NCBI GenBank assembly: GCA_017411325.1
Contig: JAFQQJ010000040.1
Location: 133,659 to 197,658 of the forward strand
Origin: Clostridia bacterium
GTDB lineage: Bacteria > Bacillota > Clostridia > CAKSNL01 > HGM11501
Length of the DNA stretch: 64,000 nucleotides
Direction: 5' to 3'
The position numbers were made by a program, and so were the translations under genes. Below, one piece after another: positions 1 to 64,000 of the stretch. The notes beneath the pieces were generated by a model. It searched no databases and was not told the DNA's origin. It was given only the letters and a program-made list of their open reading frames with translations. Positions within the stretch are counted from its first letter, which is position 1; every line of letters begins with the position of its first letter.

Positions 1-389
1 CTTCCGTACTCATAGTCAATTTTTTCAAGCATTGCTTCAAAAAATTTTCTTCTTTTGGCGGGGATTTTAATAACGTGCTCTCCTTCATTTAAGGAAAACT
101 CTTTCATAAATTCCGATTCAAACAGATGCGGAGGAATGTTGAGAAGCGCTCTTGAATAATAGCCTGCATCGTCTCCTATACTTCTGTGAATTGTGTTCGG
201 CGGTACAATAACAAGATCTCCCGCCTCCAAAGAGTATATGGCACTGTCAATGAAATATTTTCTGTTGCCTTCCAGAAGATAATAAAACTCATAGAAATTG
301 TGTAAGTGCAAAAATCCCATGCTTTTATGCTTGACATAATTACTGCGGTCTGCAGTAAATCTGTCAGATGAAGTCTGCTTTATATCCAT
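1..389 (-). CDS. AraC-family transcriptional regulator, N-terminal cupin/effector domain only (the rest lies left of the window)
   Basis: Not in the ORF track because no stop falls inside the window. A reverse-strand ATG at 387-389 lies just downstream of GGAGG. My translation MDIKQTSSDRFTADRSNYVKHKSMGFLHLHNFYEFYYLLEGNRKYFIDSAIYSLEAGDLVIVPPNTIHRS shows the AraC-type cupin pattern. Confidence 0.6.
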   Translation of the reverse strand, partial: MDIKQTSSDRFTADRSNYVKHKSMGFLHLHNFYEFYYLLEGNRKYFIDSAIYSLEAGDLVIVPPNTIHRSIGDDAGYYSRALLNIPPHLFESEFMKEFSLNEGEHVIKIPAKRRKFFEAMLEKIDYEYG

Positions 390-530
390 AAAATCCTCCG
401 AAAGTGCAATATTTTTGTTTTTTTAGAAAAAAATCACTATATTTTAATGGAAAAAACAAATTTATAGGTGTATTATATAAAAGAAGACAATGATTTGTCA
501 ATAATAAATTTCTTTAAGGAGGAAATTTTT

Positions 531-1841
531 ATGGAAAAGAAAAGATATGTACAGGTGGGCATCGGCGGAAGATCCAGAATGTGGTCAGGCGCACTTGCCA
601 CAACCTACAAAGACACCTGTGAGCTTACTGCACTTTGCGACATCAACAGAACAAGACTTGAGCTTGGCAGAAAAATTTTAATGGAAAACTTCGGTTATCA
701 CGATGTTAACCTTTACGGTGCAGATGAGTTTGAAAAGATGATTGAAACAGAAAAGCCCGATGTTGTTATCGTGACATCCATCGACAGAACGCATCACCGT
801 TACATCGTTAAGGCTATGGAAATGGGCTGCGACGTTATTTCCGAAAAGCCTATGACGGTTGACGACGATAAGTGCAACGAAATACTCGATGCCATTGAAA
901 GAACAGGCAAAAACTTAAGAGTTTCATTTAACTACCGTTATGCTCCCCATAACTCAAAGCTCCGTGAAATCATTGCAGAAGGAACAATCGGTGACGTTAA
1001 GCAGATTCATTTTGAGTGGCTCTTAAACACAGCTCACGGCGCAGACTATTTCAGACGCTGGCACAGAGACAAGAGAAACTCCGGCGGTCTTATGGTGCAT
1101 AAGGCAACCCACCACTTCGACCTTGTAAACTTCTGGATTAACTCCTACCCCGTAAAGGTTTATGCTCAGGGCGGACTTAAGTTCTACGGAAGAGAAAATG
1201 CGGAAGAACGCGGCATCACAAAGTTTTATACCCGCTGCCACGGCTCCGAAAACGCCAAGGGCGATCCCTTTGCAATAAATATGGAGGCAAGCCCCTATCT
1301 CCGCACCATGTATCTGGAGGCTGAAAAGGACGACGGTTATGTTCGTGACCAGAGCGTATTCGGCGACGGTATCAGCATTGAAGATACAATGAATGTGCTT
1401 GTTAACTATGCAAACGGTGCAATTATGAGCTACTCATTAAATGCGTTCTCTCCCTACGAAGGACTTAAGGTCTGCATCACCGGTACCAAGGGACGAGTTG
1501 AAATGAGAGTTGTTGAGGATATTTATATCAACGGTCAGGATGCTTCCGAAAAGGAAGGTCTTGTAAAGGGCAGAAGCATCGTTGTTTATCCTCAGTTCCA
1601 GCCCCCCTATGAGGTTGAGATCAAAAAAATAGAAGGCGGACACGGCGGCGGCGACCCCGTTATGCTTGACGATATCTTCAATCCCAATGCTCCTTACGAT
1701 CCTCTCCACAGAGCGGCAAGTCACATCGACGGTGCAATGAGTATTATGACAGGTATCTGTGCCAATAAGTCAATGGCATCAGGTATGCCCGTTAACGTAT
1801 TTGACTATGTAAACATTCCCAAGGATAAGCTTAAGAAATAA
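531..1841 (+). CDS. Gfo/Idh/MocA-family NAD(P)-dependent oxidoreductase
   Basis: ORF 468..1841. The ATG at 531 follows AAGGAGG, whereas the 468 start is GTG with no RBS. It has the Rossmann motif VQVGIGGRSRMW and the family EKP motif (ISEKPM). Confidence 0.8.
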   Translation: MEKKRYVQVGIGGRSRMWSGALATTYKDTCELTALCDINRTRLELGRKILMENFGYHDVNLYGADEFEKMIETEKPDVVIVTSIDRTHHRYIVKAMEMGCDVISEKPMTVDDDKCNEILDAIERTGKNLRVSFNYRYAPHNSKLREIIAEGTIGDVKQIHFEWLLNTAHGADYFRRWHRDKRNSGGLMVHKATHHFDLVNFWINSYPVKVYAQGGLKFYGRENAEERGITKFYTRCHGSENAKGDPFAINMEASPYLRTMYLEAEKDDGYVRDQSVFGDGISIEDTMNVLVNYANGAIMSYSLNAFSPYEGLKVCITGTKGRVEMRVVEDIYINGQDASEKEGLVKGRSIVVYPQFQPPYEVEIKKIEGGHGGGDPVMLDDIFNPNAPYDPLHRAASHIDGAMSIMTGICANKSMASGMPVNVFDYVNIPKDKLKK

Positions 1842-1846
1842 GTATT

Positions 1847-1880
1847 AAAGGTTCCGATTATTTTAATCGGAACCTTTTTA
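1847..1880 (+). terminator. intrinsic terminator
   Basis: The sequence is aaaggttccgatta-ttt-taatcggaaccttttt. Confidence 0.75.
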
Positions 1881-1934
1881 TTCACTTCTCCTTTAAGATA
1901 AACGGGAGGAGCAAGCCCCTCCCCTACATTTCAT

Positions 1935-1963
1935 TTGCATTTTCTATTTCTTTGTGCTATACT
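1935..1963 (+). promoter_or_regulatory. sigma-A-type promoter for the HAD gene
   Basis: TTGCAT, a 17-nt spacer, then TGcTATACT. Confidence 0.45.
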
Positions 1964-1980
1964 GCTTAAGAGGTGTTTAT

Positions 1981-2790
1981 ATGGATAAATTCACATTTTT
2001 TATAGATATTGACGGGACGCTGGCAAATGATGAAAAAACTGTGCCCGAAGAAAACATAAAAGCCATTGCCGAAGCAAGAGAAAAAGGACATATGGTTTTC
2101 ATAAACACAGGCCGCTCTGTAAGCCGCCTTCCTTTCCATCTTTCCTTTGATACCGGTGTTGACGGAGTTATAACAAGTCTCGGTGCCACAATTTTTCACG
2201 GGCGTGATGTGATTTTTGAAAATTACACATCCGTTTCCGAAACCGTTGAAATTTATGAAATATGCAAAAAGTGCGGCTGGCATTTTTATTTTGATACGGA
2301 ATTTCAGAAGTATGAGCTTAATGTTCCCGAAAACAACACTCACGTCCCCATAAGCGAACAAAATACGCAGAAAAGCAGGCTTCTTGCATTTTCCGAAAAG
2401 GATTTCATTATTACCGATGAAGCTTATATAAGAGAAAAAAACATCCGCTTATCCAAGATGATTGCCTTCCCCGAAGGCGATGATATGACGGAATTTATGC
2501 GCCTTTCAAAGTATTTTACAATACATAAGACTCTTGGCTATTTTGATTTATCCCTTAAAAGCAACGGAAAGGATAAGGCAATAGATTGGGTATGCAAGCA
2601 TTTTAACCTCCCCCTGTCAAAAACCGTAGCTATGGGCGACTCGGAAAATGATATCCCTATGCTTAACTTTGCCGCCTTTTCCGCAGTTCCGAAAAACGCC
2701 ACCGAGGGTGCAAAAAAGAATGCAAAATACATCTCACCTCTTACCAACAACGAAGCCTTCGTTGCCGGGGTTATAAGAAGGTTTATATAA
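1981..2790 (+). CDS. Cof-type HAD-IIB family phosphatase
   Basis: ORF 1954..2790. The ATG at 1981 follows AGAGGTG. HAD motif I is FIDIDGTL and motif IV is MGDSENDIPM. Confidence 0.8.
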   Translation: MDKFTFFIDIDGTLANDEKTVPEENIKAIAEAREKGHMVFINTGRSVSRLPFHLSFDTGVDGVITSLGATIFHGRDVIFENYTSVSETVEIYEICKKCGWHFYFDTEFQKYELNVPENNTHVPISEQNTQKSRLLAFSEKDFIITDEAYIREKNIRLSKMIAFPEGDDMTEFMRLSKYFTIHKTLGYFDLSLKSNGKDKAIDWVCKHFNLPLSKTVAMGDSENDIPMLNFAAFSAVPKNATEGAKKNAKYISPLTNNEAFVAGVIRRFI

Positions 2791-2826
2791 AAGATACTGC
2801 GGAAGCATTGCTTCCGCAGTATCTTT
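2791..2826. terminator. bidirectional intrinsic terminator
   Basis: The sequence aagatactgcggaagc-attg-cttccgcagtatctttt lies between convergent genes. Confidence 0.75.
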
Positions 2827-2828
2827 TA

Positions 2829-3809
2829 TTATTCAAACAAGTTCCAGTTAAAAACTTCGCACTGGCCATACATATTTTCTCCGATTGCCAAAACGCTTCC
2901 ATCTTCCTTTATACCAATTGCATGACGTGATCCTGCCTCAATCGCTACAATATCCTTCCACTTTTCCACTTCGCACTGACCATCATATCCATAGGCTCCG
3001 CCTTCCTTAAATTCAGTTGCCACAACAGTTCCGTCACTTTTAAGTCCAAGTGTATAATTATAGCCTGCCGAAATTGCCACAATGTCTTTCCATTTTTCCA
3101 CGTTGCACTGCCCGTTGACATTGTTCCCTGTTGCTACAACCGTCCCGTCACTTTTAAGCCCTACCGTATGATTACTGCCGACAGAAATCCCTGCAATATC
3201 CTCCCATTCATCAACATCGCACCGTCCGCTTCCGTTGCTGCCCGTTGCAACAACCTTTCCGTTGCTTTTTAATCCTACTGTATGTATCATCCCTGCCCCG
3301 ATATCAACAATATCCGTCCAGCTTTCCACATCACACTGTCCTTCATTATTATATCCCGTTGCCATCACTCCACCGTTTTCATCCAATCCCACGGTGTAAT
3401 CGCTGCCGGCAGAAACCACCTTGATATTTTTCCAGTCTCCCACATCGCTGCAACCATCATAATTTGATCCTGTTGCAACAACACTTCCGTCATCCCTGAG
3501 CCCGACAATATGAGCCGTTCCTGCCGAAACTGCAGTAATATCATCCCATAATGACACAGAAGTTATCTGCACCTGATAATCGCCAAGTGCGTAAGCTCCT
3601 GCCATATCCACCTTTCCTTCCGGATTTACCATTACGGTTTGTATCCCTCCTGCCGAAATGCTTTTGTTTATTTCGCGGGAAAGTGTATATTTTTCATTGA
3701 AATCTCTCTGCTTTTGCTTGTATAAATTCACTTTAACAGCAATACAGCCCACCGATATCACAAATGCAGCAATGCAAAGTATCATAACGATTCTTTTATA
3801 TGCTTTCAT
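2829..3809 (-). CDS. membrane-anchored RCC1-like repeat (beta-propeller) protein
   Basis: It has an N-terminal TM helix (IVMILCIAAFVISVGCIAV). This is followed by about 7 tandem repeats of roughly 38 aa with the pattern HTVGLKSDGTVVATGxNxxGQCxVxxWxDIVxISAG. Confidence 0.7.
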   Translation of the reverse strand: MKAYKRIVMILCIAAFVISVGCIAVKVNLYKQKQRDFNEKYTLSREINKSISAGGIQTVMVNPEGKVDMAGAYALGDYQVQITSVSLWDDITAVSAGTAHIVGLRDDGSVVATGSNYDGCSDVGDWKNIKVVSAGSDYTVGLDENGGVMATGYNNEGQCDVESWTDIVDIGAGMIHTVGLKSNGKVVATGSNGSGRCDVDEWEDIAGISVGSNHTVGLKSDGTVVATGNNVNGQCNVEKWKDIVAISAGYNYTLGLKSDGTVVATEFKEGGAYGYDGQCEVEKWKDIVAIEAGSRHAIGIKEDGSVLAIGENMYGQCEVFNWNLFE

Positions 3810-3835
3810 GCCGTTCGCTCTCCTTCCAACATCTT

Positions 3836-4663
3836 TTATCTTTTCCGAAGCTCCCAGAAGGCAACCGCTGATGCCGATGCCACATTAAGTGAATCAACGC
3901 CGTGCTGCATGGGAATTTTCACCGTGTATGTACTTTGTTCAATAGTTTCTCTTTTAAGCCCCGCGCCTTCAGTACCTAATATCACTGCAAGCTTATCCTC
4001 TTTCTTAAGACATTCATCATCAATTGAAACAGAGTTGTTCCAGAGTGCCATAGCACAGCTTGCAAATCCCCGTTCGTGAAGGAAGGTAAGACCTTTACCG
4101 GGCCAATCTGAGATATTCTCTCCAAGATATGTCCAGGGTACCTGAAAAACCGTACCCATACTTACCCTTACCGTTCTTCTGTTTAAGGGGTCTGAGCAGG
4201 AGGGCGTTAAAAGCACCGCATCAATTCCGAGAGCCGCCGCACTTCTGAATATTGCACCCACATTGGTGGTGTCGACAATATCTTCTAAAACTGCAATACG
4301 GCTTGCGCCCTCTAACATCTCTTCGGGCTTTTTTAAGGCGGGGCGCTTCATAGCACATAGGATTCCCCGTGTAAGAGGATATCCCGTCAGGCTTTCAAGC
4401 ATTTCGCTGTCCGCTGTATAAAGAGGAATATCCCCTGCCATTTTTATTATTTCTTTTCCGCTGCCCTCAATTCTTTTCCTTTCCATTAAAAGTGAAACAG
4501 GCTCATAGCCACGCTCAAGAGCATATTTTATAACATTCGGGCTTTCTGCGATAAAAAGCCCCTTTTCCCTGTCAAGCTTGTTTTTAAGCTGTGCTTCGGT
4601 CAGACGGCAGTAAACGTCAAGGCAGGGATTTTCAATATCAGTAATTTCAATTATATTTGCCAT
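3836..4663 (-). CDS. SpoU/TrmH-family RNA 2'-O-methyltransferase
   Basis: 275 aa. The C-terminal SpoU motifs are LEDIVDTTNVGAIFRSAAALG, VILGTEGAGL and IPMQHGVDSLNVASA. Confidence 0.8.
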   Translation of the reverse strand: MANIIEITDIENPCLDVYCRLTEAQLKNKLDREKGLFIAESPNVIKYALERGYEPVSLLMERKRIEGSGKEIIKMAGDIPLYTADSEMLESLTGYPLTRGILCAMKRPALKKPEEMLEGASRIAVLEDIVDTTNVGAIFRSAAALGIDAVLLTPSCSDPLNRRTVRVSMGTVFQVPWTYLGENISDWPGKGLTFLHERGFASCAMALWNNSVSIDDECLKKEDKLAVILGTEGAGLKRETIEQSTYTVKIPMQHGVDSLNVASASAVAFWELRKR

Positions 4664-4665
4664 AA

Positions 4666-5199
4666 TTATTCTCCGTATAAAAGCGTGTATAACTTTTTAT
4701 AAATTGCTATTTTTTTAATGTAGTTATCCGTTTCGGGAAACGGTGCACCCGTAAGGCTTTTTCCGTCGGGAGAATAAGCAGAATCCGAAAGCCATTCGTC
4801 CACATTTCCGCTTCCCGCATTGTATGCGGCAAGTGCGCTTGTTTCTTCTCCTCCGTATTTATCTAAAAGATAGCGAAGATAAAAACATCCGAGGCGGATA
4901 TTTACTTCCGGGTTTGTCACCTCTGCCGCAAGGTTTTTATCCCCCACTTTTTCAGCACACCAGAGGGCAGTATCCTCCGTCAGCTGCATAAGCCCCGATG
5001 CACCTTTTACAGACTCGGCATAAGGATCAAAGCCGCTTTCTGCCTTTATAAGGGCATAGACCAAGAAACGGTCAAGGGAATACTCTTCTGCTGTTTTGTC
5101 AATTTCTTCTTTATATTTAACCTCAATTTTCCCAAGGAGAAAGGAAAATGCCACCGCTATTATCAGAATAGCAATAAAAAGCCTTAAAACCTTTTTCAT
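4666..5199 (-). CDS. SLT-domain lytic transglycosylase (membrane anchored)
   Basis: It has an N-terminal TM segment and the catalytic region AESGFDPYAESVKGASGLMQL...AYNAGSGNV. Confidence 0.8.
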   Translation of the reverse strand: MKKVLRLFIAILIIAVAFSFLLGKIEVKYKEEIDKTAEEYSLDRFLVYALIKAESGFDPYAESVKGASGLMQLTEDTALWCAEKVGDKNLAAEVTNPEVNIRLGCFYLRYLLDKYGGEETSALAAYNAGSGNVDEWLSDSAYSPDGKSLTGAPFPETDNYIKKIAIYKKLYTLLYGE

Positions 5200-5789
5200 T
5201 TACCCAGAATATCCTTTCCGACGCACTCTGAAACTATATCAAGCACTTCTTTTTCAAGCCTTTCGGCATCTCCGTCATTTACTATCACAAAGTCGCACTT
5301 TTCCTTTATAGGTGCAAGATTCCGTGCATTGATTCTTAATCTTGCATCATCTATGCTTAAATTATCTCTCTTCATAATTCTTGCAAGGCGAAGTTCATCC
5401 TCCGCATCCACGAAAATAACCTTGTCGCAAAGCTTATCCTCACCTGCTTCAAAAAGGAGCGGTGCATCAAGAACTATGAGTCCGCTTGATGCTTCTATTT
5501 CTTCTTTGGTAAGCTTAATAATATATTTATGCGTAATTTTATTCAATATTAAAAGCTTTTCCTTATCTGAAAAAACTATTCTTCCAAGGGCTTTTCTGTC
5601 AAGCACACCATCTTTTATGACACCGGGAAAGGATTCATCAATTTCTGAAAGAGCAATTCCGCCCTCTTTTGTAATTTCACGGCTCAATTTATCCGCATCT
5701 ATTATCTTTGCACCCTTTTTTTGAAGTATTGCACTTATCAGGCTTTTTCCCGCACCGGTTCCTCCCGTTAATCCAAGTACATATCTCAT
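5196..5789 (-). CDS. coaE: dephospho-CoA kinase
   Basis: 197 aa with P-loop GLTGGTGAGKS at the N-terminus and CoaE-like length and layout. There are 4-nt overlaps with the neighbouring genes on both sides. Confidence 0.85.
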   Translation of the reverse strand: MRYVLGLTGGTGAGKSLISAILQKKGAKIIDADKLSREITKEGGIALSEIDESFPGVIKDGVLDRKALGRIVFSDKEKLLILNKITHKYIIKLTKEEIEASSGLIVLDAPLLFEAGEDKLCDKVIFVDAEDELRLARIMKRDNLSIDDARLRINARNLAPIKEKCDFVIVNDGDAERLEKEVLDIVSECVGKDILGK

Positions 5790-8383
5790 TTTGCATCATA
5801 CCAGGAAAAGCCGCGTCCCGCATCCGCCAGAAGCGGAACGGCAATTTTTGCGGCGTTTTCCATTTCCCTTACTAAAATTTCCTCAGCCTTGTCTGCTTCT
5901 TTCAGGGGCGCTGATACTATAAGTTCATCGTGCACCTGAAGTATAAGACGGCAGTTTTCCGTTTCCTCAGAAAGTGCCTTACTTACCCTTACCATAGCGA
6001 TTTTTATTATATCCGCCGCTGTTCCCTGAACGGGAGTGTTCATTGCCGCACGCTCACCGAAGGAGCGGGTGTTGAAGTTGCCCGACAAAATTTCGGGAAT
6101 ATAACGGCGACGACCAAACATTGTTTTGACAATTCCGTCCACCTTTGCCTCTGCCACAGTATTATCCATAAAGGCTTTTATCTTGGGATATGTCTCAAAA
6201 TACGCCTCCATATAGCGCTTTGCCTCGGCACGGGTAACGTGAATATCCTTGGCAAGACCAAATTCACTTATTCCGTAAACTATACCGAAGTTTACCGCCT
6301 TTGCACGGCGACGCATTGAGTCTGTCACCTCATCTTCCGGAACGCCGAAAATTTCCGAGGCACATCTTTTATGAACATCTGTTCCGTCAAGAAAGGCCTT
6401 CTGCATTGCCTCGTCCCCCGAAAGGTGTGAAAGCACACGAAGCTCAATCTGTGAATAGTCCGCATCAATTAAAATTTCGCCTTCGCTGTCTGCGGTAAAC
6501 ATTTTTCTGAGGCGTCTTCCCTCTTCCATTCTTACCGGAATGTTTTGCAAATTAGGCTCAGTCGAGCTTATTCTGCCCGTTGCGGTTACAGTCTGATTAA
6601 AGGTTGAATGAATTTTTCCGTCCTCCCCGATTAAAGGAAGCATACCGTCAACATAGGTGCCCTTTAATTTTGCCATTTGACGGTATTCAAGAATTGATTC
6701 AACAATGGGGAATTTCCCCGCAAGCTCCGATAAAACCTCCGCATCTGTGGAATAGCCGGTTTTTGTCTTTTTCACAACCGGAAGACTTAAATGCTCAAAA
6801 AGTACTGTTCCAAGCTGCTTTGGAGAGTTTATGTTAAACTCCTCGCCTGCCATAAAGTAAATGCTGTCTTCCAATGATTTTATGCGAAGGTCAAGCTCTT
6901 TTCCGTAATCTTCCAGCTTTGCCGCATCCACAGAAAAGCCCGTAATCTCCATATCTGCAAGAACTCTTATTAAGGGAAGCTCCACCTCATAAAGCAAAAA
7001 TTCCTGCTCGTTTTCCTTTATTTTGGCAAGGATGGTACTTCTTAAATCCTTTACCGACAAAGCTGCATCGGCAGCTATTTTAAGCTTGTTTTCGTTTTCT
7101 TTGACGGAAGGTGCTTTCTTATCTTCAAAATCCTCCGTAAGACGGGAAAGATATGCCATTGAAAGGCGTGAAAGCTTGTAGTCAGATGCTGTGGGATCCA
7201 AGATATATGCCCCTATTTCTGCATCAAAGGCATAGTTTTTATAGCCTATATACAGCTTATTTAATATTACAATATCTTCCTTTATGCCGTGGGAAACTTT
7301 TATAATATTTTCGTCCTCGAAAATATCTTTGAAGTTACGAAGGGATAATTCGGTATAATATACCTCATCATCCTTCAGGAAAGCGATTGCCTGAGGCATA
7401 CCTTCCTTTTTGAAGAGATAATAATAAAACTCCGTAATACCGCAAAGGACACCAATAAGTTCTTCAGTATCGGTTAATTCCTTTGCCAAAACCACTTCTC
7501 CCAAAGGTGCCGCCTCCACCTTGCAGCGCTCAATAAAGCTCTTGAATTCAAGGCGTGTAAAAAGGCTTAAAAGAGCCTCGTTGTTATATTCTGAAAGTGC
7601 GCAGTCATCTATTGTTTCATCAACGGGACTATTGACATCGATTGTAGCAAGCTCCTTGCTTAAGTAAGCCATATCCCTGCCGTCTTTAAGCTTCTGCTTT
7701 GCCGACGGCCCAAGCTTTGCAGTTTCCAAGTTTTCATACACAGCATCAATGCTTTTATATTCCCCTATAAGGGCAAAGGCTGTTTTCTCGCCGATTCCCG
7801 CAACGCCCGGAATGTTGTCAGAGGTATCTCCCATAAGGCCTTTAACATCAATAAACTCCTTCGGGGTAACACCGTACTTTGCATAAACCGCATCTTCATC
7901 GTAAATATCAGTTGTGGTCTGCCCTTTTGATGTTACGGTTAAGTAAACCTTTGTGGTTTTGCTTGCAAGCTGCAAATCGTCCTTATCGCCCGTTACAATG
8001 TCGCACTCGATGCCTGAATCCGCGCATCTTTTTGCCATTGTTCCGATTATGTCATCCGCCTCATAGCCTTCCTTTTCCAGGATGGCTATGTTCATTGCAG
8101 AAAGAACCTCTTTAATTACAGGCATCTGCATAAAAAGCTCCTCCGGCATCCCTTTTCGCTGAGCCTTATATTCCGCATAACGCTTATGGCGGAAGGTGGG
8201 AGCCTTAAGGTCAAAGGCAACGGCGATATAATCGGGATTTATAGCGTCCATATTTTTAAATAAAATATTTAAAAAGCCGTAAACCGCATTGGTATAAAGC
8301 CCCTCGGAATTTGTGAGAAGCTTTATGCCGTAAAAGGCGCGGTTCATTATACTGTTTCCGTCTACTATAAGGAATTTTTTCAT
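5786..8383 (-). CDS. polA: DNA polymerase I
   Basis: 865 aa. It has a 5'-nuclease N-terminus (LIVDGNSIMNRAFYG, GDTSDNIPGVAGIGEKTA). Family-A polymerase motifs are DYSQIELRVLSHLSGD, RRRAKAVNFGIVYG and QVHDELIV. Confidence 0.95.
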   Translation of the reverse strand: MKKFLIVDGNSIMNRAFYGIKLLTNSEGLYTNAVYGFLNILFKNMDAINPDYIAVAFDLKAPTFRHKRYAEYKAQRKGMPEELFMQMPVIKEVLSAMNIAILEKEGYEADDIIGTMAKRCADSGIECDIVTGDKDDLQLASKTTKVYLTVTSKGQTTTDIYDEDAVYAKYGVTPKEFIDVKGLMGDTSDNIPGVAGIGEKTAFALIGEYKSIDAVYENLETAKLGPSAKQKLKDGRDMAYLSKELATIDVNSPVDETIDDCALSEYNNEALLSLFTRLEFKSFIERCKVEAAPLGEVVLAKELTDTEELIGVLCGITEFYYYLFKKEGMPQAIAFLKDDEVYYTELSLRNFKDIFEDENIIKVSHGIKEDIVILNKLYIGYKNYAFDAEIGAYILDPTASDYKLSRLSMAYLSRLTEDFEDKKAPSVKENENKLKIAADAALSVKDLRSTILAKIKENEQEFLLYEVELPLIRVLADMEITGFSVDAAKLEDYGKELDLRIKSLEDSIYFMAGEEFNINSPKQLGTVLFEHLSLPVVKKTKTGYSTDAEVLSELAGKFPIVESILEYRQMAKLKGTYVDGMLPLIGEDGKIHSTFNQTVTATGRISSTEPNLQNIPVRMEEGRRLRKMFTADSEGEILIDADYSQIELRVLSHLSGDEAMQKAFLDGTDVHKRCASEIFGVPEDEVTDSMRRRAKAVNFGIVYGISEFGLAKDIHVTRAEAKRYMEAYFETYPKIKAFMDNTVAEAKVDGIVKTMFGRRRYIPEILSGNFNTRSFGERAAMNTPVQGTAADIIKIAMVRVSKALSEETENCRLILQVHDELIVSAPLKEADKAEEILVREMENAAKIAVPLLADAGRGFSWYDAK

Positions 8384-9237
8384 AACATTTCCTCTTTCAG
8401 ATTATATTTTATTGTATCTGTTTTATCCGAAGGCTTTACGCCGTATTTTTTCACATATGCTCTGTAAAAAGCCGAATAATCGCCAAATCCCGTACTTGAT
8501 GCCGCCTCAACGCTTCCCGTTCCGCCCAGTATCAGGTTTCTTGCGTTCATAAGTCTTTTTGCCGTAACATATTCCCACACCGAAGTGCCCGTTGCCTCTT
8601 TGAATTTTCTGTTAAGCTGTGTCCTGCTTATAAAAAATTTAGTACAAAGCTTATCTATCGACAACTCCCCGGTAAGATGGGAATTTATGTATTCAACAAT
8701 TTCTGATGTCTGTTTATTTCTGACAGAAGTGTCATCATACAGCTTTGCATCAAAAAGTGAATTAAGCTCAATAAGTACAGAAAAAAGAAGTGCCTTTACC
8801 TTTACTCCGTTGTCATAATTATTTCCCCTGCACTCATCCATTTTGTTAAAAAGTTCGTATATAGCAGTATTTGCCGTATTATGCCTTGAGTATACATTAT
8901 TCTTTCCCAGGGGCCTTTCAAAAAACGGTCTCAAAAGCTTTCTTTCAGGATCAAAGGAATCCACTATTTCCGGAAGAAAGTGTATTACAAAGCTTTCATA
9001 TATTTCCTGTTCCAGATGTGCCTTGTGAAACTCTCCCGGGCGCATCAAAATCAGTTTTCCTTTTTCAAGCTTATGCTCCGAGCCTTCGATTATATACCGT
9101 CCGCTCCCCTTGAAAACGCAATATATTTCACACATTTCGTGTGTATGAAGCCCGTCCCCGGAAAGCGGAGGCTCGGCCATATGGTGACCGAAAGCCACAT
9201 CGTCTATGTAGCAATGACCGAATTTTTTCACAATCAT
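8380..9237 (-). CDS. AraC-family transcriptional regulator
   Basis: 285 aa with an N-terminal cupin (HTHEMCEIYCVFKGSGRY) and a C-terminal HTH_AraC domain (LSIDKLCTKFFISRTQLNRKFK...FGDYSAFYRAYVKKYG). Its stop overlaps the polA ATG (ATGA). Confidence 0.85.
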   Translation of the reverse strand: MIVKKFGHCYIDDVAFGHHMAEPPLSGDGLHTHEMCEIYCVFKGSGRYIIEGSEHKLEKGKLILMRPGEFHKAHLEQEIYESFVIHFLPEIVDSFDPERKLLRPFFERPLGKNNVYSRHNTANTAIYELFNKMDECRGNNYDNGVKVKALLFSVLIELNSLFDAKLYDDTSVRNKQTSEIVEYINSHLTGELSIDKLCTKFFISRTQLNRKFKEATGTSVWEYVTAKRLMNARNLILGGTGSVEAASSTGFGDYSAFYRAYVKKYGVKPSDKTDTIKYNLKEEML

Positions 9238-9346
9238 CTTTATCTCCTCTTGACTTTCTTCAGGGATTTTTCCGACAACAATATATCATTTAATATCATA
9301 CCACAAAATGGCACAATTTGCAATATAAAAAAGAAACAATTTGCTA

Positions 9347-9375
9347 TTGACTTAAAAAAATCAATGATGTAATAT
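9347..9375 (+). promoter_or_regulatory. sigma-A-type promoter for the isomerase/oxidoreductase pair
   Basis: TTGACT, a 17-nt spacer, then TAATAT. Confidence 0.45.
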
Positions 9376-9405
9376 ACACTTGTAATAATTTAAGGAGGTA
9401 CTATT

Positions 9406-10194
9406 ATGCAAATAGGTGCACAGCTTTACACCTTGTTTCGTCAGACAAACACACTCGAAGGTTTTGAAACCTGCCTTAAGAAAGTTGCCGGAATGGGATA
9501 TAAGGTAGTTCAGGTTTCAGGAACCTGCGCTTATGAACCCGAGTGGCTTCGTGACAAGCTTGCGGAAAACAACTTAAAATGCGTTATCACCCACATCGAC
9601 ACTAAGAGGATTTCAGAGGAAACCGAAAAGGTTGTCTCTGAACACAGAATTTTCGGATGCAACCACATAGGCATCGGCGGTATGCCCAATGAAATGAGAG
9701 GAAGCCTTGAGGGATACAAAGAATTTAAGAAAATCTTTCTTCCTGCCGCCCTTAAAATGCGTGATATGGGCGCAAAGCTTATGTATCACAACCATTGGTT
9801 TGAATTTGATAAGCTCGACGGTCTTGATGTAATTGAGCGCCTTGCTGAAGACTTTCCCGAGGATGCTTTAGGCTTTACCTTAGATTTAGGATGGGCAGCT
9901 TTTGCCAAAAGCGATGTAGTTAAGCTTATATGCGACCTTAAGGGACGCCTTCCCATGATTCACTTAAAGGACTATAAAGATCTTCCCGAGGACGGAAGAT
10001 TCAATAACGTTCCCGTTTATCTTCGCCCCATATACGAAGGTATACTTGATTATGACGCGTACATAAACGCTCTTAAAGGGGCAGGATGCGAATATGCCCT
10101 TGTTGAGCAGGACTTCACCTATGACGAAGATCCATTTGATTGCCTTAAAAGAAGCTTTGACAATGTAACAAATAAATTCCCCGAAATGAAATAA
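9406..10194 (+). CDS. sugar phosphate isomerase/epimerase (xylose-isomerase-like TIM barrel)
   Basis: 262 aa. The ATG at 9406 follows AAGGAGG. The pattern is HNHWFEF...LDLGW...IHLKD...EQD. Confidence 0.7.
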   Translation: MQIGAQLYTLFRQTNTLEGFETCLKKVAGMGYKVVQVSGTCAYEPEWLRDKLAENNLKCVITHIDTKRISEETEKVVSEHRIFGCNHIGIGGMPNEMRGSLEGYKEFKKIFLPAALKMRDMGAKLMYHNHWFEFDKLDGLDVIERLAEDFPEDALGFTLDLGWAAFAKSDVVKLICDLKGRLPMIHLKDYKDLPEDGRFNNVPVYLRPIYEGILDYDAYINALKGAGCEYALVEQDFTYDEDPFDCLKRSFDNVTNKFPEMK

Positions 10195-10210
10195 GAAAAG
10201 GAGTATTTAT

Positions 10211-11281
10211 ATGAAAGTAATTAACTTAGCTATCGTTGGTATAGGAAGAATCGGCTGGCCTATGGCAAACGGAGAAATCAGCAAATATTATTCCGATAAG
10301 TATAAAATTGTTGCAGCCTGCGACCTTGTTGAAGAACGCCGGAACAGAATGGCAAACACCTTTGGATGTAAGACATATTCCGAATATGAAGAAATGCTCA
10401 AGCAGGATGACATTGATATAGTTTATGTCGCAACACGCTCCTGCGACCACCACAAGCACGCTCTTATGGCTCTTAAGGCAGGAAAGGATGTTCTTCTTGA
10501 AAAGCCCGCAACTATTTCCTATGAAGAAATTCTTGACTTATATAAGTATGCAAATAAAGAAGGAACTCCGAAGCTTTATGTTCATCAGCAGAGACGTTTT
10601 GAAGATGCATTCATGAAAGTTATGGACATAGTAAATTCAGGGAAGCTTGGAAAGATTTATGAAATCAACACCGAGCAGAATGACTTCCAGCACAGAGATG
10701 ACTGGCAGACAATTTCCGAGTTTGGTGGCGGACAGCTTCTTAACTGGGGCCCTCACATCATTGACCAGTCCCTTAAGCTTTTAGGCACATCCTCCTTTGA
10801 AATGCAGAGCTATCTTCATCACGTAGCAGCAGGCGGTGATTGCGAAGACCATTTGCGCATCCGTTTTATCGGTGACAATGACAGAGTTGTCAATATGTGC
10901 ATAAGCGGCGGTATGGCAATAAACCGCGGCAGATATTACCAGGTTTACGGTGACAGAGGTGCCGCTTTCTTCAATAACGAAAAAATCAGACTTCGTTATA
11001 TCGATCCTGCGCAGGAAGTTCCCGAAATAATTTCAAGCCCTGAAACTCCCGGTGCCGCTTTCGGAAAAACCGGAACTTACGAATCCTCATTCACCATCAA
11101 TTGGATAGAAGAAGAAATTGAGGCTGTTGCAGGCGGAACTACTATGGCAAGCTTCTGGCAGTATCTTTACGATTCTTATGTAAACGGTGATGAGTTCCCC
11201 ATTACCGACGAAGACATCTTATCTATTATGAGAACAATCAGCGCGGTTAAGGCACAGAATAAGCACATAATGAACCACTGA
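10211..11281 (+). CDS. Gfo/Idh/MocA-family oxidoreductase
   Basis: 356 aa with the Rossmann motif LAIVGIGRIG and the EKP motif (LLEKPA). It lies 17 nt after the preceding gene. Confidence 0.8.
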   Translation: MKVINLAIVGIGRIGWPMANGEISKYYSDKYKIVAACDLVEERRNRMANTFGCKTYSEYEEMLKQDDIDIVYVATRSCDHHKHALMALKAGKDVLLEKPATISYEEILDLYKYANKEGTPKLYVHQQRRFEDAFMKVMDIVNSGKLGKIYEINTEQNDFQHRDDWQTISEFGGGQLLNWGPHIIDQSLKLLGTSSFEMQSYLHHVAAGGDCEDHLRIRFIGDNDRVVNMCISGGMAINRGRYYQVYGDRGAAFFNNEKIRLRYIDPAQEVPEIISSPETPGAAFGKTGTYESSFTINWIEEEIEAVAGGTTMASFWQYLYDSYVNGDEFPITDEDILSIMRTISAVKAQNKHIMNH

Positions 11282-11295
11282 TTTTAAGACAAATA

Positions 11296-11323
11296 AAAAG
11301 TCAGGCAATGCCTGACTTTTTTA
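11296..11323. terminator. bidirectional intrinsic terminator
   Basis: The sequence is aaaaagtcaggc-aa-tgcctgactttttt. Confidence 0.75.
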
Positions 11324-12010
11324 TTCGTCTTTTAAGTTTACTTTAGGAAGGCTCCAGCGGTAGTACGTTGCAAGAAGCCTTATGGCAACAACCGCTGCTA
11401 TCGCAACTGTCGATGCCAGTGTGACGTTTATTCCCGAGAGGAAATAATACAAAAGTCCGCCTGCAATTGAAGCAAGGGCGTAAACGTGCTTTTTAAGCAC
11501 ATAGGGTGTGGTATCGGTTAATATGTCGCGGAAAATACCGCCGCCCACACCGGTTATCATACCAAGAAGCACCGGTATAAAGAAATTATCGGAATACCCT
11601 GCCGTAATGGCAACCTCTGCTCCCGTAACGGTAAAAGCCGCAAGACCTGCTGCATCAAATATGTTATTTATATGCTCTATCTTACCCTTTACGGAATCAA
11701 ATTTTTCGCGCATTATATAAGCAACCAGAAAAACCAGAAGAGACACCGCTATCGCAAGAGCTATCCACATAAGATTGGTAAACGCCGAGGGAGGAGTTTT
11801 CCCAAGAAGAATGTCCCTCAGTATTCCTCCGCCAACAGCGGTCACAGCTCCAATAAAAGTTACCCCGAAAAGGTCCAGTCCTGCACCTATTGCAACCAGA
11901 GCCCCCGACACCGCAAAGGCGACGGTCCCCGCAATTTCAAGTATATATCTTATCCACTCTGTCAAAGCTTTACTTCCTTTCTTCCAATCACAATAAAACC
12001 GTATAGACAA
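11321..12010 (-). CDS. trimeric intracellular cation channel (UPF0126/YadS-like) membrane protein
   Basis: It has two internal repeats with the glycine motifs VTAVGGGILRDILLG and ITGVGGGIFRDILTD. The true start may be the TTG at 11965, which follows AAAGGAAG and would remove the overlap with the GH32 gene. Confidence 0.7.
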   Translation of the reverse strand: MSIRFYCDWKKGSKALTEWIRYILEIAGTVAFAVSGALVAIGAGLDLFGVTFIGAVTAVGGGILRDILLGKTPPSAFTNLMWIALAIAVSLLVFLVAYIMREKFDSVKGKIEHINNIFDAAGLAAFTVTGAEVAITAGYSDNFFIPVLLGMITGVGGGIFRDILTDTTPYVLKKHVYALASIAGGLLYYFLSGINVTLASTVAIAAVVAIRLLATYYRWSLPKVNLKDE

Positions 12011-13094
12011 TTTCTCCGCCGTTTACGAAAACTTCCATTATGTATTCATCGCGGAGAATTTTAATATCGCTTACCTCACCTTTATGAACCACGCTTTCTC
12101 TTCCGGTTCTCCCAATTTCAAAGCCGTCATCGGTCATTTTAAGTAAAGGATCACTGTCTTTAAGCAAGTGATGCACTTCTTCTACGGGATAGCCGTATAT
12201 CTTGCCGTTTTTCGTGAACATCTCGCGTGGTACCGACATACAGCCCACATCTTTTTCGGCATAGCCCTGATAGTCCCATCCGGGAATCCAGGTTATAAGA
12301 AGGCTTCTCCCCTTATGGTCACGGAATATCTGACCTGCATACCGGTCGGGGCCCCTGTCCACGTTTCCGCTTAATTCTGCCTTGAATTTTCCCTTTTCAA
12401 GCTTTCCGTACATCACGTTGAAAAAGTGCTTCCAGTCAGTTTTGCACACCGATGCCGCAAGTAGTATGCACTCTCCCTCGTCAATCAGTGAAGGACATTC
12501 CGCATATACAGAATCATCCCATTCAGCAATTATTCCGCCATAATTCCAGTTAAATAAATCTTCGCTTTCGTATATAAGCAAACGGCCCTTTTTAGTTTCC
12601 TTATGTCCCGTTGCCATAACAAGGCGGTATTTTCCGTCTATAAAGCAAACAGCAGGATCCCTGAAGTCAGGGCCTCCGTCTTCGGGGTAGGTTTTGATAA
12701 CGGGATTTTTTTCATACTTTTCAAAATTGATTCCGTCCTTTGAATATGCAATGCTGACAGACTGAACCGTTCCCGTTGTCACGGATGCGTAAAAAAGATA
12801 AAGCGTATCATCCTTTACGATTGCCGTTCCCGACCAGCAGCCCTCATTGTCATAGGGCTTGTCGGGTGAAAGCGCGACGGGGAGCTCCTCCCAGGAGATA
12901 AAATCCTTTGTTCTTGCGTGCCCCCAATAAACAGCTTCTTTCTTTGGAACTTCAAAGTTAGGACAATGCTGATAGAAAACGTGATAATAGCCGTCAAAAT
13001 AAACAAGACCGTTGGGATCGTTTATCCAACCCTTCTCCGGCTTAAAATGATACTTAAGCTTTTCTGAATAGTTCATAAAATTCACCTTACTCAA
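11988..13094 (-). CDS. glycoside hydrolase family 32 (beta-fructofuranosidase / sucrose-6-phosphate hydrolase-like), compact form
   Basis: GH32 signature blocks are WINDPNGLVYFDGYYHVFYQ, FRDP and the ECP acid/base motif (YAECPSL). At 368 aa its C-terminal part is shorter than usual. Confidence 0.8.
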   Translation of the reverse strand: MSKVNFMNYSEKLKYHFKPEKGWINDPNGLVYFDGYYHVFYQHCPNFEVPKKEAVYWGHARTKDFISWEELPVALSPDKPYDNEGCWSGTAIVKDDTLYLFYASVTTGTVQSVSIAYSKDGINFEKYEKNPVIKTYPEDGGPDFRDPAVCFIDGKYRLVMATGHKETKKGRLLIYESEDLFNWNYGGIIAEWDDSVYAECPSLIDEGECILLAASVCKTDWKHFFNVMYGKLEKGKFKAELSGNVDRGPDRYAGQIFRDHKGRSLLITWIPGWDYQGYAEKDVGCMSVPREMFTKNGKIYGYPVEEVHHLLKDSDPLLKMTDDGFEIGRTGRESVVHKGEVSDIKILRDEYIMEVFVNGGEIVYTVLL

Positions 13095-14328
13095 AAAGAC
13101 CTATATTTTCCCATTCCTTTTTGGGAACCAGCTTTCCGCCTGTAAGCCATACAATATGTGTGGCGTTCCCGTAATTTTCTATATCCGTAAACATCTTCCC
13201 CACACCGCCGAGGGCAACAGATGAAGATGGCTCCGCTTTTATCCTTGAAGTTTTATATAAAAGCCTTGTCAGGCTAAGGCTGTGCTCATCATCTATTGTA
13301 AAGCAACCGTCAAGCATACCTTTCATAACATTATACGCAAGACGCGAAGGGCTTGAGCACGCCAGACCATCCGCAACAGTTCCTTTTCCGAGACCGATAT
13401 CGTATACGCTGACATCGCTCCGTCCCTTTGCCATAGCAAGTGCCATACAGGGCATCTGGGTAGGCTCACCGAAGCAGCAATATACATTGTCGCCAAAGGC
13501 TTTTTTAAGACCGAAGGTTATTCCCCCGGGGCCTCCGCCAACTCCGCAGGGCAGATACACAATTAAAGGATGAGTGCTGTCCACCTTGATTTTCTTCTCC
13601 TTAAGCTGTTTTATAAGGGTTTTATACGCCGTGGAATATCCCAAAAACAAGTCCTTTGAATCCTCATCGTCAATAAAGAAGGTTTCGTCGTCCTTTAAGG
13701 CTTCACTTCTTGCCGTTTTCAACGCGGAGGTGTAATCGCCCTTAAATTCCACAACATTAACCCCGGCTCTCATAAGCTTATCCTTTTTCCACTTTTTTGC
13801 TTCCTCGGACATATAAACCGTAACATCAAAGCCAAGCTTTTTACCGGAAAGCCCGATGCTCATACCGAGATTTCCCGTTGAGCCGACGGATATTTTATAA
13901 TGAGAATAAAATTCCCTGTAATAGAAGCTGTCTATCACGTTATAATTGTCGGTTGTCTTAAGCATACCGTTTTTCATAGCAAGCTCTTCGGCATACTTAA
14001 AAACCGTATATATGCCGCCACGCGCCTTTAATGACCCGCACACCGCCAAGGAATCGTCACGCTTTACATATAAATCGCCCGGTATTTTAACATTTTCTGC
14101 TTTTTCAAGTTCCGCCTTTGTATCTTTTACAAGCTGAAGAGAGGAGTCAATTATTCCCTTTGTTTTCTTTGTTTCGGGAAAAGCAGCACGAACATAGGCT
14201 GAGAAGCGGTTAAGTCTCTCCCACGCATCGTCAATATCCTCCTGGGTAAGAATTTCTTCACCGCTTATTTTGTTGCAGTTAAAAAGCACTTCTTTCGCTT
14301 TCCTCATATCGGATATTATTTTTTCCAT
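13087..14328 (-). CDS. dsdA: D-serine ammonia-lyase (D-serine dehydratase)
   Basis: 413 aa and collinear with E. coli DsdA from memory. Shared blocks are the PLP-lysine block GSLKARGGIY, SVGSTGNLGMSIG, FFIDDEDSKDLFLGYS and YLPCGVGGGPGGITFGLK. Confidence 0.9.
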   Translation of the reverse strand: MEKIISDMRKAKEVLFNCNKISGEEILTQEDIDDAWERLNRFSAYVRAAFPETKKTKGIIDSSLQLVKDTKAELEKAENVKIPGDLYVKRDDSLAVCGSLKARGGIYTVFKYAEELAMKNGMLKTTDNYNVIDSFYYREFYSHYKISVGSTGNLGMSIGLSGKKLGFDVTVYMSEEAKKWKKDKLMRAGVNVVEFKGDYTSALKTARSEALKDDETFFIDDEDSKDLFLGYSTAYKTLIKQLKEKKIKVDSTHPLIVYLPCGVGGGPGGITFGLKKAFGDNVYCCFGEPTQMPCMALAMAKGRSDVSVYDIGLGKGTVADGLACSSPSRLAYNVMKGMLDGCFTIDDEHSLSLTRLLYKTSRIKAEPSSSVALGGVGKMFTDIENYGNATHIVWLTGGKLVPKKEWENIGLFE

Positions 14329-14388
14329 GTAGTTTTCCCCTTTCTAAAATGCCGGACGAACCAGACCATATGCCGAGCTTTTGTAATT

Positions 14389-14443
14389 ATTGCGACACAT
14401 AAGGTTTAGATGCAAACCTTTTTGGTGTCAAGTTCGTGTCAAG
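14389..14443. repeat. 55-bp direct repeat, copy a (upstream of dsdA)
   Basis: The sequence is attgcgacacataaggtttagatgcaaacctttttggtgtcaagttcgtgtcaag. By hand alignment it matches 17678-17732 at 46 of 55 positions. Confidence 0.85.
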
Positions 14444-14538
14444 TTAATACCCAAAAAATTGTTAACCCATTACAAAAATCTTTTGCTTTATCAAGCATTA
14501 TACTTTCTGCCATCTTATCACATCTATTAATTTATTTC

Positions 14539-14730
14539 AGCTAAATTTTGAACTAAAGTTCAAAACTAAATTATCTCATTTCATTCAATAGCTAAATAAC
14601 TCCTTTGGAGTAGCTAAATTAAATTCGCTTTTGTAGCTGACCGCAAGGGCAATTTAGCTACGAAGTAATTTAGCTGAACTTGTTCAATTTAGCTCGCGGT
14701 AGCGAATTTAGCTGCGTTGCCTTGCAACGC
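14539..14730. repeat. word/mini-hairpin array 1 (AGCTAAAT x3, then AATTTAGCT x4)
   Basis: AGCTAAAT occurs at 14539, 14590 and 14612. Its reverse complement AATTTAGCT occurs at 14651, 14667, 14686 and 14705. Different small stem-loops separate the words: ttttgaac-taaa-gttcaaaa, actcc-ttt-ggagt, ac-gaa-gt, gaa-cttg-ttc, cgc-ggta-gcg and gcgttgc-ctt-gcaacgc. Confidence 0.8.
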
Positions 14731-14989
14731 TCGTGTCAAGCCTGGTGAACAGTGAATAATAAGAACCATCACGAAATATAACGAAATCAAAGATTTCTAT
14801 ATTTCGGAGAACCTTGTTATGCTAAAGCATAATATAGACCTACTATTTTTCCCTTAATTTTTCACTGGATTTTCCTTAACCACTTTTCCTTAGAACCCGC
14901 GAGAATACTGAATTTTCTCGCATCCGATAGCATATGTAAATATCAAAATCGGCAAACTATTCTTTTAAATTGTATGGAATTGACACGAG
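14730..14989. repeat. about 250-bp structured repeat element E, copy 1 (MITE-like, 10-bp terminal inverted repeat)
   Basis: It is bounded by ctcgtgtcaa (14730-14739) and ttgacacgag (14980-14989). The interior matches 16769-17072. It contains the nested hairpin cgaaatata-ac-gaaatc-aaa-gatttc-tatatttcg, the hairpins ttatgc/gcataa and gcgagaa/ttctcgc, AGAACC x3 and TTTTCCTTA x3. Confidence 0.75.
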
Positions 14990-14995
14990 TAAAAG

Positions 14996-15739
14996 TTAAT
15001 AATCATAGTGTCCAAACACGCCAATTATATCATAATATTCAAAATGTCGGTCAAAGTCTAAATATAATTCTTCGCCATTCTCCAACTCTGCTACTCCCAA
15101 GTATCCACCGCTTTTAGTAAAATATAATTCATCTGAAAATGTTGGATGTTGTATTCTGTTTAATAATTCTGAATCTGCATAAACAAAGTCCTCATTTTTC
15201 ATTTGTTCTTTAATTTTCTCATCTAAAAAATTACCGCTTGCTACTTCGGATAACCCATTCGTTTCCTGCATATTCATAGCATTATTGTTATAGACCGAAA
15301 TAGTTTCATATAGTCTGACTTTGTTTATTTTCTCCATATACTTTTTGTCGTTTTCAGCAGACCAGATACACATTTCTTCTTTTTTATTTACAAGCTGTAT
15401 TGACTCTATGTTTTCAAATTCATCTTCAATTGCAAAAGAGTATCCGCCATTTCTATTATTAAAACCAAATAGCAAATTTTGCTTTATTCCCAAATAAAGA
15501 ACATTGTCTTTTATTTCATATGTATATCCAATATATGCTGTTGCACTACTTGAAGTATTGCCTATTATATGTACCGTTTCATCAGTAACATAAACTGTTT
15601 CAACACATAAAACATTTGGGCTTTCACACATATCAAACCCCAAAATTTTCCAACCATATCTTGCTGTTAAAAAAATAGCTAACTGCAAAATTAACAGAAT
15701 TGATAAAATAATTACAACTATCTTAAATATTTTCTTCAT
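14996..15739 (-). CDS. hypothetical membrane-anchored protein (islet cassette P1)
   Basis: ORF 14996..15769. The ATG at 15739 (MKKIFKIVVIILSILLILQLAIF) follows GAAAGGAG. It has one N-terminal TM helix, I see no recognisable domain, and the coding sequence is AT-rich. Confidence 0.6.
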   Translation of the reverse strand: MKKIFKIVVIILSILLILQLAIFLTARYGWKILGFDMCESPNVLCVETVYVTDETVHIIGNTSSSATAYIGYTYEIKDNVLYLGIKQNLLFGFNNRNGGYSFAIEDEFENIESIQLVNKKEEMCIWSAENDKKYMEKINKVRLYETISVYNNNAMNMQETNGLSEVASGNFLDEKIKEQMKNEDFVYADSELLNRIQHPTFSDELYFTKSGGYLGVAELENGEELYLDFDRHFEYYDIIGVFGHYDY

Positions 15740-15767
15740 TTGCAATACTCCTTTCGCAATATTCGAC

Positions 15768-15794
15768 ATTGCGAGGCATAAGGTTTAGATGCAA
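15768..15794. repeat. partial copy (left 27 bp) of the 55-bp repeat
   Basis: The sequence is attgcgaggcataaggtttagatgcaa. It overlaps the last codons and stop of cassette P2. Confidence 0.75.
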
Positions 15795-16165
15795 TTAGTT
15801 TTTCGCTTTATAATTAAATGCTTAATTACAAATTCAATCATCATAATTACTAAATAACTAATGCCATAAACAACTGTTGTAATAAAATAAGTTAATTCTC
15901 CTTCCAAATCATACCATATCTGTTTATCGACCAAACTATGATAATATAATTGTCCGTTTATACACATTCCCATCGAAGAAGCTACCAGAATGAGCAAACA
16001 ACCTATCAAAAATTCTTTTCGACTATTGCTTAAAAACAAATTCAAAATTGATACAATAAAAGTCCATATCCAAATTGTTTTCATAAAATCTGTTCCTGCA
16101 CTTCCAAAAACCACACATGGAACTAATATTGAAATGTTTATAACACTTAATAATACTTTTCTCAT
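15785..16165 (-). CDS. hypothetical small polytopic membrane protein (islet cassette P2)
   Basis: ORF 15785..16195. The ATG at 16165 (MRKVLLSVINISILV) follows GAAAGGAG. It has about 4 hydrophobic helices and no recognisable domain. Confidence 0.55.
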   Translation of the reverse strand: MRKVLLSVINISILVPCVVFGSAGTDFMKTIWIWTFIVSILNLFLSNSRKEFLIGCLLILVASSMGMCINGQLYYHSLVDKQIWYDLEGELTYFITTVVYGISYLVIMMIEFVIKHLIIKRKTNCI

Positions 16166-16223
16166 ATCAGCACTCCTTTCGACAAATTTCTCCATATAGT
16201 TCGTGTCAATTCAGGACTAAAAA

Positions 16224-16712
16224 TTATCTATCTGTCAGATAACTCTTTATTTTTTCAGAAGAAACTTTCACAAAATTATTTTTTAATTCTTCATTAGTAA
16301 AATGTATTTCTAAAAATTCTATATCCCTTATTTCTTCTCCATTTCGATAAACAGTTATGGCTCCGCTGCCGGTTGTGCCTCTCCCGGCCGGATATGTACG
16401 AATATATAAAAATTCCTTGTTAAACTGTAAATTCCTTCCGTCCTGACACCATAAATATGTTTGTTTCTCACTATATATACCGTTACAAATAACAACCGTA
16501 TATTCGTTCCCATCATTAAATGCAATATCTATCAAGGGATAATCCAATTGCCCAATTGCTTCATCAATAGGAGTATCATCAACTATCGCATTTTTTTCTA
16601 ATCTAAATTCATATTCTTTTTTTGCATTCTCAAATCCCGTTTGATAAAAAATACCGCTTGCCACAACCGTACAAAACACACATAAAACTATTAAGATTAT
16701 AAATCTTTTCAT
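16224..16712 (-). CDS. hypothetical secreted or anchored protein (islet cassette P3)
   Basis: ORF 16224..16733. The ATG at 16712 (MKRFIILIVLCVFCTVVASG) follows GAAAGGAAAG. It has a signal-like N-terminus and no recognisable domain. Confidence 0.55.
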   Translation of the reverse strand: MKRFIILIVLCVFCTVVASGIFYQTGFENAKKEYEFRLEKNAIVDDTPIDEAIGQLDYPLIDIAFNDGNEYTVVICNGIYSEKQTYLWCQDGRNLQFNKEFLYIRTYPAGRGTTGSGAITVYRNGEEIRDIEFLEIHFTNEELKNNFVKVSSEKIKSYLTDR

Positions 16713-16751
16713 TTCGCACTTTCCTTTCGCCAAAATTCGAGAATCTTATTA

Positions 16752-17072
16752 TTCGTGTCAAATCAGGAGAACAGTGAATAATAAGAACCATCACGAAATA
16801 TAACGAAATCAAAGATTTCTATATTTCGGAGAACCTTGTTACTCCGTAATAAGAACCATCACCCAACACGAAATCAAAGATTTCTATATTTCGGAGAATC
16901 TTGTTATGCTAAAGCATAATATAGACCTACTATTTTTCCCTGATTTTTTCAACTATTTTTCCTTTAACACTTTTCTTAGAACCCTCGAGAATACTGAATT
17001 TTCTCGCATCCGATAGTGTATGTAAATATCAAAATCGGCAAACTAATGTATTAAATTTTATAGACTTGACAC
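16752..17072. repeat. structured repeat element E, copy 2 (with internal tandem duplication of about 60-68 bp)
   Basis: The first 73 nt from gaacagtgaataataagaacc are identical to copy 1, and the rest is similar by eye. The block taataagaaccatcac...cggagaaycttgtta occurs twice, at 16779-16846 and 16847 to about 16906. The element is bounded by ttcgtgtcaa (16752) and ttgacac (17066). Confidence 0.75.
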
Positions 17073-17090
17073 ACTGCATACTTTATCTTA

Positions 17091-17576
17091 TTACCATCCG
17101 CGCTCTCTTCTATCTTCCCAATACTGTTCCGCAAATTCTACTGCGCCTTTCATCGCACTTTCTCTATTTTTCTTTTCCATTATATCATCGACATACATAC
17201 CAAATCCTACCGAGAGATATGCCTTGCCTTTTATACATTCACAAAAAAATTCTATATCTTCCATAGAAATATCGATTCCAATTGAAAGCTTTCTCCTAAA
17301 TTCACTTGCTGGATTTAACTTTATATATATAGCTTCTAACACCTCATCATCGTAACCCTTATTTACAAGATATTCTATTTCACTTTTTTTTGCTCTTTTG
17401 AATACAAACCAAAACTTATGCTCTAACTCATATTCATTGCCACAAAAGTTAGAATTTACCAACTCCCAACCAAGCGCCCCTTCTTTATTTAAAATTCGTT
17501 GTAATTTCTCCATATCAGGTTCTTCATCTTTTGTGTTGTTTACTTCTACATATTTCGTTTTATATTCCCAATACAT
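17091..17576 (-). CDS. hypothetical cytoplasmic protein with a DUF4177-like N-terminus (islet cassette P4)
   Basis: 161 aa. The N-terminus MYWEYKTKYVE...LNKEGALGWELV resembles DUF4177 as I remember it. The C-terminal half is unassigned. Confidence 0.5.
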   Translation of the reverse strand: MYWEYKTKYVEVNNTKDEEPDMEKLQRILNKEGALGWELVNSNFCGNEYELEHKFWFVFKRAKKSEIEYLVNKGYDDEVLEAIYIKLNPASEFRRKLSIGIDISMEDIEFFCECIKGKAYLSVGFGMYVDDIMEKKNRESAMKGAVEFAEQYWEDRRERGW

Positions 17577-17677
17577 TATACAAAATCTCCTTAATAAATA
17601 TTTTTATAAGCATCTCTCGATATATCTTTCTTTTAAAAGTTCATCCTTGAATATTAGACTTTTAATTTTCGATACAA

Positions 17678-17732
17678 ATTGCGAAGCATAAGGTTTAGAT
17701 GCAACTTATTTTAGTAGCAAGTTCGTGTCAAG
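17678..17732. repeat. 55-bp direct repeat, copy c (upstream of cassette P4)
   Basis: The sequence is attgcgaagcataaggtttagatgcaacttattttagtagcaagttcgtgtcaag. It matches 14389-14443 at 46 of 55 positions and is in the same orientation. Confidence 0.85.
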
Positions 17733-17800
17733 ACTGGGCCAAAAATTCACCTTATTTTATTCTATCACAAAATACCTGCCTTTTCAATAGAAACCGCATC

Positions 17801-17835
17801 AAAAAATTCCCGGAATGCAACATTCCTGGAATTTT
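17801..17835 (-). terminator. intrinsic terminator of the MFS gene
   Basis: On the minus strand, the sequence aaaaattccaggaatg-ttg-cattccgggaatttttt lies directly after the stop codon. Confidence 0.6.
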
Positions 17836-19065
17836 TCACGCCTTCTTTTTTTCTTTCATAAAGCTTATAAATACAGGGATTGCCATAAGCGGGAAAAGCA
17901 TACCGATAAGCATTCCGCATCGCATTCCGAGCTGCTCTGCTTCAAGCCCCATTTTTGATGCAAAATCTACAAGTGTCTCATTTCCCATTACCTTATCCGT
18001 TACTATTCCAAGCACCTGAGGAACAACAGATGCGCCCAGGTCTCCGCCCGATGCCATCATAGCATACATAAACACTCCGCCATGGGGTATTCTTTCAGAT
18101 GCCGAAATCAGATTGCCCGGCCAGAGCATTGATGTACAGAAGCCTGTGAGTGCGCAGGCTATAAGTGTCAGTATCGGAAACGGCGAAATTGCCGCCGTAA
18201 AGTAGCAAAACGTTGCACCTATGGCGCACATAAGTAAAACCTTGTTAATATTCTTCCCTATTTTAGCATACAGGCTTCGTCCCAGGCCCAGCATAAGGGA
18301 AAAGAGCGCCATACCGAAAATGTCCCCGAAAACCTTGGGGATTTTTGTAACCTCTTCAAGATAGCCGGAGCACCACTGCGCCATAGTACATTCTGCCGCA
18401 CCGCCTAAAAAGATTGCAAAGACCGAGGTTAAAAGGGCCTTGTTTTTAAGCTGGCTCAAAGCGCCTGTTACTTTTTCCGGAGTTTCCATTTCGGGGATTT
18501 TTGCACCCGCAAATAAAACTGCAGCAAATACAGGAACAACCGTTAAAATAAGGGATAATATGTACCAGTTTTCAGCTCCGAAAAGAACCAGAAACGCCGT
18601 TGCGAAAATTACAACTCCCACCACGCCCCAGGCGTAGATTGAATGGAGCTTACTCATTTCGCGGTCGGGGTCATCTGCAGGAATTGCCGCAATTACAGGG
18701 CTTATCAAAACCTCGCAAAGCCCGCCCGATGCCGAAAACACAATAGTTCCCAAAACTATGCCGTAAAAGGCGGTTTCAGGGCTTATAATGGGCCAGATTG
18801 AATAAATTAAAAGACCGATTATCGTAATTACCGGCGTAAGCTTTACCGTTTTTGCAATATTAAATTTATGGGAGAAAAAGGAAAATATCAGGTCAATTGT
18901 AAGCTGAGTGCAAAAATTAATAAGTACCAAAAGACCAAGAAGCGAAAAGGATATTCCGTAAAGCTCCCTGAATGTAAGAAAAAGTATGGGCGAAATATTT
19001 CCTACCACAGACATTGAAATATTTGTTCCATAGCAACCAAGTTTAACTCTTTTATTGTTGTCCAT
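17836..19065 (-). CDS. MFS transporter
   Basis: ORF 17836..19113. The ATG at 19065 (MDNNKRVKLGCYG) follows GAGGTGA. It has about 12 hydrophobic helices in two halves. Confidence 0.75.
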   Translation of the reverse strand: MDNNKRVKLGCYGTNISMSVVGNISPILFLTFRELYGISFSLLGLLVLINFCTQLTIDLIFSFFSHKFNIAKTVKLTPVITIIGLLIYSIWPIISPETAFYGIVLGTIVFSASGGLCEVLISPVIAAIPADDPDREMSKLHSIYAWGVVGVVIFATAFLVLFGAENWYILSLILTVVPVFAAVLFAGAKIPEMETPEKVTGALSQLKNKALLTSVFAIFLGGAAECTMAQWCSGYLEEVTKIPKVFGDIFGMALFSLMLGLGRSLYAKIGKNINKVLLMCAIGATFCYFTAAISPFPILTLIACALTGFCTSMLWPGNLISASERIPHGGVFMYAMMASGGDLGASVVPQVLGIVTDKVMGNETLVDFASKMGLEAEQLGMRCGMLIGMLFPLMAIPVFISFMKEKKKA

Positions 19066-19123
19066 TTCTGTCACCTCGGAATGCAGTATAGCACAAGCAA
19101 AGAGATAAATCAAGAACTAAAAT

Positions 19124-19155
19124 AAAAAAAGACCGCTTTCAAAAAAGCCGTCTTT
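19124..19155 (-). terminator. possible intrinsic terminator (minus strand) insulating the MFS gene from the repeat region
   Basis: On the minus strand, the stem aaagacggc/gcggtcttt (one mismatch) is followed by a T7 run. Confidence 0.35.
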
Positions 19156-19225
19156 CTTCAGCCATAGCCTACTAATTTACATCTTCCGGAAGGAGCAAGC
19201 CCCTTCCCTACAAACTATATATGGT

Positions 19226-19493
19226 ATAAATCCACACGCCGCAGGCGTATTTCATATTGCGAAGCAATATTTCACGCCCGAAGGGTATTTCACAATAGAT
19301 GCAGGTTATTTTAGTGATATTCCAACTTCGTTAGAGTGATATTTTTACAGAGTAAAAGTGATATTATATTTGCCATTAAACTGTGCGAAGCACAATATCA
19401 CTCGGTGTAATCCGAATATAACTGTGCAGCAATATAAACTTGCCAAAGGCAAATATAACTGAAAAAAGACATCCGAAGATGTCTTTTTTCTGG
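19226..19493. repeat. 268-bp word/mini-hairpin array unit R, copy 1
   Basis: It differs from 19608-19875 at 4 positions by hand alignment. Words are TATTTCAC x3, GTGATAT x3, ATATCAC x1 and ATATAA x3, separated by at least 9 small stem-loops. It ends in the terminator at 19462-19489. Confidence 0.9.
19462..19489. terminator. bidirectional intrinsic terminator hairpin (end of unit R copy 1)
   Basis: The sequence is aaaaaa-gacatc-cgaa-gatgtc-tttttt. Confidence 0.6.
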
Positions 19494-19607
19494 CTTTCAC
19501 GTACATAATAGATGCAGTATATTTTTAGTGAAATATCAACTTCGTTGATGTGAAATAATTTCTGTCGAAATTGTGAAATAGAAACCTAACGGTTTCTGTG
19601 AAATGAA
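19494..19607. repeat. array module S (GTGAAATA x4) between the two R copies
   Basis: GTGAAAT(A/G) occurs at 19528, 19550, 19573 and 19598. The copies are separated by atcaac-ttc-gttgat, aatttc-tgtc-gaaatt and gaaacc-taac-ggtttc. The leader cataatagatgcagtatattttta is paralogous to 19290-19313. Confidence 0.85.
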
Positions 19608-19875
19608 ATAAATCCACACGCCACAGGCGTATTTCATATTGCGAAGCAATATTTCACGCCCGAAGGGTATTTCACAATAGATGCAGGTTATTTTAGTGAT
19701 ATTCCAACTTCGTTGGAGTGATATTTTCACAGAGTAAAAGTGATATTATATTTGCCATTAAACTGTGCGAAGCACAATATCACTCGGTGTAATCCGAATA
19801 TAACTGCGCAGCAATATAAACTTGCCAAAGGCAAATATAACTGAAAAAAGACATCCGAAGATGTCTTTTTTCTGG
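19608..19875. repeat. 268-bp word/mini-hairpin array unit R, copy 2 (abuts tRNA-Leu)
   Basis: See copy 1. The terminator at 19844-19871 lies 1 nt from the tRNA CCA end. Confidence 0.9.
19844..19871. terminator. bidirectional intrinsic terminator, terminates tRNA-Leu on the minus strand
   Basis: The sequence aaaaaa-gacatc-cgaa-gatgtc-tttttt lies immediately 3' of the tRNA. Confidence 0.7.
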
Positions 19876-19961
19876 TGCCCGAGACCGGAATCGAACCGGT
19901 ACGACTTTTAACGGTCGCAGGATTTTAAGTCCTGTGCGTCTGCCAGTTCCGCCACTCGGGC
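19873..19961 (-). tRNA. tRNA-Leu, anticodon UAA, CCA encoded
   Basis: The minus-strand read is GCCCGAG-TG-GCGGAACTGGCAGACGC-A-CAGGA-CTTAAAA-TCCTG-long variable arm-ACCGG-TTCGATT-CCGGT-CTCGGGC-A-CCA. It folds as a class II cloverleaf with the anticodon loop CU-UAA-AA. Confidence 0.9.
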
Positions 19962-19975
19962 TTACCACGAAAAAT

Positions 19976-20004
19976 AGAATACCATAAATTAAAGCATTTG
20001 TCAA
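19976..20004 (-). promoter_or_regulatory. sigma-A-type promoter for tRNA-Leu
   Basis: On the minus strand there is TTGACA, a 17-nt spacer, then TGgTATTCT (extended -10). It ends about 15 nt before the tRNA 5' end. Confidence 0.55.
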
Positions 20005-20054
20005 GAGTTATTTGCTTTTTTCGGGGCTTTTTTCTGAAAATATCAGATAAAAAA

Positions 20055-20092
20055 ACAAATCCGATTGCAAAGCAATCGGATTTGTAATAAGC
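20055..20092 (-). terminator. intrinsic terminator of the large ABC locus
   Basis: On the minus strand, acaaatccgattgc-ttt-gcaatcggatttgt is followed by a T7 run, just after the stop at 20096. Confidence 0.7.
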
Positions 20093-20095
20093 TTT

Positions 20096-21154
20096 TTAGC
20101 CCTTAATACCAACCTTATCCATACTCTCAATGAAGAATCTCTGTGCCACTGCGAATACCAAAAGCAAGGGCAGAATTATAAGTGCACAGGCTGCATTAAG
20201 AATGTATGTTGAGTTAACGTCACCCTCACCGAAGAGTGTAACACCAAGTGTTTTATACTCTGACATAAGTGTGAGTGTTAAAGGTCTCGGCTTGTTGGGA
20301 GCCGTATACATCATAGATACTGTGAAGTAGTCGTTCCAGTGCCATACCAGTGAGAACAAGAATACTACAAGTCCCGAAGATAAGGCGTTGGGAACCATGA
20401 TGCGAAGGAATGTCATAAAGGGGCCGCATCCGTCGATGTATGCTGCTTCTTCAAGCTCCTTACTCATACCTCTGAAGAACTGTCTGAAAATGTAGATGAA
20501 AAGACCGCCACGAAGACCTACACCAAGAATTGCGGGAATCCACATTGTCCAGGGAGTACCGATTAAGTTCCAGGTCATATCCTTGCCTGCGATAAGTCCT
20601 ACGATATCAAGTATACCGAAAAGGTCAAACTTTCTGTAGGTCATAAACATAGAAATAAGATATGTCTGAGGAGGAACTATCATAGTTAAGATAACCAGTG
20701 CGAAAAGTGCTCCTCTTCCCTTAAACTTAAATCTTGCAAAGCCGTAACCTACAAGTGCCGAAGATATTACCTGAAGAATTGAGCTTCCCAGCGCAACCTT
20801 TACGCTTGCCCAGAAAGAATCCCAATATTTAAGCAATGTTACTGCATAACTGAAGTTGTTCATACCAACGTTGTTGGGAATCCAGATACTGGTTGCCGAC
20901 TTTACATAATCTTCAGAAAATGCATTGCTGAGCATCTTGAATACAGGATAAAGTACTATGTAAGAAAGTCCGATAAGCAGAAATGCTCTGAAAACAGCAT
21001 ATATGAAATGTGCTACCTGCTTTTTGAAAAAGGCTGAGCCGAAACGCTTTAAGCCGATACTGTTTTCTTTGCCGCTGGATTTCATTTCCTCGTCACGGCG
21101 CTTCATTTCGTCTTTGAACTGCTTTTTATTAAGCTGTGATAACTCTGGTCTCAT
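20096..21154 (-). CDS. carbohydrate ABC transporter permease (MalG/LplC-like) with a charged N-terminal extension
   Basis: It has the EAA loop ELEEAAYIDGCGPFMTFLRIMVP and 6 TM helices. The first 45 aa or so are K/E/R-rich. Confidence 0.8.
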   Translation of the reverse strand: MRPELSQLNKKQFKDEMKRRDEEMKSSGKENSIGLKRFGSAFFKKQVAHFIYAVFRAFLLIGLSYIVLYPVFKMLSNAFSEDYVKSATSIWIPNNVGMNNFSYAVTLLKYWDSFWASVKVALGSSILQVISSALVGYGFARFKFKGRGALFALVILTMIVPPQTYLISMFMTYRKFDLFGILDIVGLIAGKDMTWNLIGTPWTMWIPAILGVGLRGGLFIYIFRQFFRGMSKELEEAAYIDGCGPFMTFLRIMVPNALSSGLVVFLFSLVWHWNDYFTVSMMYTAPNKPRPLTLTLMSEYKTLGVTLFGEGDVNSTYILNAACALIILPLLLVFAVAQRFFIESMDKVGIKG

Positions 21155-21166
21155 TCCGGCACCTCC

Positions 21167-22198
21167 TTACTCTTCAGTATATACAGTCTTAGCAAATACA
21201 AACTTTACAATAAGCACAAGTATAACCGCAATGATGATGAAGTATGTCCATGCCATTGCCGCCGCAATACCTGCATTACCTGTTGCAACGCCGTTTTTGT
21301 CGATAAGCTGCATAACCTTGTTCTGATAATATGTGAAGGAGTCAATAATTGTATATACAACACATACAAGAGTCATGGGTGATAAAAGAGGGAATGTAAT
21401 CTTCCAGTATTCTTCCCATGCTGTTGCACCTTCCATTGATGAAACCTCGTAATAGGATTTCGGAATACCCTGAAGAGCAGAAAGATATAAAAGAATCTGA
21501 ATACCGCTCTTCCAGGTGATGTCGAAGATGTTACCTACAAGACTCTTTAAGTAGTCGATAATAGCAGGGCTAAGACCGCTCTGATTAAGAATCTTTAAGA
21601 TAACTGATTCTTCCTGGAATGTAAAGATGTTTGATGATGCATTAAGTGAAACAGAAGTGCTCATACCGGTTTTTGAAAGGATTTCCAGAATAACACCGGA
21701 TGCGATGATTACGGGAAGGAAGAACATAACTCTCGCAACAGTTCTTCCCACGAACTTCTGATTCAATATCTGTGCGATAAACATACCGAAGAATGCTATA
21801 ATCGGCACCTGATAAAGCATATCCTTAAGGGAGTCAAGAAGTGCGGGAATAAAGTCGGGATCTTTTCTGAAGATATAGATATAGTTATCTATTCCCTGGA
21901 AGTCCAGCTTTATACCGCCGGCTCTTACACCAACTTCGCAGAAGGAATATATGAGTGACGTAATAACGGGAACCAGGAATAAGAATATTACGCCGACAAT
22001 CCAGGGAAGGATGAACCAGTAACCCGCTCTTGCCTGACGTTCAGAAAGAGCTGCTGCCGCTTTTCTCTGCCGCTTTGCGCGCTTTGCCGCTTCCTTAGCC
22101 GCTTTGATTTCTTCCTTGGTAGGTTTTCTTTCGCTGTCAAGTATAACTTCTTCCTTGACCTCGGTTGAAGCAGTATTTTCTTTCTTTGCCATTATCAC
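21167..22198 (-). CDS. ABC transporter permease (MalF/LplB-like) with a Lys/Ala/Glu-rich N-terminal extension
   Basis: It has polytopic TM topology and the EAA-like loop YEVSSMEGATAWEEYWKITFP. The N-terminal 60 aa include KEEIKAAKEAAKRAKRQRKAAAA. Confidence 0.7.
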   Translation of the reverse strand: MIMAKKENTASTEVKEEVILDSERKPTKEEIKAAKEAAKRAKRQRKAAAALSERQARAGYWFILPWIVGVIFLFLVPVITSLIYSFCEVGVRAGGIKLDFQGIDNYIYIFRKDPDFIPALLDSLKDMLYQVPIIAFFGMFIAQILNQKFVGRTVARVMFFLPVIIASGVILEILSKTGMSTSVSLNASSNIFTFQEESVILKILNQSGLSPAIIDYLKSLVGNIFDITWKSGIQILLYLSALQGIPKSYYEVSSMEGATAWEEYWKITFPLLSPMTLVCVVYTIIDSFTYYQNKVMQLIDKNGVATGNAGIAAAMAWTYFIIIAVILVLIVKFVFAKTVYTEE

Positions 22199-24558
22199 TC
22201 ACCCCTTTCTGCTGCGTAGCCTTTAGCTTCTACAACTGTACCGTTTTCTGTCTGATACTCATTTTCAGTATAGTTTACATAAACAGACACGCCGTTATTA
22301 TAAGTGGTTTTATAAATACCCTCTTCGATTTTTTCGTGATTATCAATATCGGTACCTTCAACCATCTTCATTACTTCGGCATATGCCTTGTAATCTTCTA
22401 TCATATCGTCCTTCCACTGTGAGTAGTTACAGCTGTAAAGATACTTAAGATAGGTTTCCTTAAGACCTGTTGTTTCGCCGGCAACCAAACTGTAAAGAAG
22501 GCTTGATCCGCTTTCAACAGCATTAAGGATAATGTTTTCCGGGGTACTTGACATATTTACTGTTTCAGTTGTATATGTCTTATAGCCTCTTACCGCTATC
22601 TGATAGAAGGGTACTGCCTCGTCGGCAATTTCAACATATGTATCCTTTGAAGGAATATCAACAAGTATATCGGAATACAAAATGGCATATTCGCTGGGTT
22701 CTGCAGAAAGAAGGTTGATTGATCTTTCCTTGTAGCCCATTAAAATTTCTTCAAACTGATTTGCACACTCGCCTCTTGTATGTCCGTTCTTGTTGGCACC
22801 GTCGGAATATACCGTTCCGCCGATATTTTCAATGGAAACTGCTGTGATATTTGCGCTTTCGCATTTATCTGCAAACTTAAGTGCAGCTTCCTTTACTAAA
22901 GGAGCTTTTAAGAGACACCATCTTGAGCCCATATTAATGTGAGCCGAAATACCGCTGGACTGATATGCAGGTGCCTGGCTTGTATACTTTACGGAATCAG
23001 AAAGACGGCTGTAGCCGTTGCCGGATTCTGAGAAGTTAACAAAGTCAATATTCATATAAATGCTCATATTTTTGGAATCAAGATAGCTCTTGGTTTTCTT
23101 ATAGCCGTTCTTTCCGCCGATGGAGCCTTCAAAGTTAGGCTTAACCTGAACCTTTTTACGTCCGGATTTCTTTATCCAGTCGTTATATCTGAAGATAACA
23201 TTATCTACTCCGGCTTCCGTCATATCGTCGGAAATATTTCTGATGTCTTCATAGGTTGTCATAACCTCGAACTTATTCCAGGGAATACCGAGTATGCTTG
23301 TCTTCTTCTCAACGCCGGCATACATATCAAGGAGAAGAGCGCCTTCTCTGTAATCGTCGGCCTTTTTCATACCCTTTTCTTCAACAAGGTACTTACGGTA
23401 GCGCTTAGCCATTCCGACATAGGAGGCATCGTCACCGCTTAAGCAATAATACTTAACCTTGTAATTCTTTTCAAGGTCGCGAAGCTCCTGGCTCATAGGC
23501 TGAGCAGTTCCTTCCTTATCAGCGCCCTTAATAATCTTATGAAGGTATGAAGAATATACCTTGTTATAAGCTGTTTCATATCCGCTTACTTCTGCATTTA
23601 TAAAGGAAACAGATGCGTTATCGGCAACCACACCCATAAGTGCGTGTCCGTCATCCTTTACAGTTCCGAATACGGGAAGCATATAACGGTCGGAAGCCTT
23701 TCTGTTGTAATCCTCGGACTTGCTTTCCTTATAGTTTCCGAATACGGGAGCCGCATAAGGCTGAGTTATGTTGGAGCGGCCGTTATTCATATAGATAAGT
23801 GCGCCGCTTCCGTCGGGAATGAACATATAGCCGGATTCATTATAGCTTGTTGCGCCCATTGCAGGAAGAAGCTTGATTTCTGTAATATTATAGTCAACTT
23901 CCTGTTCAACCGTTTCACCTAAGTGACCTACAGCGATTTTACCCATTCTTGAGTAGCTTAAAAGCGCTTCTTCATCGTTAAGAAGTACTTCTGCAACAAA
24001 GGCATCACCTTCAAGAGAGTATCTTACGGGAACTACAAATTCCACTTCTCTGAATTTGAAAACGAACTTTACGGAATCATCTTCAACCTTGCAGGAAACC
24101 TTGTCGGAGAGAACACTTTCATAGTACATATTGGCATCAAAATAGTTGTAGCCCTGTGTGAAGGATACCGCTATCTGAGATTTTGTTCTGTAGAAAGCAT
24201 GACCTGATGCCTGACCGATGATATCGGCATCGTTTCCTATAGGATTACTGCGCCATACATAGCCTGAAGCCTTATCAAGAACCGCAACTTCACCCATACG
24301 CTTTTCCGCATTATCAGTGATTGCGTAAAGAGCAAGGCTGTCATTTTCTGTGATAAGAGTGAACTGAGGTTCAATGCTCGAGTTATCGGGAGTTTTCCCC
24401 GCCATCTCCGCCTTGAAGGAATTTTTCATTGCCTCGGTTAATGTAATTGTAGCCGTTGATTCTGTAGTTGCTTCCCCTTCTGTTGCCATAGCTGAAAAGC
24501 CCGTAAGAAGAGATACAAGGAGAGTAAGTATTAATAATATTGAAGTATATTTTTTCAT
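22195..24558 (-). CDS. large secreted protein of unknown function (possibly glycan-processing, resembles what I recall as DUF5696)
   Basis: 787 aa with the signal peptide MKKYTSILLILTLLVSLLTGFSAMA. I read no catalytic motif with confidence. It is embedded between permease genes. Confidence 0.5.
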   Translation of the reverse strand: MKKYTSILLILTLLVSLLTGFSAMATEGEATTESTATITLTEAMKNSFKAEMAGKTPDNSSIEPQFTLITENDSLALYAITDNAEKRMGEVAVLDKASGYVWRSNPIGNDADIIGQASGHAFYRTKSQIAVSFTQGYNYFDANMYYESVLSDKVSCKVEDDSVKFVFKFREVEFVVPVRYSLEGDAFVAEVLLNDEEALLSYSRMGKIAVGHLGETVEQEVDYNITEIKLLPAMGATSYNESGYMFIPDGSGALIYMNNGRSNITQPYAAPVFGNYKESKSEDYNRKASDRYMLPVFGTVKDDGHALMGVVADNASVSFINAEVSGYETAYNKVYSSYLHKIIKGADKEGTAQPMSQELRDLEKNYKVKYYCLSGDDASYVGMAKRYRKYLVEEKGMKKADDYREGALLLDMYAGVEKKTSILGIPWNKFEVMTTYEDIRNISDDMTEAGVDNVIFRYNDWIKKSGRKKVQVKPNFEGSIGGKNGYKKTKSYLDSKNMSIYMNIDFVNFSESGNGYSRLSDSVKYTSQAPAYQSSGISAHINMGSRWCLLKAPLVKEAALKFADKCESANITAVSIENIGGTVYSDGANKNGHTRGECANQFEEILMGYKERSINLLSAEPSEYAILYSDILVDIPSKDTYVEIADEAVPFYQIAVRGYKTYTTETVNMSSTPENIILNAVESGSSLLYSLVAGETTGLKETYLKYLYSCNYSQWKDDMIEDYKAYAEVMKMVEGTDIDNHEKIEEGIYKTTYNNGVSVYVNYTENEYQTENGTVVEAKGYAAERGE

Positions 24559-24575
24559 AATTTATCTCTCCTTTC

Positions 24576-26687
24576 TTATATAGCGAGCTTGTAGAACAAT
24601 TCATACATGATTGTTGTAACGAAGGTGGATACCTGGCTGTATAAAACTATCAGAAGCATCATAAGGAATACTATAATAAGCATACCTACCGCTGTCAACA
24701 ATGTCATAAGAATTGCCTTCTTTGTTGTGAATGTGTGAACAGTCATCATACCCATGAAAAGAAGTATAGCAGTCCATGCATAGCCAACGAAAAGTATTGC
24801 CGTAACAAATACTGCTTCATTCTGTACCATTACCTGGCTGATGATTGTTACAATGAATGCTGCCACTGTAGTCGGAATAAGTGCATAAGAAGCATAAATG
24901 AATATGTTCTTAAAGGTACCTTTACCGTCAACAAGTGTTGTGATTGCCCAGTTTGCAATACATCCTACAAGAAGAATACCTATTGTGGTTGCAAAAATCA
25001 TAAAGACATTCAGGTTGTTGATATTTGTGTCATTGAAGATATAGTCTTCATACTGACGCATAATAACAGCTGATGCATACCAGAGGAATGCGAATAAAAT
25101 TGCAAGAGGAAGCGATTCCTTCTTATTGTAACGCATTTCGCTCATACCTACGCTGGGATGAAGCATATTGTAGAAGGGATATTTCCACTTTGCCATTCCT
25201 GCATAACCGGTTTCTTCAAGTGTCTTGTAACCTATCTTAGCATAAATCTTTTTCTTGTTTTTGCTTAAAACAACCAGTATAACAACTGCCGCTATAATAA
25301 TACCCATTATCATAGCAAAGTTGTCCATTATGTACTGGCCTCTGTACTTTTCTCTTGCTTCTGAATAGCCTTCTCTGTCGTATGCAGCATGATAATGCTC
25401 CATCGCAGCAAGGTATTCACCCTGCAGATACTCAGCTCTTGCAATACCTCTGTATGCAAGCTCGGAGTTTGTATTGAGTTTAAGAACCTCGTGCCAGGGT
25501 TCTAATGCCTTTTCATATTCACCGTGCTCGTACATATATGAGCCGAGCATAATCTGTGAGCCGTAGTATGTGGGCTCAAGAACAGTAAGGTTATTTTTGC
25601 TTCCGTCAAGGATTAAAACCTTATCCCCTATTGTTTCGATAGCTGTGGGGTTTGAATACTGACCCAAGGTCTGCTCGTTTCCGCCGAAGATCATAAGAAG
25701 TTCGTTATCCTGATTGTATACGAACACCTTACAGAAGTTTCTGTCGAGAGCGTAAACGAAACCTTTTTCACTTACGTTAACGTCGATGAATGCCGCCTGC
25801 TCATATCCTGAGCCACCGCCACCGATATAAGCCTCGCCGTATTCGTTTCCGGCAAAAAGGTTGTTTCCTGCAGGGTTAACCTTTCTTATCTGATCCTCGT
25901 TTCTTAAGAAAAGAGTTGCAGTATATAAGAAGTCACCGTCAAGATACATATTGTCGAAGGGAACGGGCTGAATGGACATCATTTTCTCAATCTGCTCGTC
26001 ACTCATAAAGCTTCTGTAGAAGATAAGCTGTATAATGTCTGCAGTTACCGTTACGGCGTCTGTAGCGAAGAATCCGCCAAATTCACCGTTTTCTGCAATA
26101 ATCATTGCACCGTCTACGATGTTGTCCGCAAGAACATACATATCACCGGTTGCGGTTACTTCGATTTTCTTGGGACGGAAGATGAGATCGGTAGATACAA
26201 GGTCTGATACGGGCTTTCCGTAGCTTCTTTCTATTTTACCGTTCTGATCTATTACGATAACCCTTGCATTTTCTGTGTCGCACACATAAATTTCACCGTC
26301 GGGAGTTACGCAGATACCCTGGGGATTTTTAAGTGTTGTGGGGTTACCGTTTTCATCTGTGAAAGTGTCAATTATCTTGCTTAATTCAAGCTCGGGTGTA
26401 AGGATTATAATACGTCCGTTACCTGTATCCAATATATAAAGGAAGTCATTTACATCCACATACATATCGGAGGGGTTTTTGAGATATCCGGTTCCCCATT
26501 CAAATCCGTTATATGCTTCTTTCGGAAGATATCCGTTGGGAGCCGAAGCCTCGCCGTAATAGTTGTAGTTATAACCATAGTAAGGATCTTCCGCATAAAC
26601 AAGTAAGGAAGACGCTAAAATTGCAACTATGAGCATAAGGCAGGAAAGAAGTTTTGCCGCCTTTTTGATTTTTTTGTTAACAGCCAT
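24576..26687 (-). CDS. membrane protein fusing an NHL-repeat beta-propeller, TPR repeats and a C-terminal Yip1-like polytopic domain
   Basis: It has a signal anchor and NHL-like repeats (PSDMYVDVNDFLYILDTGNGRIIIL, PQGICVTPDGEIYVCDTENARVIVID). The TPR-like part is ALEPWHEVLKLNTNSELAYRGIARAEYLQGEYLAAMEHY. The C-terminal 230 aa contain 5-6 TM helices. Confidence 0.6.
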   Translation of the reverse strand: MAVNKKIKKAAKLLSCLMLIVAILASSLLVYAEDPYYGYNYNYYGEASAPNGYLPKEAYNGFEWGTGYLKNPSDMYVDVNDFLYILDTGNGRIIILTPELELSKIIDTFTDENGNPTTLKNPQGICVTPDGEIYVCDTENARVIVIDQNGKIERSYGKPVSDLVSTDLIFRPKKIEVTATGDMYVLADNIVDGAMIIAENGEFGGFFATDAVTVTADIIQLIFYRSFMSDEQIEKMMSIQPVPFDNMYLDGDFLYTATLFLRNEDQIRKVNPAGNNLFAGNEYGEAYIGGGGSGYEQAAFIDVNVSEKGFVYALDRNFCKVFVYNQDNELLMIFGGNEQTLGQYSNPTAIETIGDKVLILDGSKNNLTVLEPTYYGSQIMLGSYMYEHGEYEKALEPWHEVLKLNTNSELAYRGIARAEYLQGEYLAAMEHYHAAYDREGYSEAREKYRGQYIMDNFAMIMGIIIAAVVILVVLSKNKKKIYAKIGYKTLEETGYAGMAKWKYPFYNMLHPSVGMSEMRYNKKESLPLAILFAFLWYASAVIMRQYEDYIFNDTNINNLNVFMIFATTIGILLVGCIANWAITTLVDGKGTFKNIFIYASYALIPTTVAAFIVTIISQVMVQNEAVFVTAILFVGYAWTAILLFMGMMTVHTFTTKKAILMTLLTAVGMLIIVFLMMLLIVLYSQVSTFVTTIMYELFYKLAI

Positions 26688-26702
26688 TTATCTTCCCTCC
26701 TA

Positions 26703-27671
26703 TCAGTCTTTCATACCGGAGAATGCCATTGTTTCGATGACATTACTCTGTGTGATTACAAAGAATATAATCGGCGGTATCATAAGAATTAATGCAACGG
26801 CAGCAGCCGCACCCTGACGGGCAACGTTACCTACACCTGTCGCAGCATCAGCCGCATAAATCTGATTGAGCGCCGTGGGAAGCATCTTGAGTTCTTCCGA
26901 ATAGATGAAGTTATTACCTGTTGCATTCCAGATACCCTGGAAGGAGAAGATTGAAAGTGTAAGCCATGCGGGCTTTACGTTGGGCATTACAAGTCTCCAG
27001 AAAATGGTAAGCTCGTTTGCACCGTCAATCTTGGCAGCTTCAAGCATTGAATCGGGAATACCTCTCATAAACTGCTTCATAAGGAAGAGACCTAAGCTTC
27101 CTCCTACTGCGGGAAGAATGAGTGCCCAGTAAGTATTAACAAGACCAAGGAGTGCCATTACTACGTACTGAGGAACTGCCATTGTACCGCCGGTGAAAAG
27201 AAGTGTAATCTGTACAAGCTGGAACATTCCCTTTGAACCGGGGAACTTTGCTTTCTCAAGAGGATATGCTGCCATGGATGCCAGTATAACGTGACCAACG
27301 GTAACAGTTATACTTACAAACAAGCTGTTGAATACGTATCTTGAGAAGGGTACCCAAAGATCTGATGCCAGGTCAAACACCTGCTTGAAGTTGGCAAGTG
27401 TGGGCTGTACAACATAAAATCTGGGCGGGAAAATGAAGAGCTCGTTCAAGGGCTTGAACGCGTTTATTATTGAATAGTAAAGCGGTACGCCCATAAAGAG
27501 TGCCATCAATATAAGGAAGAATATTACGAAGAAGTCACCGCCGAGTGAACGGTTGATTCTTTTCTTCTTAGCCCTCATTCTTTTCGGAGGAACGTGTTCT
27601 CTTAAATGCTCCGGAAGTTCATTCATATTAACTTCGGTATTGCCTGAAGACATTATTGTATCTGTTGACAT
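26703..27671 (-). CDS. carbohydrate ABC transporter permease (MalG/LplC-like)
   Basis: It has the EAA loop MLEAAKIDGANELTIFWRLVMP and 6 TM helices. Confidence 0.85.
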   Translation of the reverse strand: MSTDTIMSSGNTEVNMNELPEHLREHVPPKRMRAKKKRINRSLGGDFFVIFFLILMALFMGVPLYYSIINAFKPLNELFIFPPRFYVVQPTLANFKQVFDLASDLWVPFSRYVFNSLFVSITVTVGHVILASMAAYPLEKAKFPGSKGMFQLVQITLLFTGGTMAVPQYVVMALLGLVNTYWALILPAVGGSLGLFLMKQFMRGIPDSMLEAAKIDGANELTIFWRLVMPNVKPAWLTLSIFSFQGIWNATGNNFIYSEELKMLPTALNQIYAADAATGVGNVARQGAAAAVALILMIPPIIFFVITQSNVIETMAFSGMKD

Positions 27672-27688
27672 ATTTTGTTCCTCCTCTC

Positions 27689-28627
27689 TTAGTCGTCTAC
27701 TCTGATGAGCTTAGCCATCAGGTTTCTTGTTACTATCATCATTATACAAAGCAGGAATGCAATTGCCGATGCATAACCCATTTCATAACGTGTTGTACCG
27801 TAGTCGTAGATATGGGTTTCTATTGTACGGAGAGAATAGTCCGTACTGGGGAAACCGCCGAGGGTTCGGCATATAGCACCTACACCGAAGGATGATGCAA
27901 TCTGCATTACGGCACCGAACATCATCTGAGGTCTCATTTCAGGAATTGTTATGTAAATAAGCTCCTGGAAACGGTTCTTAATACCGTCGATGGCACCCGC
28001 TTCAAAATAGCTCTTATCAAGGGACTGGAAGCCCGCGATAAAGGAAAGGAACGAAGTACCAAGGCTGAGCCACAGCTGGATAACGATAATAATTGCAACG
28101 TTATAGCTTGTATTTGTGAAGAACTGAATGGGAGTATTTATCCATCCCCACTTCAGCATATAGGAGTTTACAAGACCTGTGGAGTCACCGCTAAAGATGT
28201 AAAGCCAGATAGTGTAAACCGATGAACAGATTGAAGGAGCGTAGAACAAAAGTGTCATAAACGCTCTGATTTTGGGCGGTAATTCATTTACCAGCCATGC
28301 AAAGAGGAAACAGAGCACATAGCTTGTAGGTCCTAAAATAAAGGCAAACATCAAGGTGTTTTTAAGACCTATCATAAATATGTCATCCTCCAGGAAAAGT
28401 CTCTGGTAGTTAAGCCAGCCTCTCCACTCGGGAAATTCAAGAAGGTTAAAGTATGTGAAGCTTAATACCATCGAAGATATTACGGGGATAACCGTAAATG
28501 TCAGGAAGATGAGCATATACGGCGCAACCAGAAGATAGTTTGATTTGTTCTTTTTGATTTCAAGCCAGGTATTTTTTACATTTTCGTTAGGAAGACGATC
28601 GTCTTTCTTTTTCTTCTTAAAAAACAT
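27689..28627 (-). CDS. sugar ABC transporter permease (LplB/YteP-like)
   Basis: The N-terminus is KKKKKDDRLP...NKSNYLLVAPYMLIFLTFTVIPV and the EAA loop is YFEAGAIDGIKNRFQELIYITIPE. Confidence 0.85.
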   Translation of the reverse strand: MFFKKKKKDDRLPNENVKNTWLEIKKNKSNYLLVAPYMLIFLTFTVIPVISSMVLSFTYFNLLEFPEWRGWLNYQRLFLEDDIFMIGLKNTLMFAFILGPTSYVLCFLFAWLVNELPPKIRAFMTLLFYAPSICSSVYTIWLYIFSGDSTGLVNSYMLKWGWINTPIQFFTNTSYNVAIIIVIQLWLSLGTSFLSFIAGFQSLDKSYFEAGAIDGIKNRFQELIYITIPEMRPQMMFGAVMQIASSFGVGAICRTLGGFPSTDYSLRTIETHIYDYGTTRYEMGYASAIAFLLCIMMIVTRNLMAKLIRVDD

Positions 28628-28643
28628 TACTCACCCCTCCTTA

Positions 28644-31600
28644 TCAATATAATCCGAATTCTTCGTATTTTCTTGCAATTTCTTCATCGAGATCCTCGGC
28701 TCTTTCGGAAAGTGCCTTATAGGGGTTCTCCATTTCGATATAAGCATCGTTGAATGCAAGAGTTACTGTTCTGCCTGTGAAATAGCTTCCGGGAACCTCG
28801 GGCACACCGGTGAGGGCTTCCATCTGCTCGCTCAAAAGCTTAGTCTGCTGTCTTGTCCATGCAAGAGACTTGAATGCTTCAATGTTTGCTGCTGCATAAC
28901 GGCCTGCAGAACCCATAACGGATTCAAGCTCTTCGCCGTAACGTGTCTGCATTTCGTTTCTGTTGTACCATTCCATAAATGCCCAAGCAGCATCCTTATC
29001 CTTTGTGTTCTGGAACATTATGCATCCTGCAGAAGATACGTTCTGTCCGTTATCGATTGTTCCGTCCTCCTTCAAAGTTCCGGGAACCTTTGTCATATCC
29101 CAGAGTCCCTGAATTTCGGGGGCTGCCGCATTTATCATATTGAACTGTGCGTAGGGCTGAATAGATATGGGCATTTCACCGCTTCTGAATCTTGTATAGA
29201 AGTTAAAGGTAAGCGGGAAGTCATACTTTGTGAAACAGTCCGCAACTGTGATAAATGCCTTCTGTGCCTCGGGTGTTGTAAGACCTGATGCATGCTTATC
29301 TGCTGTGTAGTAGCTTCCGCCGTACTGATAAAGAAGAATCTGATACATTGTGGCGGCAGGAACACCAACCTCCAAGTTGTTTCTTCTTACAACAGGAAGA
29401 AGTGCGAAGAAGTCATCCCATGTTTCGGGAACACCAAGACCAAGCTGTGCAAGGATGTCCTTTCTGTAGAACATCATATTAAATGTCTGTGTTTCGGGAA
29501 TTGCATAGTATGCATAATACTTCTTATAATTACATGTTGTGCAGATACCGGTTGTGTTAACCGTTGCGCAGTTTTCGCATGTCCATGTTTCGCCTTCCAA
29601 AGCTGCCTCTTCATCTTTATGCTCATTCATTTGGAATGCAAAGGCTTCAAAGTTCTGATGCTGATATCTTCCGAATACATCAGTGAATCCTCTTACCTCA
29701 TGGGTCTGAGTTTTTCCGTTTTCATCGGTCCACTCAATTGTTTCTCCCTCAAAATCCGAAAGGTCAACAAGAGCATTACGGATAGCATAGTTAACAGGCT
29801 GGTCAGCTGCAATCATAAGTGCAACGTCAGGACCCTTTTTAGCAAGAGTTGCCTCAATCATATTACCCTGTACAAGCTCAAGCTGCACGTTTATGCCTGT
29901 CTTGGGAGTAAATTCGTCGTTAACCATATTGTTGATAATATTAATCTGGTCACGACCGGTATTTACCCATACCTTAACCTTTCTGCCTTCTCCGGATACA
30001 GCACCGATAATATCATAGTCTTCAAAGAAGGATGCAAAGAAAGACTTTGTACCTGCCCAGAAGCCCTTGAAGAAGCCTGCAGATGCTTTGTCAAGCTTAA
30101 GATCTTCTCCGCCTAAAACAAAGTAGTCAATCTTTATGGGCTGCTTCTTATTATCGATAATCCACTGGCTGATGGAAGCTATATTATTCTTGAAGGATTC
30201 AAGCAACTTATTGAATTCGTCGGGATCTTCAATCAGCACATCAAGCTGAAGAACGAAAGTTTCAAGTGTTGCGGTCTGGCTGGAGCCTGTACCTGTAACG
30301 GCAAGAATCTCTTCCTTTATATTGTTAAGTTCCTCTCTTGCCCACTTAAGGTCGCCCATCAATGTAGGTATGTTTCTGTCGTAATAATAGTCTCTGTACT
30401 GGTCAGGTGTAGTAGAAGCAAGCATTACTATATCAGAGTATACCTTGTTAAGTCTGTATACCGCTGTTGTAAGTCTGTCCACGATGGAAGCCATCTCACC
30501 AAGACTTACAGTAAGCTGAAGCTCGTGCGTACCCTTTTCAAGATATATGTAGTAAGGTTCGCCGTTTTCATCCTGCGGTCTTAAGAACTGCCAGGATGAA
30601 TCATAACCGAATCTTAAGTACTTCATTTCAGCGAAGGGATATTCGCCGTCAATTTTAAGGCTTCTTGTGGCAAACATTCCGACATAGTCACTCTGCTCAA
30701 ACTTTATAGCAAGCTGATAAAGTCCTGATTCGGGAGCATCGAATGTCCACTTGAGCCAGCTTCTTGCGCTTCCCCAGTTTGAACCGCCGGCAGCATTGAT
30801 TCTTGTCTTGCTGGTGTGGCTGGGCTCCATCTGAGGATTATTTCTCTCAGAAAGAGGATAAAGCGAAGAGTGCGAAAATTCACTTGCGGTTTCTGCCTGA
30901 ATCTTTATCTGTCCCGAAACAGGCTTATAACCCTTTTCGGCATATTCAGCAGCCACTTCTTTATAGCTCTTCGGCTGAATAAACTGAGTTATCCTTATAT
31001 CCGACATATAGAAAGGTTCGCCGACTGTTTCAAAGCGGATTGTATTTACACCTTCATTGAAAAGGAAATACAAAGGATCGTCAATAAGACCTGCAGAGTC
31101 AACAATCCACTCATTTCTCCACTTTATATCCTTGATCTGCTTAGGTCTCAGGTCATTGCCTCTGTCCTGAAGAAATTCCGCAGTTCTGTTTCCTTCCTCG
31201 TCAACGATAACCTTAAAGCCTTCTTCGTCATTTTTGAATCCACGGAAAGCCTGAATGGTCATTGCTTCGTTATACTGATACTCCCCGTTAACCGAAACTC
31301 CGAATTCAATATCATTTTTGATGGATTCATGGCTGCGTACCATATAGGCCATATTATAAAGTCCGGCAACAGGCACCGTAACCTCATACTCAACCCACTG
31401 TACATCTTCTGAAAATTCAACAACATCATTCACTCCGTCAACGGATTCTCTTGCGAAAATTCCATCAGAGCTGTTTGCACTTACGAAGGAAGATGCTGAA
31501 ATCAGAATTTCTCCCTCCGGTTTTGCTACGTTTGCATGCTTTTCTATGAAGTTAGCATACACATTGTTTCTGTCGTAGTCAAAATCAAGTGCCTCAAATG

Positions 31601-31703
31601 TAGTGCTTGCGCTGGCCTGAACATCCTGCACTCCGATTGCGGTAAATCCCGTTGCCGCAATAAGCATCGCAAGTATCAGAGCCGTAACTTTTCTTGCAGT
31701 CAT
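28644..31703 (-). CDS. giant extracellular solute-binding protein (two CBM-like beta-sandwich modules, a helical linker and an SBP domain)
   Basis: ORF 28644..31763. The ATG at 31703 (MTARKVTALILAMLIAATG) follows ACAGGAGG. The C-terminal 500 aa or so have the SBP family-1 layout (KVKVWVNTGRDQINIINNMVNDEFTPKTGINVQLELV...). The N-terminal 520 aa are non-SBP. Confidence 0.7.
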   Translation of the reverse strand: MTARKVTALILAMLIAATGFTAIGVQDVQASASTTFEALDFDYDRNNVYANFIEKHANVAKPEGEILISASSFVSANSSDGIFARESVDGVNDVVEFSEDVQWVEYEVTVPVAGLYNMAYMVRSHESIKNDIEFGVSVNGEYQYNEAMTIQAFRGFKNDEEGFKVIVDEEGNRTAEFLQDRGNDLRPKQIKDIKWRNEWIVDSAGLIDDPLYFLFNEGVNTIRFETVGEPFYMSDIRITQFIQPKSYKEVAAEYAEKGYKPVSGQIKIQAETASEFSHSSLYPLSERNNPQMEPSHTSKTRINAAGGSNWGSARSWLKWTFDAPESGLYQLAIKFEQSDYVGMFATRSLKIDGEYPFAEMKYLRFGYDSSWQFLRPQDENGEPYYIYLEKGTHELQLTVSLGEMASIVDRLTTAVYRLNKVYSDIVMLASTTPDQYRDYYYDRNIPTLMGDLKWAREELNNIKEEILAVTGTGSSQTATLETFVLQLDVLIEDPDEFNKLLESFKNNIASISQWIIDNKKQPIKIDYFVLGGEDLKLDKASAGFFKGFWAGTKSFFASFFEDYDIIGAVSGEGRKVKVWVNTGRDQINIINNMVNDEFTPKTGINVQLELVQGNMIEATLAKKGPDVALMIAADQPVNYAIRNALVDLSDFEGETIEWTDENGKTQTHEVRGFTDVFGRYQHQNFEAFAFQMNEHKDEEAALEGETWTCENCATVNTTGICTTCNYKKYYAYYAIPETQTFNMMFYRKDILAQLGLGVPETWDDFFALLPVVRRNNLEVGVPAATMYQILLYQYGGSYYTADKHASGLTTPEAQKAFITVADCFTKYDFPLTFNFYTRFRSGEMPISIQPYAQFNMINAAAPEIQGLWDMTKVPGTLKEDGTIDNGQNVSSAGCIMFQNTKDKDAAWAFMEWYNRNEMQTRYGEELESVMGSAGRYAAANIEAFKSLAWTRQQTKLLSEQMEALTGVPEVPGSYFTGRTVTLAFNDAYIEMENPYKALSERAEDLDEEIARKYEEFGLY

Positions 31704-31986
31704 TTTAAAACCTCCTGTACATTTTGTATCGCGCAGCCCGCCCGTAAACCCCTCTTTTACCAAAAAATGGTAAATTTGTGAGTATTTTACAAGCGTAAAA
31801 AGGCGTATATCATATTATACACTATATTGCACAAAAAATCAACACAAATTTTAGCAAATTTTAATTTTTTTTGGTTGTTTATTCTAAATAATTCTCAAAC
31901 TCTTTGCACATAATCAACAAAAAGCCCAACTATCGGTTCTTAATCGGTTCTCAAATGTAAACTTTTTATTATTTATCAAAATTCCC

Positions 31987-32015
31987 TTGAAAATTTGTCT
32001 GCAATTTGATATAAT
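31987..32015 (+). promoter_or_regulatory. sigma-A-type promoter for the DUF1385-prmC operon
   Basis: TTGAAA, a 17-nt spacer, then TATAAT, about 36 nt upstream of the ATG at 32052. Confidence 0.5.
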
Positions 32016-32051
32016 GTACAGGCTATTAAAGCAGTATGAAAGGAATTTATT

Positions 32052-32996
32052 ATGGAACAGAAAAAAACTTCAATCGGCGGAAGCGCTCTCATGGAAGGTA
32101 TTATGATGCGCGGGCCTTCCAAAATGGGAATGGCCGTAAGAAAAAGTGACGGAGAAATCGAGCTTAAGGTTTCGGATATCACCATAAATAAAAGCATTTT
32201 CAAGAAAATTCCCATCATCCGCGGTATGGTCTCCTTTGTCGAATCTATGGTAACAAGTATGAAAGCTCTTATGTGGAGCGCTGAATTTATTGACATTGAA
32301 GAAGACAGCGGTGATGAATCAAAATTCGAAAAATGGCTCACAGCCAAATTCGGAGATAAGCTTAAGGATGTTGTTATATATTTCTCCGTTGTTCTGGCAA
32401 TACTGATGAGTGTGGGGCTTTTCTTTCTTGTTCCCATGCTTATAGGAGAAGGCTTTGCCTTTCTCTTAAGACATCTCGACTCCGATGCTTTAGCTTCTGT
32501 CAGAAGCATAGCCGAAAGCGTTTCCCGAATCTTAATCTTTGTGGGATACATTCTTTTATGTACACTTCAGAAGGATGTAAAACGTGTATTTATGTATCAC
32601 GGAGCCGAGCACAAGACCATCGCCTGCTACGAAAAGGGACTCCCCTTAACCGTTGAAAACTGCAGGGAACAGTGCCGGCTTCACCCCAGATGCGGAACCA
32701 GCTTTCTTGTGTTCGTCTTAATCATAAGCATTCTCGTCTTTATGTTTGTAAGAGTCGGCTTCGGATGGCAGAGAATACTTATAAAGCTTTTATGCCTCCC
32801 CTTTATCGCAGGAATTTCATTTGAAATAATCAAATGGGCAGGAAGAAGCGAAAATCCGATTGTAAAAGTTTTAAGCAAGCCCGGTCTCTGGCTTCAGCGG
32901 ATTACCACCAAAGAACCCGATGACGGGATGATTGAAGTTGCAATAGCCGCAATGAGTGCTGTTCTTCCCGAAGAAGGAGAAAATGATAAATGGTAA
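32052..32996 (+). CDS. DUF1385-family membrane protein (commonly precedes prmC)
   Basis: The N-terminus is SIGGSALMEGIMMRGP, with the conserved blocks YHGAEHKTI and HPRCGTSF. Its 3' end overlaps prmC. Confidence 0.75.
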   Translation: MEQKKTSIGGSALMEGIMMRGPSKMGMAVRKSDGEIELKVSDITINKSIFKKIPIIRGMVSFVESMVTSMKALMWSAEFIDIEEDSGDESKFEKWLTAKFGDKLKDVVIYFSVVLAILMSVGLFFLVPMLIGEGFAFLLRHLDSDALASVRSIAESVSRILIFVGYILLCTLQKDVKRVFMYHGAEHKTIACYEKGLPLTVENCREQCRLHPRCGTSFLVFVLIISILVFMFVRVGFGWQRILIKLLCLPFIAGISFEIIKWAGRSENPIVKVLSKPGLWLQRITTKEPDDGMIEVAIAAMSAVLPEEGENDKW

Positions 32997-33811
32997 TTAA
33001 AGAAGCTTTGATGATGGGAACTGCCCTCTTATCCGAGGTAAGCGAAACACCTTCACTTGATTCAAAAATTCTTTTAGAAAAAGCCTGTAACTGTGACAGG
33101 CTTTTTCTTTTAAGAAACAGAGACGAAGAAATCTCCGCCGATTCCCTCGAATTATACAAAACCTATCTTGAGCGCAGAAAATTAAAAGAACCTGTAGCTT
33201 ATATCACAAACGAAAAGGAATTTATGGGTTTGCCCTTTTACGTTGACAAAAATGTTTTAATCCCCCGTCCCGATACTGAAATCCTGGTTGAATATGCAAT
33301 TGATAACTGTCACGGAAATATCCTTGACATCGGAACGGGCAGCGGTGCCATTGCGGTAAGTATTGCAAAATACGGAAAAGACGTATCCGTTTACGCCTGC
33401 GATATAAGTAAAAAAGCCCTTGCTATAGCTGAAAAAAACGCATCATCCAATGATGCGCCGGTAAGTTTTTTCAATATAGATATCCTAAAAGATGACCTGA
33501 ACGGAAAATACGATGCCGTAATTTCAAACCCGCCTTATATCAGAAGCGATGTGGTTTTGACTCTTTCCGAAAACGTGAAGGATTATGAACCGTCTCTTGC
33601 CCTGAACGGCGGAGATGACGGGCTCATTTTCTACCGTACCATAACAGAAAAGGCCTGCAAAGTCTTAAATTCCGGAGGTATACTGGCATACGAAATCGGA
33701 TTTGACCAGGGAAAGGAAGTTTCCGACATTATGCAGCCGCTTTTCAAAGATATAAAAGTTTTGAAGGATTTTTCGGGAAACGACCGCGTGGTTACCGGAA
33801 TAAAAAAATAA
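32990..33811 (+). CDS. prmC: release-factor glutamine N5-methyltransferase
   Basis: It has the SAM motif ILDIGTGSGAIAV and the catalytic NPPY motif (VISNPPYI). Confidence 0.9.
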   Translation: MVIKEALMMGTALLSEVSETPSLDSKILLEKACNCDRLFLLRNRDEEISADSLELYKTYLERRKLKEPVAYITNEKEFMGLPFYVDKNVLIPRPDTEILVEYAIDNCHGNILDIGTGSGAIAVSIAKYGKDVSVYACDISKKALAIAEKNASSNDAPVSFFNIDILKDDLNGKYDAVISNPPYIRSDVVLTLSENVKDYEPSLALNGGDDGLIFYRTITEKACKVLNSGGILAYEIGFDQGKEVSDIMQPLFKDIKVLKDFSGNDRVVTGIKK

Positions 33812-33866
33812 ATTCATATATCTGTTAACATTTGTTGCCGGGCTTTTACGTAACCTGCATTTCACA

Positions 33867-33901
33867 AAATACCCTCTGTCATACGACAGAGGGTATTTTT
33901 T
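33867..33901. terminator. bidirectional intrinsic terminator
   Basis: The sequence aaaataccctctgtc-atac-gacagagggtatttttt lies between convergent genes. Confidence 0.7.
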
Positions 33902-34574
33902 ACTCTTCACAATCATGTTCAACAGGTAAAATTTCTTCAATGCTTTCTCTTACCGCATCAACGGTATATCCGTTTTCTCCGCGCAAACTCCTTGCAATTA
34001 TTATAGCATCAAGAAGATTTACCCTTCCGTCTCCGTTAATGTCTCCCGAAGCTCCGGGATCTGAAAAACCCTTCCAATCCGCCGTAGCCTTCGATATGTA
34101 TTCCATATCATCTTCATCGGTTTTTCCATCCCCGGTAACATCGCCGGGTGCAGCTTCTGCAACTTTTATGAATCCACCTGTCACCGTTACATCTTCACTT
34201 GCAGCCGTTATGAGGTAGCTTCCTGCTTTCGCGGCGTCAGTTATCATAAAGGTGATAACCGCAAGTGTACCGTTTCCGCTTCCGCCACCGGTCCAGCAAA
34301 GTCTGAAGCCTTCCGCCTCTTCACTGTAGCCGTGATATGCGCCTTCAAGAAGCTCCGCATCCTTAACCTCATACATTAAAAGTGCAGAATCATCATAGGA
34401 TAAATCAAGAGAAAGCGAATCAATGCCCGTATTTCCGGAAAGAGAAATTCTCAAATCCACAAGATTTCCTTTTTGTCCGCTCATACCAATTATATTTACC
34501 TTGCTTTCCCCTGCTGATACTGTCATTCCGAAAGCAAGAATCAAAGCTGCCGTGATGCATAAAAGTTTTTTCAT
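33900..34574 (-). CDS. secreted cohesin-domain plus dockerin-domain protein
   Basis: ORF 33900..34616. The ATG at 34574 (MKKLLCITAALILAFG) follows GAGGGGAAG. The cohesin-like block is LVDLRISLSGNTGIDSLSLDLSYDDSAL. The dockerin Ca-binding repeats are GDVTGDGKTDEDD and GDINGDGRVNLLDAIIIARSL. Confidence 0.7.
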   Translation of the reverse strand: MKKLLCITAALILAFGMTVSAGESKVNIIGMSGQKGNLVDLRISLSGNTGIDSLSLDLSYDDSALLMYEVKDAELLEGAYHGYSEEAEGFRLCWTGGGSGNGTLAVITFMITDAAKAGSYLITAASEDVTVTGGFIKVAEAAPGDVTGDGKTDEDDMEYISKATADWKGFSDPGASGDINGDGRVNLLDAIIIARSLRGENGYTVDAVRESIEEILPVEHDCEE

Positions 34575-34641
34575 ATTAATCTTCCCCTCATGCATTATTC
34601 CGAAAACGGGCTGCAATTGCTTCAGCCCGTTTTCATGTGCA

Positions 34642-37600
34642 TCATTTTACGGTAATTGTTACTTTCTGTGTTTCTTCTTCCCACGCAACAGTTGCGCCAA
34701 GCGCTTCTGCAACAAATCTTATAGGAGTATAGGTTCTGTCATTTTCAATGAATGCGGGGGAATCGAGTGTTACTTCCTCGCCCTTTACGGTAGCCTTATC
34801 CGAATCTATGGCAAGAACTATTACAAGTTCATCCTTTGTTATTGTAACCCTTCTTGCCTCTTCGTCCCATGTTACAGTTGCACCAAGTGCCTCTGCAACA
34901 AACCTTGCAGGAAGCATTGTTCTGTCGTTTCTGATTACGGGAGCAACATCGTTTGCCTTATTTTCTCCGAATACGGAAGCATTCACATCACCTATGGTAA
35001 GAACAATTTCCCTCTTGGCCTTTTCTGTCCAGCGTGCGTAGAGAGTAATGTTTCCCTTCACCTTGGATTCAGCAGTAACTTCTGTTGTAAATTCCTTATC
35101 AAGGAACCATCCGTCGAAGACATAGCCTTCCCTGGTGGGTGCGCTTATCTCACCCAATGCATCTCCGTATGCAATCTTAGCCGATGTAACTTCGCTTCCG
35201 CCTGCGGTATCAAACTTAACCGTGCAGTAGCTTGTTCCGCCACCACCGCCGCCACCGCCGCCGGAGCTCTTCTTTGTAAACTTGGCAGTAAGATTCTTAT
35301 CTTCGGTAAGCTCTATTGTTATAACCGAATCTCCCGACAGCTTCACGCCGTCAAGGTACCAGCCTGAGAACTTGTAGTTTTTGGGTGCAACTGCCTTAAG
35401 TGTAACCTCTGCGCCTAAAAGATATGTGCCGTCGCCTTCGATTTCACCCTTGTCTGCTGTAACGGCAACTGTCGCAATATTATTCTTCGCAACCGTTGCT
35501 TCGATAGCCTCTGTTGCAAAGCTGTAATTTGCCGCTTTTTCGCCTGTAAGCACGAAATTCTTAGCAACTACAACAGATGTGGATTCATCAATATCCTCGA
35601 CCATTTCAAGCTGAAGCTTATTGAAGTCTAACGCAACTTCATCGGAATCAACAACACCGGCAATCACAGCTGTCTTTTCTGTAAGATTTACCGATTCAAC
35701 CGAAAGCTCTTTTTTATTGACAATAACCTTCTGCGAGGCAATGCTTGCTGCATACTCATCGTTTCCGGGTTCTGTTACTTTGATTGTTGCTTCACCTGCC
35801 GCCTTTATTGTGATAACACCGTCTGTAATTGTGAGTACATCTTCGTTATCGGATTCGTAGGTGTATGCTTCAAGGTTTGCAGTTTCATCCTTTGTTACAG
35901 TAACTGCATAAGGAGCATCTCCGTAGGTAAGTGCAGGAATTTCCGCAAGAGTAATTGTCTGCACTGTCTTTTCGGTTATTTCAAAAGTGGCAGAAACAAA
36001 TGTAACATCATAATTCATGCCGTTTGTTATATCAAGCGTTCCTATATAAACAGGATATGTACCGATTGCTTCGCCCTCTTTTCTCGCAAGAGCACCGGTA
36101 ATTTCATCCCCTGTTGCAAGAGTTCCCTCATAGGTGTATGCAATTACGGGATCGTCGCTTCCCACCTTCTTTGTCTGACCGGGAGTTACGATAATCTTTA
36201 TTTCCTTCTTATTAACCTTAAGTGTCTGAGTAAGACTGAAATCTGCATAATCTTCATTTCCTGCTTTGGTTACGGAAATTTCAGTTTTGCCTGCATTCTT
36301 TATTGTGATATTGCCTTCCGCATCAATTGTTGCAACATCCTCATTGCTTGATGCAAAAACAATTTCAGACTCTGTAACCTTACTTCCCTCTTCTACATTT
36401 AACTTAAAGCCTTCGTCTCCGTAGGTCACTTCATCAAAGTCTTCAACCGTAATTTCCTGCGCAGGCTTTTCAAGAACAGTAATCTTACCGGAAACAAAAG
36501 TCATGGTATAGTTTGCACTCACCTTAAGTGTGCCCTTCGATATGCTGAATTCAGCTTCTTCAGAGGTTGTTGCACTTGTTGAAAGAGCACCTGTGATTTC
36601 GTCATCTCCGAAAAGTTCACCATCGGTAATAGTATATGTGAGAGCAGGCACTTCATCGCCAACTGTAAGTTCAAAGCTGTCTGCTGTAATTTCAATGGGT
36701 GCCTTTGTTATTTTAGCCTTCAAGCCTGTGGGCTGCTTTAATGTGTAGTTTCCTGCATCCTCACCTGTAAGGGTGATTTCATCAAGGCTGACAGCTATCG
36801 CTGTGCTCTTCACATTCACCTGGGCAAATGTTCCCTTTTCGGGATATACTGCTTCAACATCGTCATCCCCGATAACGCCTGAAAGTGTTCCTTCAACAAT
36901 CTCGGCATCCGCTGTCTTATCATAAGTCTTATCCATAACGGACATACCCTTTATTTCAAGCATTACGGGCTTTATTACGAGATCAGCTGAAAGATTAAGG
37001 GTATTGTAGCCCTTCTTTGTAACAATCGCCTTTGCTTTATATGTTCCCGCATCTGTTCCCTTATTGTCTTCGTAGTTTACCTCTGCGCCTTCGGGAAGAG
37101 TCCCTGTAACAAGGATTTCCTTTTCGCTGCCGTCATAGGTGTAGGTAGCTCCCTTTAAGGTTATGCCTGTCATTTCAAGCGCATTTACCTTAACATATCC
37201 GTCCGTCACTGCGAAAGGCACATTATCTTCTGCATGGTTAAGTACTTCAACCGCATCGATAGTTATATCATATGTCCCCGGCATGCAGTCTCCATTTATG
37301 TCAAAATTAAGTGTTACGAGCGTTCCGCTTGCCGTCTTATCACCTGCACCGGTGTACACAGTGAACATAAAGGGCTCCGCTTCAAGATTCCACTCAAACT
37401 CTCCTGTGAAAATTTCACCAAGAGCAGCTGTATTTAATGTAAGTGCCTCATCATCATAATTTACGTTAAATCCTATTATTGAAATTCCGGGGTTGTTGGG
37501 AATTGTTATTTCAACTGTAGCTTCGGTTGCACCATAGTCAACTTCTGCATTGCTTACAATAATATTCATCTCTCCCTCTGCCCCTACTGTGCAGATAAGA

Positions 37601-37668
37601 GAAAAGCACATTGCAATTGTGAGTAAAATACTTAATATTTTTTTCATTTCAATATTCCTTTCTTTCAT
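34642..37668 (-). CDS. large multi-domain cell-surface protein (cohesin-like N-terminus, MBG/Ig-like repeats, Listeria-Bacteroides-type repeats, poly-Gly linker, two copper-amine-oxidase-N-like stalk domains)
   Basis: 1008 aa. The start is probably the ATG at 37647 (MKKILSILLTIAMCF). The cohesin-like block is EITIPNNPGISIIGFNVNYDDEALTL. It has repeated ...YDG.EK... MBG-like modules and Big_2-like blocks (SNEDVATIDAEGNITIKNAGKTEISV). Other parts are GYVFDGWFLDKEF, SSGGGGGGGGTS and two copies of DRTMLPARFVAEALGATVTWDEE. Confidence 0.7.
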   Translation of the reverse strand: MKERNIEMKKILSILLTIAMCFSLICTVGAEGEMNIIVSNAEVDYGATEATVEITIPNNPGISIIGFNVNYDDEALTLNTAALGEIFTGEFEWNLEAEPFMFTVYTGAGDKTASGTLVTLNFDINGDCMPGTYDITIDAVEVLNHAEDNVPFAVTDGYVKVNALEMTGITLKGATYTYDGSEKEILVTGTLPEGAEVNYEDNKGTDAGTYKAKAIVTKKGYNTLNLSADLVIKPVMLEIKGMSVMDKTYDKTADAEIVEGTLSGVIGDDDVEAVYPEKGTFAQVNVKSTAIAVSLDEITLTGEDAGNYTLKQPTGLKAKITKAPIEITADSFELTVGDEVPALTYTITDGELFGDDEITGALSTSATTSEEAEFSISKGTLKVSANYTMTFVSGKITVLEKPAQEITVEDFDEVTYGDEGFKLNVEEGSKVTESEIVFASSNEDVATIDAEGNITIKNAGKTEISVTKAGNEDYADFSLTQTLKVNKKEIKIIVTPGQTKKVGSDDPVIAYTYEGTLATGDEITGALARKEGEAIGTYPVYIGTLDITNGMNYDVTFVSATFEITEKTVQTITLAEIPALTYGDAPYAVTVTKDETANLEAYTYESDNEDVLTITDGVITIKAAGEATIKVTEPGNDEYAASIASQKVIVNKKELSVESVNLTEKTAVIAGVVDSDEVALDFNKLQLEMVEDIDESTSVVVAKNFVLTGEKAANYSFATEAIEATVAKNNIATVAVTADKGEIEGDGTYLLGAEVTLKAVAPKNYKFSGWYLDGVKLSGDSVITIELTEDKNLTAKFTKKSSGGGGGGGGGTSYCTVKFDTAGGSEVTSAKIAYGDALGEISAPTREGYVFDGWFLDKEFTTEVTAESKVKGNITLYARWTEKAKREIVLTIGDVNASVFGENKANDVAPVIRNDRTMLPARFVAEALGATVTWDEEARRVTITKDELVIVLAIDSDKATVKGEEVTLDSPAFIENDRTYTPIRFVAEALGATVAWEEETQKVTITVK

Positions 37669-38342
37669 GCTCCAAGTTCTACGTCAAAACCTGAGAAATA
37701 CTTTGCAAGTCGTAAAAGATCAGCTCTTGTAACTTCGCCGTCACCATTTACATCAGATGCCGCCTCATCAATCTCATCCGCGAATCCGGAAAAATGCTTC
37801 GCAAGACGTAAAAGATCGCCTCTTGTAACTTCGCCGTCACCATTTACATCCCCGGGGATATAAGGCGGTGCCTCAACCACCGTAATCGTTCCCGCCGTTT
37901 CGGTATATGTAACAGAATTGAGATCTGTATCGTAGGCTTCCTTTACATCGATCACAACATCATAGTCTCTAAGTTCGGCATCTTCGGCGATTTGAAAGCT
38001 TAATGTTACAACTATTCCGTTAAAGCTGTAGTTTTCTTCAGCCAGAGGATTGAACCACGAAAGATAATATTCATCAGCAGAAAGATTATCGCTGTGTTTA
38101 TTTTCTCCCATCTTTCCGGCATCTTCCACCCTCGTAAGTGTAAGAGCCTCAGTATCATATTTCACGGTCATAACCGATGCAATACTTCCCGGGTTTTCGG
38201 ATACAACCACATCCAGTTTTACGGTTTTCCCGCCATAGCCTTCCGCATCCGTTACGGAAACTGCCCCGCCGACAGCAGAAGCGCCCACCGTAAGAGCAAA
38301 TATGATAATTGCCGTCATTAAAAGAACTGCAATTTTTTTCAT
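37665..38342 (-). CDS. secreted cohesin-domain plus dockerin-domain protein
   Basis: It has a signal peptide and the cohesin-like block VKLDVVVSENPGSIASVMTVKYDTEALTL. The two dockerin repeats are GDVNGDGEVTRGDLLRLAKHFSG and SDVNGDGEVTRADLLRLAKYFSG. Confidence 0.75.
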   Translation of the reverse strand: MKKIAVLLMTAIIIFALTVGASAVGGAVSVTDAEGYGGKTVKLDVVVSENPGSIASVMTVKYDTEALTLTRVEDAGKMGENKHSDNLSADEYYLSWFNPLAEENYSFNGIVVTLSFQIAEDAELRDYDVVIDVKEAYDTDLNSVTYTETAGTITVVEAPPYIPGDVNGDGEVTRGDLLRLAKHFSGFADEIDEAASDVNGDGEVTRADLLRLAKYFSGFDVELGA

Positions 38343-38457
38343 AGCACTTCATCCTCCTTGTATATAAAATTAAAATCTACCCATAATATACTTAATTATA
38401 ACACAAGCAAAAAAAACTGTCAACCTGAAAACCCAAATTCCAAAATCTTTTAAAATA

Positions 38458-38490
38458 AAAACAACCGCCCGAAGACGGTTGTTTTGTAAG
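38458..38490 (-). terminator. intrinsic terminator of the NhaC-family gene
   Basis: On the minus strand, aaaacaaccg-tcttcggg-cggttgtttt is followed by tatttt. Confidence 0.6.
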
Positions 38491-38496
38491 CTTCAA

Positions 38497-40332
38497 TTAC
38501 GCTTTTTTCTTTGTAACAGCCTTTATTACAAAAAGTGTTCCGATCATAAGAACGATACCTATGGGAAGTGCGATGTATGCGCTCTTTACAAGACCTGCTA
38601 TTATGTAGCATACGAAAGACACTGCAGCAACAGTTAAAGCATAAGGAAGCTGAGTTGTAACGTGGTTTATGTGGTTTGACTGGCTTCCTGCCGATGCCAT
38701 AATCGTCGTATCTGAAATGGGAGAGCAGTGGTCACCGCAAACAGCACCTGCCATACAAGCAGAGATAGCGATGATTTCAAGGTATGCATATTCAGCACCA
38801 ACTCCGCTGAAGATAGCGAGAACGATGGGAATAAGGATACCGAATGTTCCCCAGGAAGTACCTGTAGAGAAGGAAAGACCAACTGCGATTAAGAATACGA
38901 TTGCGGGAAGAAGAATTACTACTGCACCTGCATAGTTTCTTACGAATTCAGCAATGAATACCTTTGCACCGAGAGAATCGGTCATTGTCTTAAGCGTCCA
39001 GGCACAGGCAAGAATCATAATAGCGGGAACCATTGCCTTGAAGCCCTCGGGAAGAGATTCCATACACTGCTTGAAGTTAAGAACTCTTCTTAACAGGAAG
39101 TAGATAACGCTGAAGATAAGTCCGCCGAAGGAACCGTATACAAGACCAACGGAAGCATCTGCATTGGAGAACGCAACCACGAAATTGCGGAAGCCTTCAG
39201 CATCTGCTGTAAAGAAGCCACCGGAATAGATAAGTCCGAATATGCAGCCTACGATAAGTACAAGTACGGGAGCAACAAGATCCCATACGCTGCCCTTCTT
39301 ATTTTCGTCAGCATCTTCAAGAGCCTTGAACATTTCAGCATCTGCAGAAGAGAAAAGGTCACCGTTTTCAGCAGCTTCTTCGTGCTTCTTCATGGGGCCG
39401 AAGTCAAACTTCATAAGCGCAATTGTAATCATCATAATGATGGTAAGGATTGCATAGAAGTTCCAGGGAATAGCCTTTATAAAGAGTGCAAATCCTTCTC
39501 CTTCGGGAGCAAAGCCTGCAACTGCAGCTGCCCAGGAGGATACGGGTGCAATGATACATACGGGAGCCGCCGTAGCGTCGATTACATAAGCAAGCTTAGC
39601 TCTTGAAAGCTTGAACTTGTCGGATACGGGACGCATAACGGAACCTACTGTAAGACAGTTAAAGTAGTCGTCAACAAAGATAAGTACGCCGAGTGCAATT
39701 GTTGCAAGCTGCGCGCCAACCTTGGACTTGATGTGAGTGGATGCCCATCTTCCGAATGCAGCGCTTCCGCCGGACTTATTCATAAGAGATACTATAGCAC
39801 CGAGCACGATAAGGAAAATTATAATACCGATGTTATAGGAGTCTGCCACGGATGAAATGAATCCGTCCTGGAAAAGATGGTCAAGTGTTCCTGTGAAATT
39901 GAAGTTTGCATAAAGGAGCGCACCCGATGCAATACCGATGAAAAGAGAAGAATAAACTTCCTTTGTGATGAGTGCAAGTGCAATTGCGATGATGGGAGGA
40001 AGAAGAGAAAGCCATGTTGCATAAACAGGAATTTCTTCTTTAGCCACAGCAAGTGCCTTGCCAAGGTTTTCATCGAAGTTTTCGTCGCTTGTTACATTGT
40101 CGGAATATCCGTCAATATAACCCCACGCGTCGAAAGCCTCTTCTTCGGCAGCTTCTTCTGCTACCTCTACGACAGCTTCTTCTGCCGGAATTTCGGCTTC
40201 TGCAATTATTTCTGCATCTTCGCCGATCAATGCTTCTTCAGGTTCTGCCATAACTGTCATAAACATAGATGCCATAACAGTAAATATGAGCATAAGGCTG
40301 AAGAAAATCTTGAGATTTTTTGCCTTTTTCAT
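38497..40332 (-). CDS. NhaC-family (Na+/H+ antiporter superfamily) transporter, candidate lysine transporter, with an acidic N-terminal extension
   Basis: ORF 38497..40377. The ATG at 40332 (MKKAKNLKIFFSL) follows GGAGG. The polytopic core begins at LSLLPPIIAIALALITKEV. Residues 30-100 or so are E/A/D-rich. The gene is preceded by a lysine riboswitch. Confidence 0.75.
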   Translation of the reverse strand: MKKAKNLKIFFSLMLIFTVMASMFMTVMAEPEEALIGEDAEIIAEAEIPAEEAVVEVAEEAAEEEAFDAWGYIDGYSDNVTSDENFDENLGKALAVAKEEIPVYATWLSLLPPIIAIALALITKEVYSSLFIGIASGALLYANFNFTGTLDHLFQDGFISSVADSYNIGIIIFLIVLGAIVSLMNKSGGSAAFGRWASTHIKSKVGAQLATIALGVLIFVDDYFNCLTVGSVMRPVSDKFKLSRAKLAYVIDATAAPVCIIAPVSSWAAAVAGFAPEGEGFALFIKAIPWNFYAILTIIMMITIALMKFDFGPMKKHEEAAENGDLFSSADAEMFKALEDADENKKGSVWDLVAPVLVLIVGCIFGLIYSGGFFTADAEGFRNFVVAFSNADASVGLVYGSFGGLIFSVIYFLLRRVLNFKQCMESLPEGFKAMVPAIMILACAWTLKTMTDSLGAKVFIAEFVRNYAGAVVILLPAIVFLIAVGLSFSTGTSWGTFGILIPIVLAIFSGVGAEYAYLEIIAISACMAGAVCGDHCSPISDTTIMASAGSQSNHINHVTTQLPYALTVAAVSFVCYIIAGLVKSAYIALPIGIVLMIGTLFVIKAVTKKKA

Positions 40333-40379
40333 TTTACATACCTCCGTATTTTTAAAATAAATAAGCGGAAGAAGCATAG

Positions 40380-40566
40380 TTCATCCGCAGTAAAATTAAG
40401 TCATTCCCCGATAGCACTCCGCAGATGCGACAGTTCAATACATATTCTGCATTGACCCAGCAGAAAAAACGTGGCTATTTTCTCCGCTTCGGCAAAAGCC
40501 CCTTTCTTTCCCTCTTCTGCCCGAAGTTTTTACCGGAAATACTTATAGCTTTTGCGCCTCTATCTC
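40380..40566 (-). promoter_or_regulatory. lysine riboswitch (L-box) with expression platform
   Basis: The minus-strand read is AGATAGAGGCGCAAAAGCTATAAGTATTTCCGG...GGGAAAGAAAGGGGCTTTTGCCGAAGCGGAG...CTGCTGGGTCAATGCAGAATATGTATTGAACTGTCGCATCT. It contains the conserved L-box blocks GAGGCGC, AGTA, GAAAGG, GCCGAAG, CTGG, TTGAA and CTGTC. AGAT/ATCT can close P1. Confidence 0.8.
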
Positions 40567-40657
40567 TTATTTTTTTATAATTTTACCATAAACGCCATAT
40601 TTCGTCAAGTCTTTTCATCAAACTTTTTGCTTTCATATATTAAATTAACCTTTTTTC

Positions 40658-40686
40658 TTGCAATAAGCGATATATAATGCTATACT
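40658..40686 (+). promoter_or_regulatory. sigma-A-type promoter
   Basis: TTGCAA, a 17-nt spacer, then TATACT, upstream of the ATG at 40729. Confidence 0.45.
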
Positions 40687-40728
40687 GTAATTAAGGTGCA
40701 TATCTGCAAAGAAAGGATTGATTTAAAG

Positions 40729-41253
40729 ATGAAAAGAAGCTTCTTAAAAACAATGATAAAAACAGCTGTAATTACAGCCGGTCTGCTTCTTCTGATTGCC
40801 GGATCAGTAAATCCCGCCGTTTTCTTTTTAGGTCATGAGACCACCGCTTCCGTAGACTATATCTTAACCGAAGAGTCTGACGGCAACTACAGCACTAATG
40901 TTGATTATCATTATTACACATCTTCGGGAAAAGAATTTTCAGGAAACGCAACCTTAGCGGGAAAGCAGGATGAAGGCTTTCCATCAAAGCTTCACCCTGT
41001 GAAATACCTCCCCCTTATTCCCTCCTGCTCGGTTTTTCTCACAGGCTACACCCTTCCTTTCCGCAGCATTTTATTCATCGCATCCGGGCTGTTTTTTGTC
41101 ATAACAGGAATTTTTATAAAAACATATAAAAAAGAAAAGGCCACACCTGTTCAGGGTGAAATCGAATTTATCTGTCCCGCCTGCGAATGTGAAATTGACA
41201 AAGACAGTATTTTCTGCAACTATTGCGGTCAAAAAATAATAACGAAAGGTTGA
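40729..41253 (+). CDS. membrane protein with a C-terminal zinc-ribbon
   Basis: ORF 40696..41253. The ATG at 40729 begins MKRSFLKTMIKTAV. It has two TM segments flanking a beta-rich region and the C-terminal motif CPAC-x12-CNYC. Confidence 0.6.
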   Translation: MKRSFLKTMIKTAVITAGLLLLIAGSVNPAVFFLGHETTASVDYILTEESDGNYSTNVDYHYYTSSGKEFSGNATLAGKQDEGFPSKLHPVKYLPLIPSCSVFLTGYTLPFRSILFIASGLFFVITGIFIKTYKKEKATPVQGEIEFICPACECEIDKDSIFCNYCGQKIITKG

Positions 41254-41258
41254 TTTTT

Positions 41259-42581
41259 ATGTTTAACGTAAAGGACTTCGGCGCAAAAGGTGATGGTAAA
41301 ACACTTGATACAAAGGCAGTTCAGGCGGCAATTGATGCCTGCTACGAAAAAGGCGGCGGCAGAGTTTTAATTTCCGGCGGTAATTTTGTTTTAAGCACCG
41401 TCCACATAAGAAGCAATGTTGAAATACACATTGAAAAAGGTGCAACTGTATTGGGCAGCAAAAACCCCGATGATTTTGAGCCTTTGGAATCCGATGCGAC
41501 AAATACGGTTTATCAGGACAGAAGCCACAGTTACTTCCACCACAGCTTATTCCATGCCGATTCCGCTTCGGACATTGCTTTAACCGGACTTGGCAAGATA
41601 GATATGCAATCCATATGGGAGGTTCAGCCGGGCTGGAACAGAGGCTGCAAGATTGTGGCTTTCAAAAACTGTACCAATGTGGTAATCCGCGACCTTACTA
41701 TGAGAAATGCAACAGACCTTGCGGTTTACTTCGCAGGCTGTGAAAATGTAAGAGTTACAGGACTTGATCTTTTAGTTCACATTGACGGCATCAGCCCCGA
41801 TTCCTGTAAAAACGTGGTGATTTCAGACTGTATTATAGATGCCGGAGATGACGGCATCGTACCCAAGAGTTCCTTTACTCTCGGCAAATTCAAGGCCATG
41901 GAAAACCTCTCCATTTCAAACTGTGTGGTAAAAAGCCGCTGCAACGCCATAAAGTTTGGCACCGAGTCCAATACAGCATTTATAAACACTACCATCACAG
42001 GATGTACGATTTACGACACCCGCTATTCGGGCATCGCCCTTGAGTGCATTGACGGTGCTTTAATAGAAGGCTTTTCAGTTTCCAATATTTCTATGAGAAA
42101 CGTGGGAAATCCCTTTATGATTATCGTTATGGACCGTGCAAGGGGCCCCGAGGGCACAACGGTAGGTGAAATCAGAAACATTTCCTTCTCCAACATTACC
42201 GCAACAGGGCCCTATGTAGCCTGGGAAGGTCCCACCTGGAACAACGACTGCCATAACGCAAATGACGTTACTCAGATGCCTGTCACCACCCCTCCCCTCA
42301 TCATAGGACAAAAGGACAGCATCATTAAAAACATTTCCCTTTCAAATATTTTCCTCTCTCTTCCCGGCGGTGGAGAGGAATCCTGGAAGGAAAATCCCGT
42401 TCCGCAGGTACGCCAGGGCTATGCAGAAAGCATACGATACGGAAGAAGGCCACCCGCATTCGGACTTCTTGCAAGAGATGTTGATAACTTAAAGCTTATG
42501 AATGTTGAATTCGTAACCGAGAAGGAAGATGCAAGAGAAGCAATTTACTTAGAAAACGTAACACGATTCAAAAACATATAA
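41259..42581 (+). CDS. glycoside hydrolase family 28 (polygalacturonase-like, right-handed beta-helix)
   Basis: ORF 41223..42581, with the ATG at 41259. The N-terminus is NVKDFGAKGDGKTLDTKAVQAAID. The catalytic region is HIDGISPDS...DAGDDGIVPKS...NAIKFGTE. Confidence 0.8.
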   Translation: MFNVKDFGAKGDGKTLDTKAVQAAIDACYEKGGGRVLISGGNFVLSTVHIRSNVEIHIEKGATVLGSKNPDDFEPLESDATNTVYQDRSHSYFHHSLFHADSASDIALTGLGKIDMQSIWEVQPGWNRGCKIVAFKNCTNVVIRDLTMRNATDLAVYFAGCENVRVTGLDLLVHIDGISPDSCKNVVISDCIIDAGDDGIVPKSSFTLGKFKAMENLSISNCVVKSRCNAIKFGTESNTAFINTTITGCTIYDTRYSGIALECIDGALIEGFSVSNISMRNVGNPFMIIVMDRARGPEGTTVGEIRNISFSNITATGPYVAWEGPTWNNDCHNANDVTQMPVTTPPLIIGQKDSIIKNISLSNIFLSLPGGGEESWKENPVPQVRQGYAESIRYGRRPPAFGLLARDVDNLKLMNVEFVTEKEDAREAIYLENVTRFKNI

Positions 42582-42612
42582 AAAACTGCGGTGCAAAAGC
42601 ACCGCAGTTTTT
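42581..42612 (+). terminator. intrinsic terminator
   Basis: The sequence is aaaaactgcggtgc-aaaa-gcaccgcagtttttt. Confidence 0.75.
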
Positions 42613-42739
42613 TCACACATCTGCATACAAAGCAAACTGTTATAGAGCTTTGCCCGCATCATTCCGAAATCACAGGGCGATGTGGGTATCGCCCCCCTAC
42701 ATTTTTAATCCTGTGGATACATCTGCTTTAACAGCCTTT

Positions 42740-44836
42740 TCAATCGTTAAAATCAAATACTACCTTCTTTTCATTGTCCAGTTTAAGGTATGCATCGAAG
42801 CTTTTTCCGCTCTTCTTTGATACAAAGCCTTCTATTTTATAGGTTTTACCCGTTTCAAGAAGCTTTTTTATGTTGGCTATTGAAATGGTTTTTCCGCAGA
42901 TAGTTCCGCCTATCCTGAAAGTACACCCGTCCTTGTAACCGCGGCAGCCATAGCCGAATCTGTTTCGTATAACATCCTTTCCGCACACAGGGCAAATTCC
43001 TGCCACATCTCCGAAAAATCCGGTGTCGGAGCTTTTTTCGGGAGGTGCGGAATCTTTTTTGAACACTTCCGCGATTTCCGCCTTTGCTATTTCCACACTG
43101 TCGGAAATCTTTATTTCTCCCCTGTATACCTTTTTAAGAGCTTTACCGAGCTCACTGGTTTTGTACTTGTCCATACTGATGTTCATACCGGAAAGTGCTT
43201 CTATGAGAAACTCTCCGCCGGGAAGTATGGTGTAAACATCCTTTTTAAGGGCGATATAACCGCTCTTTTTTGCATTATCTATTATTCCCGTTCTTGTGGC
43301 TTCCGTTCCCAGCTCAAGACCTTCGAAAATTGCACGGTATTCCTCCGCATCGTCCTCTTCCTTAGCTTCCGCAAGATCTTCCTTAAAGGGATTTTTCAGG
43401 TAGTTGTTAAGGGTTTCTATGGTATAGTGCTTTGGCGGCGATGTTTCTTTCTCTGTAAGTATAAATTCCGTATTCACCTCATCGCCCTTCTCCAAAGGAG
43501 GCAGCGTTTTATCCTTTTTCCCGTAGTCGTCGTACTTTGTCCAGCCCGGCTCCTTCATTATAACACCCTTAAGTGTGAAATTTTCGATGTCACCCACCGC
43601 TATTGTAATTTCCGTCTTTTCCACCTTGCATTCGTCCTTGCAGAAAACTGCGGCAAAGCGACGCATAACCGTGCTGTAAACCTTATACTCAGATTCCGAG
43701 AGCTGATCCTTTTTGGGGATTTTATGGGTAGGTGTAAGTGCCGAATGGGATTCGATTTTAGAATCGTCAAATATAGTCTTTTTATCCTTGAATACCAGGT
43801 CATACCCAAGATTGCAGAATGCGGAAATGATGTTTTTAATCTTTCCCGCTTCCGCCTTTGCAAGGTATTCCGAGTTTGTTCTGGGGTAGGTTACATAGCC
43901 TTTTTCATAAAGCCCCTGGAGCACCTTAAGGCTTTCATCCATACTCATTTTATATTTTTTACCAAGGACATTCTGAAGCTTGGTAAGAGAATATAGCTTG
44001 CCCGGTGCAAGGGTGTCCTTTTTTGTTTTCTTTGCGGTAACTATTGCCTTTTCGGAATTAAGCTTATTACAATAGTCGGCACCCTCGGCAAGTTCGTCCT
44101 TCGAAAATTTCTTTTTGCTTAAAAGCTCAATCTCTTCCCCTTTGGTTTCGCACTTGGAAAGGGGGGCATAGTAAATTTCGGGCACAAAATTTTTAATTGC
44201 CATATCGCGGTCGTAAATTGCTTTTACTATGGGTACAATTACCCTTCCCACGCGGAGCAGTGTCCCTGTCTTAAGGGATGCGTAGCGTGTAAGATTCACG
44301 CCGTAAAGCCAGTCGATATAGGTTCTTGCATAGCCCTCAGATGCCAAAAACTCGTATTCAGTTTCGTCCTTCATGGTTTTTAGCCCTTCGGAAATTGTTT
44401 CCTCCGTCTGGTCGGGAAGCCAGAGTCTTTTGAATGCCTTTCCCGAAACGCCTGTTTTATCCACACATATTCTTACGATAATTTCACCCTCGCGGTCGGA
44501 GTCCCCCGCATTTACGATGGTGTCTACATCGCTTCGGTTGCAAAGCATTTTTATGGTTTCAAACTGACTTTTAACCCCGGAATCCACACTTCCTCCCTTA
44601 TCGTGCTTAAGCTTGAAATGGAATTTTTCAGGGAAGCAGGGGATATTTTCCATAGACCATCGTCCGCTTTCCGTAGGCGAATAGTATTCTATATCTGCAA
44701 GGGAAAACAAATGACCGAAAGCCCAGGTCACTATGTAGCCTGCGCCTTCGAAATATCCGCCCTTTTTATTCATTTTTCCGATTGCCGAAACTATGTTTCG
44801 GGCCAGACTCGGCTTTTCTGCAATAATTAATATCAT
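42740..44836 (-). CDS. topB: DNA topoisomerase III (type IA) with C-terminal zinc-ribbons
   Basis: It has the Toprim N-terminus MILIIAEKPSLARNI...WAFGHL and DSDREGE. The active-site region is GYVTYPRTNSEYL. The C-terminal zinc-ribbon region is CPVCGKDV...GCRGYKDGC. Confidence 0.85.
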   Translation of the reverse strand: MILIIAEKPSLARNIVSAIGKMNKKGGYFEGAGYIVTWAFGHLFSLADIEYYSPTESGRWSMENIPCFPEKFHFKLKHDKGGSVDSGVKSQFETIKMLCNRSDVDTIVNAGDSDREGEIIVRICVDKTGVSGKAFKRLWLPDQTEETISEGLKTMKDETEYEFLASEGYARTYIDWLYGVNLTRYASLKTGTLLRVGRVIVPIVKAIYDRDMAIKNFVPEIYYAPLSKCETKGEEIELLSKKKFSKDELAEGADYCNKLNSEKAIVTAKKTKKDTLAPGKLYSLTKLQNVLGKKYKMSMDESLKVLQGLYEKGYVTYPRTNSEYLAKAEAGKIKNIISAFCNLGYDLVFKDKKTIFDDSKIESHSALTPTHKIPKKDQLSESEYKVYSTVMRRFAAVFCKDECKVEKTEITIAVGDIENFTLKGVIMKEPGWTKYDDYGKKDKTLPPLEKGDEVNTEFILTEKETSPPKHYTIETLNNYLKNPFKEDLAEAKEEDDAEEYRAIFEGLELGTEATRTGIIDNAKKSGYIALKKDVYTILPGGEFLIEALSGMNISMDKYKTSELGKALKKVYRGEIKISDSVEIAKAEIAEVFKKDSAPPEKSSDTGFFGDVAGICPVCGKDVIRNRFGYGCRGYKDGCTFRIGGTICGKTISIANIKKLLETGKTYKIEGFVSKKSGKSFDAYLKLDNEKKVVFDFND

Positions 44837-44856
44837 ATTTTCACCGCATTTTTATA

Positions 44857-44886
44857 AAAAGGCTGCAAACATTGTTTACAGCCTTT
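44857..44886 (-). terminator. intrinsic terminator of the amino-acid ABC operon
   Basis: On the minus strand, aaaggctgtaaac-aatg-tttgcagccttt is followed by ttat. Confidence 0.5.
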
Positions 44887-44890
44887 ACTC

Positions 44891-45613
44891 TTAAAGTACC
44901 TTACTTAAAAACGATTTTGTTCTTTCATTTTTAGGATTTGAAAAAATTTCTTCAGGAGTTCCCTCTTCCATAACTACTCCCTCGTCGATGAATAAAACTC
45001 TGTCGGCAACTTCCTTTGCAAAGCCCATTTCGTGGGTAACAACAGCCATTGTCATACCTTCTTTTGCAAGCTCCTTCATAACCTGAAGTACCTCCCCTAC
45101 CATTTCGGGATCAAGAGCACTTGTGGGCTCGTCAAAAAGCATAACCTCGGGATTCATTGCAAGAGCACGGGCAATTGCAACTCTCTGCTGCTGTCCGCCT
45201 GAAAGCTGACCGGGGTATGCATCTGCCTTTTCGGGAAGACCAACCCTTTCAAGGAGGGCAATTGCTTTTTTCTCAGCTTCTGCCTCACTCATAAGCTTAA
45301 GCTTTACCGGAGCCAGCATAATATTTTTCTTTACAGACATATGGGGAAACAGATTGAACTGCTGGAAAACCATTCCCATTTTCTGACGAAGCTTATTAAT
45401 ATCGGTCTTCGGATTGGTGATATCCTCTTCCTTGAAGAAAATATTACCGTCTGTCGGCTGCTCAAGAAGATTTAAGCAACGTAAAAACGTAGATTTACCG
45501 CTTCCGGAGGGGCCTATTATACATACAACCTCGCCCTTTTTTATATGCTGGTCGATGCCGTTTAATACAACGTGGTCGCCGAAGGCTTTTTTAAGTCCTT
45601 TAACGTTTATCAC
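44891..45613 (-). CDS. amino-acid ABC transporter ATP-binding protein (GlnQ-like)
   Basis: ORF 44891..45634 begins at TTG. The GTG at 45613 lies 9 nt after AAAGGAGG. It has Walker [10 protein letters not shown], the signature LSGGQQQR and Walker [12 protein letters not shown]. Confidence 0.9.
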
Positions 45614-46382
45614 TCTGACGCAGCCTCCTTTCAAGAATTCCGAGAAGTTTGGTTAAAATAACAACCAATACAAGATATATAAGCGCAAGGCTTATATACG
45701 GAATTGTCGCAGTATATGTCTTACTAACAATTACCTGCGCCGCCTTGGTTACATCCTGCAGGGCAATAACCGTAACAAGCGATGTTTCCTTAAGAAGTGC
45801 AATAAGCTCATTTCCCAAAGCCGGAAGAATATTCTTAAATGCCTGAGGTATTATTATGTAGCACATTGTCTGCCAGTAATTAAGACCAAGGCTTCTTCCA
45901 GCCTCTGTCTGTCCCTGAGAGATAGACATGATACCGGAACGTGCAATTTCAGCAACATATGCACCTGAATTGATACCCAAGGTAATAACCGCACAGAGAT
46001 TTGTTTCAAAGTTGCCTTTGGGAACCATAATTACGAATCCCATGATAAGAAGCTGAACCATCAAAGGTGTACCTCTTAATACCGTGACATATATTTTACA
46101 TATTGAATTTAAAATACGGAGGAAAATATTAGGTTTTTTTCGCATGCTGTCGCATGAAGAACGTATGATTGCAACAATCATACCTATAATAACACCCAAT
46201 ATAAGTGCACCGATAGTTACAACAAAAGTTGTTACTAAACCGTCGGTGAAAAACTTCCAGCGGTTTTCATAAATAAAAACCTGATAAAACTGAAAGATTA
46301 TGCGCTGCAAATTTTCAGGCAGGGACAAAATCCATCCGGTTTCCATGCCTTCAATCCATTTTGCAAATGTAAGTACATTCAT
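45600..46382 (-). CDS. amino-acid ABC transporter permease (His/Glu/Gln/Arg family)
   Basis: 260 aa and polytopic, with the conserved loop [24 protein letters not shown]. Confidence 0.85.
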
Positions 46383-46476
46383 TTGCTATACTCCTTTCGG
46401 GCCTTTTTTACACTTTTAAGGGGACGATGCTTGATTAAACACCGTCCCCTATCAGGCTTAATTACATAAAGCCGAA

Positions 46477-47232
46477 TTATTCAGCCTTGATGTACTTTCC
46501 GATGATTGCATCGATTGTGCCGTCAGCCTGAAGCTCAGCTAAAGCTGCATTGAAAGCCTCGAGAAGCTCTGTGTTTTCCTTAGCGATTGCTGCAGCATAG
46601 TTTTCTGTGATGTACTCAGTTTCAAGAATCTTGAGACCTTCGTTAGCTTCAACGAATGCCTTTGCGGGCTCGTTGTCGATAACTACGCAGTCAACCTGTC
46701 CGTTCTGGAGAGCCTGAACAGCGATTGCACCGTTGTCATAGCGTGCGATAGCTTCTTCGCCATAGTCACCTGAGCAGTAGATGTCGCCTGTTGTACCGGT
46801 CTGAACACCGATCTTCTTGCCTGCAAGGTCTTCGATTGTTGCGATTTCAGAATCTTCTGTTACGATAACAACCTGGATACCTGTTGCATAGGACTCAGAG
46901 AAGTTAACAGCTTCCATTCTTTCTTCTGTTACAGTCATACCTGCAAGTACAACGTCAACTGCACCGGAAGATACTGCTGTGATAAGAGAATCGAAAGCCA
47001 TGTCCTTGATTTCAAGAGTCATGCCCATCTTTTCAGCAATTGCAGCTGCGATTTCAGCATCGATACCTATGATAGCGCCGTTTTCGTCAACCATTTCATA
47101 GGGAGGGAATGCTGCGTTTGTTCCCATTGTAAGAACCTTTACTTCTGTGTTTTCCTCTACTGCTTCTTCGCCGCATCCGCAGAATGCGAATACCATAAGA
47201 AGAGCAAGCATGAGTGCCAATAACTTTTTCAT
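46477..47232 (-). CDS. amino-acid ABC transporter substrate-binding lipoprotein (SBP family 3)
   Basis: ORF 46477..47247. The ATG at 47232 follows GGAGG. It has the lipobox LMVFAFCGC and the family-3 pattern TNAAFPPYE...DAEIAAAIA. Confidence 0.85.
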   Translation of the reverse strand: MKKLLALMLALLMVFAFCGCGEEAVEENTEVKVLTMGTNAAFPPYEMVDENGAIIGIDAEIAAAIAEKMGMTLEIKDMAFDSLITAVSSGAVDVVLAGMTVTEERMEAVNFSESYATGIQVVIVTEDSEIATIEDLAGKKIGVQTGTTGDIYCSGDYGEEAIARYDNGAIAVQALQNGQVDCVVIDNEPAKAFVEANEGLKILETEYITENYAAAIAKENTELLEAFNAALAELQADGTIDAIIGKYIKAE

Positions 47233-47378
47233 AAATATTACCTCCAATATTTTAATCGTCCTCTATTATACCACCGGATTTATTTTTATGCAAGCTTTTT
47301 TTATAAAAATAAATAAACAGATGGGAAATTATGTTCTTTTTGACCATCAAATCTGTATTTTCAATATTTTTTAGTGCA

Positions 47379-49184
47379 TTATGCCAAATTAATCCAAACT
47401 TTCATATCGCTTTTGCCTCTGTTTGCAAAGCAATTATAAGGAATGAATTCCATATCGATATCCTCTTTATTGAAGTTTAAAGGCGAATAAAGCTTTCCGT
47501 CTCCTGTTTTTCTTGCTCCTTTTGCCTTTATTCTGTAAAGACCGAAACCTTCATCATATTCTGTCTCAAACGAAGCGTCTGAATTTAGACTTAGCTCAAA
47601 TATATCTTTGTTGTCAATGCCTTCTATGCAGTAAACCAGAGGGCCCATGTTGAGTGCCGCTTTCCCGTAATTATCACGCACGCGAGGGTCTGCTCCAATT
47701 AAAACAGGCTTCATCTCCATGTTTATTTCAGCACATCCTCCGTCAAATACCGCATATCCCTTCTCTTCCTTAAAGGAAACATCGGAAGTAAAATTCGTGC
47801 ACCAGGAGGGAATTCTTACACAAAGCCTTTCGGCATTACTTTCTATTATGACCTTGCCGTCATTAGGATAATCGGTTTTCTGCTTCACCCAAAGACCGTT
47901 TTCTTCGCCGCGACTTTCGGCAAACTGATTTACATATAACGTGTCATTCTCATATCCGTAAATCATTCCTCCAATGGAAGCAAGAACTCTGTTAATGTTA
48001 GGCGGACAACAGGAACAGTCGAATATTTTCTTACGTTGTGTAATAGGAAGCCACTCTGCTTCCTTGACGGAAACATCTTTTCCGTGATGTGAAAGGTTTA
48101 TTTCAAGAGGATTTGTATAAAAGAAGTCATCTCCTCCTATGCCGAGCCCCGCCATCATTCCGTTATACAATGCACGTTCCGCCACATCGGCATATGAAGC
48201 ATCGTTTTTAAGTGCCGTCATACGGTTTGCAAAAAATGCAAAGCCAATTGATGCGCAGGTTTCCGCATAGGCACGCTCGTTTGGCAGGTCATAAGGTACC
48301 GTAAATGCTTCCCCCAGATGGCTTGATCCGATAGCTCCGGTTATATACATTTTCTTATTCACGATATCAGAAAAGAGTTTTTCGCAGGCAGCTTCAAGCT
48401 CTTCATCTCCGGCTATCTTTGCAACATCAGCCATTGCAGAATAGAGATATGTTGCCCTTACGGCATGGCCTTCCGCCGTATGTTGCTCCCTTACGGGAAT
48501 ATGGCTCTGGGAATAGAGTCCTACGCCAACGATGCCCCATCTGTCTCCGTAATCTTTTCTATCTGTGCCCCTTTTATCAAGGAAAAATCTTGCCATACGG
48601 AGATATTTTTCCTTCCCCGTGGTTTTATACATTTTCACAAGTGCAAGTTCTATCTCTTCGTGCCCCGGCGTTGCAAAGGCAGCACTTTCTTCTTTTATGA
48701 ATACCCTTTCTATAAGGTCGGCATAGCGTTCCATCGCTCTTAGAAATCTGTCTTTTCCTGTCGCTTCGTAATATGCACAGGCTGCCTCCATTAAGTGTCC
48801 CGCACAGTAAAGCTCATGCATGTTTCTGTCGGCAAAGCGTCCGCCGATTTTCCCGGGATACTGATAAAAAGAGTTAAAATATCCGTCTTCCATCTGATTA
48901 TTTACTATCCCGTCAACAAGATATTCCATCCGCTCCGTAAATTCATTATGTCCTTTCCCGATGAAATAAGATGCCGCTTCCATCCACTTTGCCACATCCG
49001 AATCCCAAAAGTGATGCACGGTAAAATTTTCGTCCACCTTGTAGTCAAAGGTGACAGCCTTAATTCTTCCGGTCTCCGAAAAGCGGTTCCACACCGCTTC
49101 CATTGTGATTTTCCGATTTACTTCTTCTTTGTTTTTCCAGTAGCCTCCCGCTAAATTAACATTTTTATTTTCCATAAACTTCAT
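47379..49184 (-). CDS. glycoside hydrolase family 127 (beta-L-arabinofuranosidase-like, DUF1680)
   Basis: The N-terminus is LAGGYWKNKEEVNRKITMEAVWNRFSETGRIKA. It carries the Zn/Cys catalytic motifs AETCASIG and CSCCPPN characteristic of GH127. Confidence 0.8.
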   Translation of the reverse strand: MKFMENKNVNLAGGYWKNKEEVNRKITMEAVWNRFSETGRIKAVTFDYKVDENFTVHHFWDSDVAKWMEAASYFIGKGHNEFTERMEYLVDGIVNNQMEDGYFNSFYQYPGKIGGRFADRNMHELYCAGHLMEAACAYYEATGKDRFLRAMERYADLIERVFIKEESAAFATPGHEEIELALVKMYKTTGKEKYLRMARFFLDKRGTDRKDYGDRWGIVGVGLYSQSHIPVREQHTAEGHAVRATYLYSAMADVAKIAGDEELEAACEKLFSDIVNKKMYITGAIGSSHLGEAFTVPYDLPNERAYAETCASIGFAFFANRMTALKNDASYADVAERALYNGMMAGLGIGGDDFFYTNPLEINLSHHGKDVSVKEAEWLPITQRKKIFDCSCCPPNINRVLASIGGMIYGYENDTLYVNQFAESRGEENGLWVKQKTDYPNDGKVIIESNAERLCVRIPSWCTNFTSDVSFKEEKGYAVFDGGCAEINMEMKPVLIGADPRVRDNYGKAALNMGPLVYCIEGIDNKDIFELSLNSDASFETEYDEGFGLYRIKAKGARKTGDGKLYSPLNFNKEDIDMEFIPYNCFANRGKSDMKVWINLA

Positions 49185-49286
49185 AGCAAATTCTCCTTGT
49201 TTGTTGACTTTCCACTGTTTTTATTATATAATCCTTTTGCAATCAAGGCAATATCCAAAAATCGAGAAAAGGTGTGAAAAAATGAC

Positions 49287-50033
49287 ATGAATTTCAAATA
49301 TATGGGGTTATTTGATTCTGAAGAAATCTGGATTCATCCCGAAAGAACAGAACCCACATATGAACTTATCTATAATTTGAAAAACGATATATTTTTAGAA
49401 GAAGACGGTGTTTTTCATACAATAAAAAAAGGCGAGGTAATTATACTGAAACCCGGAATAATGCATAGGGGATTTAAAAAATCTGTTTCTCCCGTATCCT
49501 TTTACTGGCTTCACTTCACGCTTGAAGAGGAAAAAGCGGACTTCCCGTTTTTTAATGAGAACTTTTCCTCTCCTCATCTGTTTCGCGAGCTTATGCATTA
49601 CAGCCTTGTCCCCGATGGCAATCAGAAACTGAAAAACGCTGTACTTTCTCACATTTTAGCCCTTATGACCTATGAAAACAGTGCAAATTTCATCCCCGGT
49701 GCAGCAAGAGAAGCCTTTTCTTATATAAGAGCAAATGCCTCAATCAACCTCACTGCATCAAAAGTTGCAGAGCATTTTTCATACAGCAGTGAGCATCTTT
49801 CCAGAATTATGAAAAAGCACTACGGGTGTTCTCTCAAAGCTCTGATTGACTCCGCCGTAATAAATGCCGCTAAAAGCCTTATTTCAAACACAAATATGTC
49901 TATCAAGGAAATTTCGGCACACCTTAAATTTCCCAACTCCAACGCTTTTATAAACTTTTTCAAATATCACGAAAAAATATCCCCTGCCGCATTCAGAAAG
50001 CAATTCACATATATACATATCAACAGTCGCTGA
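49287..50033 (+). CDS. AraC-family transcriptional regulator
   Basis: It has a cupin N-terminus and C-terminal HTH_AraC motifs (LTASKVAEHFSYSSEHLSRIMKK...FPNSNAFINFFKYHEKISP). It is divergent from the GH127 gene. Confidence 0.85.
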   Translation: MNFKYMGLFDSEEIWIHPERTEPTYELIYNLKNDIFLEEDGVFHTIKKGEVIILKPGIMHRGFKKSVSPVSFYWLHFTLEEEKADFPFFNENFSSPHLFRELMHYSLVPDGNQKLKNAVLSHILALMTYENSANFIPGAAREAFSYIRANASINLTASKVAEHFSYSSEHLSRIMKKHYGCSLKALIDSAVINAAKSLISNTNMSIKEISAHLKFPNSNAFINFFKYHEKISPAAFRKQFTYIHINSR

Positions 50034-50086
50034 AAGTTATATCAAAGACCATTTAACAATTATATTATTTTTATATAAAATAACTG

Positions 50087-50115
50087 TTTACAACTTTATT
50101 TTTTTTTGCTATAAT
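50087..50115 (+). promoter_or_regulatory. sigma-A-type promoter
   Basis: TTTACA, a 17-nt spacer, then TATAAT, upstream of the VanW-like gene. Confidence 0.5.
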
Positions 50116-50178
50116 ATAAGGTAGCAAAATTTAAGCTGACTATAATTATTTATATATCACGAAAGGGTTGAGCCACAT

Positions 50179-51981
50179 ATGTCATTATCAGCATCAGCAA
50201 AAAGCAGCAAAGGAATGCTTGCTCTGATTATATTTTCCGTTATACTGGTCGTGTTAGTCGCCGCAATTGCAGCAATAACCATTGTATCTTCAGGAAGTGA
50301 CACTATTTTAAACGGCGTTACGGTGGGAGGAATAGATCTTTCCGGTCTTACCGCAGATGAAGCTGAAGGCGTTCTTCTTTCCCGTATAAACGAAGTGAAG
50401 GACGAAAAAATAACAATTAAGGCAGGCTCTGATGTTTTGGAAGCTGCCTACTCCGAGTTCGGAGCCGATTATGATTGCCGTCTTTCAGCAGAAAACGCAT
50501 ACAGATACGGACACGAAGGCTTCTTTTCTTCAATAATTCCTTCCGTCAAATCATTTTTCGGTATTGAAGCAAAGCAGGATCTTGCCGTTTACATCAACAG
50601 CCGTGTTTTCGACGAAACAATGTCTTCTTTTACAGAATACGATAATTCCGTTCAGGCAACCTATGAGCTTACAGAGGACGCCATAATTGTTACCAACGGA
50701 AAAAGCGCACATACAATCAATCCTGTAACGGCACGCGAAACTCTTGCCGAAGCGATGAAGAATCTGGACTTTTCTTCCGTTACTTTTGAAATTGAATATA
50801 TCGATCCCATCCCCCTTGATATTGAGTTTCTCTCAGAAAAGTATTCGGAGGAAGCAGTTTCCGCAACCTACTACCGTGATTCCGAAGGAAACATCAAGGT
50901 AACAGACGGAAACGATAAGATAACCGTTGATTTAACCCGTGCGACGGAACTTATTGCACAGCACTCCGCTCCCGGAGAGACATTCAGAATTCCCGCAACG
51001 GTGGAATTTGCAAAATACACAAGGGATGAGCTTGAAGAAGCTCTCTTCCGCGATGTTCTGGGAACATATACCACAAGCTATTCATCAAGTAATGCCAACA
51101 GAAGCCACAATGTTGCTCTTGCCGCATCCAGCTGTAACGAAAAAATACTTCTTCCCGGCGAAATCTTCTCCTATAACGAGACTCTCGGAAGACGTACCGC
51201 AGAAGCAGGCTATAAAATGGCAGGTGCTTACCTTAACGGTGAAACCGTTCAGGAATACGGCGGCGGTATATGCCAGGTTTCTTCAACCCTTTATATCTCA
51301 GTTCTCAAAGCCAACCTTAAAATTGAGGAAAGACTTTGTCATATGTTCCGCGTTGCCTATGTTCCTATGGGACTTGACGCTACTGTTGACTACGGAACTG
51401 TTGACTTTAAGTTCTCCAACGACACAGACTTCCCCATTAAAGTTGTTGCATACACAACCCCCTCCAAGCAGGTTACATGTGAGATAGTTGGAACTAAAGC
51501 CGAAAACTTTGAGGTTTCATTTGAAACCACCGGCGTTTCCGCAGTTCCCTTCCCCACAGAAATAATCGAAGATCCCACTCTTCCCCTCGGCGAAGAGGTT
51601 ATTGAAGAAAAGGGCTCAGACGGTTCAAGATGCACAACCTACAGAATAGTCAAAGTAGACGGAGAAGTAAAATCAAGGACACAGGAATCTACAAGCTACT
51701 ATATGCCTCACAAGGAGGTTAAGCGCGTAGGAACAAATGCTGAACTTCTTCCTGCTGAAGGCACCGATCCCAACGCACCCGTAACAGAAGCACCCGAAGC
51801 GGGCACTCCCGCAGTAAGCACACCTTCGGCTGTAACTCCTGTCGCTCCCGAGGCAAGTACTCCCGCTGTTTCCGAAACACCCGCAGTTCCTGAAGCAAGC
51901 ACTCCCGCTGTTTCCGAAACACCCGCAGTTCCTGAGGTAAGTGCTCCTGTCACAGAAGCACCCCCGGTATCTGAATTATAA
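50179..51981 (+). CDS. VanW-family protein with a G5-like domain and a Pro/Thr/Ala-rich C-terminal tail
   Basis: It has an N-terminal TM segment and the VanW core (LLPGEIFSYNETLGRRTAEAGYKMAGAYLNG...GGGICQVSSTLY). The G5-like part is EEKGSDGSRCTTYRIVKVDGE. The tail carries EASTPAVSETPAVP twice. Confidence 0.75.
   Translation: MSLSASAKSSKGMLALIIFSVILVVLVAAIAAITIVSSGSDTILNGVTVGGIDLSGLTADEAEGVLLSRINEVKDEKITIKAGSDVLEAAYSEFGADYDCRLSAENAYRYGHEGFFSSIIPSVKSFFGIEAKQDLAVYINSRVFDETMSSFTEYDNSVQATYELTEDAIIVTNGKSAHTINPVTARETLAEAMKNLDFSSVTFEIEYIDPIPLDIEFLSEKYSEEAVSATYYRDSEGNIKVTDGNDKITVDLTRATELIAQHSAPGETFRIPATVEFAKYTRDELEEALFRDVLGTYTTSYSSSNANRSHNVALAASSCNEKILLPGEIFSYNETLGRRTAEAGYKMAGAYLNGETVQEYGGGICQVSSTLYISVLKANLKIEERLCHMFRVAYVPMGLDATVDYGTVDFKFSNDTDFPIKVVAYTTPSKQVTCEIVGTKAENFEVSFETTGVSAVPFPTEIIEDPTLPLGEEVIEEKGSDGSRCTTYRIVKVDGEVKSRTQESTSYYMPHKEVKRVGTNAELLPAEGTDPNAPVTEAPEAGTPAVSTPSAVTPVAPEASTPAVSETPAVPEASTPAVSETPAVPEVSAPVTEAPPVSEL
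51850..51933 (+). repeat. 42-bp in-frame tandem repeat x2 inside the VanW-like gene
   Basis: The unit ga(g/a)gcaag(t/c)actcccgctgtttccgaaacacccgcagttcct is repeated head to tail. Confidence 0.85.
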
Positions 51982-52052
51982 AACCAAGGGCGGATTTTAT
52001 CCGCCCGTTAAGCTTTTTATATCCCATAAAATTAACGAAAGAGGTATAAATT

Positions 52053-54050
52053 ATGTGTGCAAAAAACACCTATGATAACCAGGCCATCCAAAGCCTTAAG
52101 GGTGCCGAGAGAGTAAGATATAATCCCGGCAATATTTTGGGCTCCAACGGTCTGGAGGGCTGCGAACACACGTTTTTCGAAATTCTTTCCAACTCCATTG
52201 ACGAAGCCAGAGCCGGCTTCGGTAAGGTAATTGAGGTTACCCGTTTTTCCGACCATTCCATTCAGGTAAAGGACTACGGACGCGGAATCCCCCTTGATTA
52301 CAACGAAAAGGAAGAGCGCTATAACTGGGAGCTTGTATTCTGCGAGCTTTATGCCGGCGGTAAATACCACGGTAACGACTCAGACACCTATAAATACAGC
52401 CTGGGCTTAAACGGTCTTGGTGCCTGTGCAACCCAGTACTCCTCCGAATATATGGATGTTGAGGTATGCCGTGACAACTACATCTATTCCCTTCACTTTG
52501 AAAAGGGCGAAAATGTAGGCGGACTTTTGAAAATAGAAACCAACTCCAAGAAAACCTATACTATTCAGAAGTGGCGTCCCGACCTTGAGGTTTTCACGGA
52601 CATAAATATTCCCATCGAATTTTTCACAGAAACCTTAAAGCGTCAGGCAATAGTAAACGCCGGACTTACCTTTATCTTTTTTGACGAAACACCCGAGGGC
52701 ACACAGAAATATGAATTCTGCTATCCCGAAGGAATAAAGGGTCACGCCGAAGAGCTGGCAGGCGAAAACGCAGAAACCGCCATCCGCTATATCGAAGCGG
52801 AAAGAAGCGGCAGAGACCGCGCCGATAAGCCCGAATACAAGGTGAGAATGGAAGCGGCATTCTGCTTTACGCCCTCTGATCCTATGATAGAGTTTTATCA
52901 CAACTCAAGCTTTCTTGAATACGGCGGTGTGCACGATTCGGCAACAAAAACCGCTCTAGTTTATGCCATCGACCAGTATATCCGCCAGTCAAACAAGTAT
53001 CAGAAAAACGAATCCAAGATTACATTTAACGATATTGCGGACTGTCTTATTCTCATAATAAGCTCGTTTTCCACCATTGCAAGCTATGAACATCAGACAA
53101 AGAAGGCTGTAACCAACGCCTTTATAAAGGAAGCTTTAACTGATTTCTTAAAGCATAACTTAGAGGTTTACTTCATCGAAAACCGTGCCGAGGCTGATAA
53201 GATCGCAGAACGTGTTCTCTTAAACAAGAGAAGCCGTGAGACAGCCGAGCGTACAAGGGTAAACTTAAAGAGCAAGAAGATTTCATCTTCCCTTGACGTT
53301 ACAACAAAGATAAAGAAGTTTATCGACTGCAGAACAAAAGATGTTTCCCGTCGTGAGCTCTTTATCGTAGAGGGTGACTCTGCGGCAGGAAGCTGTAAGA
53401 TGAGCCGTGATGCTGAGTTTCAGGCAATTATGCCAATAAGAGGTAAAATCTTAAACTGCTTAAAGGCCGACTTTGATAAGATTTTCAAGAGCGACATAAT
53501 CTTAGACCTTATAAGAATTATGGGTTGCGGAATTGAAGCGAAGACCAAATTAAATAAGGAATTTTCAGACTTTGATATTAACGCACTTAACTACAGCAAA
53601 ATCATCATCTGTACCGATGCCGACTATGACGGCTTCCAGATAAGAACCCTTGTGTTAACAATGATTTACATTCTCACCCCCTCTTTAATTGAGGAAGGAA
53701 AGGTGTTTATTGCGGAAACTCCCCTCTTTGAAATCAACACTAAGGAGAAAAAGAGCAGAACCTTCTTTGCCTATGACGAGAATGAAAAGAATGAAATCTT
53801 AGCGCCCCTTGATGCCGAAGGTGTAAAGTATACCATTCAACGTTCAAAGGGACTTGGTGAAAACGAAGCTGAAATGATGTGGCTTACCACAATGTGTCCC
53901 GAATCCCGTCGTCTGATAAAGGTTATGCCTTCAGACGCCAAGGAAACCGCAGATATGTTCGAGCTTTTCTTAGGCTCCAACTTAGACGGAAGAAAGGACT
54001 ATATCGCAGAAAACGGAAACCAGTATATGGATATGCTTGATATAAGCTGA
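52053..54050 (+). CDS. type IIA DNA topoisomerase subunit B (GyrB/ParE family)
   Basis: GHKL motifs are EILSNSIDEA, DYGRGIP and GLNGLGA. Toprim motifs are ELFIVEGDSAAGS, PIRGKILN and CTDADYDGFQIRTL. No A-subunit gene follows within the window. Confidence 0.8.
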   Translation: MCAKNTYDNQAIQSLKGAERVRYNPGNILGSNGLEGCEHTFFEILSNSIDEARAGFGKVIEVTRFSDHSIQVKDYGRGIPLDYNEKEERYNWELVFCELYAGGKYHGNDSDTYKYSLGLNGLGACATQYSSEYMDVEVCRDNYIYSLHFEKGENVGGLLKIETNSKKTYTIQKWRPDLEVFTDINIPIEFFTETLKRQAIVNAGLTFIFFDETPEGTQKYEFCYPEGIKGHAEELAGENAETAIRYIEAERSGRDRADKPEYKVRMEAAFCFTPSDPMIEFYHNSSFLEYGGVHDSATKTALVYAIDQYIRQSNKYQKNESKITFNDIADCLILIISSFSTIASYEHQTKKAVTNAFIKEALTDFLKHNLEVYFIENRAEADKIAERVLLNKRSRETAERTRVNLKSKKISSSLDVTTKIKKFIDCRTKDVSRRELFIVEGDSAAGSCKMSRDAEFQAIMPIRGKILNCLKADFDKIFKSDIILDLIRIMGCGIEAKTKLNKEFSDFDINALNYSKIIICTDADYDGFQIRTLVLTMIYILTPSLIEEGKVFIAETPLFEINTKEKKSRTFFAYDENEKNEILAPLDAEGVKYTIQRSKGLGENEAEMMWLTTMCPESRRLIKVMPSDAKETADMFELFLGSNLDGRKDYIAENGNQYMDMLDIS

Positions 54051-54101
54051 TTGAATGTGCTATGTTTCAGATTCTTCGGTCATAAATTCCCTCAGAATGA
54101 C

Positions 54102-54136
54102 AAAAAAGATGGACGGAAAAGCGTCCATCTTTTTTC
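54102..54136. terminator. bidirectional intrinsic terminator
   Basis: The sequence aaaaaagatggacg-gaaaa-gcgtccatctttttt lies between convergent genes. Confidence 0.75.
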
Positions 54137-54149
54137 TTATAAGTAATAA

Positions 54150-55400
54150 TTACGCTCTCTTGGAAAGAACGTCCTTTTCGTATGCTACAACTTCGTCGTA
54201 CCAGGAAGCATCGCCCTTTACGCCGCAGCGCTCGCAGTATTCAGCCCAGATATCGCCGAAGGGAAGTGTTTTCATTTCTTCCTGCATAACAAGAAGCTCT
54301 GTAAGCTTGCCTTCGTCCTGAAGAGCCTTAAGCATTGCATTGGGTGTGCACATAGCCATAAGGAGTGCCTTCTGCCAGCTTCTGAGACCAACAGACCAGG
54401 CTGCAATACGGTTAATGGAAGCATCGAAATAGTCAAGAGCCATATAAACTCTGTCAAGAGCATCGTTTCTTACGATTTCCTTTGCCATCTCTCTTGTCTC
54501 GTCGTCGAAAAGCACAACGTGGTCAGAGTCCCATCTGATGGGTCTTGTGATGTGAAGTGCGATTTCGGGGAAGAATGCAAGGAGTGCGGGAATCTTGTCG
54601 GAAACAACCTCTGTGGGATGATAGTGACCGTTATCCATAAGAGGTAAGCATCCGTCGTGTGTTGCCGCAAATGTAAGAGAGAATTCAGCAGAGCCTGTTG
54701 TATAAGCTTCAACGCCGATACCGAATACCTTGGATTCAACACAGGGCTTAACAAGATTCTTGTCGAAGGGTTCAGCTAAGATTTCCTCGATGGATTCCTT
54801 ATAGCGAACTCTGGGACCCATTCTGTCAGCGGGGATATCCTTGAATCCGTCGCCTGTCCAGATGTTCATTACGCAGGGAACGCCTGTTTCCTTTGCGAAA
54901 TATTCAGAAATTCTGATACAAGCCTTACCGTGTTCGATCCAGAACTTTCTTACATTTTCGTCGGGGCTTGAAAGGGTAAGACCTGAGTCAGCCATGGGAT
55001 GAGAGAAGAATGTGGGGTTGAAGTCAAGTCCCATGCCATGCTTCTTTGCAAGTTCAACCCAGGGAGCAAAGTGCTTGGGTTCAAGCTTATCTCTGTCAAC
55101 AAACTCGCCATTGAAAATTGCATAGCAAGCGTGAACGTTTATCTTCTTCATACCGGGGCAAAGGCTCATAACCTTTTCCATATCAGCCATAAGCTCTTCG
55201 GGAGTTCTTGCCTTACCGGGATAGTTACCTGTTGTCTGAATACCGCCGGTTAAGGGGCCGTCGTGGTCGAAACCGATAACATCATCGCCCTGCCAGCAGT
55301 GAAGGGATACGGGAATTGTCTTAAGCTTTTCGATGACAGCATCTGTGTCAATGCCAAGCTTTGCATAGATTTCTTTTGCGTCCTGATATCTTTTAGTCAT
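54150..55400 (-). CDS. rhaA: L-rhamnose isomerase
   Basis: 416 aa. The block IPVSLHCWQGDDVIGF and the overall layout match RhaA. Confidence 0.85.
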   Translation of the reverse strand: MTKRYQDAKEIYAKLGIDTDAVIEKLKTIPVSLHCWQGDDVIGFDHDGPLTGGIQTTGNYPGKARTPEELMADMEKVMSLCPGMKKINVHACYAIFNGEFVDRDKLEPKHFAPWVELAKKHGMGLDFNPTFFSHPMADSGLTLSSPDENVRKFWIEHGKACIRISEYFAKETGVPCVMNIWTGDGFKDIPADRMGPRVRYKESIEEILAEPFDKNLVKPCVESKVFGIGVEAYTTGSAEFSLTFAATHDGCLPLMDNGHYHPTEVVSDKIPALLAFFPEIALHITRPIRWDSDHVVLFDDETREMAKEIVRNDALDRVYMALDYFDASINRIAAWSVGLRSWQKALLMAMCTPNAMLKALQDEGKLTELLVMQEEMKTLPFGDIWAEYCERCGVKGDASWYDEVVAYEKDVLSKRA

Positions 55401-55477
55401 AATTTTTACCTCCTAACATAGTTATCTATATTTTATTACAAAATCATCCAATAGTCAAGTGTTTTCATTTAAATAAA

Positions 55478-55502
55478 GGGAGAAATGCAGTGCATTTCTC
55501 CC
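55478..55502 (-). terminator. intrinsic terminator of the rnf operon
   Basis: On the minus strand, gggagaaatgc-act-gcatttctccc is followed by tttattt. Confidence 0.6.
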
Positions 55503-55512
55503 TCTTCGGTTT

Positions 55513-56298
55513 TTAAATTATGTACTTAATAATCTTCTTGGGGCAGGACTCAAGGCACTTTCCGCAGGCAATACACTTGTCATAATCAATCTGTGCCAGA
55601 TTATCCACTACCTTGATAGCTCCGTTGGTACAAACTCTTTCGCATTTTCCGCAACCGATACAGCCGTTGGGGCAGGTATTTCTCATTGCCGCGCCCTTAT
55701 CGTGAGAATTGCAGGAAACCGCAAGCTTTGCCTTTTCGGGAACTATTCTGATAAGTCCTCTCGGACAGGCTCTCATACAAGCTCCGCAGCCCGTGCACTT
55801 ATCTCTTTCTACATGGGGATTTCCGTCAACCATTGAAAGGGCAGCGGTGGGACAAACCTTTACGCAGTTACCGAGACCGATACATCCGTATGTACAGCTC
55901 TTGGGTCCGCCTGAAAGCTGCGCCGCATAAACACAGTCCTGCGCGCCTTCATACACATATCTGTCTGCCGCACCGTGCTCGCAACCCACAAAGGCAAACT
56001 TTTTTACAAATTCAGATTTTTCGCCCATTATTTCCGCAATGTAGGAAGCAACAGCCTCTCCTCCGACGGAGCAGAGGTCGCAATGTGCTTCGCCTGCGGC
56101 AACCGCTTCAGCATAAGCGGAGCATCCCGCATAACCGCATCCGCCGCAGTTTGCACCGGGAAGAGTTTCCTCAATCAAAGGAATTCTTTCATCTTTTTTC
56201 ACCTTGAAGATAATTCCCGCAACGGCAAGAAGTGCGCCAAAGAAAAGACCTATTCCGCCCACAATCAATGCAGGGGTTAAAATATCCATAAAATTCAT
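55513..56298 (-). CDS. rnfB: Rnf electron-transport complex subunit B
   Basis: It has an N-terminal TM helix, the CGGCGYAGC cluster and several ferredoxin-type CxxCxxCxxxCP motifs. Confidence 0.9.
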   Translation of the reverse strand: MNFMDILTPALIVGGIGLFFGALLAVAGIIFKVKKDERIPLIEETLPGANCGGCGYAGCSAYAEAVAAGEAHCDLCSVGGEAVASYIAEIMGEKSEFVKKFAFVGCEHGAADRYVYEGAQDCVYAAQLSGGPKSCTYGCIGLGNCVKVCPTAALSMVDGNPHVERDKCTGCGACMRACPRGLIRIVPEKAKLAVSCNSHDKGAAMRNTCPNGCIGCGKCERVCTNGAIKVVDNLAQIDYDKCIACGKCLESCPKKIIKYII

Positions 56299-56310
56299 AA
56301 TGCGCCCTCC

Positions 56311-56895
56311 TTAACCTACCGTAAAGCCCGAGAAGCCTAAGAACGCAATCGCCAGAAGCGATGCTGTAATAAGCGCTATCGGGAAGCCTCTTAAAGCCTT
56401 GGGGTATTTTTCATCGTCAAGTCTTTCTCTTATGCCTGCAAGGAGGAGTATCGCAAGAAGGAAGCCCACGCCTGCCATAGCACCCTGCCATACTGCAGTA
56501 ATCACGTTCTCTGAATCTTCTGCCGCAGTAATTGCAACACCCAATACTGCACAGTTTGTTGTTATAAGAGGAAGATAAATTCCAAGGGATGCGTAAAGCG
56601 TGGGAAGTGATTTCTGCAAAAACATTTCAACAAACTGAACAAGTGCCGCAATTATCAGAATAAACACTATCGTCTGCAGATACTCAAATCCGTATGCCTT
56701 AAGCACATACTTATCAACAATAAATGTAAGAAGGTTTGATATAGCCATTACGAAGGTAACGGCGATGCCCATACCAAGGGCTGTTTCGACCTTCTTGGAA
56801 ACTCCGAGGAAAGGACAGATTCCCATAAACTGCACCAATACGAAGTTTTCAACCAGTATTGCCGCAAGGCTTATTGCAAAAAGTTCTGCTATCAT
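56311..56895 (-). CDS. rnfA: Rnf complex subunit A
   Basis: 194-aa polytopic protein with the RnfA/RnfE family pattern (ILVENFVLVQFMGICPFLGVS). Operon position supports the call. Confidence 0.85.
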   Translation of the reverse strand: MIAELFAISLAAILVENFVLVQFMGICPFLGVSKKVETALGMGIAVTFVMAISNLLTFIVDKYVLKAYGFEYLQTIVFILIIAALVQFVEMFLQKSLPTLYASLGIYLPLITTNCAVLGVAITAAEDSENVITAVWQGAMAGVGFLLAILLLAGIRERLDDEKYPKALRGFPIALITASLLAIAFLGFSGFTVG

Positions 56896-57461
56896 TTATC
56901 CTTACCTCCTTTATTGCTGAGTACGCCGAATGCGGCAAGAAGAAGTCCCAGCACTAAAAAGCCTCCGGGAGGAAGGGTGAAGAATCCGATATTTAATACC
57001 GAACCCAAAACCTGTCTTATTGCCGATATGAGCGTTAATGAAACCGTAAATCCGAGTCCCATTCCAAGTCCGTCAAGAAGGGATGAAAAGGGGCCGTTCT
57101 TTGATGCAAAAGCCTCGGCTCTTGCAAGGATTATACAGTTTACAACTATCAGGGGAATGAAAATTCCGAGGCTCTTATATAAATCAGGGAAATATGCCTG
57201 AAGGAGCATCTGAACTATTGTTACAAAGCTTGCAATAACAACTATGTACGCCGCAATTCTTACCTTCTGGGGAATGAATTTACGAAGAAGTGAAATAAAG
57301 AAGTTTGAAAGCATTAATACAACTGTTGCAGAAAGTCCCATACCGATACCGTTTGCCACGGTGGTTGTAACAGCCAGTGTGGGACACATACCAAGCACCA
57401 GTACAAAGGTGGGATTTTCAGTTATTATACCTCTTTTAAGGCTGTCTTTTAAAAGCTTCAT
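56892..57461 (-). CDS. rnfE: Rnf complex subunit E
   Basis: 189 aa with NPTFVLVLGMCPTLAVTT. Operon position supports the call. Confidence 0.85.
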   Translation of the reverse strand: MKLLKDSLKRGIITENPTFVLVLGMCPTLAVTTTVANGIGMGLSATVVLMLSNFFISLLRKFIPQKVRIAAYIVVIASFVTIVQMLLQAYFPDLYKSLGIFIPLIVVNCIILARAEAFASKNGPFSSLLDGLGMGLGFTVSLTLISAIRQVLGSVLNIGFFTLPPGGFLVLGLLLAAFGVLSNKGGKDK

Positions 57462-58030
57462 TCAATCCACTCCTTTGCAAAATATTCCGAGGCGGCCGCC
57501 ACTGCCTTATTTACACCGTTGTCAATTATTCCTTTTGTGGTCTTTGTCGCACCGGTTATGGCAACGATTTCGCCGCCGTCCTTTTCGGTTTTAAGCGGAG
57601 CCACCTTTCCCCTGAACTGCTCCGTAAAGTTTTCGCTGTCAGCCAGAGCGCCAAGTCCCGGAGTTTCAGAATGCTCCAGTACCTTTATACCTGTAACGGT
57701 TACCCCGTCTCTTGCAACGCCTGTCATAAGCACAAGACCTGAGTTATAACCCTTTATGCTCTGCTTTATGGAAATACCCATCACAAAGCCCTGCGCATCA
57801 TAGGACAGAGCCGCCTCAGCACCGGGAAGATAAGCTGAAAAGTCAATAACCTCAGTTTTGTCTGCACCGGGAAGAACATATTCACAGCCCTCCGCGAAAA
57901 CCTTTTTGCTGTTTTCCTCAATAATATCCTTCGTAAGGGTATTTACAAACGCCAGGATAAGTGTTGACACAAAGCAGATTATGAAAAGCTTTAAGGCAAC
58001 AGAAATTATGCCTGTTTTTTCTTTTTCCAT
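57458..58030 (-). CDS. rnfG: Rnf complex subunit G (FMN-binding)
   Basis: ORF 57458..58063. The likely start is M12 at 58030 (MEKEKTGIIS). It has the FMN_bind motif VAITGATKTTKG. Confidence 0.85.
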   Translation of the reverse strand: MEKEKTGIISVALKLFIICFVSTLILAFVNTLTKDIIEENSKKVFAEGCEYVLPGADKTEVIDFSAYLPGAEAALSYDAQGFVMGISIKQSIKGYNSGLVLMTGVARDGVTVTGIKVLEHSETPGLGALADSENFTEQFRGKVAPLKTEKDGGEIVAITGATKTTKGIIDNGVNKAVAAASEYFAKEWIE

Positions 58031-58986
58031 GCAGACACCTCCCCGAATCTTTTCTGACGGCAAGCCTTATCAATCAAAGGTGTTGCCGCATTCATAAGTA
58101 AAATCGAATAGCTTACGCCCTCAGGATATCCGCCGTAAACTCTTATTGCTACGGTAAGAATACCGCAAAGGATACCGCCGACCACCCTTCCCTTTCCTGT
58201 TATGGGGCTTGTTACATAGTCAGTTGCCATAAAGAAAGCACCGAGCATAAGACCGCCGGAAAGAAGATATTTAAGCGTCAGTGTAAAATCAAAGCTTGTT
58301 GCAAAAAGGGTAAGTACGAATACTGTTCCGATATAGCTTAAGGGCATATGTATTCTTATAATACCTGCCGCAATTAAGTAAATGCCGCCCAAAATAAGTA
58401 AAAGAGCACTTGTTTCACCTATGCATCCGCCGGTATTTCCGAAGAATAAATCTGAAAGGGATGCTGCATTTCCTTCTGATGCAAGAGCAAGGGGTGTTGC
58501 ACCCGTAACCGCATCTGCCGCGCTAAAGCTCTTATCAAAAGGAACTGCCCAGGAGGTCATATTTCCCGCAAAGGATGCCATTAAGAATGCTCTGCCTGCC
58601 AGAGCGGGATTCATAAAGTTACAGCCAAGGCCGCCGAAGAGCTGTTTAACAACGATTATTGCAAAAACACATCCGAGCGCCACCTGCCAGTAGGGCATTA
58701 ACGATGATACGTTCATTGCGATAAGCATTCCGGTAACCAGTGCACTTCCGTCAGAAACGGTATTTTTCCTTTTCATTATCTTGTTGTAAACCGTTTCTGA
58801 TAAAAGGCTTGCTGCAATTGATACCAAAATCATAATTGCCGCTCTCGGCCCGAAAACATATACTCCGTAAAATGCCGCAGGGCAAAGAGCAAGAAACACC
58901 TTAAGCATTATATTCTGTGTTTTCTTATAGCTTCGTAAATGCGGTGTTTCGGAAACTATCAAGCTTTTTTCGTCAAAATTTTCCAT
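58006..58986 (-). CDS. rnfD: Rnf complex subunit D
   Basis: 326 aa and polytopic. The flavinylation region is VTGATPL...FMATDYVTSP. Confidence 0.85.
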   Translation of the reverse strand: MENFDEKSLIVSETPHLRSYKKTQNIMLKVFLALCPAAFYGVYVFGPRAAIMILVSIAASLLSETVYNKIMKRKNTVSDGSALVTGMLIAMNVSSLMPYWQVALGCVFAIIVVKQLFGGLGCNFMNPALAGRAFLMASFAGNMTSWAVPFDKSFSAADAVTGATPLALASEGNAASLSDLFFGNTGGCIGETSALLLILGGIYLIAAGIIRIHMPLSYIGTVFVLTLFATSFDFTLTLKYLLSGGLMLGAFFMATDYVTSPITGKGRVVGGILCGILTVAIRVYGGYPEGVSYSILLMNAATPLIDKACRQKRFGEVSAWKKKKQA

Positions 58987-58996
58987 TTATTCCGCC

Positions 58997-60295
58997 TCAC
59001 TTTCCGCTGCGGATTGCATTTTTACCGCGGCGAATTACCGCCACGGGATTTCTGTCCGATGGACAGGTGTATGCACAGCATCCGCATTCTATACAGGACA
59101 TAAGTCCCGACTTTTTAGCCTGTTCCCAGTCCTTTTCTCTTATGCACTTGGTAAGGGCAACCGGCATAAGTCCCATCGGGCACGCCTCAACACATCTTCC
59201 GCATCTGATGCAGGGAACTTCATCCTTTGTACCAAGCTCCTCCTCCGTAAGTGCTAAAATTCCCGAATTGGTTTTTGTAAAGGGGATTTTAAGCGAGTAA
59301 ATGGCACCGCCCATCATAGGCCCGCCTGTTATGAGCTTTGCGGGCTTTTCTGTAAATCCTCCTGCCGCCTCGAAAATTTCTTCAAAGCTCATACCTATTC
59401 TGACGAAATAGTTTCCGGGCTCTTTAACAGCCTTACCCGAAATCGTAACGGTTCTTCTTGTTATGGGAAGTCCCCGTCTTATGGCACGGCTTATTGATGC
59501 CATAGTATCAACGTTAAGCACTAAAACACCCACATCTGCAGGAAGTCCGCCCTCGGGAACTATTCTTCCGGTTACTGCATAAATAAGCTGCTTTTCACTG
59601 CCCTGAGGATATTTGGTTTTAAGAACCTTGATTTTCATTGAGCTTTTAAGCTTTTTGGTAAGTGACGGAACAACGTCCTTTTTATTATCCTCAATTGCTA
59701 TTATGCCGTTTTTTACACCGTAAGCATGAATAACTATGTCAAGTCCGTCAATCATTGCCTCGGGCTTTTCAACCAGTACACGGTAGTCGCTGGTAAGATA
59801 GGGCTCGCATTCAGAGCCGTTTACAATAATTGTATCTATCTTTTTATCCGTTGCAAGCTTGACGTGTGTGGGGAAGCCTGCGCCTCCCATTCCCACAATA
59901 CCTGCCCTGCGGACTTCTTTAATAAGCTCCTCCTTGGTAACATAGCCTTCGGGACGGATGGGATGAAGCTCAACCGATTCTTCGGCAAAGTCATTTCTTA
60001 CGATAATGGCATCCGCCATATCGCCCTTCTGGGTGATTACCTTTTCGATTTTTTCAACCGTGCCCGATACACTGGCGTGAATGGGTGCTGAAACAAACTC
60101 TTTACTGTCTGCAATCATCTGCCCCTTTAACACCCTGTCTCCCTTTTGTACTAAAGGCGTGCATCCTCTTCCGCCCTGGCTTAAAACATATGTAAGTATT
60201 TCACCGGGCTTTATTTTCTTAACCGCCACATTTTTTGTCTGTTCCTTGTGGTCATTGGGATGTATACCGCCTCTGAAGGTTTCGGAAAACATCAA
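58997..60295 (-). CDS. rnfC: Rnf complex subunit C
   Basis: It has the NADH/FMN region GMGGAGFPTHVKL and two 4Fe-4S motifs, CIRCGRCVEACP and CIECGCCAYTCP. Confidence 0.9.
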   Translation of the reverse strand: MMFSETFRGGIHPNDHKEQTKNVAVKKIKPGEILTYVLSQGGRGCTPLVQKGDRVLKGQMIADSKEFVSAPIHASVSGTVEKIEKVITQKGDMADAIIVRNDFAEESVELHPIRPEGYVTKEELIKEVRRAGIVGMGGAGFPTHVKLATDKKIDTIIVNGSECEPYLTSDYRVLVEKPEAMIDGLDIVIHAYGVKNGIIAIEDNKKDVVPSLTKKLKSSMKIKVLKTKYPQGSEKQLIYAVTGRIVPEGGLPADVGVLVLNVDTMASISRAIRRGLPITRRTVTISGKAVKEPGNYFVRIGMSFEEIFEAAGGFTEKPAKLITGGPMMGGAIYSLKIPFTKTNSGILALTEEELGTKDEVPCIRCGRCVEACPMGLMPVALTKCIREKDWEQAKKSGLMSCIECGCCAYTCPSDRNPVAVIRRGKNAIRSGK

Positions 60296-60312
60296 AATCC
60301 CTCCTTTAGATT

Positions 60313-62466
60313 TTATTCAACGAAAAACGTTGCCGAAAGCTCACTGTCCGATGAGTCGTGTGCAACAAACACCAGAAATTCGCCTTCTTCCACTACCTTT
60401 TTCATTTCATCATTTGTAAATGCAAGATCCTTTGCCTTAAGCTTAATTGTAACGGTTTTCTTTTCGCCCTTTTCAAGGTAAAGCTTCTTATAGCCCTTAA
60501 GCTCCTTGACCGGTCTTACTCTGCTTCCGATTAAGTCTCTTATGTAAAGCTGAACAACATCGGCACCGCCATATTCACCTACGTTTTCAACATCAACGCT
60601 TACTTCAATCTGTCCCTTCTTATCCATCTTATCGGATGAGAGCCTTAAATTGGAATATGCAAACTCGGTATAGCTCTTGCCATAGCCGAAGGGATAAAGC
60701 GCACCGATTTCAACGTCCTGATATTTAGCCTCAAAGCGACGCTTGTTATACGCAGGCTTACCTGTCGCAAGGTAGTTATAGTATACGGGAATCTGTCCTG
60801 TGCTTCTGGGGAAGCTTACGGGAAGATGTCCCGAAGGATTGTGTGCGCCTGTAAGCACGTCGGCAACAGCGTGACCTGTTTCTGTTCCTAAATGCCACAT
60901 ATAAACAATTGCAGCTGCTCTGTCTTTATATTCAGAAAGAATCAGAGGTCTTCCTGCACCAACCAGGAGCACCACGGGCTTTCCTGTTTCAAGAAGTTCT
61001 TCGATCAATTCCTTCTGATGGCCGGGTATCTCAATCGAAGAACGGCTTCTTGCTTCGCCTGACATATCACGGTTTTCACCTACGCAGGCAATTACGATAT
61101 CACTCTTTTTTGCCTTTGCCACAGCGCTCTTTATTTCCTTCTTCCAGTCGCCTTCGTCTTCTTCGTCGCCGTATCCGCATCCCTTAGATACGGTGACGCT
61201 TCCCTCATAAAGCTCCTTAAGTCCCTTTTCGATTGTAACGGTTTTATCCTTATCATAAAGACAGGTCCATGTTCCGAGCACCGCAATATTGTCAGATGCA
61301 AGAGGCCCTACGAGGGCAACCTTTTTGCCTTTACTGAGAGGAAGTACGCCGTTGTTTTCCAAAAGCACAATGCAGTTTTTAGCGCATTCTCTTGCCGCTT
61401 CCAGATGTTCCGGAGCAAAGAAACAGCCTTCTCCGTCAGGATCAACATAGGGCTCTTCAAAAAGACCGAGCATATATTTAAGAGTAAGAATTGTAAGAAC
61501 GGAATCGTCCACAAGCTTGGGATCAATTTTACCCTCGTTAATTAACGCGGGAATATTGTCGTTGTAAAGGTCTCCCGCCATAAGCATATCAACACCGCCG
61601 CCGAAGGCAAGACGCGCCGCATCCTTACCGTCCTTTGCATAACCGTGAGGAATTAATTCCATAACAGAGTTTGCATCACTTACAACAAAGCCTGAGAAGC
61701 CAAGCTTTTTACGGAGTACATCACGAAGGAGATATTTGTTTCCTGAGCAGGGAACGCCGTTTACATCGTTGAATGATGCCATAACAGTTGCCGCACCCGC
61801 ATCAATTCCTGCCTTAAAGGGAGGAAGATATACGTCAAAAAGCGTCTGCATAGACATATCAACACTGTCATAGTCACGTCCGCCGACGCATGCACCGTAG
61901 GCAACATAGTGCTTCATGCAGGCAAGAACGTGATCCTTCTGACCTATGTAGTCGCCCTGATAGCCGGCAACTGCCGCACGGGCGAAGTCAGAGCAAAGAT
62001 ATGTATCCTCTCCGTAGCCCTCTGCTATTCTTCCCCATCTGGGATCGCGGGCTATGTCAACCATGGGAGAAAATGTCCACTTGATACCTGCGGCGTAGCA
62101 TTCCTTTGCCGCAATCTCACAGCTTTTTTTGGTAAGCTCAGGCTCCCAGGTTGCCGCCTGAGCAAGCGGGATGGGTGCTGTTGTTCTGTAGCCGTGAATT
62201 ACATCCTCTGCAAAAAGTGCCGGAATCTTAAGTCTTGTGATGGATAAAAGAAGCTCCTGAATTCTGTTGGTCTTCTCTGCACCCTTTATTGTAAGGTAGG
62301 AGCCGACCTTGCCTTCCGCAAAGTGATCCTCAAATACCTGCTCGTCGTTTGTGTAAATAGAGGTACCGAACTGGGAAAGCTGACCGATTTTTTCTGTCAG
62401 ATTCATTTTAGCGAGCATTTCTTCCGCTCTTTTTCTTGATTCTGCATAATGTTTTTTAACGTCCAT
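60313..62466 (-). CDS. glycoside hydrolase family 3 beta-glucosidase-like enzyme
   Basis: ORF 60313..62565. The ATG at 62466 (MDVKKHYAES) lies 7 nt after GGAG. The GH3 blocks are LTEKIGQLSQ and GFSGFVVSDANSV, and there is a C-terminal FnIII-like domain. Confidence 0.85.
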   Translation of the reverse strand: MDVKKHYAESRKRAEEMLAKMNLTEKIGQLSQFGTSIYTNDEQVFEDHFAEGKVGSYLTIKGAEKTNRIQELLLSITRLKIPALFAEDVIHGYRTTAPIPLAQAATWEPELTKKSCEIAAKECYAAGIKWTFSPMVDIARDPRWGRIAEGYGEDTYLCSDFARAAVAGYQGDYIGQKDHVLACMKHYVAYGACVGGRDYDSVDMSMQTLFDVYLPPFKAGIDAGAATVMASFNDVNGVPCSGNKYLLRDVLRKKLGFSGFVVSDANSVMELIPHGYAKDGKDAARLAFGGGVDMLMAGDLYNDNIPALINEGKIDPKLVDDSVLTILTLKYMLGLFEEPYVDPDGEGCFFAPEHLEAARECAKNCIVLLENNGVLPLSKGKKVALVGPLASDNIAVLGTWTCLYDKDKTVTIEKGLKELYEGSVTVSKGCGYGDEEDEGDWKKEIKSAVAKAKKSDIVIACVGENRDMSGEARSRSSIEIPGHQKELIEELLETGKPVVLLVGAGRPLILSEYKDRAAAIVYMWHLGTETGHAVADVLTGAHNPSGHLPVSFPRSTGQIPVYYNYLATGKPAYNKRRFEAKYQDVEIGALYPFGYGKSYTEFAYSNLRLSSDKMDKKGQIEVSVDVENVGEYGGADVVQLYIRDLIGSRVRPVKELKGYKKLYLEKGEKKTVTIKLKAKDLAFTNDEMKKVVEEGEFLVFVAHDSSDSELSATFFVE

Positions 62467-62468
62467 TT

Positions 62469-63314
62469 TCATTCTCCTTCTTTTATTATCTTTTTTATCA
62501 GGTATGGTGCTATGGCGGTTACGGCAAAGCCGAATGTTCCATAGTCCAGAAGTCTTACATACCACGTTTCAAGGGGAATAAGGGAAAACAAAAGCTTTAT
62601 CGCTCCGATTGTTATAATCCCCGTTACTCCTGCGATTATTTTATGTTTTATTTTTTCGGGGACACGGTAAGAAATGTATTTTTCGTCTATCATATATCCC
62701 GTAACCGCCCCGAAGGAAAGCCCCGTCATTGTAACAAGGTCCTTGTAAAAACCCGAGGCAATCATTCCCGCAGCACTTACAATCGTAATTATGTGAAGCA
62801 GCACGGGCTTTTTATTTTTATCGGCATAATCCGTAAGTGCCGCAATTGCCGGGGTTATGATAAGCCCGAGTAAAACGCCAACTGTAACATCCAGAGGCGT
62901 GTGCATTCCAAGATACATTCTGCTTGATGTTACAGCAAGTATCAGTAAAATTCCAAGGATTATACCTAATACTTTTTTCTTCACCGCACTTACAGTGAAA
63001 TAAGCAAATGTTCCCGCCTGCTGTGAGTGACCCGAAGGGAAGGAAAATCCGTCGGTGTCGTCCATTCTTTTTATCCCGTCATTCACATTGAAGGGGCGTG
63101 GAACGCGGAACAAAAGCTTAAGTGCCGTATTAACCGTAACCGCCGAAATAATTGAAAGCGCCAGCGCTATTCCCTTTTTCTTATTTATGCACCAGTAAAT
63201 TATAACTGCAATTACGGAAAGGGGAATCGGTGCAATTATGTCTGACACAAGGCTGAAAAATCCCGTAAGAAAGGGATTTTCAAAGCCCTGCAGCCATATT
63301 AAAAAATCATACAT
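62469..63314 (-). CDS. PAP2-family phosphatase (membrane)
   Basis: The PAP2 motifs are KLLFRVPRP, PSGHS and SRMYLGMHTPLD. There are extra C-terminal TM helices. Confidence 0.8.
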   Translation of the reverse strand: MYDFLIWLQGFENPFLTGFFSLVSDIIAPIPLSVIAVIIYWCINKKKGIALALSIISAVTVNTALKLLFRVPRPFNVNDGIKRMDDTDGFSFPSGHSQQAGTFAYFTVSAVKKKVLGIILGILLILAVTSSRMYLGMHTPLDVTVGVLLGLIITPAIAALTDYADKNKKPVLLHIITIVSAAGMIASGFYKDLVTMTGLSFGAVTGYMIDEKYISYRVPEKIKHKIIAGVTGIITIGAIKLLFSLIPLETWYVRLLDYGTFGFAVTAIAPYLIKKIIKEGE

Positions 63315-63325
63315 TTCATTATTCC

Positions 63326-64000
63326 CTATCTTCTTTTATAAAGCATAAGCCACTTTGAAAACTTTTCTCTGTCAATTCCCATAAGCTGTTCCTTTGTCAC
63401 ACGGTATTCCCAGTTCCCAAAGGCTTTACCCGGCGTGTTAAGCCTTGTATCAGCACCGTAGCAAAGCAAATCCTGTACGGGGAATATCACAAGGTCGGAA
63501 TGGCTCTGAAGCATAGTACGGAGTACTTCGTCATAGCCCTTGTCCCAGTCGGGCTCAAGATAGCCCACATAATCAAAAAGTCTTCTGCGGTTTTCGTCCG
63601 AAAGCTCCCACACATAGCCAAGGAGTGTGTTATTGTCGTGAGTTCCCGTATATGCCACCGTATTTTTCTCATAGTTATGCGGAAGATGTATGTTATCGTC
63701 ATCCCCCAAAAAGCCGAACTGCAGAACTCTCATTCCGGGAAAAGTGCTGTATTTAACAAGCTCATAAACATCCTCTGTGATGTCGCCTAAATCCTCGGCT
63801 ATGATAAGCTTACCATCGCAAACTTCCTTCACCGCATTGATAAAGGCTTTGCCGGGCCCCTTTACCCATTTGCCGTTTCTTGCGGTTTCTTCGCCGTAAG
63901 GAATGCTGTAGTAGGATGAAAGCCCTCTGAAATGGTCAATTCTCACCCCGTCGAAAAGCTCCGTCATATAGGAAAGCCGGTCTCTCCACCAAGAGAAGTT
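63326..64000 (-). CDS. malQ: 4-alpha-glucanotransferase (amylomaltase, GH77), C-terminal part; the gene continues beyond the right edge
   Basis: The reading frame stays open upstream of the tracked Met (NFSWWRDRLSYMTELFDGVRIDHFRG). The blocks RIDHFRG and YTGTHDNNT are typical of MalQ. Confidence 0.85.
   Translation of the reverse strand, partial: NFSWWRDRLSYMTELFDGVRIDHFRGLSSYYSIPYGEETARNGKWVKGPGKAFINAVKEVCDGKLIIAEDLGDITEDVYELVKYSTFPGMRVLQFGFLGDDDNIHLPHNYEKNTVAYTGTHDNNTLLGYVWELSDENRRRLFDYVGYLEPDWDKGYDEVLRTMLQSHSDLVIFPVQDLLCYGADTRLNTPGKAFGNWEYRVTKEQLMGIDREKFSKWLMLYKRR

Follow-up and report, generated by a model that had tools for sequence, protein, structure and literature searches.

Chromosomal integrons, super-integrons and CALINs are arrays of compact, co-oriented, mostly orphan and AT-rich ORFs. 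Super-integron arrays carry attC repeats of the VCR type, CALINs are clusters of attC sites without an integrase, and attC sites are conserved in structure while their sequence varies. To our knowledge, integrons are essentially unreported in Clostridia. Short intergenic repeats such as enterobacterial REP/BIME, pneumococcal BOX and the Correia elements of Neisseria consist of palindromic units, occur throughout the genome, and are each limited to one species or genus. Two further cassette-like systems have been described. The rAID-1 clusters of Bacteroidales are defined by a XerD-like recombinase at the 5′ end (Ross et al., bioRxiv 10.1101/471110). In Acinetobacter, gene modules that include toxin–antitoxin genes and small ORFs lie between pdif/dif sites of about 28 bp and are shuffled between replicons, with XerCD acting in trans and not encoded nearby (PMC6449649, PMC13141974).

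The locus analysed here lies in a 64 kb window (the whole stretch of DNA that was analysed). A preliminary description of it had noted an AT-rich islet between dsdA and an MFS gene, holding four orphan genes and structured repeats, bracketed by 55 bp direct repeats, and with no recombinase in the window. All of these observations were reproduced. The 55-mers, at 14389–14443 and 17678–17732, are equal at 46 of 55 positions (84% identity). The left one sits where a dsdA promoter or leader would be expected, within a junction element 60 nt 5′ of the dsdA start, and the right one lies in front of the first islet gene. GC content is 0.29–0.34 at about 14500–17750, compared with 0.42–0.48 in the flanks; the four islet ORFs have GC contents of 0.28–0.33, against 0.38–0.49 for all of the other 46 window ORFs of at least 100 aa. 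Family matches support the identity of both flanking genes. The four bracketed genes have no Pfam, NCBIfam or PADLOC family apart from a weak DUF4177 match in ORF4, and a search of 5.8 billion protein clusters recovered ORF4 itself and no other relative. None of the genes called in the window from about 2.8 to 64 kb is assigned to a recombinase, integrase or transposase family, and no such family is among those listed for the 50 window ORFs.

Parts of the islet

The features of the region are as follows, in the direction of transcription.

17836–19113, minus strand: MFS transporter gene (PF07690 MFS_1, E = 1.4e-14), GC 0.44; normal-GC flank upstream of the array
17812–17826, minus strand: terminator-like hairpin 3′ of the MFS gene, from a consensus scan
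17759–17787, minus strand: best sigma-70-like site of the region, 10 of 12 positions matching
17676–17749, minus strand: junction element R, holding the right 55-mer (nhmmer, cross-species profile, E = 1.3e-17)
17091–17576, minus strand: ORF4, 161 aa, GC 0.33; the weak DUF4177 match is N-terminal
16753–17072, minus strand: non-coding element B, about 320 nt, from repeat comparison
16713–16761, minus strand: core-less junction before ORF3 (leader profile match at 16720–16740, E = 6e-4)
16224–16712, minus strand: ORF3, 162 aa, with an N-terminal hydrophobic segment, GC 0.32
16166–16227, minus strand: core-less junction between ORF3 and ORF2 (profile matches at 16188–16227 and 16172–16190)
15785–16165, minus strand: ORF2, 126 aa, predicted multi-pass membrane protein, GC 0.28
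15740–15802, minus strand: junction element M (profile match, E = 4e-10)
14996–15739, minus strand: ORF1, 247 aa, with an N-terminal membrane anchor, GC 0.30
14731–14994, minus strand: non-coding element A (about 260 nt), paralogous to element B, from repeat comparison
14475–14730, minus strand: non-coding AGCTAAATT block of six units, 81–91% identical to blocks in seven other species
14388–14461, minus strand: junction element L, holding the left 55-mer (profile match, E = 1.3e-19)
13087–14328, minus strand: dsdA, encoding D-serine ammonia-lyase (NCBIfam equivalog, 512 bits; cut-off 246), GC 0.44; flank of normal GC on the downstream side of the array

Read on the gene strand, the junction element consists of a T-run, a CTAAC-TTGACACGAAC box, about 10 variable bases, an A-run, an invariant 27 nt core (TTGCATCTAAACCTTATG-NN-TCGCAAT), and the leader of the following cassette (…TGTCGAAnnTTGnCGAAAGGAG…ATG), which includes a ribosome-binding site. 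Element R has its T-run at 17740–17748, its TTGACACGAAC box at 17721–17732 and its core at 17678–17704, which reads TTGCATCTAAACCTTATG-CT-TCGCAAT on the minus strand. In element L, the T-run is at 14450–14461, TTGACAC boxes are at 14422–14443 and the core is at 14389–14415 (…ATG-TG-TCGCAAT). Element M lacks a TTGACAC box; its core is at 15768–15794 (…ATG-CC-TCGCAAT), and the ORF1 leader with its ribosome-binding site comes next. By direct reading, the stop codon of ORF2 is the TAA within this core. The other two junctions lack a core. At one, a T-run right after the ORF3 stop is followed by a TTGACACGAAC box (16199–16209) and then the ORF2 leader and ribosome-binding site, while at the other a TTGACACGAA box (16752–16761) runs straight into the ORF3 leader and its ribosome-binding site. 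The internal half-copies that had been claimed are present, the left part at 15768–15802 and the right-hand motif at 16199/16200 and 16752.

These sequences are concentrated in the islet. The 18-mer CATAAGGTTTAGATGCAA has three exact copies in the 64 kb window, compared with 0.15 expected even at three mismatches. The right-hand motif TTCGTGTCAA occurs at 14433, 16200, 16752 and 17722 and, allowing one mismatch, at 14422, 14730 and 14980; seven of its nine window matches are within the islet. Profile HMMs built from the copies in other species found the element in the window only at 14388–14459, 15766–15802, 16188–16227 and 17676–17749, and the leader profile matched only 5′ of ORF1–3.

The structured repeats of the islet comprise the non-coding elements of about 260–320 nt and a six-fold AATTTAGCT/AGCTAAATT array (14539–14713). 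Elements A and B (14731–14994 and 16753–17072) are 86–96% identical. Element B has an inverted TTGACAC box at its start, two copies of a 68 nt hairpin module and a TTGACACGAA box at its end; at least 12 further species have homologues, whose orientation with respect to the cores never varies. Element A contains one hairpin (GCGAGAA/TTCTCGC), with two compensatory pair changes in other species. Each AGCTAAATT unit is spaced by a different small hairpin, so that the block resembles Gut-1 (Rfam RF01706; PMC2864571), in which a short unit recurs 3–6 times and every spacer has a small hairpin of its own. Blocks of ATATCGA and GCGATATA beside cores in other species have the same Gut-1-like architecture. 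The islet AGCTAAATT blocks gave no score against RF01706, and the function of the Gut-1 RNA motif itself is not known (PMC2864571). True Gut-1 matches also occur in the window, 1.5 kb away.

The junction element in other Clostridia

Species-representative genomes contain the 18-mer core, without mismatch, in more than 117 stretches. Of at least 149 core copies, 142 have the conserved TCGCAAT flank, which lay outside the 18-mer query, and these represent at least 112 loci in at least 93 species-representative Clostridia assemblies; about 5 copies, among the matches listed, are chance matches in unrelated phyla. The comparison genomes are all metagenome-assembled, the loci are 8 kb blocks, and ORF calling was crude. 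A locus often has 2–5 core copies, with short low-GC ORFs as neighbours, and in all 22 loci with several exact copies every copy is on the same strand. The gene upstream of the core is co-oriented with it in 96 cases versus 9, and the downstream gene in 93 versus 24. Between the upstream stop codon and the core the median distance is 43 nt, and the T-run begins directly at this stop in 26 of 43 box-type elements. The 24 cores that are followed by a convergent gene or by nothing fit a site 3′ of a cassette better than they fit a promoter or leader.

Core-adjacent ORFs are short (median 172–185 aa versus 259) and low in GC (median 0.32–0.34 versus 0.40, p = 3e-28), and the neighbouring ORFs are highly diverse, with 864 ORFs falling into 678 clusters. 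The recurrent families (DUF559 nuclease, WapI-like immunity, Fic/Doc with Phd, 23S_rRNA_IVP and GDPD) are those typical of integron or immunity arrays. No recurring recombination enzyme was present among the 274 ORFs of 44 array loci. Several module types adjoin the core: box (60), DUF559-end (32), short-repeat (8) and other (37) upstream, and leader (45) and module ii (20) downstream.

No conserved secondary structure of the element was detected (RNAalifold −0.41 kcal/mol, no covarying pair), and candidate T-run/GTTC stems were not retained across copies, indicating that the primary sequence rather than a structure is conserved. As we read it, the core is weakly palindromic, with 6 of 11 arm positions matching, which sets it apart from the usual core sites of recombinases. 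The element matches no Rfam family, and a literature search found no description of it.

Cassette transfer and possible roles of the element

The cassettes and non-coding modules of the islet are 78–91% identical in nucleotide sequence to their counterparts in other species, whereas housekeeping genes of the same genomes are 65–73% identical. The ORF3 cassette shares 91.1% nucleotide identity with locus L111 of another species, compared with 66.8% for rhaA of the same two genomes. The ORF1 cassette is 78–87% identical to those at loci L038 and L006 of other species, where its neighbours differ, and the non-coding modules reach 81–91%; dsdA is 71–73% identical to its orthologues. L006 and L038 have the same two cassettes, separated by 2.7 kb and 0.54 kb of differing DNA respectively, with divergence from the core onward. 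At L124, in another species, an array with the same junctions is downstream of dsdA, not upstream. The earlier reading of the islet as foreign, cassette-structured DNA was borne out; the repeats fall exactly at cassette boundaries, and relatives have different cassettes beside the same repeat. Gene order around dsdA is not conserved among species. No empty site with MFS gene, repeat and dsdA adjacent was found, owing to this lack of synteny and to there being one strain of the species on record; for the latter reason, neither excised circles nor polymorphism within the species were observed.

The ends of homology blocks between genomes were also located. Of 374 3′ ends, 121 (32%) fall at +22 to +30 from the core start, compared with 0.24% expected, a pile-up at the core 3′ edge that is partly expected because BLAST extends through an identical core. 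Of 318 5′ ends, 68 are at the core start or core 3′ edge. As far as such alignments can resolve them, the junctions are placed at the core, at no finer position within it, a pattern that would fit either site-specific or homologous exchange.

We give roughly even odds to the reading we favour, in which cassettes of an integron-like system are joined at the element. The core would be a double-stranded DNA site for the insertion, loss and exchange of cassettes, with one core kept on the 3′ end of each cassette, like attC in integrons. The recombination enzyme would be encoded elsewhere in the genome and could be a site-specific recombinase acting in trans, like Xer on dif modules, or a sequence-specific nuclease that stimulates recombination between the conserved junctions of about 100 nt. 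The core-less junctions at 16199–16209 and 16752–16761 would be fused cassettes. Each cassette would supply its own ribosome-binding site, and the array would be read through from a promoter 5′ of the first junction. The candidate, judged from its sequence, is the site at 17759–17787 just 5′ of element R (TTGAAA, a 17 nt spacer and TAGAAT, with TG preceding the −10 box), which may serve the whole array. Against such a system, no recombination enzyme is among the families recorded for the window or recurs in the 44 array loci, and the core is weakly palindromic. Moreover, unrelated cassettes also have a conserved leader and ribosome-binding site in common, which might indicate that expression is a shared function.

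That function is central to a possible but unlikely alternative, in which the box, core and leader together would act as a common promoter/operator or 5′-UTR, co-mobilised with accessory genes. One regulator, alternative sigma factor or RNA-binding protein would co-ordinate or silence these genes, and cassettes would reassort at the element as the sole homology available for ordinary recombination after DNA uptake. A co-oriented gene follows the element in 93 of 117 cases, its start codon a median of 47 nt away, and the element has a perfect TTGACA hexamer, then a conserved leader with a strong ribosome-binding site. Conservation of primary sequence, as for a protein-binding site, and the lack of a recombinase linked to the arrays also agree with regulation. 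However, neither TTGACA has an acceptable −10 box 16–18 nt 3′ of it, and a sigma-70 scan gave no excess over shuffled sequence and zero sites in the element itself. The position of the core follows the stop codon of the preceding ORF more closely than the start codon of the next one, and the 24 terminal cores are followed by a convergent gene or by nothing. In addition, ORF2 and ORF3 of the window and the first L124 cassette have box and leader without a core, which is therefore dispensable for their expression, and 27 invariant bases among species whose genes are 65–73% identical exceed the usual need of an operator or promoter. The preliminary description had raised the possibility of a generic promoter element at many genes: the element does adjoin many unrelated genes, but it is no general promoter, since within the window it is confined to the islet, and across species it marks short low-GC genes.

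We consider it rather improbable that the element is a selfish mosaic repeat of the REP/BIME, BOX or MITE kind with no part in gene movement. Boxes, core, module ii, hairpin arrays and the 260 nt element would then be small non-autonomous elements that multiply within and between genomes and build up in AT-rich accessory regions. The many combinations of modules on either side of the core are consistent with this, as are the precise presence or absence of a unit of about 42 nt (TTGACACC…GTGTCGCAA) between box and leader, the inverted TTGACACG boxes at both ends of the 260 nt element, and the breaking of same-strain contigs at these repeats in several assemblies. Random MITE insertion would not be expected to give about 90% fixed orientation relative to genes or T-runs abutting stop codons, the core has no hairpin and no evident target duplication, and about 45 other intergenic regions of the window lack a copy. 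Moreover, genes too are common to several species at high identity, ending at the core. Like REP/BIME, BOX and Correia elements and ‘mobile promoters’, these are short intergenic modules in varied order before unrelated genes; unlike the first three, the core is not palindromic, is confined to accessory arrays in fixed orientation, and is invariant across several genera.

A single insertion of one integrative element at a dsdA-proximal att site, with the 55-mers as attL and attR, accounts for direct repeats around AT-rich DNA but is highly improbable and already contradicted by copy number and distribution: the core has 142 or more copies, spread over at least 93 other species and beside hundreds of unrelated genes, a third core and two half-junctions lie inside the islet, dsdA orthologues of four other species have no copy of the element upstream, individual islet cassettes have separate relatives in different species, and no integrase is among the recorded or listed gene families of the window.

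Relation to described systems

The integron-like reading can be set against the systems introduced above. The Clostridia arrays share with integrons the compact, co-oriented, mostly orphan, AT-rich ORFs, a conserved repeat at or beside each cassette's stop codon that moves with the 3′ end, toxin–antitoxin cassettes, reassorted cassettes common to several species, some of them fused by site loss, and apparently a promoter upstream of the array. They differ in having no IntI-type integrase or attI beside them and no attC-like imperfect hairpin in a repeat whose 27 nt core is invariant across at least 93 species, and in being short (2–8 cassettes), with several per genome at different loci. Like rAID-1 clusters, they occur in gut bacteria and consist of co-directional small low-GC genes. 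Some of the cargo is similar to immunity genes of polymorphic toxins, with WapI-like genes in 3 cassettes of arrays elsewhere; none of the four window ORFs matched an immunity family. Unlike rAID-1 clusters, they have no XerD-like recombinase, and both phylum and repeat sequence are different. As with pdif modules, discrete modules are bounded by short conserved sites with no recombinase nearby, but pdif has clear 11-6-11 Xer sites, alternately inverted and on plasmids, whereas the Clostridia sites are all direct and chromosomal. The core has weak similarity to dif sequences, which is a lead only.

The islet is best explained as a short array of horizontally acquired cassettes between the MFS gene and dsdA, with the 55-mers as the first and last copies of the junction. 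This junction element, apparently new to the literature, is conserved almost invariantly between AT-rich, horizontally exchanged small cassettes in 93 or more uncultured species of gut Clostridia.

Layout and composition of the islet

Every gene of the region is on the minus strand, which is the direction in which the locus is described. From the MFS gene, the order is a terminator-like hairpin, the right 55-mer, ORF4, a 320-nt non-coding element, ORF3, ORF2, ORF1, a 260-nt paralogue of the 320-nt element, a AGCTAAATT repeat block, the left 55-mer and dsdA.

Features of the islet and its flanks (window coordinates)
19113..17836, minus strand: MFS gene, upstream flank of the array
17826..17812, minus strand: terminator-like hairpin after the MFS gene
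17676-17749: junction element R, containing the right 55-mer (17678-17732)
17091-17576: ORF4
16753-17072: non-coding element of about 320 nt
15768-15794: core M, the third core, between ORF2 and ORF1
14731-14994: non-coding element of about 260 nt
14388-14461: junction element L, containing the left 55-mer (14389-14443)
14328..13087, minus strand: dsdA, downstream flank of the array

What the preliminary description observed was confirmed in full. The identities of dsdA and the MFS gene hold, the two 55-mers are identical at 46 of 55 positions, and the reported half-copy proved to be a third copy of their left part, between ORF2 and ORF1. The islet is AT-rich, with a GC content of 0.29-0.34 in a sliding window against 0.42-0.48 in the flanks. 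The four islet ORFs have GC contents of 0.28-0.33, and none of the remaining 46 ORFs of 100 aa or more falls outside 0.38-0.49. All four are orphans, without a family match beyond a weak DUF4177 hit for ORF4, and no recombinase is found among the families recorded for the window's genes (called genes from about 2.8 to 64 kb). For ORF4, 5.8 billion protein clusters were searched, at a sensitivity that the word index restricts, and nothing related other than ORF4 itself was found.

Three exact copies of the 18-mer CATAAGGTTTAGATGCAA lie in the window, where 0.15 copies would be expected even with up to three mismatches. The right-hand motif TTCGTGTCAA is found at the ORF4, ORF3/ORF2 and dsdA junctions, and at both ends of the non-coding elements. 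ORF2 runs into core M, its stop codon being the TAA of TTGCATCTAA (15785-15794). The window's species is represented by one strain on record. Assemblies of this strain from other samples (L002, L003, L004 and L132-L135) break within the islet, at the core, at a hairpin module, or inside ORF1 or ORF2; such breaks are as expected for repeats, but could also hide population heterogeneity.

Anatomy and distribution of the junction element

Aligned on the core, the copies share the invariant part (A)AAAGGTT-TGCATCTAAACCTTATG-YN-TCGCAAT, and the element is seen to be modular. On the upstream side, 60 of 137 copies are of the box type, consisting of a T-run, CTAAC, TTGACACGAAC, about 10 variable bases and an A-run; the other types are the 3′ end or remnant of a DUF559 gene with hairpins, an array of short units and hairpins, or other sequence. 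On the downstream side many copies have a conserved leader, (ATGGATA)TGTCGAAnnTTGnCGAAAGGAG, with a start codon 6-9 nt behind it; the alternative is a second core-like module (TGGCATCYAGATTATACAGTCTTTATA). All the variants are represented in the window: R and L have a full box with the core, M has core and leader but no box, and ORF2 and ORF3 are preceded by box-leader fusions that lack the core. This core-less junction also occurs in L124 and L035, two of the numbered 8-kb loci from other species. A 42-nt unit of the element is likewise present in some junctions and absent from others.

The sole variable core positions, 19-20 (14395-14396, 15774-15775 and 17684-17685 in the window), are dimorphic: TG in 81 copies, CC in 68 and TA in 19, with few single-step intermediates. 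The dinucleotide is linked to neither neighbouring cassette (12 of 60 and 6 of 21 pairs identical, against 0.32 by chance), and such linkage was therefore rejected as a way to locate a crossover.

A structured RNA or an attC-like hairpin was rejected from RNAalifold and explicit pair counts. RNAalifold on 51 elements gave −0.41 kcal/mol and no covarying pair, and the candidate stems are not kept. Changes in the upstream half of an AAGGTTT/AAACCTT stem have no compensating counterpart, the downstream half being invariant. In our own reading as 11-6-11 the core is palindromic at 6 of 11 positions, but by the structure tests it is not palindromic. With Rfam at E ≤ 1, the islet (14389-17732) gave one match only, snoR24-like, with 31.6 bits against a threshold of 55, and the elements of 18 other loci gave none at the gathering score. 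A micro-ORF in the core (…LHLNLM-x-RN…) was also rejected, since the first two codon positions vary and the third is constant. As sequence is conserved and structure is not, the likely partner of the element is a protein that recognises DNA in double-stranded form (or a linear RNA sequence).

Although TTGACA is present in the element, there is no −10 box at the right distance (16-18 nt), and a sigma-70 promoter was rejected on this ground. A sigma-70 scan returned 19 sites, against 19.4 in shuffled sequence, none of them within the element. The best (17759-17787) lies just upstream of element R and is a candidate promoter before the first junction. Of several alternative-sigma consensus sequences compared (sigma-H, -D, -F/G, ECF and sigma-54), none appears to fit with the right spacing across copies.

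The exact 18-mer was then scanned in a collection of species-representative genomes; more than 117 stretches were listed, so copy numbers are lower bounds. At least 142 of 149 copies have TCGCAAT two positions downstream, bases that lie outside the query. About five copies lack it (in Nostoc, Cyclobacteriaceae, Campylobacterota and Pelotomaculum), roughly the number expected by chance. The true copies occupy at least 112 loci in at least 93 assemblies, each representing a different species, and their hosts are all uncultured gut Clostridia. The carrier genomes, which are metagenome-assembled, include Congzhengia, Ructibacterium, Ca. Aphodoplasma, Ca. Ornithomonoglobus, Acutalibacteraceae and Oscillospiraceae. 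Blastn against 72,556 plasmids and 50,697 phages gave no match to the element, and 2.9 million viral contigs contained one real copy; an origin from phage or plasmid was rejected accordingly. In the searchable literature the core sequence appeared in no paper, and arrays of this kind were not found described for Clostridia.

The surroundings of the element were examined in 8-kb loci with simple longest-ORF calls. Copies within one locus are all on one strand, and genes are co-oriented with the element both upstream (96 versus 9) and downstream (93 versus 24). The median distance from the upstream stop codon to the core is 43 nt, and in 26 of 43 box-type elements the T-run follows that codon immediately. 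Followed by a convergent gene or by nothing are 24 cores, typically the last of an array. ORFs adjoining cores are shorter and much poorer in GC (0.32-0.34) than those of the same loci at distances above 1.5 kb (0.40; p = 3e-28). Two or more copies (up to two mismatches to the 18-mer) are present in 44 loci, spaced 450-1100 nt apart; the array ORFs range from about 75 aa up to several hundred, most being shorter than 250 aa. Neighbouring ORFs are very diverse, 864 of them forming 678 clusters with 564 singletons. The cargo includes orphans, Phd/Doc, WapI-like immunity proteins and a selfish-looking nuclease, and no recombinase recurs among the 274 ORFs of the 44 array loci.

Reassortment of cassettes and non-coding modules

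Cassettes move between species, and particular ones recur in different species beside different neighbours. ORF1 has homologues in L038 and L006 with 78-87% nucleotide identity, the similarity extending from the core or leader to a few bases past the stop codon. Between the ORF3 cassette and L111 the identity is 91.1%, against 66.8% for rhamnose isomerase in this pair of genomes; dsdA and its orthologues are 71-73% identical. The AGCTAAATT block is 81-91% identical in seven species and the 260-nt element 73-90% identical in a dozen, each in constant orientation relative to the cores. The islet's non-coding pieces are mobile modules as well.

The ends of similarity blocks between genomes pile up at the core. 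Their 3′ ends fall within 9 nt of its 3′ edge in 121 of 374 cases, against 0.24% expected, and 68 of 318 5′ ends fall at the core start or its 3′ edge. This pile-up is partly due to the core being identical everywhere. L006 and L038 carry the same two cassettes with different inserts between them, the difference beginning at the core.

The element is absent upstream of dsdA in four orthologues, and in L124 an array with these junctions lies downstream, not upstream, of the dsdA orthologue. The left 55-mer is therefore part of the islet rather than of dsdA. In a search for an empty site, all contigs with the exact dsdA, ORF2 or ORF4 protein came from the same strain and carried the same array, and a metagenome scan yielded one short relative, with no element upstream of its dsdA. 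Orthologues of dsdA at 76-79% identity have unrelated neighbourhoods.

A 56.9-kb contig, JAZQHR010000057.1 (L010/L011), has an identical 946-nt segment at both ends, consisting of core, GDPD cassette, box and core. Either the replicon is circular, or assembly halted at a duplicated cassette.

The commonest cassette encodes DUF559 (PF04480, a Vsr-fold nuclease), with 16 segments in 15 loci by tblastn and none in the window. All are in array orientation, on the element's strand, and ten end 19-49 nt before a core.

DUF559 genes (element-orientation coordinates)
L011, 5632-5997
L045, 1428-1793
L032, 962-1342
L035, 779-1144
11 other loci

These genes are bounded by inverted double-hairpin repeats, and many 200-nt remnants of their 3′ ends stand in front of cores. 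The count of 32 for the 'DUF559-end' module overstates intact genes, the members beyond the 16 segments being remnants or related hairpin modules. These features suggest a selfish, perhaps homing-type, nuclease.

A hairpin array is found in the 1-kb spacer upstream of the MFS gene (19114-20095, minus strand).

Features of the spacer upstream of the MFS gene
19873-19961, minus strand: tRNA-Leu(TAA)
19608-19875 and 19226-19493: 268-nt block after the tRNA, in two tandem copies, 98.5% identical
19390-19461: Rfam Gut-1 motif, 32 bits
19224-19295: Rfam Gut-1 motif, 55 bits (gathering score 50)

In the 268-nt blocks the heptamers GTTATAT, ATATCAC, GTGAAAT and ATTTCAC form chains; each heptamer occurs three to four times, and the small hairpin differs from spacer to spacer. 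At its end every chain carries …CTGCATCTAT…, a sequence similar to the islet core TTGCATCTAAAC. The blocks had no homologue among the compared loci. The same design, a short unit with a different hairpin per spacer, directly adjoins cores in many species, and also occurs at 14475-14730 in the window. The unit is constant within an instance and differs between instances, being ATATCGA in L024, L030, L109, L116 and L118, and GCGATATA or CGATAT in L023, L034 and L106. Gut-1 may belong to a wider class, so far undescribed, that is associated with these arrays.

The conserved non-coding element, of about 165-320 nt and without an Rfam family, is present in the window at 14731-14994 and 16753-17072. 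It has homologues in L005, L112, L078, L037, L077, L118, L068, L083, L016, L086 and L122, in the last directly downstream of the dsdA orthologue. It starts with an inverted TTGACACG box, holds 0-2 copies of a 68-nt hairpin module, and forms one hairpin with two compensatory pair changes (GCGAGAA/TTCTCGC versus GCAGGAA/TTCCTGC).

Candidate mechanism and relation to known systems

An integron has an IntI-family tyrosine recombinase with attI and Pc beside the array. Its attC sites are imperfect inverted repeats (R″-L″…L′-R′) that fold as hairpins, with structure conserved and sequence variable. The islet-type arrays are similar in being compact, co-oriented cassettes with a conserved site at each 3′ end that reassort between arrays, in carrying cargo of the usual kind, and in having a candidate promoter ahead of the first junction. 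They differ in that no recombinase lies beside them, either among the window's genes or in the 274 array ORFs, and in that the element has 27 invariant nt instead of the attC hairpin. rAID-1 of Bacteroidales is defined by a 5′ XerD-like recombinase more than 44% identical to BF9343_RS08045, and by two or more low-GC genes downstream of it, co-directional and separated by repetitive sequence (bioRxiv 10.1101/471110). The islet shares the co-directional low-GC genes and the repetitive intergenic sequence, but neither it nor the array loci have a linked recombinase. Cargo of rAID-1 is enriched in toxin-immunity genes; the four window ORFs have no family, and WapI-like immunity occurs in three cassettes elsewhere. 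An Xer/dif module has a 28-bp site with XerC and XerD arms similar to the dif site of its host. In our own reading the similarity of the core to dif sequences appears weak. Closest in logic are the dif modules of Acinetobacter, which have no linked enzyme (PMC6449649, PMC13141974); being Xer-dependent, they follow the same principle as the enzyme in trans proposed here. The finding is one of cassette arrays with conserved junction repeats, which are not a member of any of the families compared.

Since no integrase is adjacent and there is no attC-like fold, we propose the core as a junction site that would be used by an enzyme acting in trans, a reading to which we give about an even chance. 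Alternatively, a nuclease might trigger recombination between the conserved junctions. That gut Clostridia own an integron-like cassette exchange, with a 27-nt invariant, non-hairpin DNA site and an enzyme encoded away from the arrays, is a more tentative proposal, which we consider possible but not probable. The enzyme of such a system may be the small DUF559 (Vsr-fold) nuclease, homing-type on the core, or a housekeeping recombinase, and cleavage or crossover would take place at the central dinucleotide (TG/CC), which is dimorphic and unlinked to either flank.

The element could instead be regulatory and co-mobilised. We regard this as unlikely, and no correctly spaced sigma-70 promoter was found in it; in that case a 27-mer kept unchanged across 93 or more species would nevertheless be a new cis-element worthy of note. 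Repeats of the REP/BIME, BOX or MITE type have a palindromic unit, or terminal inverted repeats with target duplication, and are scattered over intergenic regions. A selfish mosaic repeat of this type is consistent with the mosaic modules, the inverted TTGACACG ends of the 260-nt element and the variable presence of the 42-nt unit, and REP/BIME and BOX share this modularity. However, the core is not palindromic and within the window the element is confined to the islet, while REP/BIME and BOX lack its fixed orientation, its confinement to accessory arrays and its cross-genus invariance. We consider a selfish repeat quite improbable. For the attL and attR of an integrative element, one would expect a repeat pair unique to its two ends, an integrase inside and a single copy at the empty site. 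The suggestion that the 55-mers are an attL/attR-like pair is not supported, given the internal copies in the islet, at least 142 copies in other species and the lack of an integrase among the families recorded for the window's genes, and its literal form is very improbable.

Integrons are, to our knowledge, essentially unreported in Bacillota. If the core is a recombination site, these arrays would represent a cassette-capture system in this phylum, with a site defined by sequence rather than structure and no linked integrase. The 27-nt core would then serve as a tag for harvesting cassettes from metagenomes, and DUF559 proteins and Gut-1-like repeat-hairpin arrays would gain a candidate function. 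Such a system would also explain the small accessory genes (immunity-like, toxin-antitoxin, nuclease and orphan membrane proteins) that are common to genera of uncultured gut Clostridia from ruminants, birds and humans.

Follow-up and report, generated by a model that had tools for sequence, protein, structure and literature searches.

The stretch of DNA studied here, called the window, is 64,000 nucleotides long and carries two arrays in which short repeated words alternate with small hairpins. Array 1 spans positions 19224-19872 and adjoins a tRNA-Leu gene (19873-19961). Array 2, the subject of this work, lies at 14.5 kb beside dsdA, and both arrays are co-directional with the minus-strand genes and with tRNA-Leu. 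In array 2, the word AGCTAAAT is found on the plus strand at 14539, 14590, and 14612, and its inverted form, AATTTAGCT, follows at 14651, 14667, 14686, and 14705 (spacing of 16, 19, and 19 nucleotides). A preliminary description of the locus had placed both words at exactly these positions, and the hairpins that it listed in the gaps are all present as well. It overlooked a truncated gene, which is key to the element, and a degenerate word at 14565.

The truncated gene is a remnant of a four-helix-bundle gene on the minus strand (14439-14513), with its ATG at 14513 and a stop after 24 codons, of which codons 1-13 (MAESIMLDKAKDF) are homologous to the intact gene. The last word and the ATG are separated by a spacer and ribosome-binding region (14514-14538, minus strand). 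The gene-proximal block (14539-14619, plus strand) holds words at 14539-14546, 14565-14572, 14590-14597, and 14612-14619. The second of these is a degenerate eighth copy, AACTAAAT, and as the fourth left-hand word it completes the canonical form of four words plus four inverted words. On the minus strand, the words of this block read ATTTAGCT, and it is on this strand that the spacer hairpins fold better. They lie at 14546-14565 (an extra hairpin with the arms TTTTGAACT and AGTTCAAAA), 14573-14589 (with tandem G.A pairs on the minus strand), and 14599-14611.

Next comes an asymmetric center (14620-14650, plus strand), which reads TAAATTCGC. It consists of the partial word TAAAT (14620-14624), TCGC, the half-word AGCT (14635-14638), and the hairpin GACCGCAAGGGC (14639-14650), which has a GCAA loop and one A.G mismatch. 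The gene-distal block (14651-14713, plus strand) holds the four copies of AATTTAGCT, spaced by the hairpins ac-gaa-gt (14660-14666), gaa-cttg-ttc (14676-14685), and cgc-ggta-gcg (14695-14704), for which the plus strand is the better-folding one. A longer terminal hairpin, gcgttgc-ctt-gcaacgc (14714-14730), adjoins the last word. At this position, relatives carry instead the terminator of the gene, tRNA, or tmRNA that lies upstream. In the window, it has 7 base pairs and no T-run, and the upstream ORF257 ends 265 nucleotides away.

Some of what had been said about the surroundings of the array needs to be revised. Array 1 had been thought to be inverted relative to array 2, but the asymmetric center puts both arrays in the same orientation on the plus strand. 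The octamer catctatt does occupy 14521-14528; it is not the conserved flanking motif it was taken for, since the counterpart in the spacer of homologues differs (catccaat in L102, cacccatt in L031, and catcctat in L052). Its match to AATAGATG of array 1 is best read as a coincidence. Another motif, TTTAGATGC, occurs in the window at 14404, 15783, and 17693 and is also seen ahead of orphan arrays, and each unit of array 1 is preceded by a form of it, AATAGATGC. It was considered as a possible promoter or attachment core. The neighboring -10-like hexamers stand at differing distances from it, and its opposite strand could be a -35.

The 8-mer AGCTAAAT/ATTTAGCT has seven exact copies in the 64-kb window, both strands counted. 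Compared to 4.5 expected, this total is unremarkable; what is unusual is that all seven are clustered within 175 nucleotides (14539-14713). Runs of at least three identical 7-mers at 12-30-nucleotide spacing are found at only four places in the window: array 2, the tRNA-linked array 1, 22055 (a single word, coding-type by eye), and 40155 (a single word, CTTCTGC three times). Block shuffles of the window yield a mean of 0.12 such runs and no 8-mer runs. The 225-nucleotide region also folds better than its shuffles on both strands, with z of -4.35 and -4.43.

Arrays with this word are widespread. A pattern scan for three copies of AGCTAAATT, with one genome per species, gave more than 120 loci among the matches listed, nearly all of them in rumen and gut MAGs of Clostridia, Oscillospiraceae, or Ruminococcus. 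Among the matches is the complete genome of Ruminococcus sp. JL13D9 (NZ_CP162392), which has a half-array or more. The contigs L001-L003 come from the same strain and are 100% identical and, therefore, uninformative. The usual form has four words, a conserved asymmetric center (word, partial word, and TCGC...), and four inverted words, and 34 of the 52 parsed units have exactly four plus four. The center motif AGCTAAAT-TAAATT... or its reverse complement is present at 72 of 130 word clusters (39 forward and 33 reverse). The number of copies per genome is high, reaching eight or more contigs in one MAG, and the paralogues L045 and L101 are 93% identical. Phages were considered as the source of the arrays and rejected, as viral contigs hold almost no true arrays (3 of 24 pattern matches, one of them at a tRNA).

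Other arrays of the family are direct-only, with up to 13 units and recent tandem duplication. These often begin -11 to +32 nucleotides from the stop codon of a co-directional gene, and the upstream neighbor is co-directional in 19 of 27 cases. For example, JL13D9 has a three-unit array between a stop codon and the terminator; a position in a transcribed 3′ UTR is frequent, as with L074. At 33 of 44 loci, the neighboring gene on the distal side runs in the same direction, and its end is often 5-60 nucleotides from the array; a tRNA or tmRNA is adjacent at 8 of 55 loci of the AGCTAAAT set. In many orphan arrays, a conserved leader with -10-like hexamers (TATAAT/TAGAAT ... TTTAGATGC) stands on the left, and the right end meets a bidirectional terminator. 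The hexamers of these leaders are at inconsistent distances from the motif, and the leaders show no conserved -35.

The role of the truncated gene becomes clear from its intact relatives. When the ORFs within 3 kb of the 52 units were clustered, the sole recurrent neighbor was a PF05635 gene, whose side and strand never varied, with the start codon of this ~118-amino-acid PF05635/TIGR02436 gene 8-30 nucleotides past the last word. The gene adjoins only about one array in ten. It has the same start as the window remnant and is 117-122 amino acids long in L031, L052, L057, L102, L116, and L121. The protein of L052 matches Pfam PF05635 ("23S rRNA-intervening sequence protein") with an E-value of 2.9e-28, and the cassette protein also matches TIGR02436 ("four helix bundle protein"). 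Its closest solved structure is PDB 2RLD (E-value of 2e-41), an entry with five chains. PF05635 is homologous to Avd, a protein of diversity-generating retroelements (DGRs) (PMC10053308). L116 carries two modules in tandem, with the words AGCTAAAT and TGCGATAT/ATATCGC (four plus four) and proteins that are 49% identical.

Array and gene together form a discrete block of ~560 nucleotides that is 81%-87% identical between MAGs with different flanks, and its two edges are the last word and a point just past the stop codon. Within 3 kb of the arrays, no reverse transcriptase, integrase, transposase, toxin, or HUH gene is recurrent. In the hairpin class, no target-site duplications were seen at the cassette ends, and no empty site was found. 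Around the array, the window copy and L102 share 90% identity, and this extends no farther than -64 and +27. The ATG of the window copy is 25 nucleotides from the word at 14539, and the sequence after codon 13 is unrelated, with the stop after 24. As the similarity to L102 ends at -64 and the ORF is short, the window gene has been lost after codon 13, which makes array 2 a relic or orphan. This means that the array, if it is active today, relies on a cognate protein from another place in that genome.

Array 1 connects these arrays to a described RNA family. Against the covariance model of Gut-1 (RF01706, gathering threshold of 50 bits), it scores 55.7 and 55.1 bits, with weaker matches on its other units; array 2 has no match to this model at the gathering threshold or at E≤5. 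The Gut-1 motif has been known from human-gut metagenomes only, with no organism, gene association, or function given (Weinberg et al. 2010, PMC2864571), and its Rfam entry lists it as a small RNA (sRNA) with covariation. Our literature searches on Gut-1 and PF05635 returned nothing that connects the two and nothing further on Gut-1 after the 2010 description. The Gut-1 consensus is a repeated "UGAAAU word - hairpin," and its seeds have a center with GCGAAU, a partial word, and an inverted word and are located after a tRNA terminator. Centers homologous to this one (GCGAAT and a partial word) are also found in other word classes. At the center, the Gut-1 seeds read GCGAAUAUA-AUAUCAC, and the minus strand of array 2 reads GCGAATTTA-ATTTAGCT.

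The likeness between arrays of this family and Gut-1 lies in a 7-nucleotide word (GUGAAAU/GUGAUAU) between at least three variable hairpins, the same center, and the position after a tRNA terminator; the difference is that the Gut-1 model covers one half-array and that the word of array 2 is AGCTAAATT. Array 2 has the variable hairpins of Gut-1, at least three of them flanked by the same word and with covarying stems. It also has the arrangement of the cassettes, in which four (three to five) words, an asymmetric center, and four (three to five) inverted words follow one another: three of its direct words are exact and one is degenerate, and four are inverted. The gene that stands 8-30 nucleotides past the last inverted word on the same strand is there as a remnant only. 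Gut-1 is one half of a cassette array of the GUGAAAU/GUGAUAU word classes, and array 2 belongs to a sister class (AGCTAAATT) of Gut-1-like arrays, a member by architecture and center and not by the model. It can be said with high confidence that array 2 genuinely belongs to a large Gut-1-like word class not described before and is the relic leader of a PF05635 cassette. What is new here is the recurrent partner gene, PF05635/TIGR02436 (Avd-like), typically after a tRNA or tmRNA terminator. The above-threshold Gut-1 matches of L153, L155, L192, L211, L177, and L154 sit exactly between a tRNA and this gene.

How general is this partnership? A metagenome scan with an alignment of the cassette proteins found 492 relatives, and the best 80 of the 492 were fetched, 75 of them with a full-length protein and at least 200 nucleotides of upstream sequence. 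Word arrays are present upstream in 68 of these 75, of which 36 are hairpin-spaced, in seven word classes (TTTAGCT, ATAT[CA]AC, ATTTCAC, RTTTCAT, CTTCAC, GATAT(C), and ATATCGC), and 32 form a hairpin-less heptad class. The heptad class has contiguous heptads in two inverted runs with no hairpins, as well as a locus-specific second copy of the terminator arm. No other gene is recurrent within 1.5 kb of the 80 four-helix-bundle genes, and PADLOC gave no match. The link to tRNA genes that had been suggested from the window alone is genuine: a co-directional tRNA is upstream in 33 of 60 scanned four-helix-bundle loci, ending ~150-270 nucleotides before the ATG in the examples read. At least 13 tRNA species are represented, and the terminators of protein genes are used, too. 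The proposal that the architecture and not the word is conserved holds as well, as related genomes show the same grammar with seven or more different words.

The words and the proteins change together. In a UPGMA tree of the 75 proteins, word classes coincide with clades, and protein identity is 0.74 within word classes compared to 0.54 between them, a difference reached by none of 2000 label permutations, although linked descent alone would yield some congruence of this kind. There are also class-specific protein columns, such as 38, 52, 57, 72, and 82. All eight words change in concert between protein clades, and the hairpins drift freely. The best explanation for this combination would be a reader encoded by the cassette, whose sole product is the four-helix-bundle protein. 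One could consider instead that word and inverted word pair into a long rod, which is attractive for the AGCTAAAT class. This was rejected on the conserved central mismatch in L153, window unit B, and L062. In mixed-word arrays, the nested partners are not complementary, so the words are not kept for pairing: L153 is mismatched in all four pairs, and window unit B and L062 have ATATCAC in one block and ATATAAC in the other. With moderate confidence, the words would be cognate sites of the cassette protein in single-stranded nucleic acid.

The hairpins behave differently from the words. There are 14-25 distinct stems per spacer position among ~50 units, and when the two arms are taken from different units, they pair in only 27%-51% of cases. 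Perfect stems of at least 4 base pairs are several-fold to tens-of-fold more frequent than in shuffles, and the stems contain 1175 Watson-Crick pairs compared to 44 other pairings (24 wobble-type and 20 other mismatches). The hairpins are under selection. An attempt to identify the transcribed strand from the counts of G.U and A.C pairs (16 versus 8) was abandoned, as there are too few wobble pairs.

In both halves of the array, the better-folding strand of the spacers is the one on which the word reads ATTTAGCT, that is, 5′ to 3′ away from the center. This preference comes from the loops, which on that strand are mostly C(GAA)G, C(GCA)G, C(GTA)G, and C(GNNA)G. On this outward strand, there are 84 cases of C(GNA)G and practically none of its complement, C(TNC)G, and tandem G.A pairs are likewise found on it. 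The third loop base has no purine preference, with 25 GNRA loops and 25 other GNNA loops. The other word classes obey this loop rule, too: the gene sense strand has G..A loops 26 times and T..C loops 8 times in the proximal block, and T..C loops 35 times and G..A loops 11 times in the distal block. Following the outward rule, the gene sense strand of the distal half, like that of many direct-only arrays in 3′ UTRs, shows the complement.

The loop rule fits either outward transcription from the center or exposure of single-stranded DNA on either side of it. Triloops of the GNA type with a closing C-G pair are classic examples of stable mini-hairpins in DNA, known from the d(GCGAAGC) literature, and together with the near-absence of G.U pairs they suit single-stranded DNA at least as well as RNA. 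A conserved sigma-70-type promoter was not found within the arrays or at their center, and no site has a fixed place (at most 8 of 52 units). An internal or central promoter, including a bidirectional one, was also rejected, as a -10-like sequence at the center is present only in AT-rich word classes and not in the CTTCAC class. The array is usually preceded by a strong terminator.

The best explanation as a whole, to which we give a little less than an even chance, is that array 2 was once the leader of a one-gene cassette and has decayed, and that the words are candidate sites of the cassette protein. Such cassettes are common in gut and rumen Oscillospiraceae and other Clostridia. In the orientation of the window minus strand, the intact order begins with a gene, tRNA, or tmRNA upstream, ending in its terminator or in a long hairpin. 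This is followed by four words of 7-9 nucleotides, each with a short hairpin of free sequence after it, the conserved center with its partial word, and four inverted words, each preceded by a hairpin, and the PF05635/TIGR02436 start codon comes 8-30 nucleotides later. The words would be recognition sites of the cassette's own protein, with AAUUUAGCU/AATTTAGCT serving a protein of the L102/L052 type, and the hairpins may merely space the words and expose them in single-stranded nucleic acid. The roughly four full words and one partial word per block would suit a pentameric ring that wraps the strand, by analogy with TRAP. Since the last word adjoins the ribosome site, binding could control expression or processing of the cassette itself, and the protein would also target orphan arrays at other places in the genome.

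Four parts of this explanation are ones that we infer: binding of the protein to the word, single-stranded RNA as its form, wrapping by a pentamer, and autoregulation. RNA is favored only slightly over single-stranded DNA, and confidence is low both in this choice and in the cassette's role for the cell or for itself. Against the best explanation, the gene accompanies only about a tenth of the arrays, the arrays have a strong terminator in front and yielded no conserved promoter, the outward G..A loop rule is not predicted by an mRNA-leader model, and, to our knowledge, Avd-like proteins are not sequence readers. One could extend the explanation to the whole family. In this extension, PF05635/TIGR02436 proteins outside DGRs would be sequence-reading rings with their own 7-9-nucleotide word per clade, and Gut-1-type arrays, whose word copies are kept apart by hairpins of free sequence, would serve them as multivalent single-stranded platforms for binding. 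The cassette, selfish or regulatory, would seek out terminators and ride on the operons of tRNA, tmRNA, and rRNA (the last as intervening sequences [IVS]), and the orphan arrays in UTRs, such as the one at dsdA, would be a word-addressed regulon or non-autonomous copies. Taken jointly, these four proposals are a tentative possibility that we would sooner doubt than accept.

Several known systems resemble the cassette in part. The 23S rRNA IVS of Coxiella and Leptospira (PMC4990558) also place a small PF05635 gene on a stable-RNA unit; they have inverted repeats, have been described as selfish, and carry an ORF that is prone to decay, as has happened to the window gene. However, an IVS lies inside helix 45 of 23S rRNA, and its inverted repeats, which RNase III cuts, flank the ORF, whereas the cassette has both repeat blocks upstream of the ORF and downstream of a tRNA, tmRNA, or gene terminator, with a repeated word and hairpin spacers. 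The DGR accessory protein Avd belongs to a homologous four-helix-bundle family, and related structural-genomics entries have five chains. Avd is a reported nucleic-acid-binding pentamer (bAvd literature), and we know of no cognate repeated words for it. The cassettes differ from its setting in having no reverse transcriptase, template repeat, or variable repeat nearby. TRAP resembles the cassette protein only in how it works: it is a ring oligomer that reads several short words, (G/U)AG repeats, in a wrapped single strand near a ribosome site or terminator. Its fold is unrelated (an 11-mer beta-sandwich ring), and it binds 11 triplets with 2-3-nucleotide spacers and no hairpins.

The REP/BIME elements of enterobacteria are likewise multicopy intergenic palindromes of alternating orientation just past genes and terminators. 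In these, the palindrome is conserved together with a 4-nucleotide linear tag, whereas here the palindromes are free and a 7-9-nucleotide word is conserved. Membership was rejected, as the linear word stays constant and the stems vary, with 14-25 different ones at each position; a gene of the RAYT type was not seen. A CRISPR array was also rejected, as the repeats are 8-9 nucleotides long (not 23-50), the spacers are palindromes of 7-25 nucleotides, and the two blocks are inverted. A type III toxin-antitoxin RNA (ToxI-like) was rejected, too. It has 34-45-nucleotide near-identical tandem repeats ahead of a terminator and toxin gene; here the units vary in sequence and length, and the downstream gene is PF05635, with no PADLOC match.

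Array 2 could be a DNA-level element acting as single-stranded or cruciform DNA, a REP/BIME- or MITE-like repeat copied beside intrinsic terminators. Array plus gene would then be the autonomous form and orphans the non-autonomous one, and the words would be DNA sites for mobility, replication-associated processing, or handling of supercoils. Several observations favor this: d(C-GNA-G) and GNNA loops with no purine preference at the third position are a signature of stable DNA mini-hairpins, the stems are nearly pure Watson-Crick, and the loop rule has two-fold symmetry around the center, like sites used on opposite strands. So do the many copies per genome, with paralogues as close as L045 and L101, the insertions after many different tRNAs, tmRNA, and protein genes, the recent tandem duplications of units, and the second copy of the terminator arm in the heptad class. 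However, the hairpin class has yielded no target-site duplication or empty site, and its neighborhood has no recurrent gene for a transposase, integrase, reverse transcriptase, or HUH protein. Hairpin sequences also vary between copies, unlike those of copy-and-paste repeats, arrays such as that of L074 often lie in transcribed 3′ UTRs, and we know of no catalytic motif in the four-helix bundle. On balance, this explanation is unlikely but deserves to be taken seriously.

A free-standing structured sRNA of ~200 nucleotides, running from a ..TAGATGC.. leader to the terminal hairpin or terminator and acting through RNA structure or RNA-RNA pairing independently of the four-helix-bundle protein, would agree with the Rfam entry for Gut-1. 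It would also agree with the leaders and bidirectional terminators of many orphan arrays and with folding above shuffles (z of about -4.4). However, array 2 of the window has a gene remnant where such a leader would be, and the -10-like hexamers stand at inconsistent distances and have no conserved -35. Pairing between word and inverted word is not conserved in mixed-word arrays, and the concerted change of eight words with protein clade and the fixed distance of 8-30 nucleotides to the start codon are left unexplained, all of which makes an sRNA improbable. The remaining explanation, with which the preliminary description's idea of an islet border belongs, is an array of attachment or arm sites at the border of a tRNA-adjacent integrated islet, or iterons of a replication origin. 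Arrays do adjoin tRNA and tmRNA genes, and the two in the window bracket ~4.5 kb in which some genes lack a significant Pfam domain. However, no integrase, Rep gene, recurrent recombinase, or other recurrent gene for such a role is found at the arrays, no terminal duplication is seen, and at least 13 tRNA species and protein-gene terminators are used. The spacing of the words is unphased (16-27 nucleotides), the two arrays have the same orientation when the ends of an island would be inverted, and viral contigs are nearly devoid of true arrays (3 of 24 matches). This explanation is largely refuted and has very little probability left.

Gut-1 has been an orphan Rfam family since 2010, and it is now placed in the genomes of Oscillospiraceae and related Clostridia with a gene partner. 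That partner, PF05635/TIGR02436, is a very large "hypothetical" family whose sole studied members are the Avd proteins of DGRs and the ORFs of 23S IVS. With the two tied together, and with word and protein clade changing jointly, their function becomes testable. The array in the window is a relic and, on present evidence, is not to be taken as a regulator of dsdA. If the protein binds its own word, the family would offer a natural set of orthogonal protein-word pairs, as well as a new means by which small cassettes take advantage of stable-RNA operons.

Array 1, the tRNA-linked array beside tRNA-Leu, is made up of four tandem units (19224-19872). They are of three types: one half unit with the word ATTTCAC, two almost identical GTGATAT/ATATAAC units and one GTGAAAT/ATTTCAC unit. 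In the GTGATAT units, the words of one block are not complementary to those of the other. The terminator of the tRNA-Leu gene is present twice, with 19461-19490 identical to 19843-19872, and the second copy is inside the duplication. Three arrays in other genomes that have direct words only are made up of 8-13 AGCTAAAT units (L030, 2555-2739; L047, 3627-3876; L015, 6046-6242) and contain blocks of almost identical units, the stems of which carry changes on both sides. Such arrays therefore expand through recent tandem duplications, with compensated changes in their stems.

Another sequence recurs near gene starts in the window. There are three plus-strand copies of TTGCGAnnCATAAGG-TTTAGATGC-AA... 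(14385-14443, 15764-15800 and 17674-17740), two of them followed by AAGTTCGTGTCAAG, and on the minus strand these copies are upstream of or at the annotated starts of the dsdA-like gene, ORF257 and ORF161 (DUF4177). In other genomes, many orphan arrays (those with no adjoining four-helix-bundle gene) also have TTTAGATGC ahead of them, and AATAGATGC is found in front of every unit of array 1. The TTTAGATGC motif could be a common promoter or operator, or a piece of a repeat unit. A perfect 10-nt inverted pair, CTCGTGTCAA (14730-14739) and TTGACACGAG (14980-14989), flanks the 240 nt that separate the ORF257 stop from array 2, the array beside dsdA. Direct copies of TCGTGTCAAG are present at 14423-14443.

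Some four-helix-bundle genes (PF05635) are preceded by leaders of a hairpin-less class (L162-L175, L183-L191, L205, L212-L225 and L060). The first element past the tRNA terminator is a set of 4-5 contiguous heptads (ACTTATT CACTCTT CACTTTT ...). The second is the terminator 3' arm with its T-run and GG, repeated as a locus-specific second copy that is complementary to the CCA end of the tRNA together with the 5' arm. Inverted heptads follow, then a small hairpin that has a U-rich tail, and finally the ribosome site. The arrangement could reflect either duplication of a target or a switch by alternative pairing.

The window also carries a complete lysine riboswitch aptamer (40404-40570, minus strand, 112 bits) and four copies of GCCGCTT(T) spaced 12-17 nt apart (22055-22105). 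The latter run has neither hairpins nor inverted copies; by eye, it resembles a coding-type repeat of the minus strand rather than a word-and-hairpin array. At L153, a Gut-1 array and a four-helix-bundle gene lie just downstream of a 6S RNA gene (974-1155), which has one tRNA gene on each side. The 6S RNA is a further stable-RNA neighbor of the four-helix-bundle cassette.

Follow-up and report, generated by a model that had tools for sequence, protein, structure and literature searches.

This locus raises the question of what kind of element separates its genes. In the window, by which we mean the whole stretch of 64,000 nucleotides that was analysed, two copies of a non-coding element, here called E, lie in direct orientation, each behind a gene on the minus strand. 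The original prediction offered three options for E: a non-autonomous, MITE-like element with terminal inverted repeats, a cassette-associated recombination site, or a cis-acting 3′UTR RNA. Of the three, the cassette-associated site fits best, because the genes on either side of E assort independently. With a confidence that we would put at about even, we favour the view that E is an undescribed modular non-coding family which forms the boundary of exchangeable single-gene cassettes in arrays of uncultured gut Clostridia. No description of E was found in the literature searched.

Both copies were found as originally placed (Table 1), and the identical stretch of 73 nt reported for them is their longest exact match (14747–14819 vs 16769–16841). 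Each begins roughly 7–18 nt past the stop codon of a minus-strand ORF (14996–15741/15769 upstream of copy 1, 17091–17576 upstream of copy 2). The absence of coding capacity also holds, with no ORF of ≥50 aa inside copy 1 and a 60-aa frame (16630–16812) that clips only the edge of copy 2. All the hairpins named earlier are present (the nested cgaaatata..gaaatc-aaa-gatttc..tatatttcg, ttatgc/gcataa, gcgagaa/ttctcgc and ccgat/atcgg), as is the stem variant cgagaa/ttctcg of copy 2 (16986–17006). As to reiterated words, AGAACC does occur three times in copy 1 (four times in copy 2), but the threefold occurrence claimed for TTTTCCTTA does not hold: it is exact twice in copy 1, where the third occurrence reads TTTTTCCCTTA, and is absent from copy 2. 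Copy 2 is the longer one because a 74-nt hairpin module, B, is present twice.

Table 1. Positions in the window of the two copies of E, their parts and related motifs.
Feature	Position	Strand	Remark
E copy 1, one B module	14730–14989	-	sense = direction of flanking minus-strand genes; 92–93% identity to copies in other genomes
E copy 2, two tandem B modules	16752–17072	-	
3′-end inverted repeat in gene sense (S5: CTTGACACGAG + variable hexamer)	14730–14746	-	downstream-gene linkage begins here
Invariant core, first half: + strand GAACAGTGAATAATA, gene sense TATTATTCACTGTTC	14747–14761	-	highest information content in 158 copies; B inserts at edge
Module B, 74 nt: nested hairpin + second hairpin, AGAACC before each	14762–14835	.	
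Invariant core, other half: AGACCTACTA, gene sense TAGTAGGTCT	14836–14845	-	
Variable pyrimidine-rich spacer (A-rich in gene sense), ends in TTAGAACCC; TTTTCC(C)TTA words inside	14846–14898	-	
Conserved hairpin GCGAGAA-N9-TTCTCGC	14899–14921	-	99.3% of cells paired
Conserved block, gene sense TAGTTTGCCGATTTTGATATTTACATAT..TATCGG, with CCGAT/ATCGG stem (14924–14952) and -35-like hexamers TTTACA, TTGCCG	14922–14962	-	
5′-end inverted repeat in gene sense, CTCGTGTCAAT, directly past upstream gene's stop codon	14979–14989	-	86/143 family members
Two tandem B modules of copy 2	16784–16922	.	
Conserved hairpin of copy 2, TCGAGAA-N9-TTCTCGC, outermost pair lost	16985–17007	-	
Solo S5 motif TTCGTGTCAATTCAGGA at gene junction without E	16200–16216	-	
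Solo S5 motif, upstream edge of islet, 2–3 nt from 13-bp direct repeat	17722–17738	-	
Solo S5 motif upstream of dsdA, adjoins M1 motif	14433–14443	-	
Gut-1 RNA motif (Rfam RF01706), same islet	19224–19295 and 19606–19677		

The family is not confined to the window. Rather than only these two copies, the genome-wide BLASTN count envisaged in the original prediction gave many copies in many genomes, and in these other genomes the ends and one hairpin are conserved, not lost. The source genome carries eight copies, six of them beyond the window pair on three other contigs. Among 61 genomes (the source genome and 60 relatives) 16 have a match; identity across bacterial families is 80–93%, and the best BLAST E-value to a copy in another genome (1e-103) is far beyond chance. 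At least 118 stretches of E occur in the representative genomes of other species and, among the matches listed, all are metagenome-assembled genomes of uncultured gut Clostridia. The pattern used in this collection scan represents the 3′ end of E, so that every copy found carries that end; the 5′ half corresponds to TAGTTTGCCGAT..ATATTTACATAT. Libraries of phages and plasmids gave no matches (IMG/VR with the exact pattern, INPHARED and PLSDB).

Members of the family are 180–320 bases long, with a basic form of about 180 nt. Read in gene sense, E consists of an optional inverted repeat directly past the upstream stop codon, a conserved block that contains a promoter-like site, a hairpin with covariation and then GGGTTCT, a hypervariable A-rich spacer, an invariant quasi-palindromic core (TAGTAGGTCC/TATTATTCACTGTTC) and the inverted repeat CTTGACA, after which comes the leader of the next gene. 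The invariant core measures 25 nt, the conserved blocks are 25–70 nt long, and the ends read (CTC)GTGTCAAG and CTTGACAC(GAG). The S5 motif at the 3′ end is also found alone at other gene junctions.

The core is a fixed insertion point for zero to four B modules. B is found in 61 of 158 copies, always at a single column; the number of units per E is 0, 1, 2 or 4, each unit is bounded by the word pair GGTTCT/TATTA, and the stems of B are replaced wholesale with the pairing kept. B is also found outside E and, in other genomes, at the centre of word-hairpin arrays. B-like hairpins outside E, which have the orientation of E in its window “+” form, immediately follow TGnTATAAT boxes and precede a 5S rRNA gene, and are therefore within transcribed RNA; they gave no Rfam match.

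The position of E with respect to genes is strict. It lies between co-directional genes, with 131 of 139 left neighbours and 126 of 132 right neighbours running opposite to the window “+” form, so that about 95% of copies have one and the same orientation relative to their neighbours, and it begins no more than about 20 nt past the stop codon of the upstream gene. When 136 loci were compared, 45 pairs shared the upstream flank and 18 the downstream flank, while no pair shared both; in 16 of the 19 cases with enough sequence, the shared block was gene-sized (0.2–1.3 kb). E is thus a recombination junction, with independent assortment of the genes that it separates. The cassettes carry a variety of accessory genes (SLH/LRR, DMP19, R2K ATP-grasp, GH35, Fic and DUF4379). 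Many junctions in the same arrays are without any E, and close relatives are without E-containing arrays at the same loci. The empty sites found are those where whole multi-gene segments are missing, and the search of the relatives' loci gave no precise empty site that corresponds to E alone. A search within the genus for relatives syntenic with the C4 locus returned none.

Within E itself, the 5′ part shows increased linkage to the upstream gene (0.75–0.79 vs 0.34–0.53 in random pairs), which is gone by the spacer, and where the upstream gene is shared, identity extends through the hairpin to GGGTTCT. Where the downstream gene is shared, identity begins by TATTATTCAC/CTTGACA, with linkage from CACGAG onwards. 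The variable spacer shows linkage to neither flanking gene, and its sequence differs between loci that are nearly identical elsewhere. Breakpoints lie at several places, including the boundary between gene and E and the edges of the conserved blocks, an outcome that would equally be expected from homologous recombination among mosaic repeats.

The original prediction described E as densely structured. The hairpins are indeed there, but the description is overstated for the core, and support from covariation is limited: across 64–149 family members, compensatory change was seen only in the gcgagaa/ttctcgc hairpin and in the hairpins of B. In the former, two pairs show compensatory change in the alignment of 64 sequences, where all 14 one-sided changes give G-U pairs in gene sense. 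Extended to 149 copies, the count is 998 Watson-Crick pairs and 32 G-U pairs in gene sense vs 8 in the opposite sense. To this extent, the reading of E as a cis-acting 3′UTR RNA finds some backing. The outer stems of the B hairpins were misaligned by MAFFT, and the analysis of strand bias in these hairpins is therefore uninformative. The CCGAT/ATCGG stem is lost in divergent subfamilies, where a -35/-10 pair is kept. Predicted folds of the window copies are closed through the terminal inverted repeat, and pairing over the whole of E amounts to 11–13 terminal pairs plus separate local hairpins. Neither window copy has a match in Rfam at the gathering threshold or at E ≤ 1.

E probably supplies a promoter in gene sense, judging from its sequence, from which transcription of the next gene would begin at or inside the conserved hairpin. 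The promoter-like site occurs in 137 of 149 copies, with its -10-like GAAAAT in the hairpin that adjoins the conserved block. In a subfamily with a 7-nt deletion, the 17-nt spacing from TTTACA is kept through a new -10, and divergent subfamilies have the consensus TATAAT. The match of 9/12 is at the background level of the region, and at the same stringency promoter-like matches were no commoner than in shuffled sequence. Other readings of the leader were discarded. TTGACACGAG was not adopted as a general -35 of a standard promoter driving the next gene: in some copies it lies only 31 nt from the ATG, and a -10-like AATGAT at 18 nt is present in only 36 of 149 copies. Readings as sigma-H, sigma-E or ECF promoters were ruled out on spacing, by inspection.

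An enzyme that could act on E was sought in several ways. The source genome has no integron integrase (IntI, TIGR02249), the best match scoring 62.8 bits against a cut-off of 265, and its matches to this model are all generic tyrosine recombinases, none of which is closer than about 30 kb to a motif array on its contig. Ten ORFs in or beside a 20-kb array of another genome contain no recombinase domain. The source genome does encode four to five RAYT-like proteins (NCBIfam NF047646, 67–68 bits vs a cut-off of 80); those at C28, C14 and C56 lie between coding sequences, in which neither E nor B occurs. A RAYT-like gene is present in 7 of 12 E-positive vs 6 of 48 E-negative relatives, which are not independent samples, and five nearly complete E-positive genomes are without one.

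Some simpler accounts of E can be weighed against these results. That the two window copies arose by a simple local segmental duplication, as their distance of 2 kb and their identical 73 nt might suggest, has practically no probability left, as it is refuted by the copies on other contigs and the hundreds in other genomes, and the genes beside the two copies are unrelated. A classic MITE, mobilised in trans by a transposase and with TA as its target, would account for a multi-copy element spread across families, and the terminal inverted repeats of the original prediction measure 11–13 nt, are 87% paired across 64 copies and are present at both ends in 86 of 143 members, with TA ahead of the 5′ repeat in 59 of these 86. 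The MITE-like description is the weakest of the three options. The repeat is missing at one end (the 5′, gene-proximal one) in 40% of copies, the proposed check for target-site duplications found none (the dinucleotides on the two sides are the same in 9 of 86 copies), and no parent insertion sequence with the ends of E was found in the source genome; a classic MITE is therefore unlikely. The fixed orientation speaks against it as well, as do the 3′ repeats that stand alone at junctions without E and the fact that none of the 63 flank-sharing pairs has both flanks in common, be it with or without E. One candidate parent, an inverted TTTCGTGTCAA pair at C37:87481/89202, was rejected, as it flanks a gene for a Gfo/Idh/MocA oxidoreductase; it is the only kb-scale inverted pair of the motif in the source genome, and a consensus promoter has at least one of these two motifs as its -35 box. 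We also think it improbable that E is a small antisense RNA gene, or a convergent sense/antisense pair, in which a promoter at the window “+” left end (GTGTCA-16-AATAAT) would fire against the cassette genes, with B providing the 5′ hairpins of the RNA and the CU-rich TTTTCCTTA serving as an anti-Shine-Dalgarno sequence. A promoter-like site in antisense is seen in 139 of 149 copies, the fold z-score is lower on the + strand (-5.5 vs -2.0 for the sense strand), and the B-like hairpins outside E have the same orientation with regard to their TGnTATAAT boxes and the 5S rRNA gene. However, the prevailing one-sided changes in the conserved hairpin become A-C mismatches on the antisense strand (32 vs 8), RNAalifold gave no consensus structure for that strand, and there is neither a terminator nor an Rfam match; moreover, the “TATAAG/TATAAT + AACC” beside B can equally be read as a recombination core, GGTTCT/TATA.

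The more serious rival, although we hold it to be distinctly less than even, is that E is a mosaic intergenic repeat of the BOX/Correia/ERIC type, selected for its effect on expression, with the shuffling of genes a by-product of homologous recombination and no dedicated recombinase involved. Its role would be to provide an outward promoter, a stabilising hairpin at the 5′ terminus of the transcript and, within the next gene's leader, purine-rich words that resemble SD sequences. The modularity in the style of A-Bn-C, with its zero to four central units, agrees with this, as do the sense promoter-like site with its spacing-preserving change, the G-U bias on the sense strand and the lack of a recombinase nearby; conserved blocks of 25–70 nt could support homologous recombination, with breakpoints at their edges. 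The promoter match, however, is no better than regional background, and homologous recombination leaves unexplained the single fixed insertion point of B with its flanking word pair, the CTTGACACGA motifs that stand alone where a junction has no E, and the strict orientation.

We therefore keep to E as the boundary of exchangeable cassettes, and consider two ways in which the exchange may come about. The short words GGTYCT and CTTGACA may be the crossover points, and a trans-acting recombinase encoded elsewhere may use them, probably on the sense strand, a proposal to which we give slightly less than an even chance. Alternatively, and tentatively, the conserved blocks may be mere substrates for homologous recombination. 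A broader view, which we regard as doubtful, is that gut Clostridia have gene capture analogous to that of integrons without an integron integrase, one trans-acting enzyme inserting both cassettes and hairpin units without genes. The latter would be module B and perhaps word-hairpin arrays of the Gut-1 type. On the sense strand, a hairpin together with a short word (GGTYCT or CTTGACA) would be the target of the enzyme, for which one candidate would be the co-occurring RAYT-like proteins (HUH Y1).

If the cassette boundaries marked by E are real, a large share of the animal gut microbiota, most of it uncultured, assembles and exchanges single accessory genes, among them genes for surface proteins, glycosidases, toxin/immunity and defence, in a manner that escapes IntegronFinder, IS and MITE finders and Rfam. 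E provides a sequence handle: its invariant 25-nt core and end motifs allow arrays to be located, their cargo to be catalogued and the enzyme to be sought by co-occurrence. It also joins a boundary element, a 74-nt hairpin module and Gut-1-style arrays into one grammar of short words plus hairpins, which makes the nature of Gut-1-type arrays more testable.

The pneumococcal BOX element is composed of boxA-boxBn-boxC, and Correia/NEMIS and ERIC are similar mosaic intergenic repeats. Compared by description only, E resembles these repeats in its intergenic site, a length in the range of about 100–300 nt and stable predicted folds, Correia elements in particular in its possible promoter content, and BOX in having a central hairpin unit, in varying number, between conserved, partly complementary ends. 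Unlike them, E has a strict orientation tied to the junctions of shuffling accessory genes, is spread across families at 80–93% identity and shows no TA duplication; the hosts of streptococcal BOX and of E belong to different classes. With REP/BIME sequences E shares a word-plus-hairpin grammar, having AGAACC before each hairpin on the + strand, as well as the clustering of units and the sites at the 3′ ends of genes. RAYT-like proteins (HUH Y1) are also encoded in the genome, as in REP/RAYT systems, but they are not flanked by E or B. The Gut-1 motif (RF01706) has the same host group and likewise alternates a constant short word with variable mini-hairpins, whereas E and B use other words and hairpins and do not match the Gut-1 model.

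The closest parallel is with integron cassettes and their attC sites. Both systems have arrays of co-oriented, mostly small and diverse accessory genes with a structured non-coding site directly 3′ of the ORF, in fixed orientation and with short inverted repeats at its ends; the partial linkage of the 5′ part of E to the upstream gene, with neighbours assorting independently, is a further likeness, and clusters of attC sites without an integrase (CALIN) share with E the absence of a nearby integrase. In contrast to integrons, the source genome has no IntI anywhere, and a survey in 2016 found all Firmicutes genomes to be without complete integrons (Cury et al. 2016, PMC4889954); the integron-analogous reading, if true, would add a new class of cassette system in that phylum. 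The ends of E (GTGTCAAG/CTTGACAC) differ from the RYYYAAC/GTTRRRY (R″/R′) of attC. The sequence of E is strongly conserved, whereas attC conserves structure and not sequence, and E does not form one long, bulged, imperfect hairpin. Many junctions in its arrays do without it, and it holds an internal insertion site for another module. E is thus attC-like in its position, but it is not an attC.

Element E, a non-coding sequence of ~180-320 nt, is a junction at which genes are shuffled. Among 136 E loci with both flanks available (300 nt per side), 45 pairs have the upstream flank in common and 18 pairs the downstream flank, pairs of loci not being independent, and no pair is alike on both sides. 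In 16 of the 19 cases with enough sequence, the shared block runs for 0.2-1.3 kb, roughly the length of one gene, before it stops. Three genomes carry one gene at 92-94% identity, and the E behind it differs in each: short and lacking the 5' repeat in one, long in another and truncated in the third. This genome and one from another family have in common a stretch made up of a full E, the next gene and 120 nt from the start of the following E.

The breaks fall at several places. Where upstream genes are 98-99% identical, the identity extends across the 5' part of E as far as GGGTTCT and breaks in the spacer; where downstream genes are 97-99.7% identical it starts at TATTATTCAC, and in such pairs one partner carries module B, a nested-hairpin insert, and the other does not. 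Averaged over pairs, linkage to the upstream gene is raised over the 5' inverted repeat and the conserved block (0.73-0.81 vs 0.34-0.63 in random pairs) and has disappeared by the spacer, which is linked to neither side; the downstream gene shows linkage only from CACGAG onward (0.84 vs 0.61). Some breakpoints lie exactly at the gene/E boundary. Short words recur at module ends, with GGGTTCT after the core hairpin, GGTTCT at the end of each B and GGTCC before the B site, and TATTA or an equivalent behind each. This suggests defined crossover points; a similar mosaic would also result from homologous recombination between the conserved blocks, which are 25-70 nt long.

About 200 copies of E came from a profile search of the collected loci, and 158 are distinct and close to full length. 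The basic form of ~180 nt accounts for 97 of the 158; an insert of 72-75 nt, always at the same alignment column, is present once in 53, twice in seven and four times in one. This insert is module B, which consists of the nested hairpin and the ttatgc/gcataa hairpin. In gene sense, E reads (TTTTA)CTCGTGTCAAGTC-CATACAATTTAAAAGAT, TAGTTTGCCGATTTTGATATTTACATATACTATCGG, the hairpin GCGAGAA-N9-TTCTCGC, GGGTTCT, a variable A-rich spacer, the core (AATAGTAGGTCC, then TATTATTCACTGTTC), a variable hexamer and CTTGACA-CGAG, followed by the leader of the next gene, which usually contains TGTCGAA. The quasi-palindromic core around the B site is the most invariant stretch. The 3' motif (..CTTGACACGA..) also occurs solo at junctions without E.

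Both copies described originally in the window (C37:133659-197658) are in place and in direct orientation, with an exact common stretch of 73 nt. As described, neither contains a meaningful ORF and each lies directly downstream of a minus-strand gene, starting a few bases past the stop codon; each ends 20-60 nt ahead of the next gene's start. The named hairpins are all present, and every one forms in the predicted single-strand folds of copy 1, which the terminal inverted repeat closes. Of the words said to occur three times, AGAACC does so in copy 1 (four times in copy 2), but exact TTTTCCTTA is found twice in copy 1 and is absent from copy 2. A simple local duplication, one of the refuting cases that had been named, is contradicted by six further copies in this genome (contigs C62, C36 and C4; eight in all) and by matches elsewhere.

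A 260-nt query matches 16 of 61 genomes (this one, of 42% G+C, and 60 relatives), with identities up to 92-93% even across families of the class. An exact-pattern scan for the 3' end of E in one genome of each species gave at least 118 stretches, a lower bound; the source genomes are MAGs, in which assembly may collapse or break repeats. Among the matches listed, all are uncultured Clostridia MAGs of animal-gut origin, with labels such as Oscillospiraceae, Acutalibacteraceae, Ructibacterium and Congzhengia. Searches of IMG/VR, of phage and plasmid records and of Rfam gave no match to E.

E lies between co-directional genes, on the sense strand of both: relative to its form on the window's plus strand, the left neighbour is opposite in 131 of 139 cases and the right in 126 of 132. 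Arrays of the type gene-E-gene-E-gene-E occur in many genomes. The cassette genes are diverse and accessory, many encoding proteins without a Pfam match; others encode an SLH/BspA-LRR surface protein, a DMP19-like protein, R2K ATP-grasp, a Cu-amine-oxidase N domain, GH35 beta-galactosidase, a DUF4379 zinc-finger/REase-like protein, Fic/DOC and DUF2971.

Arrays with E are polymorphic between relatives. A close relative, its GH32 gene 97% identical, lacks a 4.65-kb segment that in the window comprises dsdA together with four small genes and the two copies of E. The segment is bracketed here by a 13-bp direct repeat, AAAATTCACCTTA, that duplicates the GH32 ribosome-binding site, and a same-genus relative without the segment has one AAAATTCACCTTA, which is that ribosome-binding site. 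As dsdA lies inside the bracketed segment, the insertion is larger than the 3.3-kb AT-rich islet. One end has a solo CTTGACACGAAC motif 2-3 nt to the inside. On C36, two genes and the E between them form a 1.65-kb segment that is placed between a resident terminator-plus-promoter and its gene; at this hot spot two relatives have 18-74 nt and no segment, and a third has a different single gene. No site missing E alone was found among the loci compared with relatives. A same-genus relative also has an extra ~95-aa membrane ORF between dsdA and the leader, flanked on both sides by the ribosome-binding site AGAAAGGG, a second case of a gene between ribosome-binding site and start codon.

Coordinates of E and other features (window positions unless a contig is named)
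Feature	Position	Remark
E copy 1	14730-14989	minus-strand sense
E copy 2	16752-17072	minus-strand sense
Identical 73 nt	14747-14819 = 16769-16841	
Module B, copy 1	14762-14835	one unit
Module B, copy 2	16784-16922	two units
Solo 3' motif	14433, 16200, 17722	
Inserted segment	13091-17753	
13-bp direct repeat	13078-13090, 17741-17753	
C36 segment	C36:189678-191329	
Extra ORF of relative	G002:C506:13045-13350	vs window 14330-14350
TGTCGAA examples	16715-16725	also A1 columns 225-235
spo0A	C12:21419-22177	
RAYT-like genes	C28:36488-37051, C14:188072-188581, C56, C14:83707-84192	
Hairpin AACGAAATCAAAGATTTCT	L215 (G144:C1, three copies)	directly before 5S rRNA genes
Hairpin AACGAAATCAAAGATTTCT	L226, L224, L231	directly after TGnTATAAT boxes
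Hairpin AACGAAATCAAAGATTTCT	L220, L221, L235	array centre, CGATAT flips to ATATCG
Motif ATTGCGAnnCATAAGGTTTAGATGCAA	14389-14415, 15768-15794, 17678-17704	~20 other genome places
Gut-1 RNA (RF01706)	19224-19295, 19606-19677	minus strand
Weaker Gut-1 matches	19302-19843	both strands
tRNA-Leu(taa)	19873-19961	
Lysine riboswitch	40404-40570	minus strand, 112 bits

Motif ATTGCGAnnCATAAGGTTTAGATGCAA (gene sense TTGCATCTAAACCTTATGnnTCGCAAT), often preceded by CTTGACACGAACTTGACAC, recurs upstream of genes and at both edges of word-hairpin arrays. The Gut-1 matches fall within a tandem duplication of 382 bp, situated directly behind the tRNA gene.

Pairing was scored helix by helix in A1, an alignment of 64 sequences in gene sense. 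The GCGAGAA/TTCTCGC hairpin is paired in 99.3% of cells, two pairs switching together to GCAGGAA/TTCCTGC in 17-19 sequences, probably a single historical event. The terminal helix is paired in 87% of cells (inner 7 bp invariant, outer 4 bp often unpaired) and the CCGAT/ATCGG stem, lost in divergent subfamilies, in 83%. The description of E as densely structured holds for B and only partly for the core, because it is in B that whole stems are replaced with pairing kept (CGAAATATA/TATATTTCG vs CCCAACA/TGTTGGG; in the second stem, TTATGC/GCATAA vs TTGTGC/GCACAA vs TTACGC/GCGTAA). All 14 one-sided changes in the GCGAGAA hairpin in A1 are gene-sense G-U, and across 149 copies it has 998 Watson-Crick pairs, 32 gene-sense G-U, 8 opposite-sense G-U and 5 others. 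RNAalifold predicts this hairpin on the gene-sense strand only, and no structure on the opposite strand of E. This asymmetry suggests that it is the sense strand that functions, either as RNA or as single-stranded DNA; part of it could come from a mutation bias linked to transcription.

A promoter-like site in the sense direction can be recognised in 137 of 149 copies, as TTTACA-17-GAAAAT in the main subfamily and TTGCAA-16/17-TATAAT or TAAAAT in the most divergent ones, which have lost the CCGAT stem. In a subfamily with a 7-nt deletion between the hexamers, the same TTTACA stands 17 nt from TAAYAT (CAGTAT in the main form), and this change, which keeps the spacing, is the sole evolutionary argument for a candidate promoter. 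Promoter-like matches of such quality occur at background frequency in the region, and an antisense site, GTGTCA-16-AATAAT, is equally conserved (139/149). The putative sense promoter would place the transcript start at the conserved hairpin or inside it. Most cassette leaders carry the Spo0A box TGTCGAA, frequently in tandem, 10-20 nt past CTTGACACGAG, and in some copies a candidate TTGACA-18-AATGAT would place it over a -10; the genome has a spo0A gene. A promoter or leader role alongside the boundary role is probable. Outside E, B-like hairpins stand in antisense orientation directly behind TGnTATAAT boxes, ahead of a 5S rRNA gene and in the middle of flipped CGATAT word-hairpin arrays, so that B is elsewhere a hairpin of RNA context; this is at odds with the sense-strand bias seen in the core hairpin. 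The hairpin in these settings, AACGAAATCAAAGATTTCT with a variable outer stem, matches no Rfam family.

The original label of MITE-like is not supported: there is no target-site duplication at the copies examined, no parent IS was found in this genome, and only 86 of 143 copies have the 5' inverted repeat. This genome has no integron integrase; its tyrosine-recombinase-like matches are on contigs other than those with E, the one on C6 being >30 kb from the M1-motif array there. A 20-kb array of another genome, bounded by housekeeping genes, has no recombinase domain in ten ORFs in or beside it. Four to five RAYT-like HUH Y1 paralogues of ~170 aa (motifs KGYDYS, PNHIH, SFHDHIIR) score 67-68 bits on NF047646 (REP-associated tyrosine transposase), just below the cut-off of 80. 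Such genes occur in 7 of 12 E-positive vs 6 of 48 E-negative relatives, which are not independent, are absent from five nearly complete E-positive genomes and have no flanking E; as movers of E, these proteins are a lead only.

Of the readings offered originally, a cassette-associated recombination site fits E best. It is undescribed in the literature searched, and we rate cassette-boundary or mosaic intergenic elements as the nearest kinds. E is like an attC site in where it lies and how it behaves but lacks defining attC features, and is therefore not to be filed as an integron; in build, it is similar to the BOX-type mosaic repeats.
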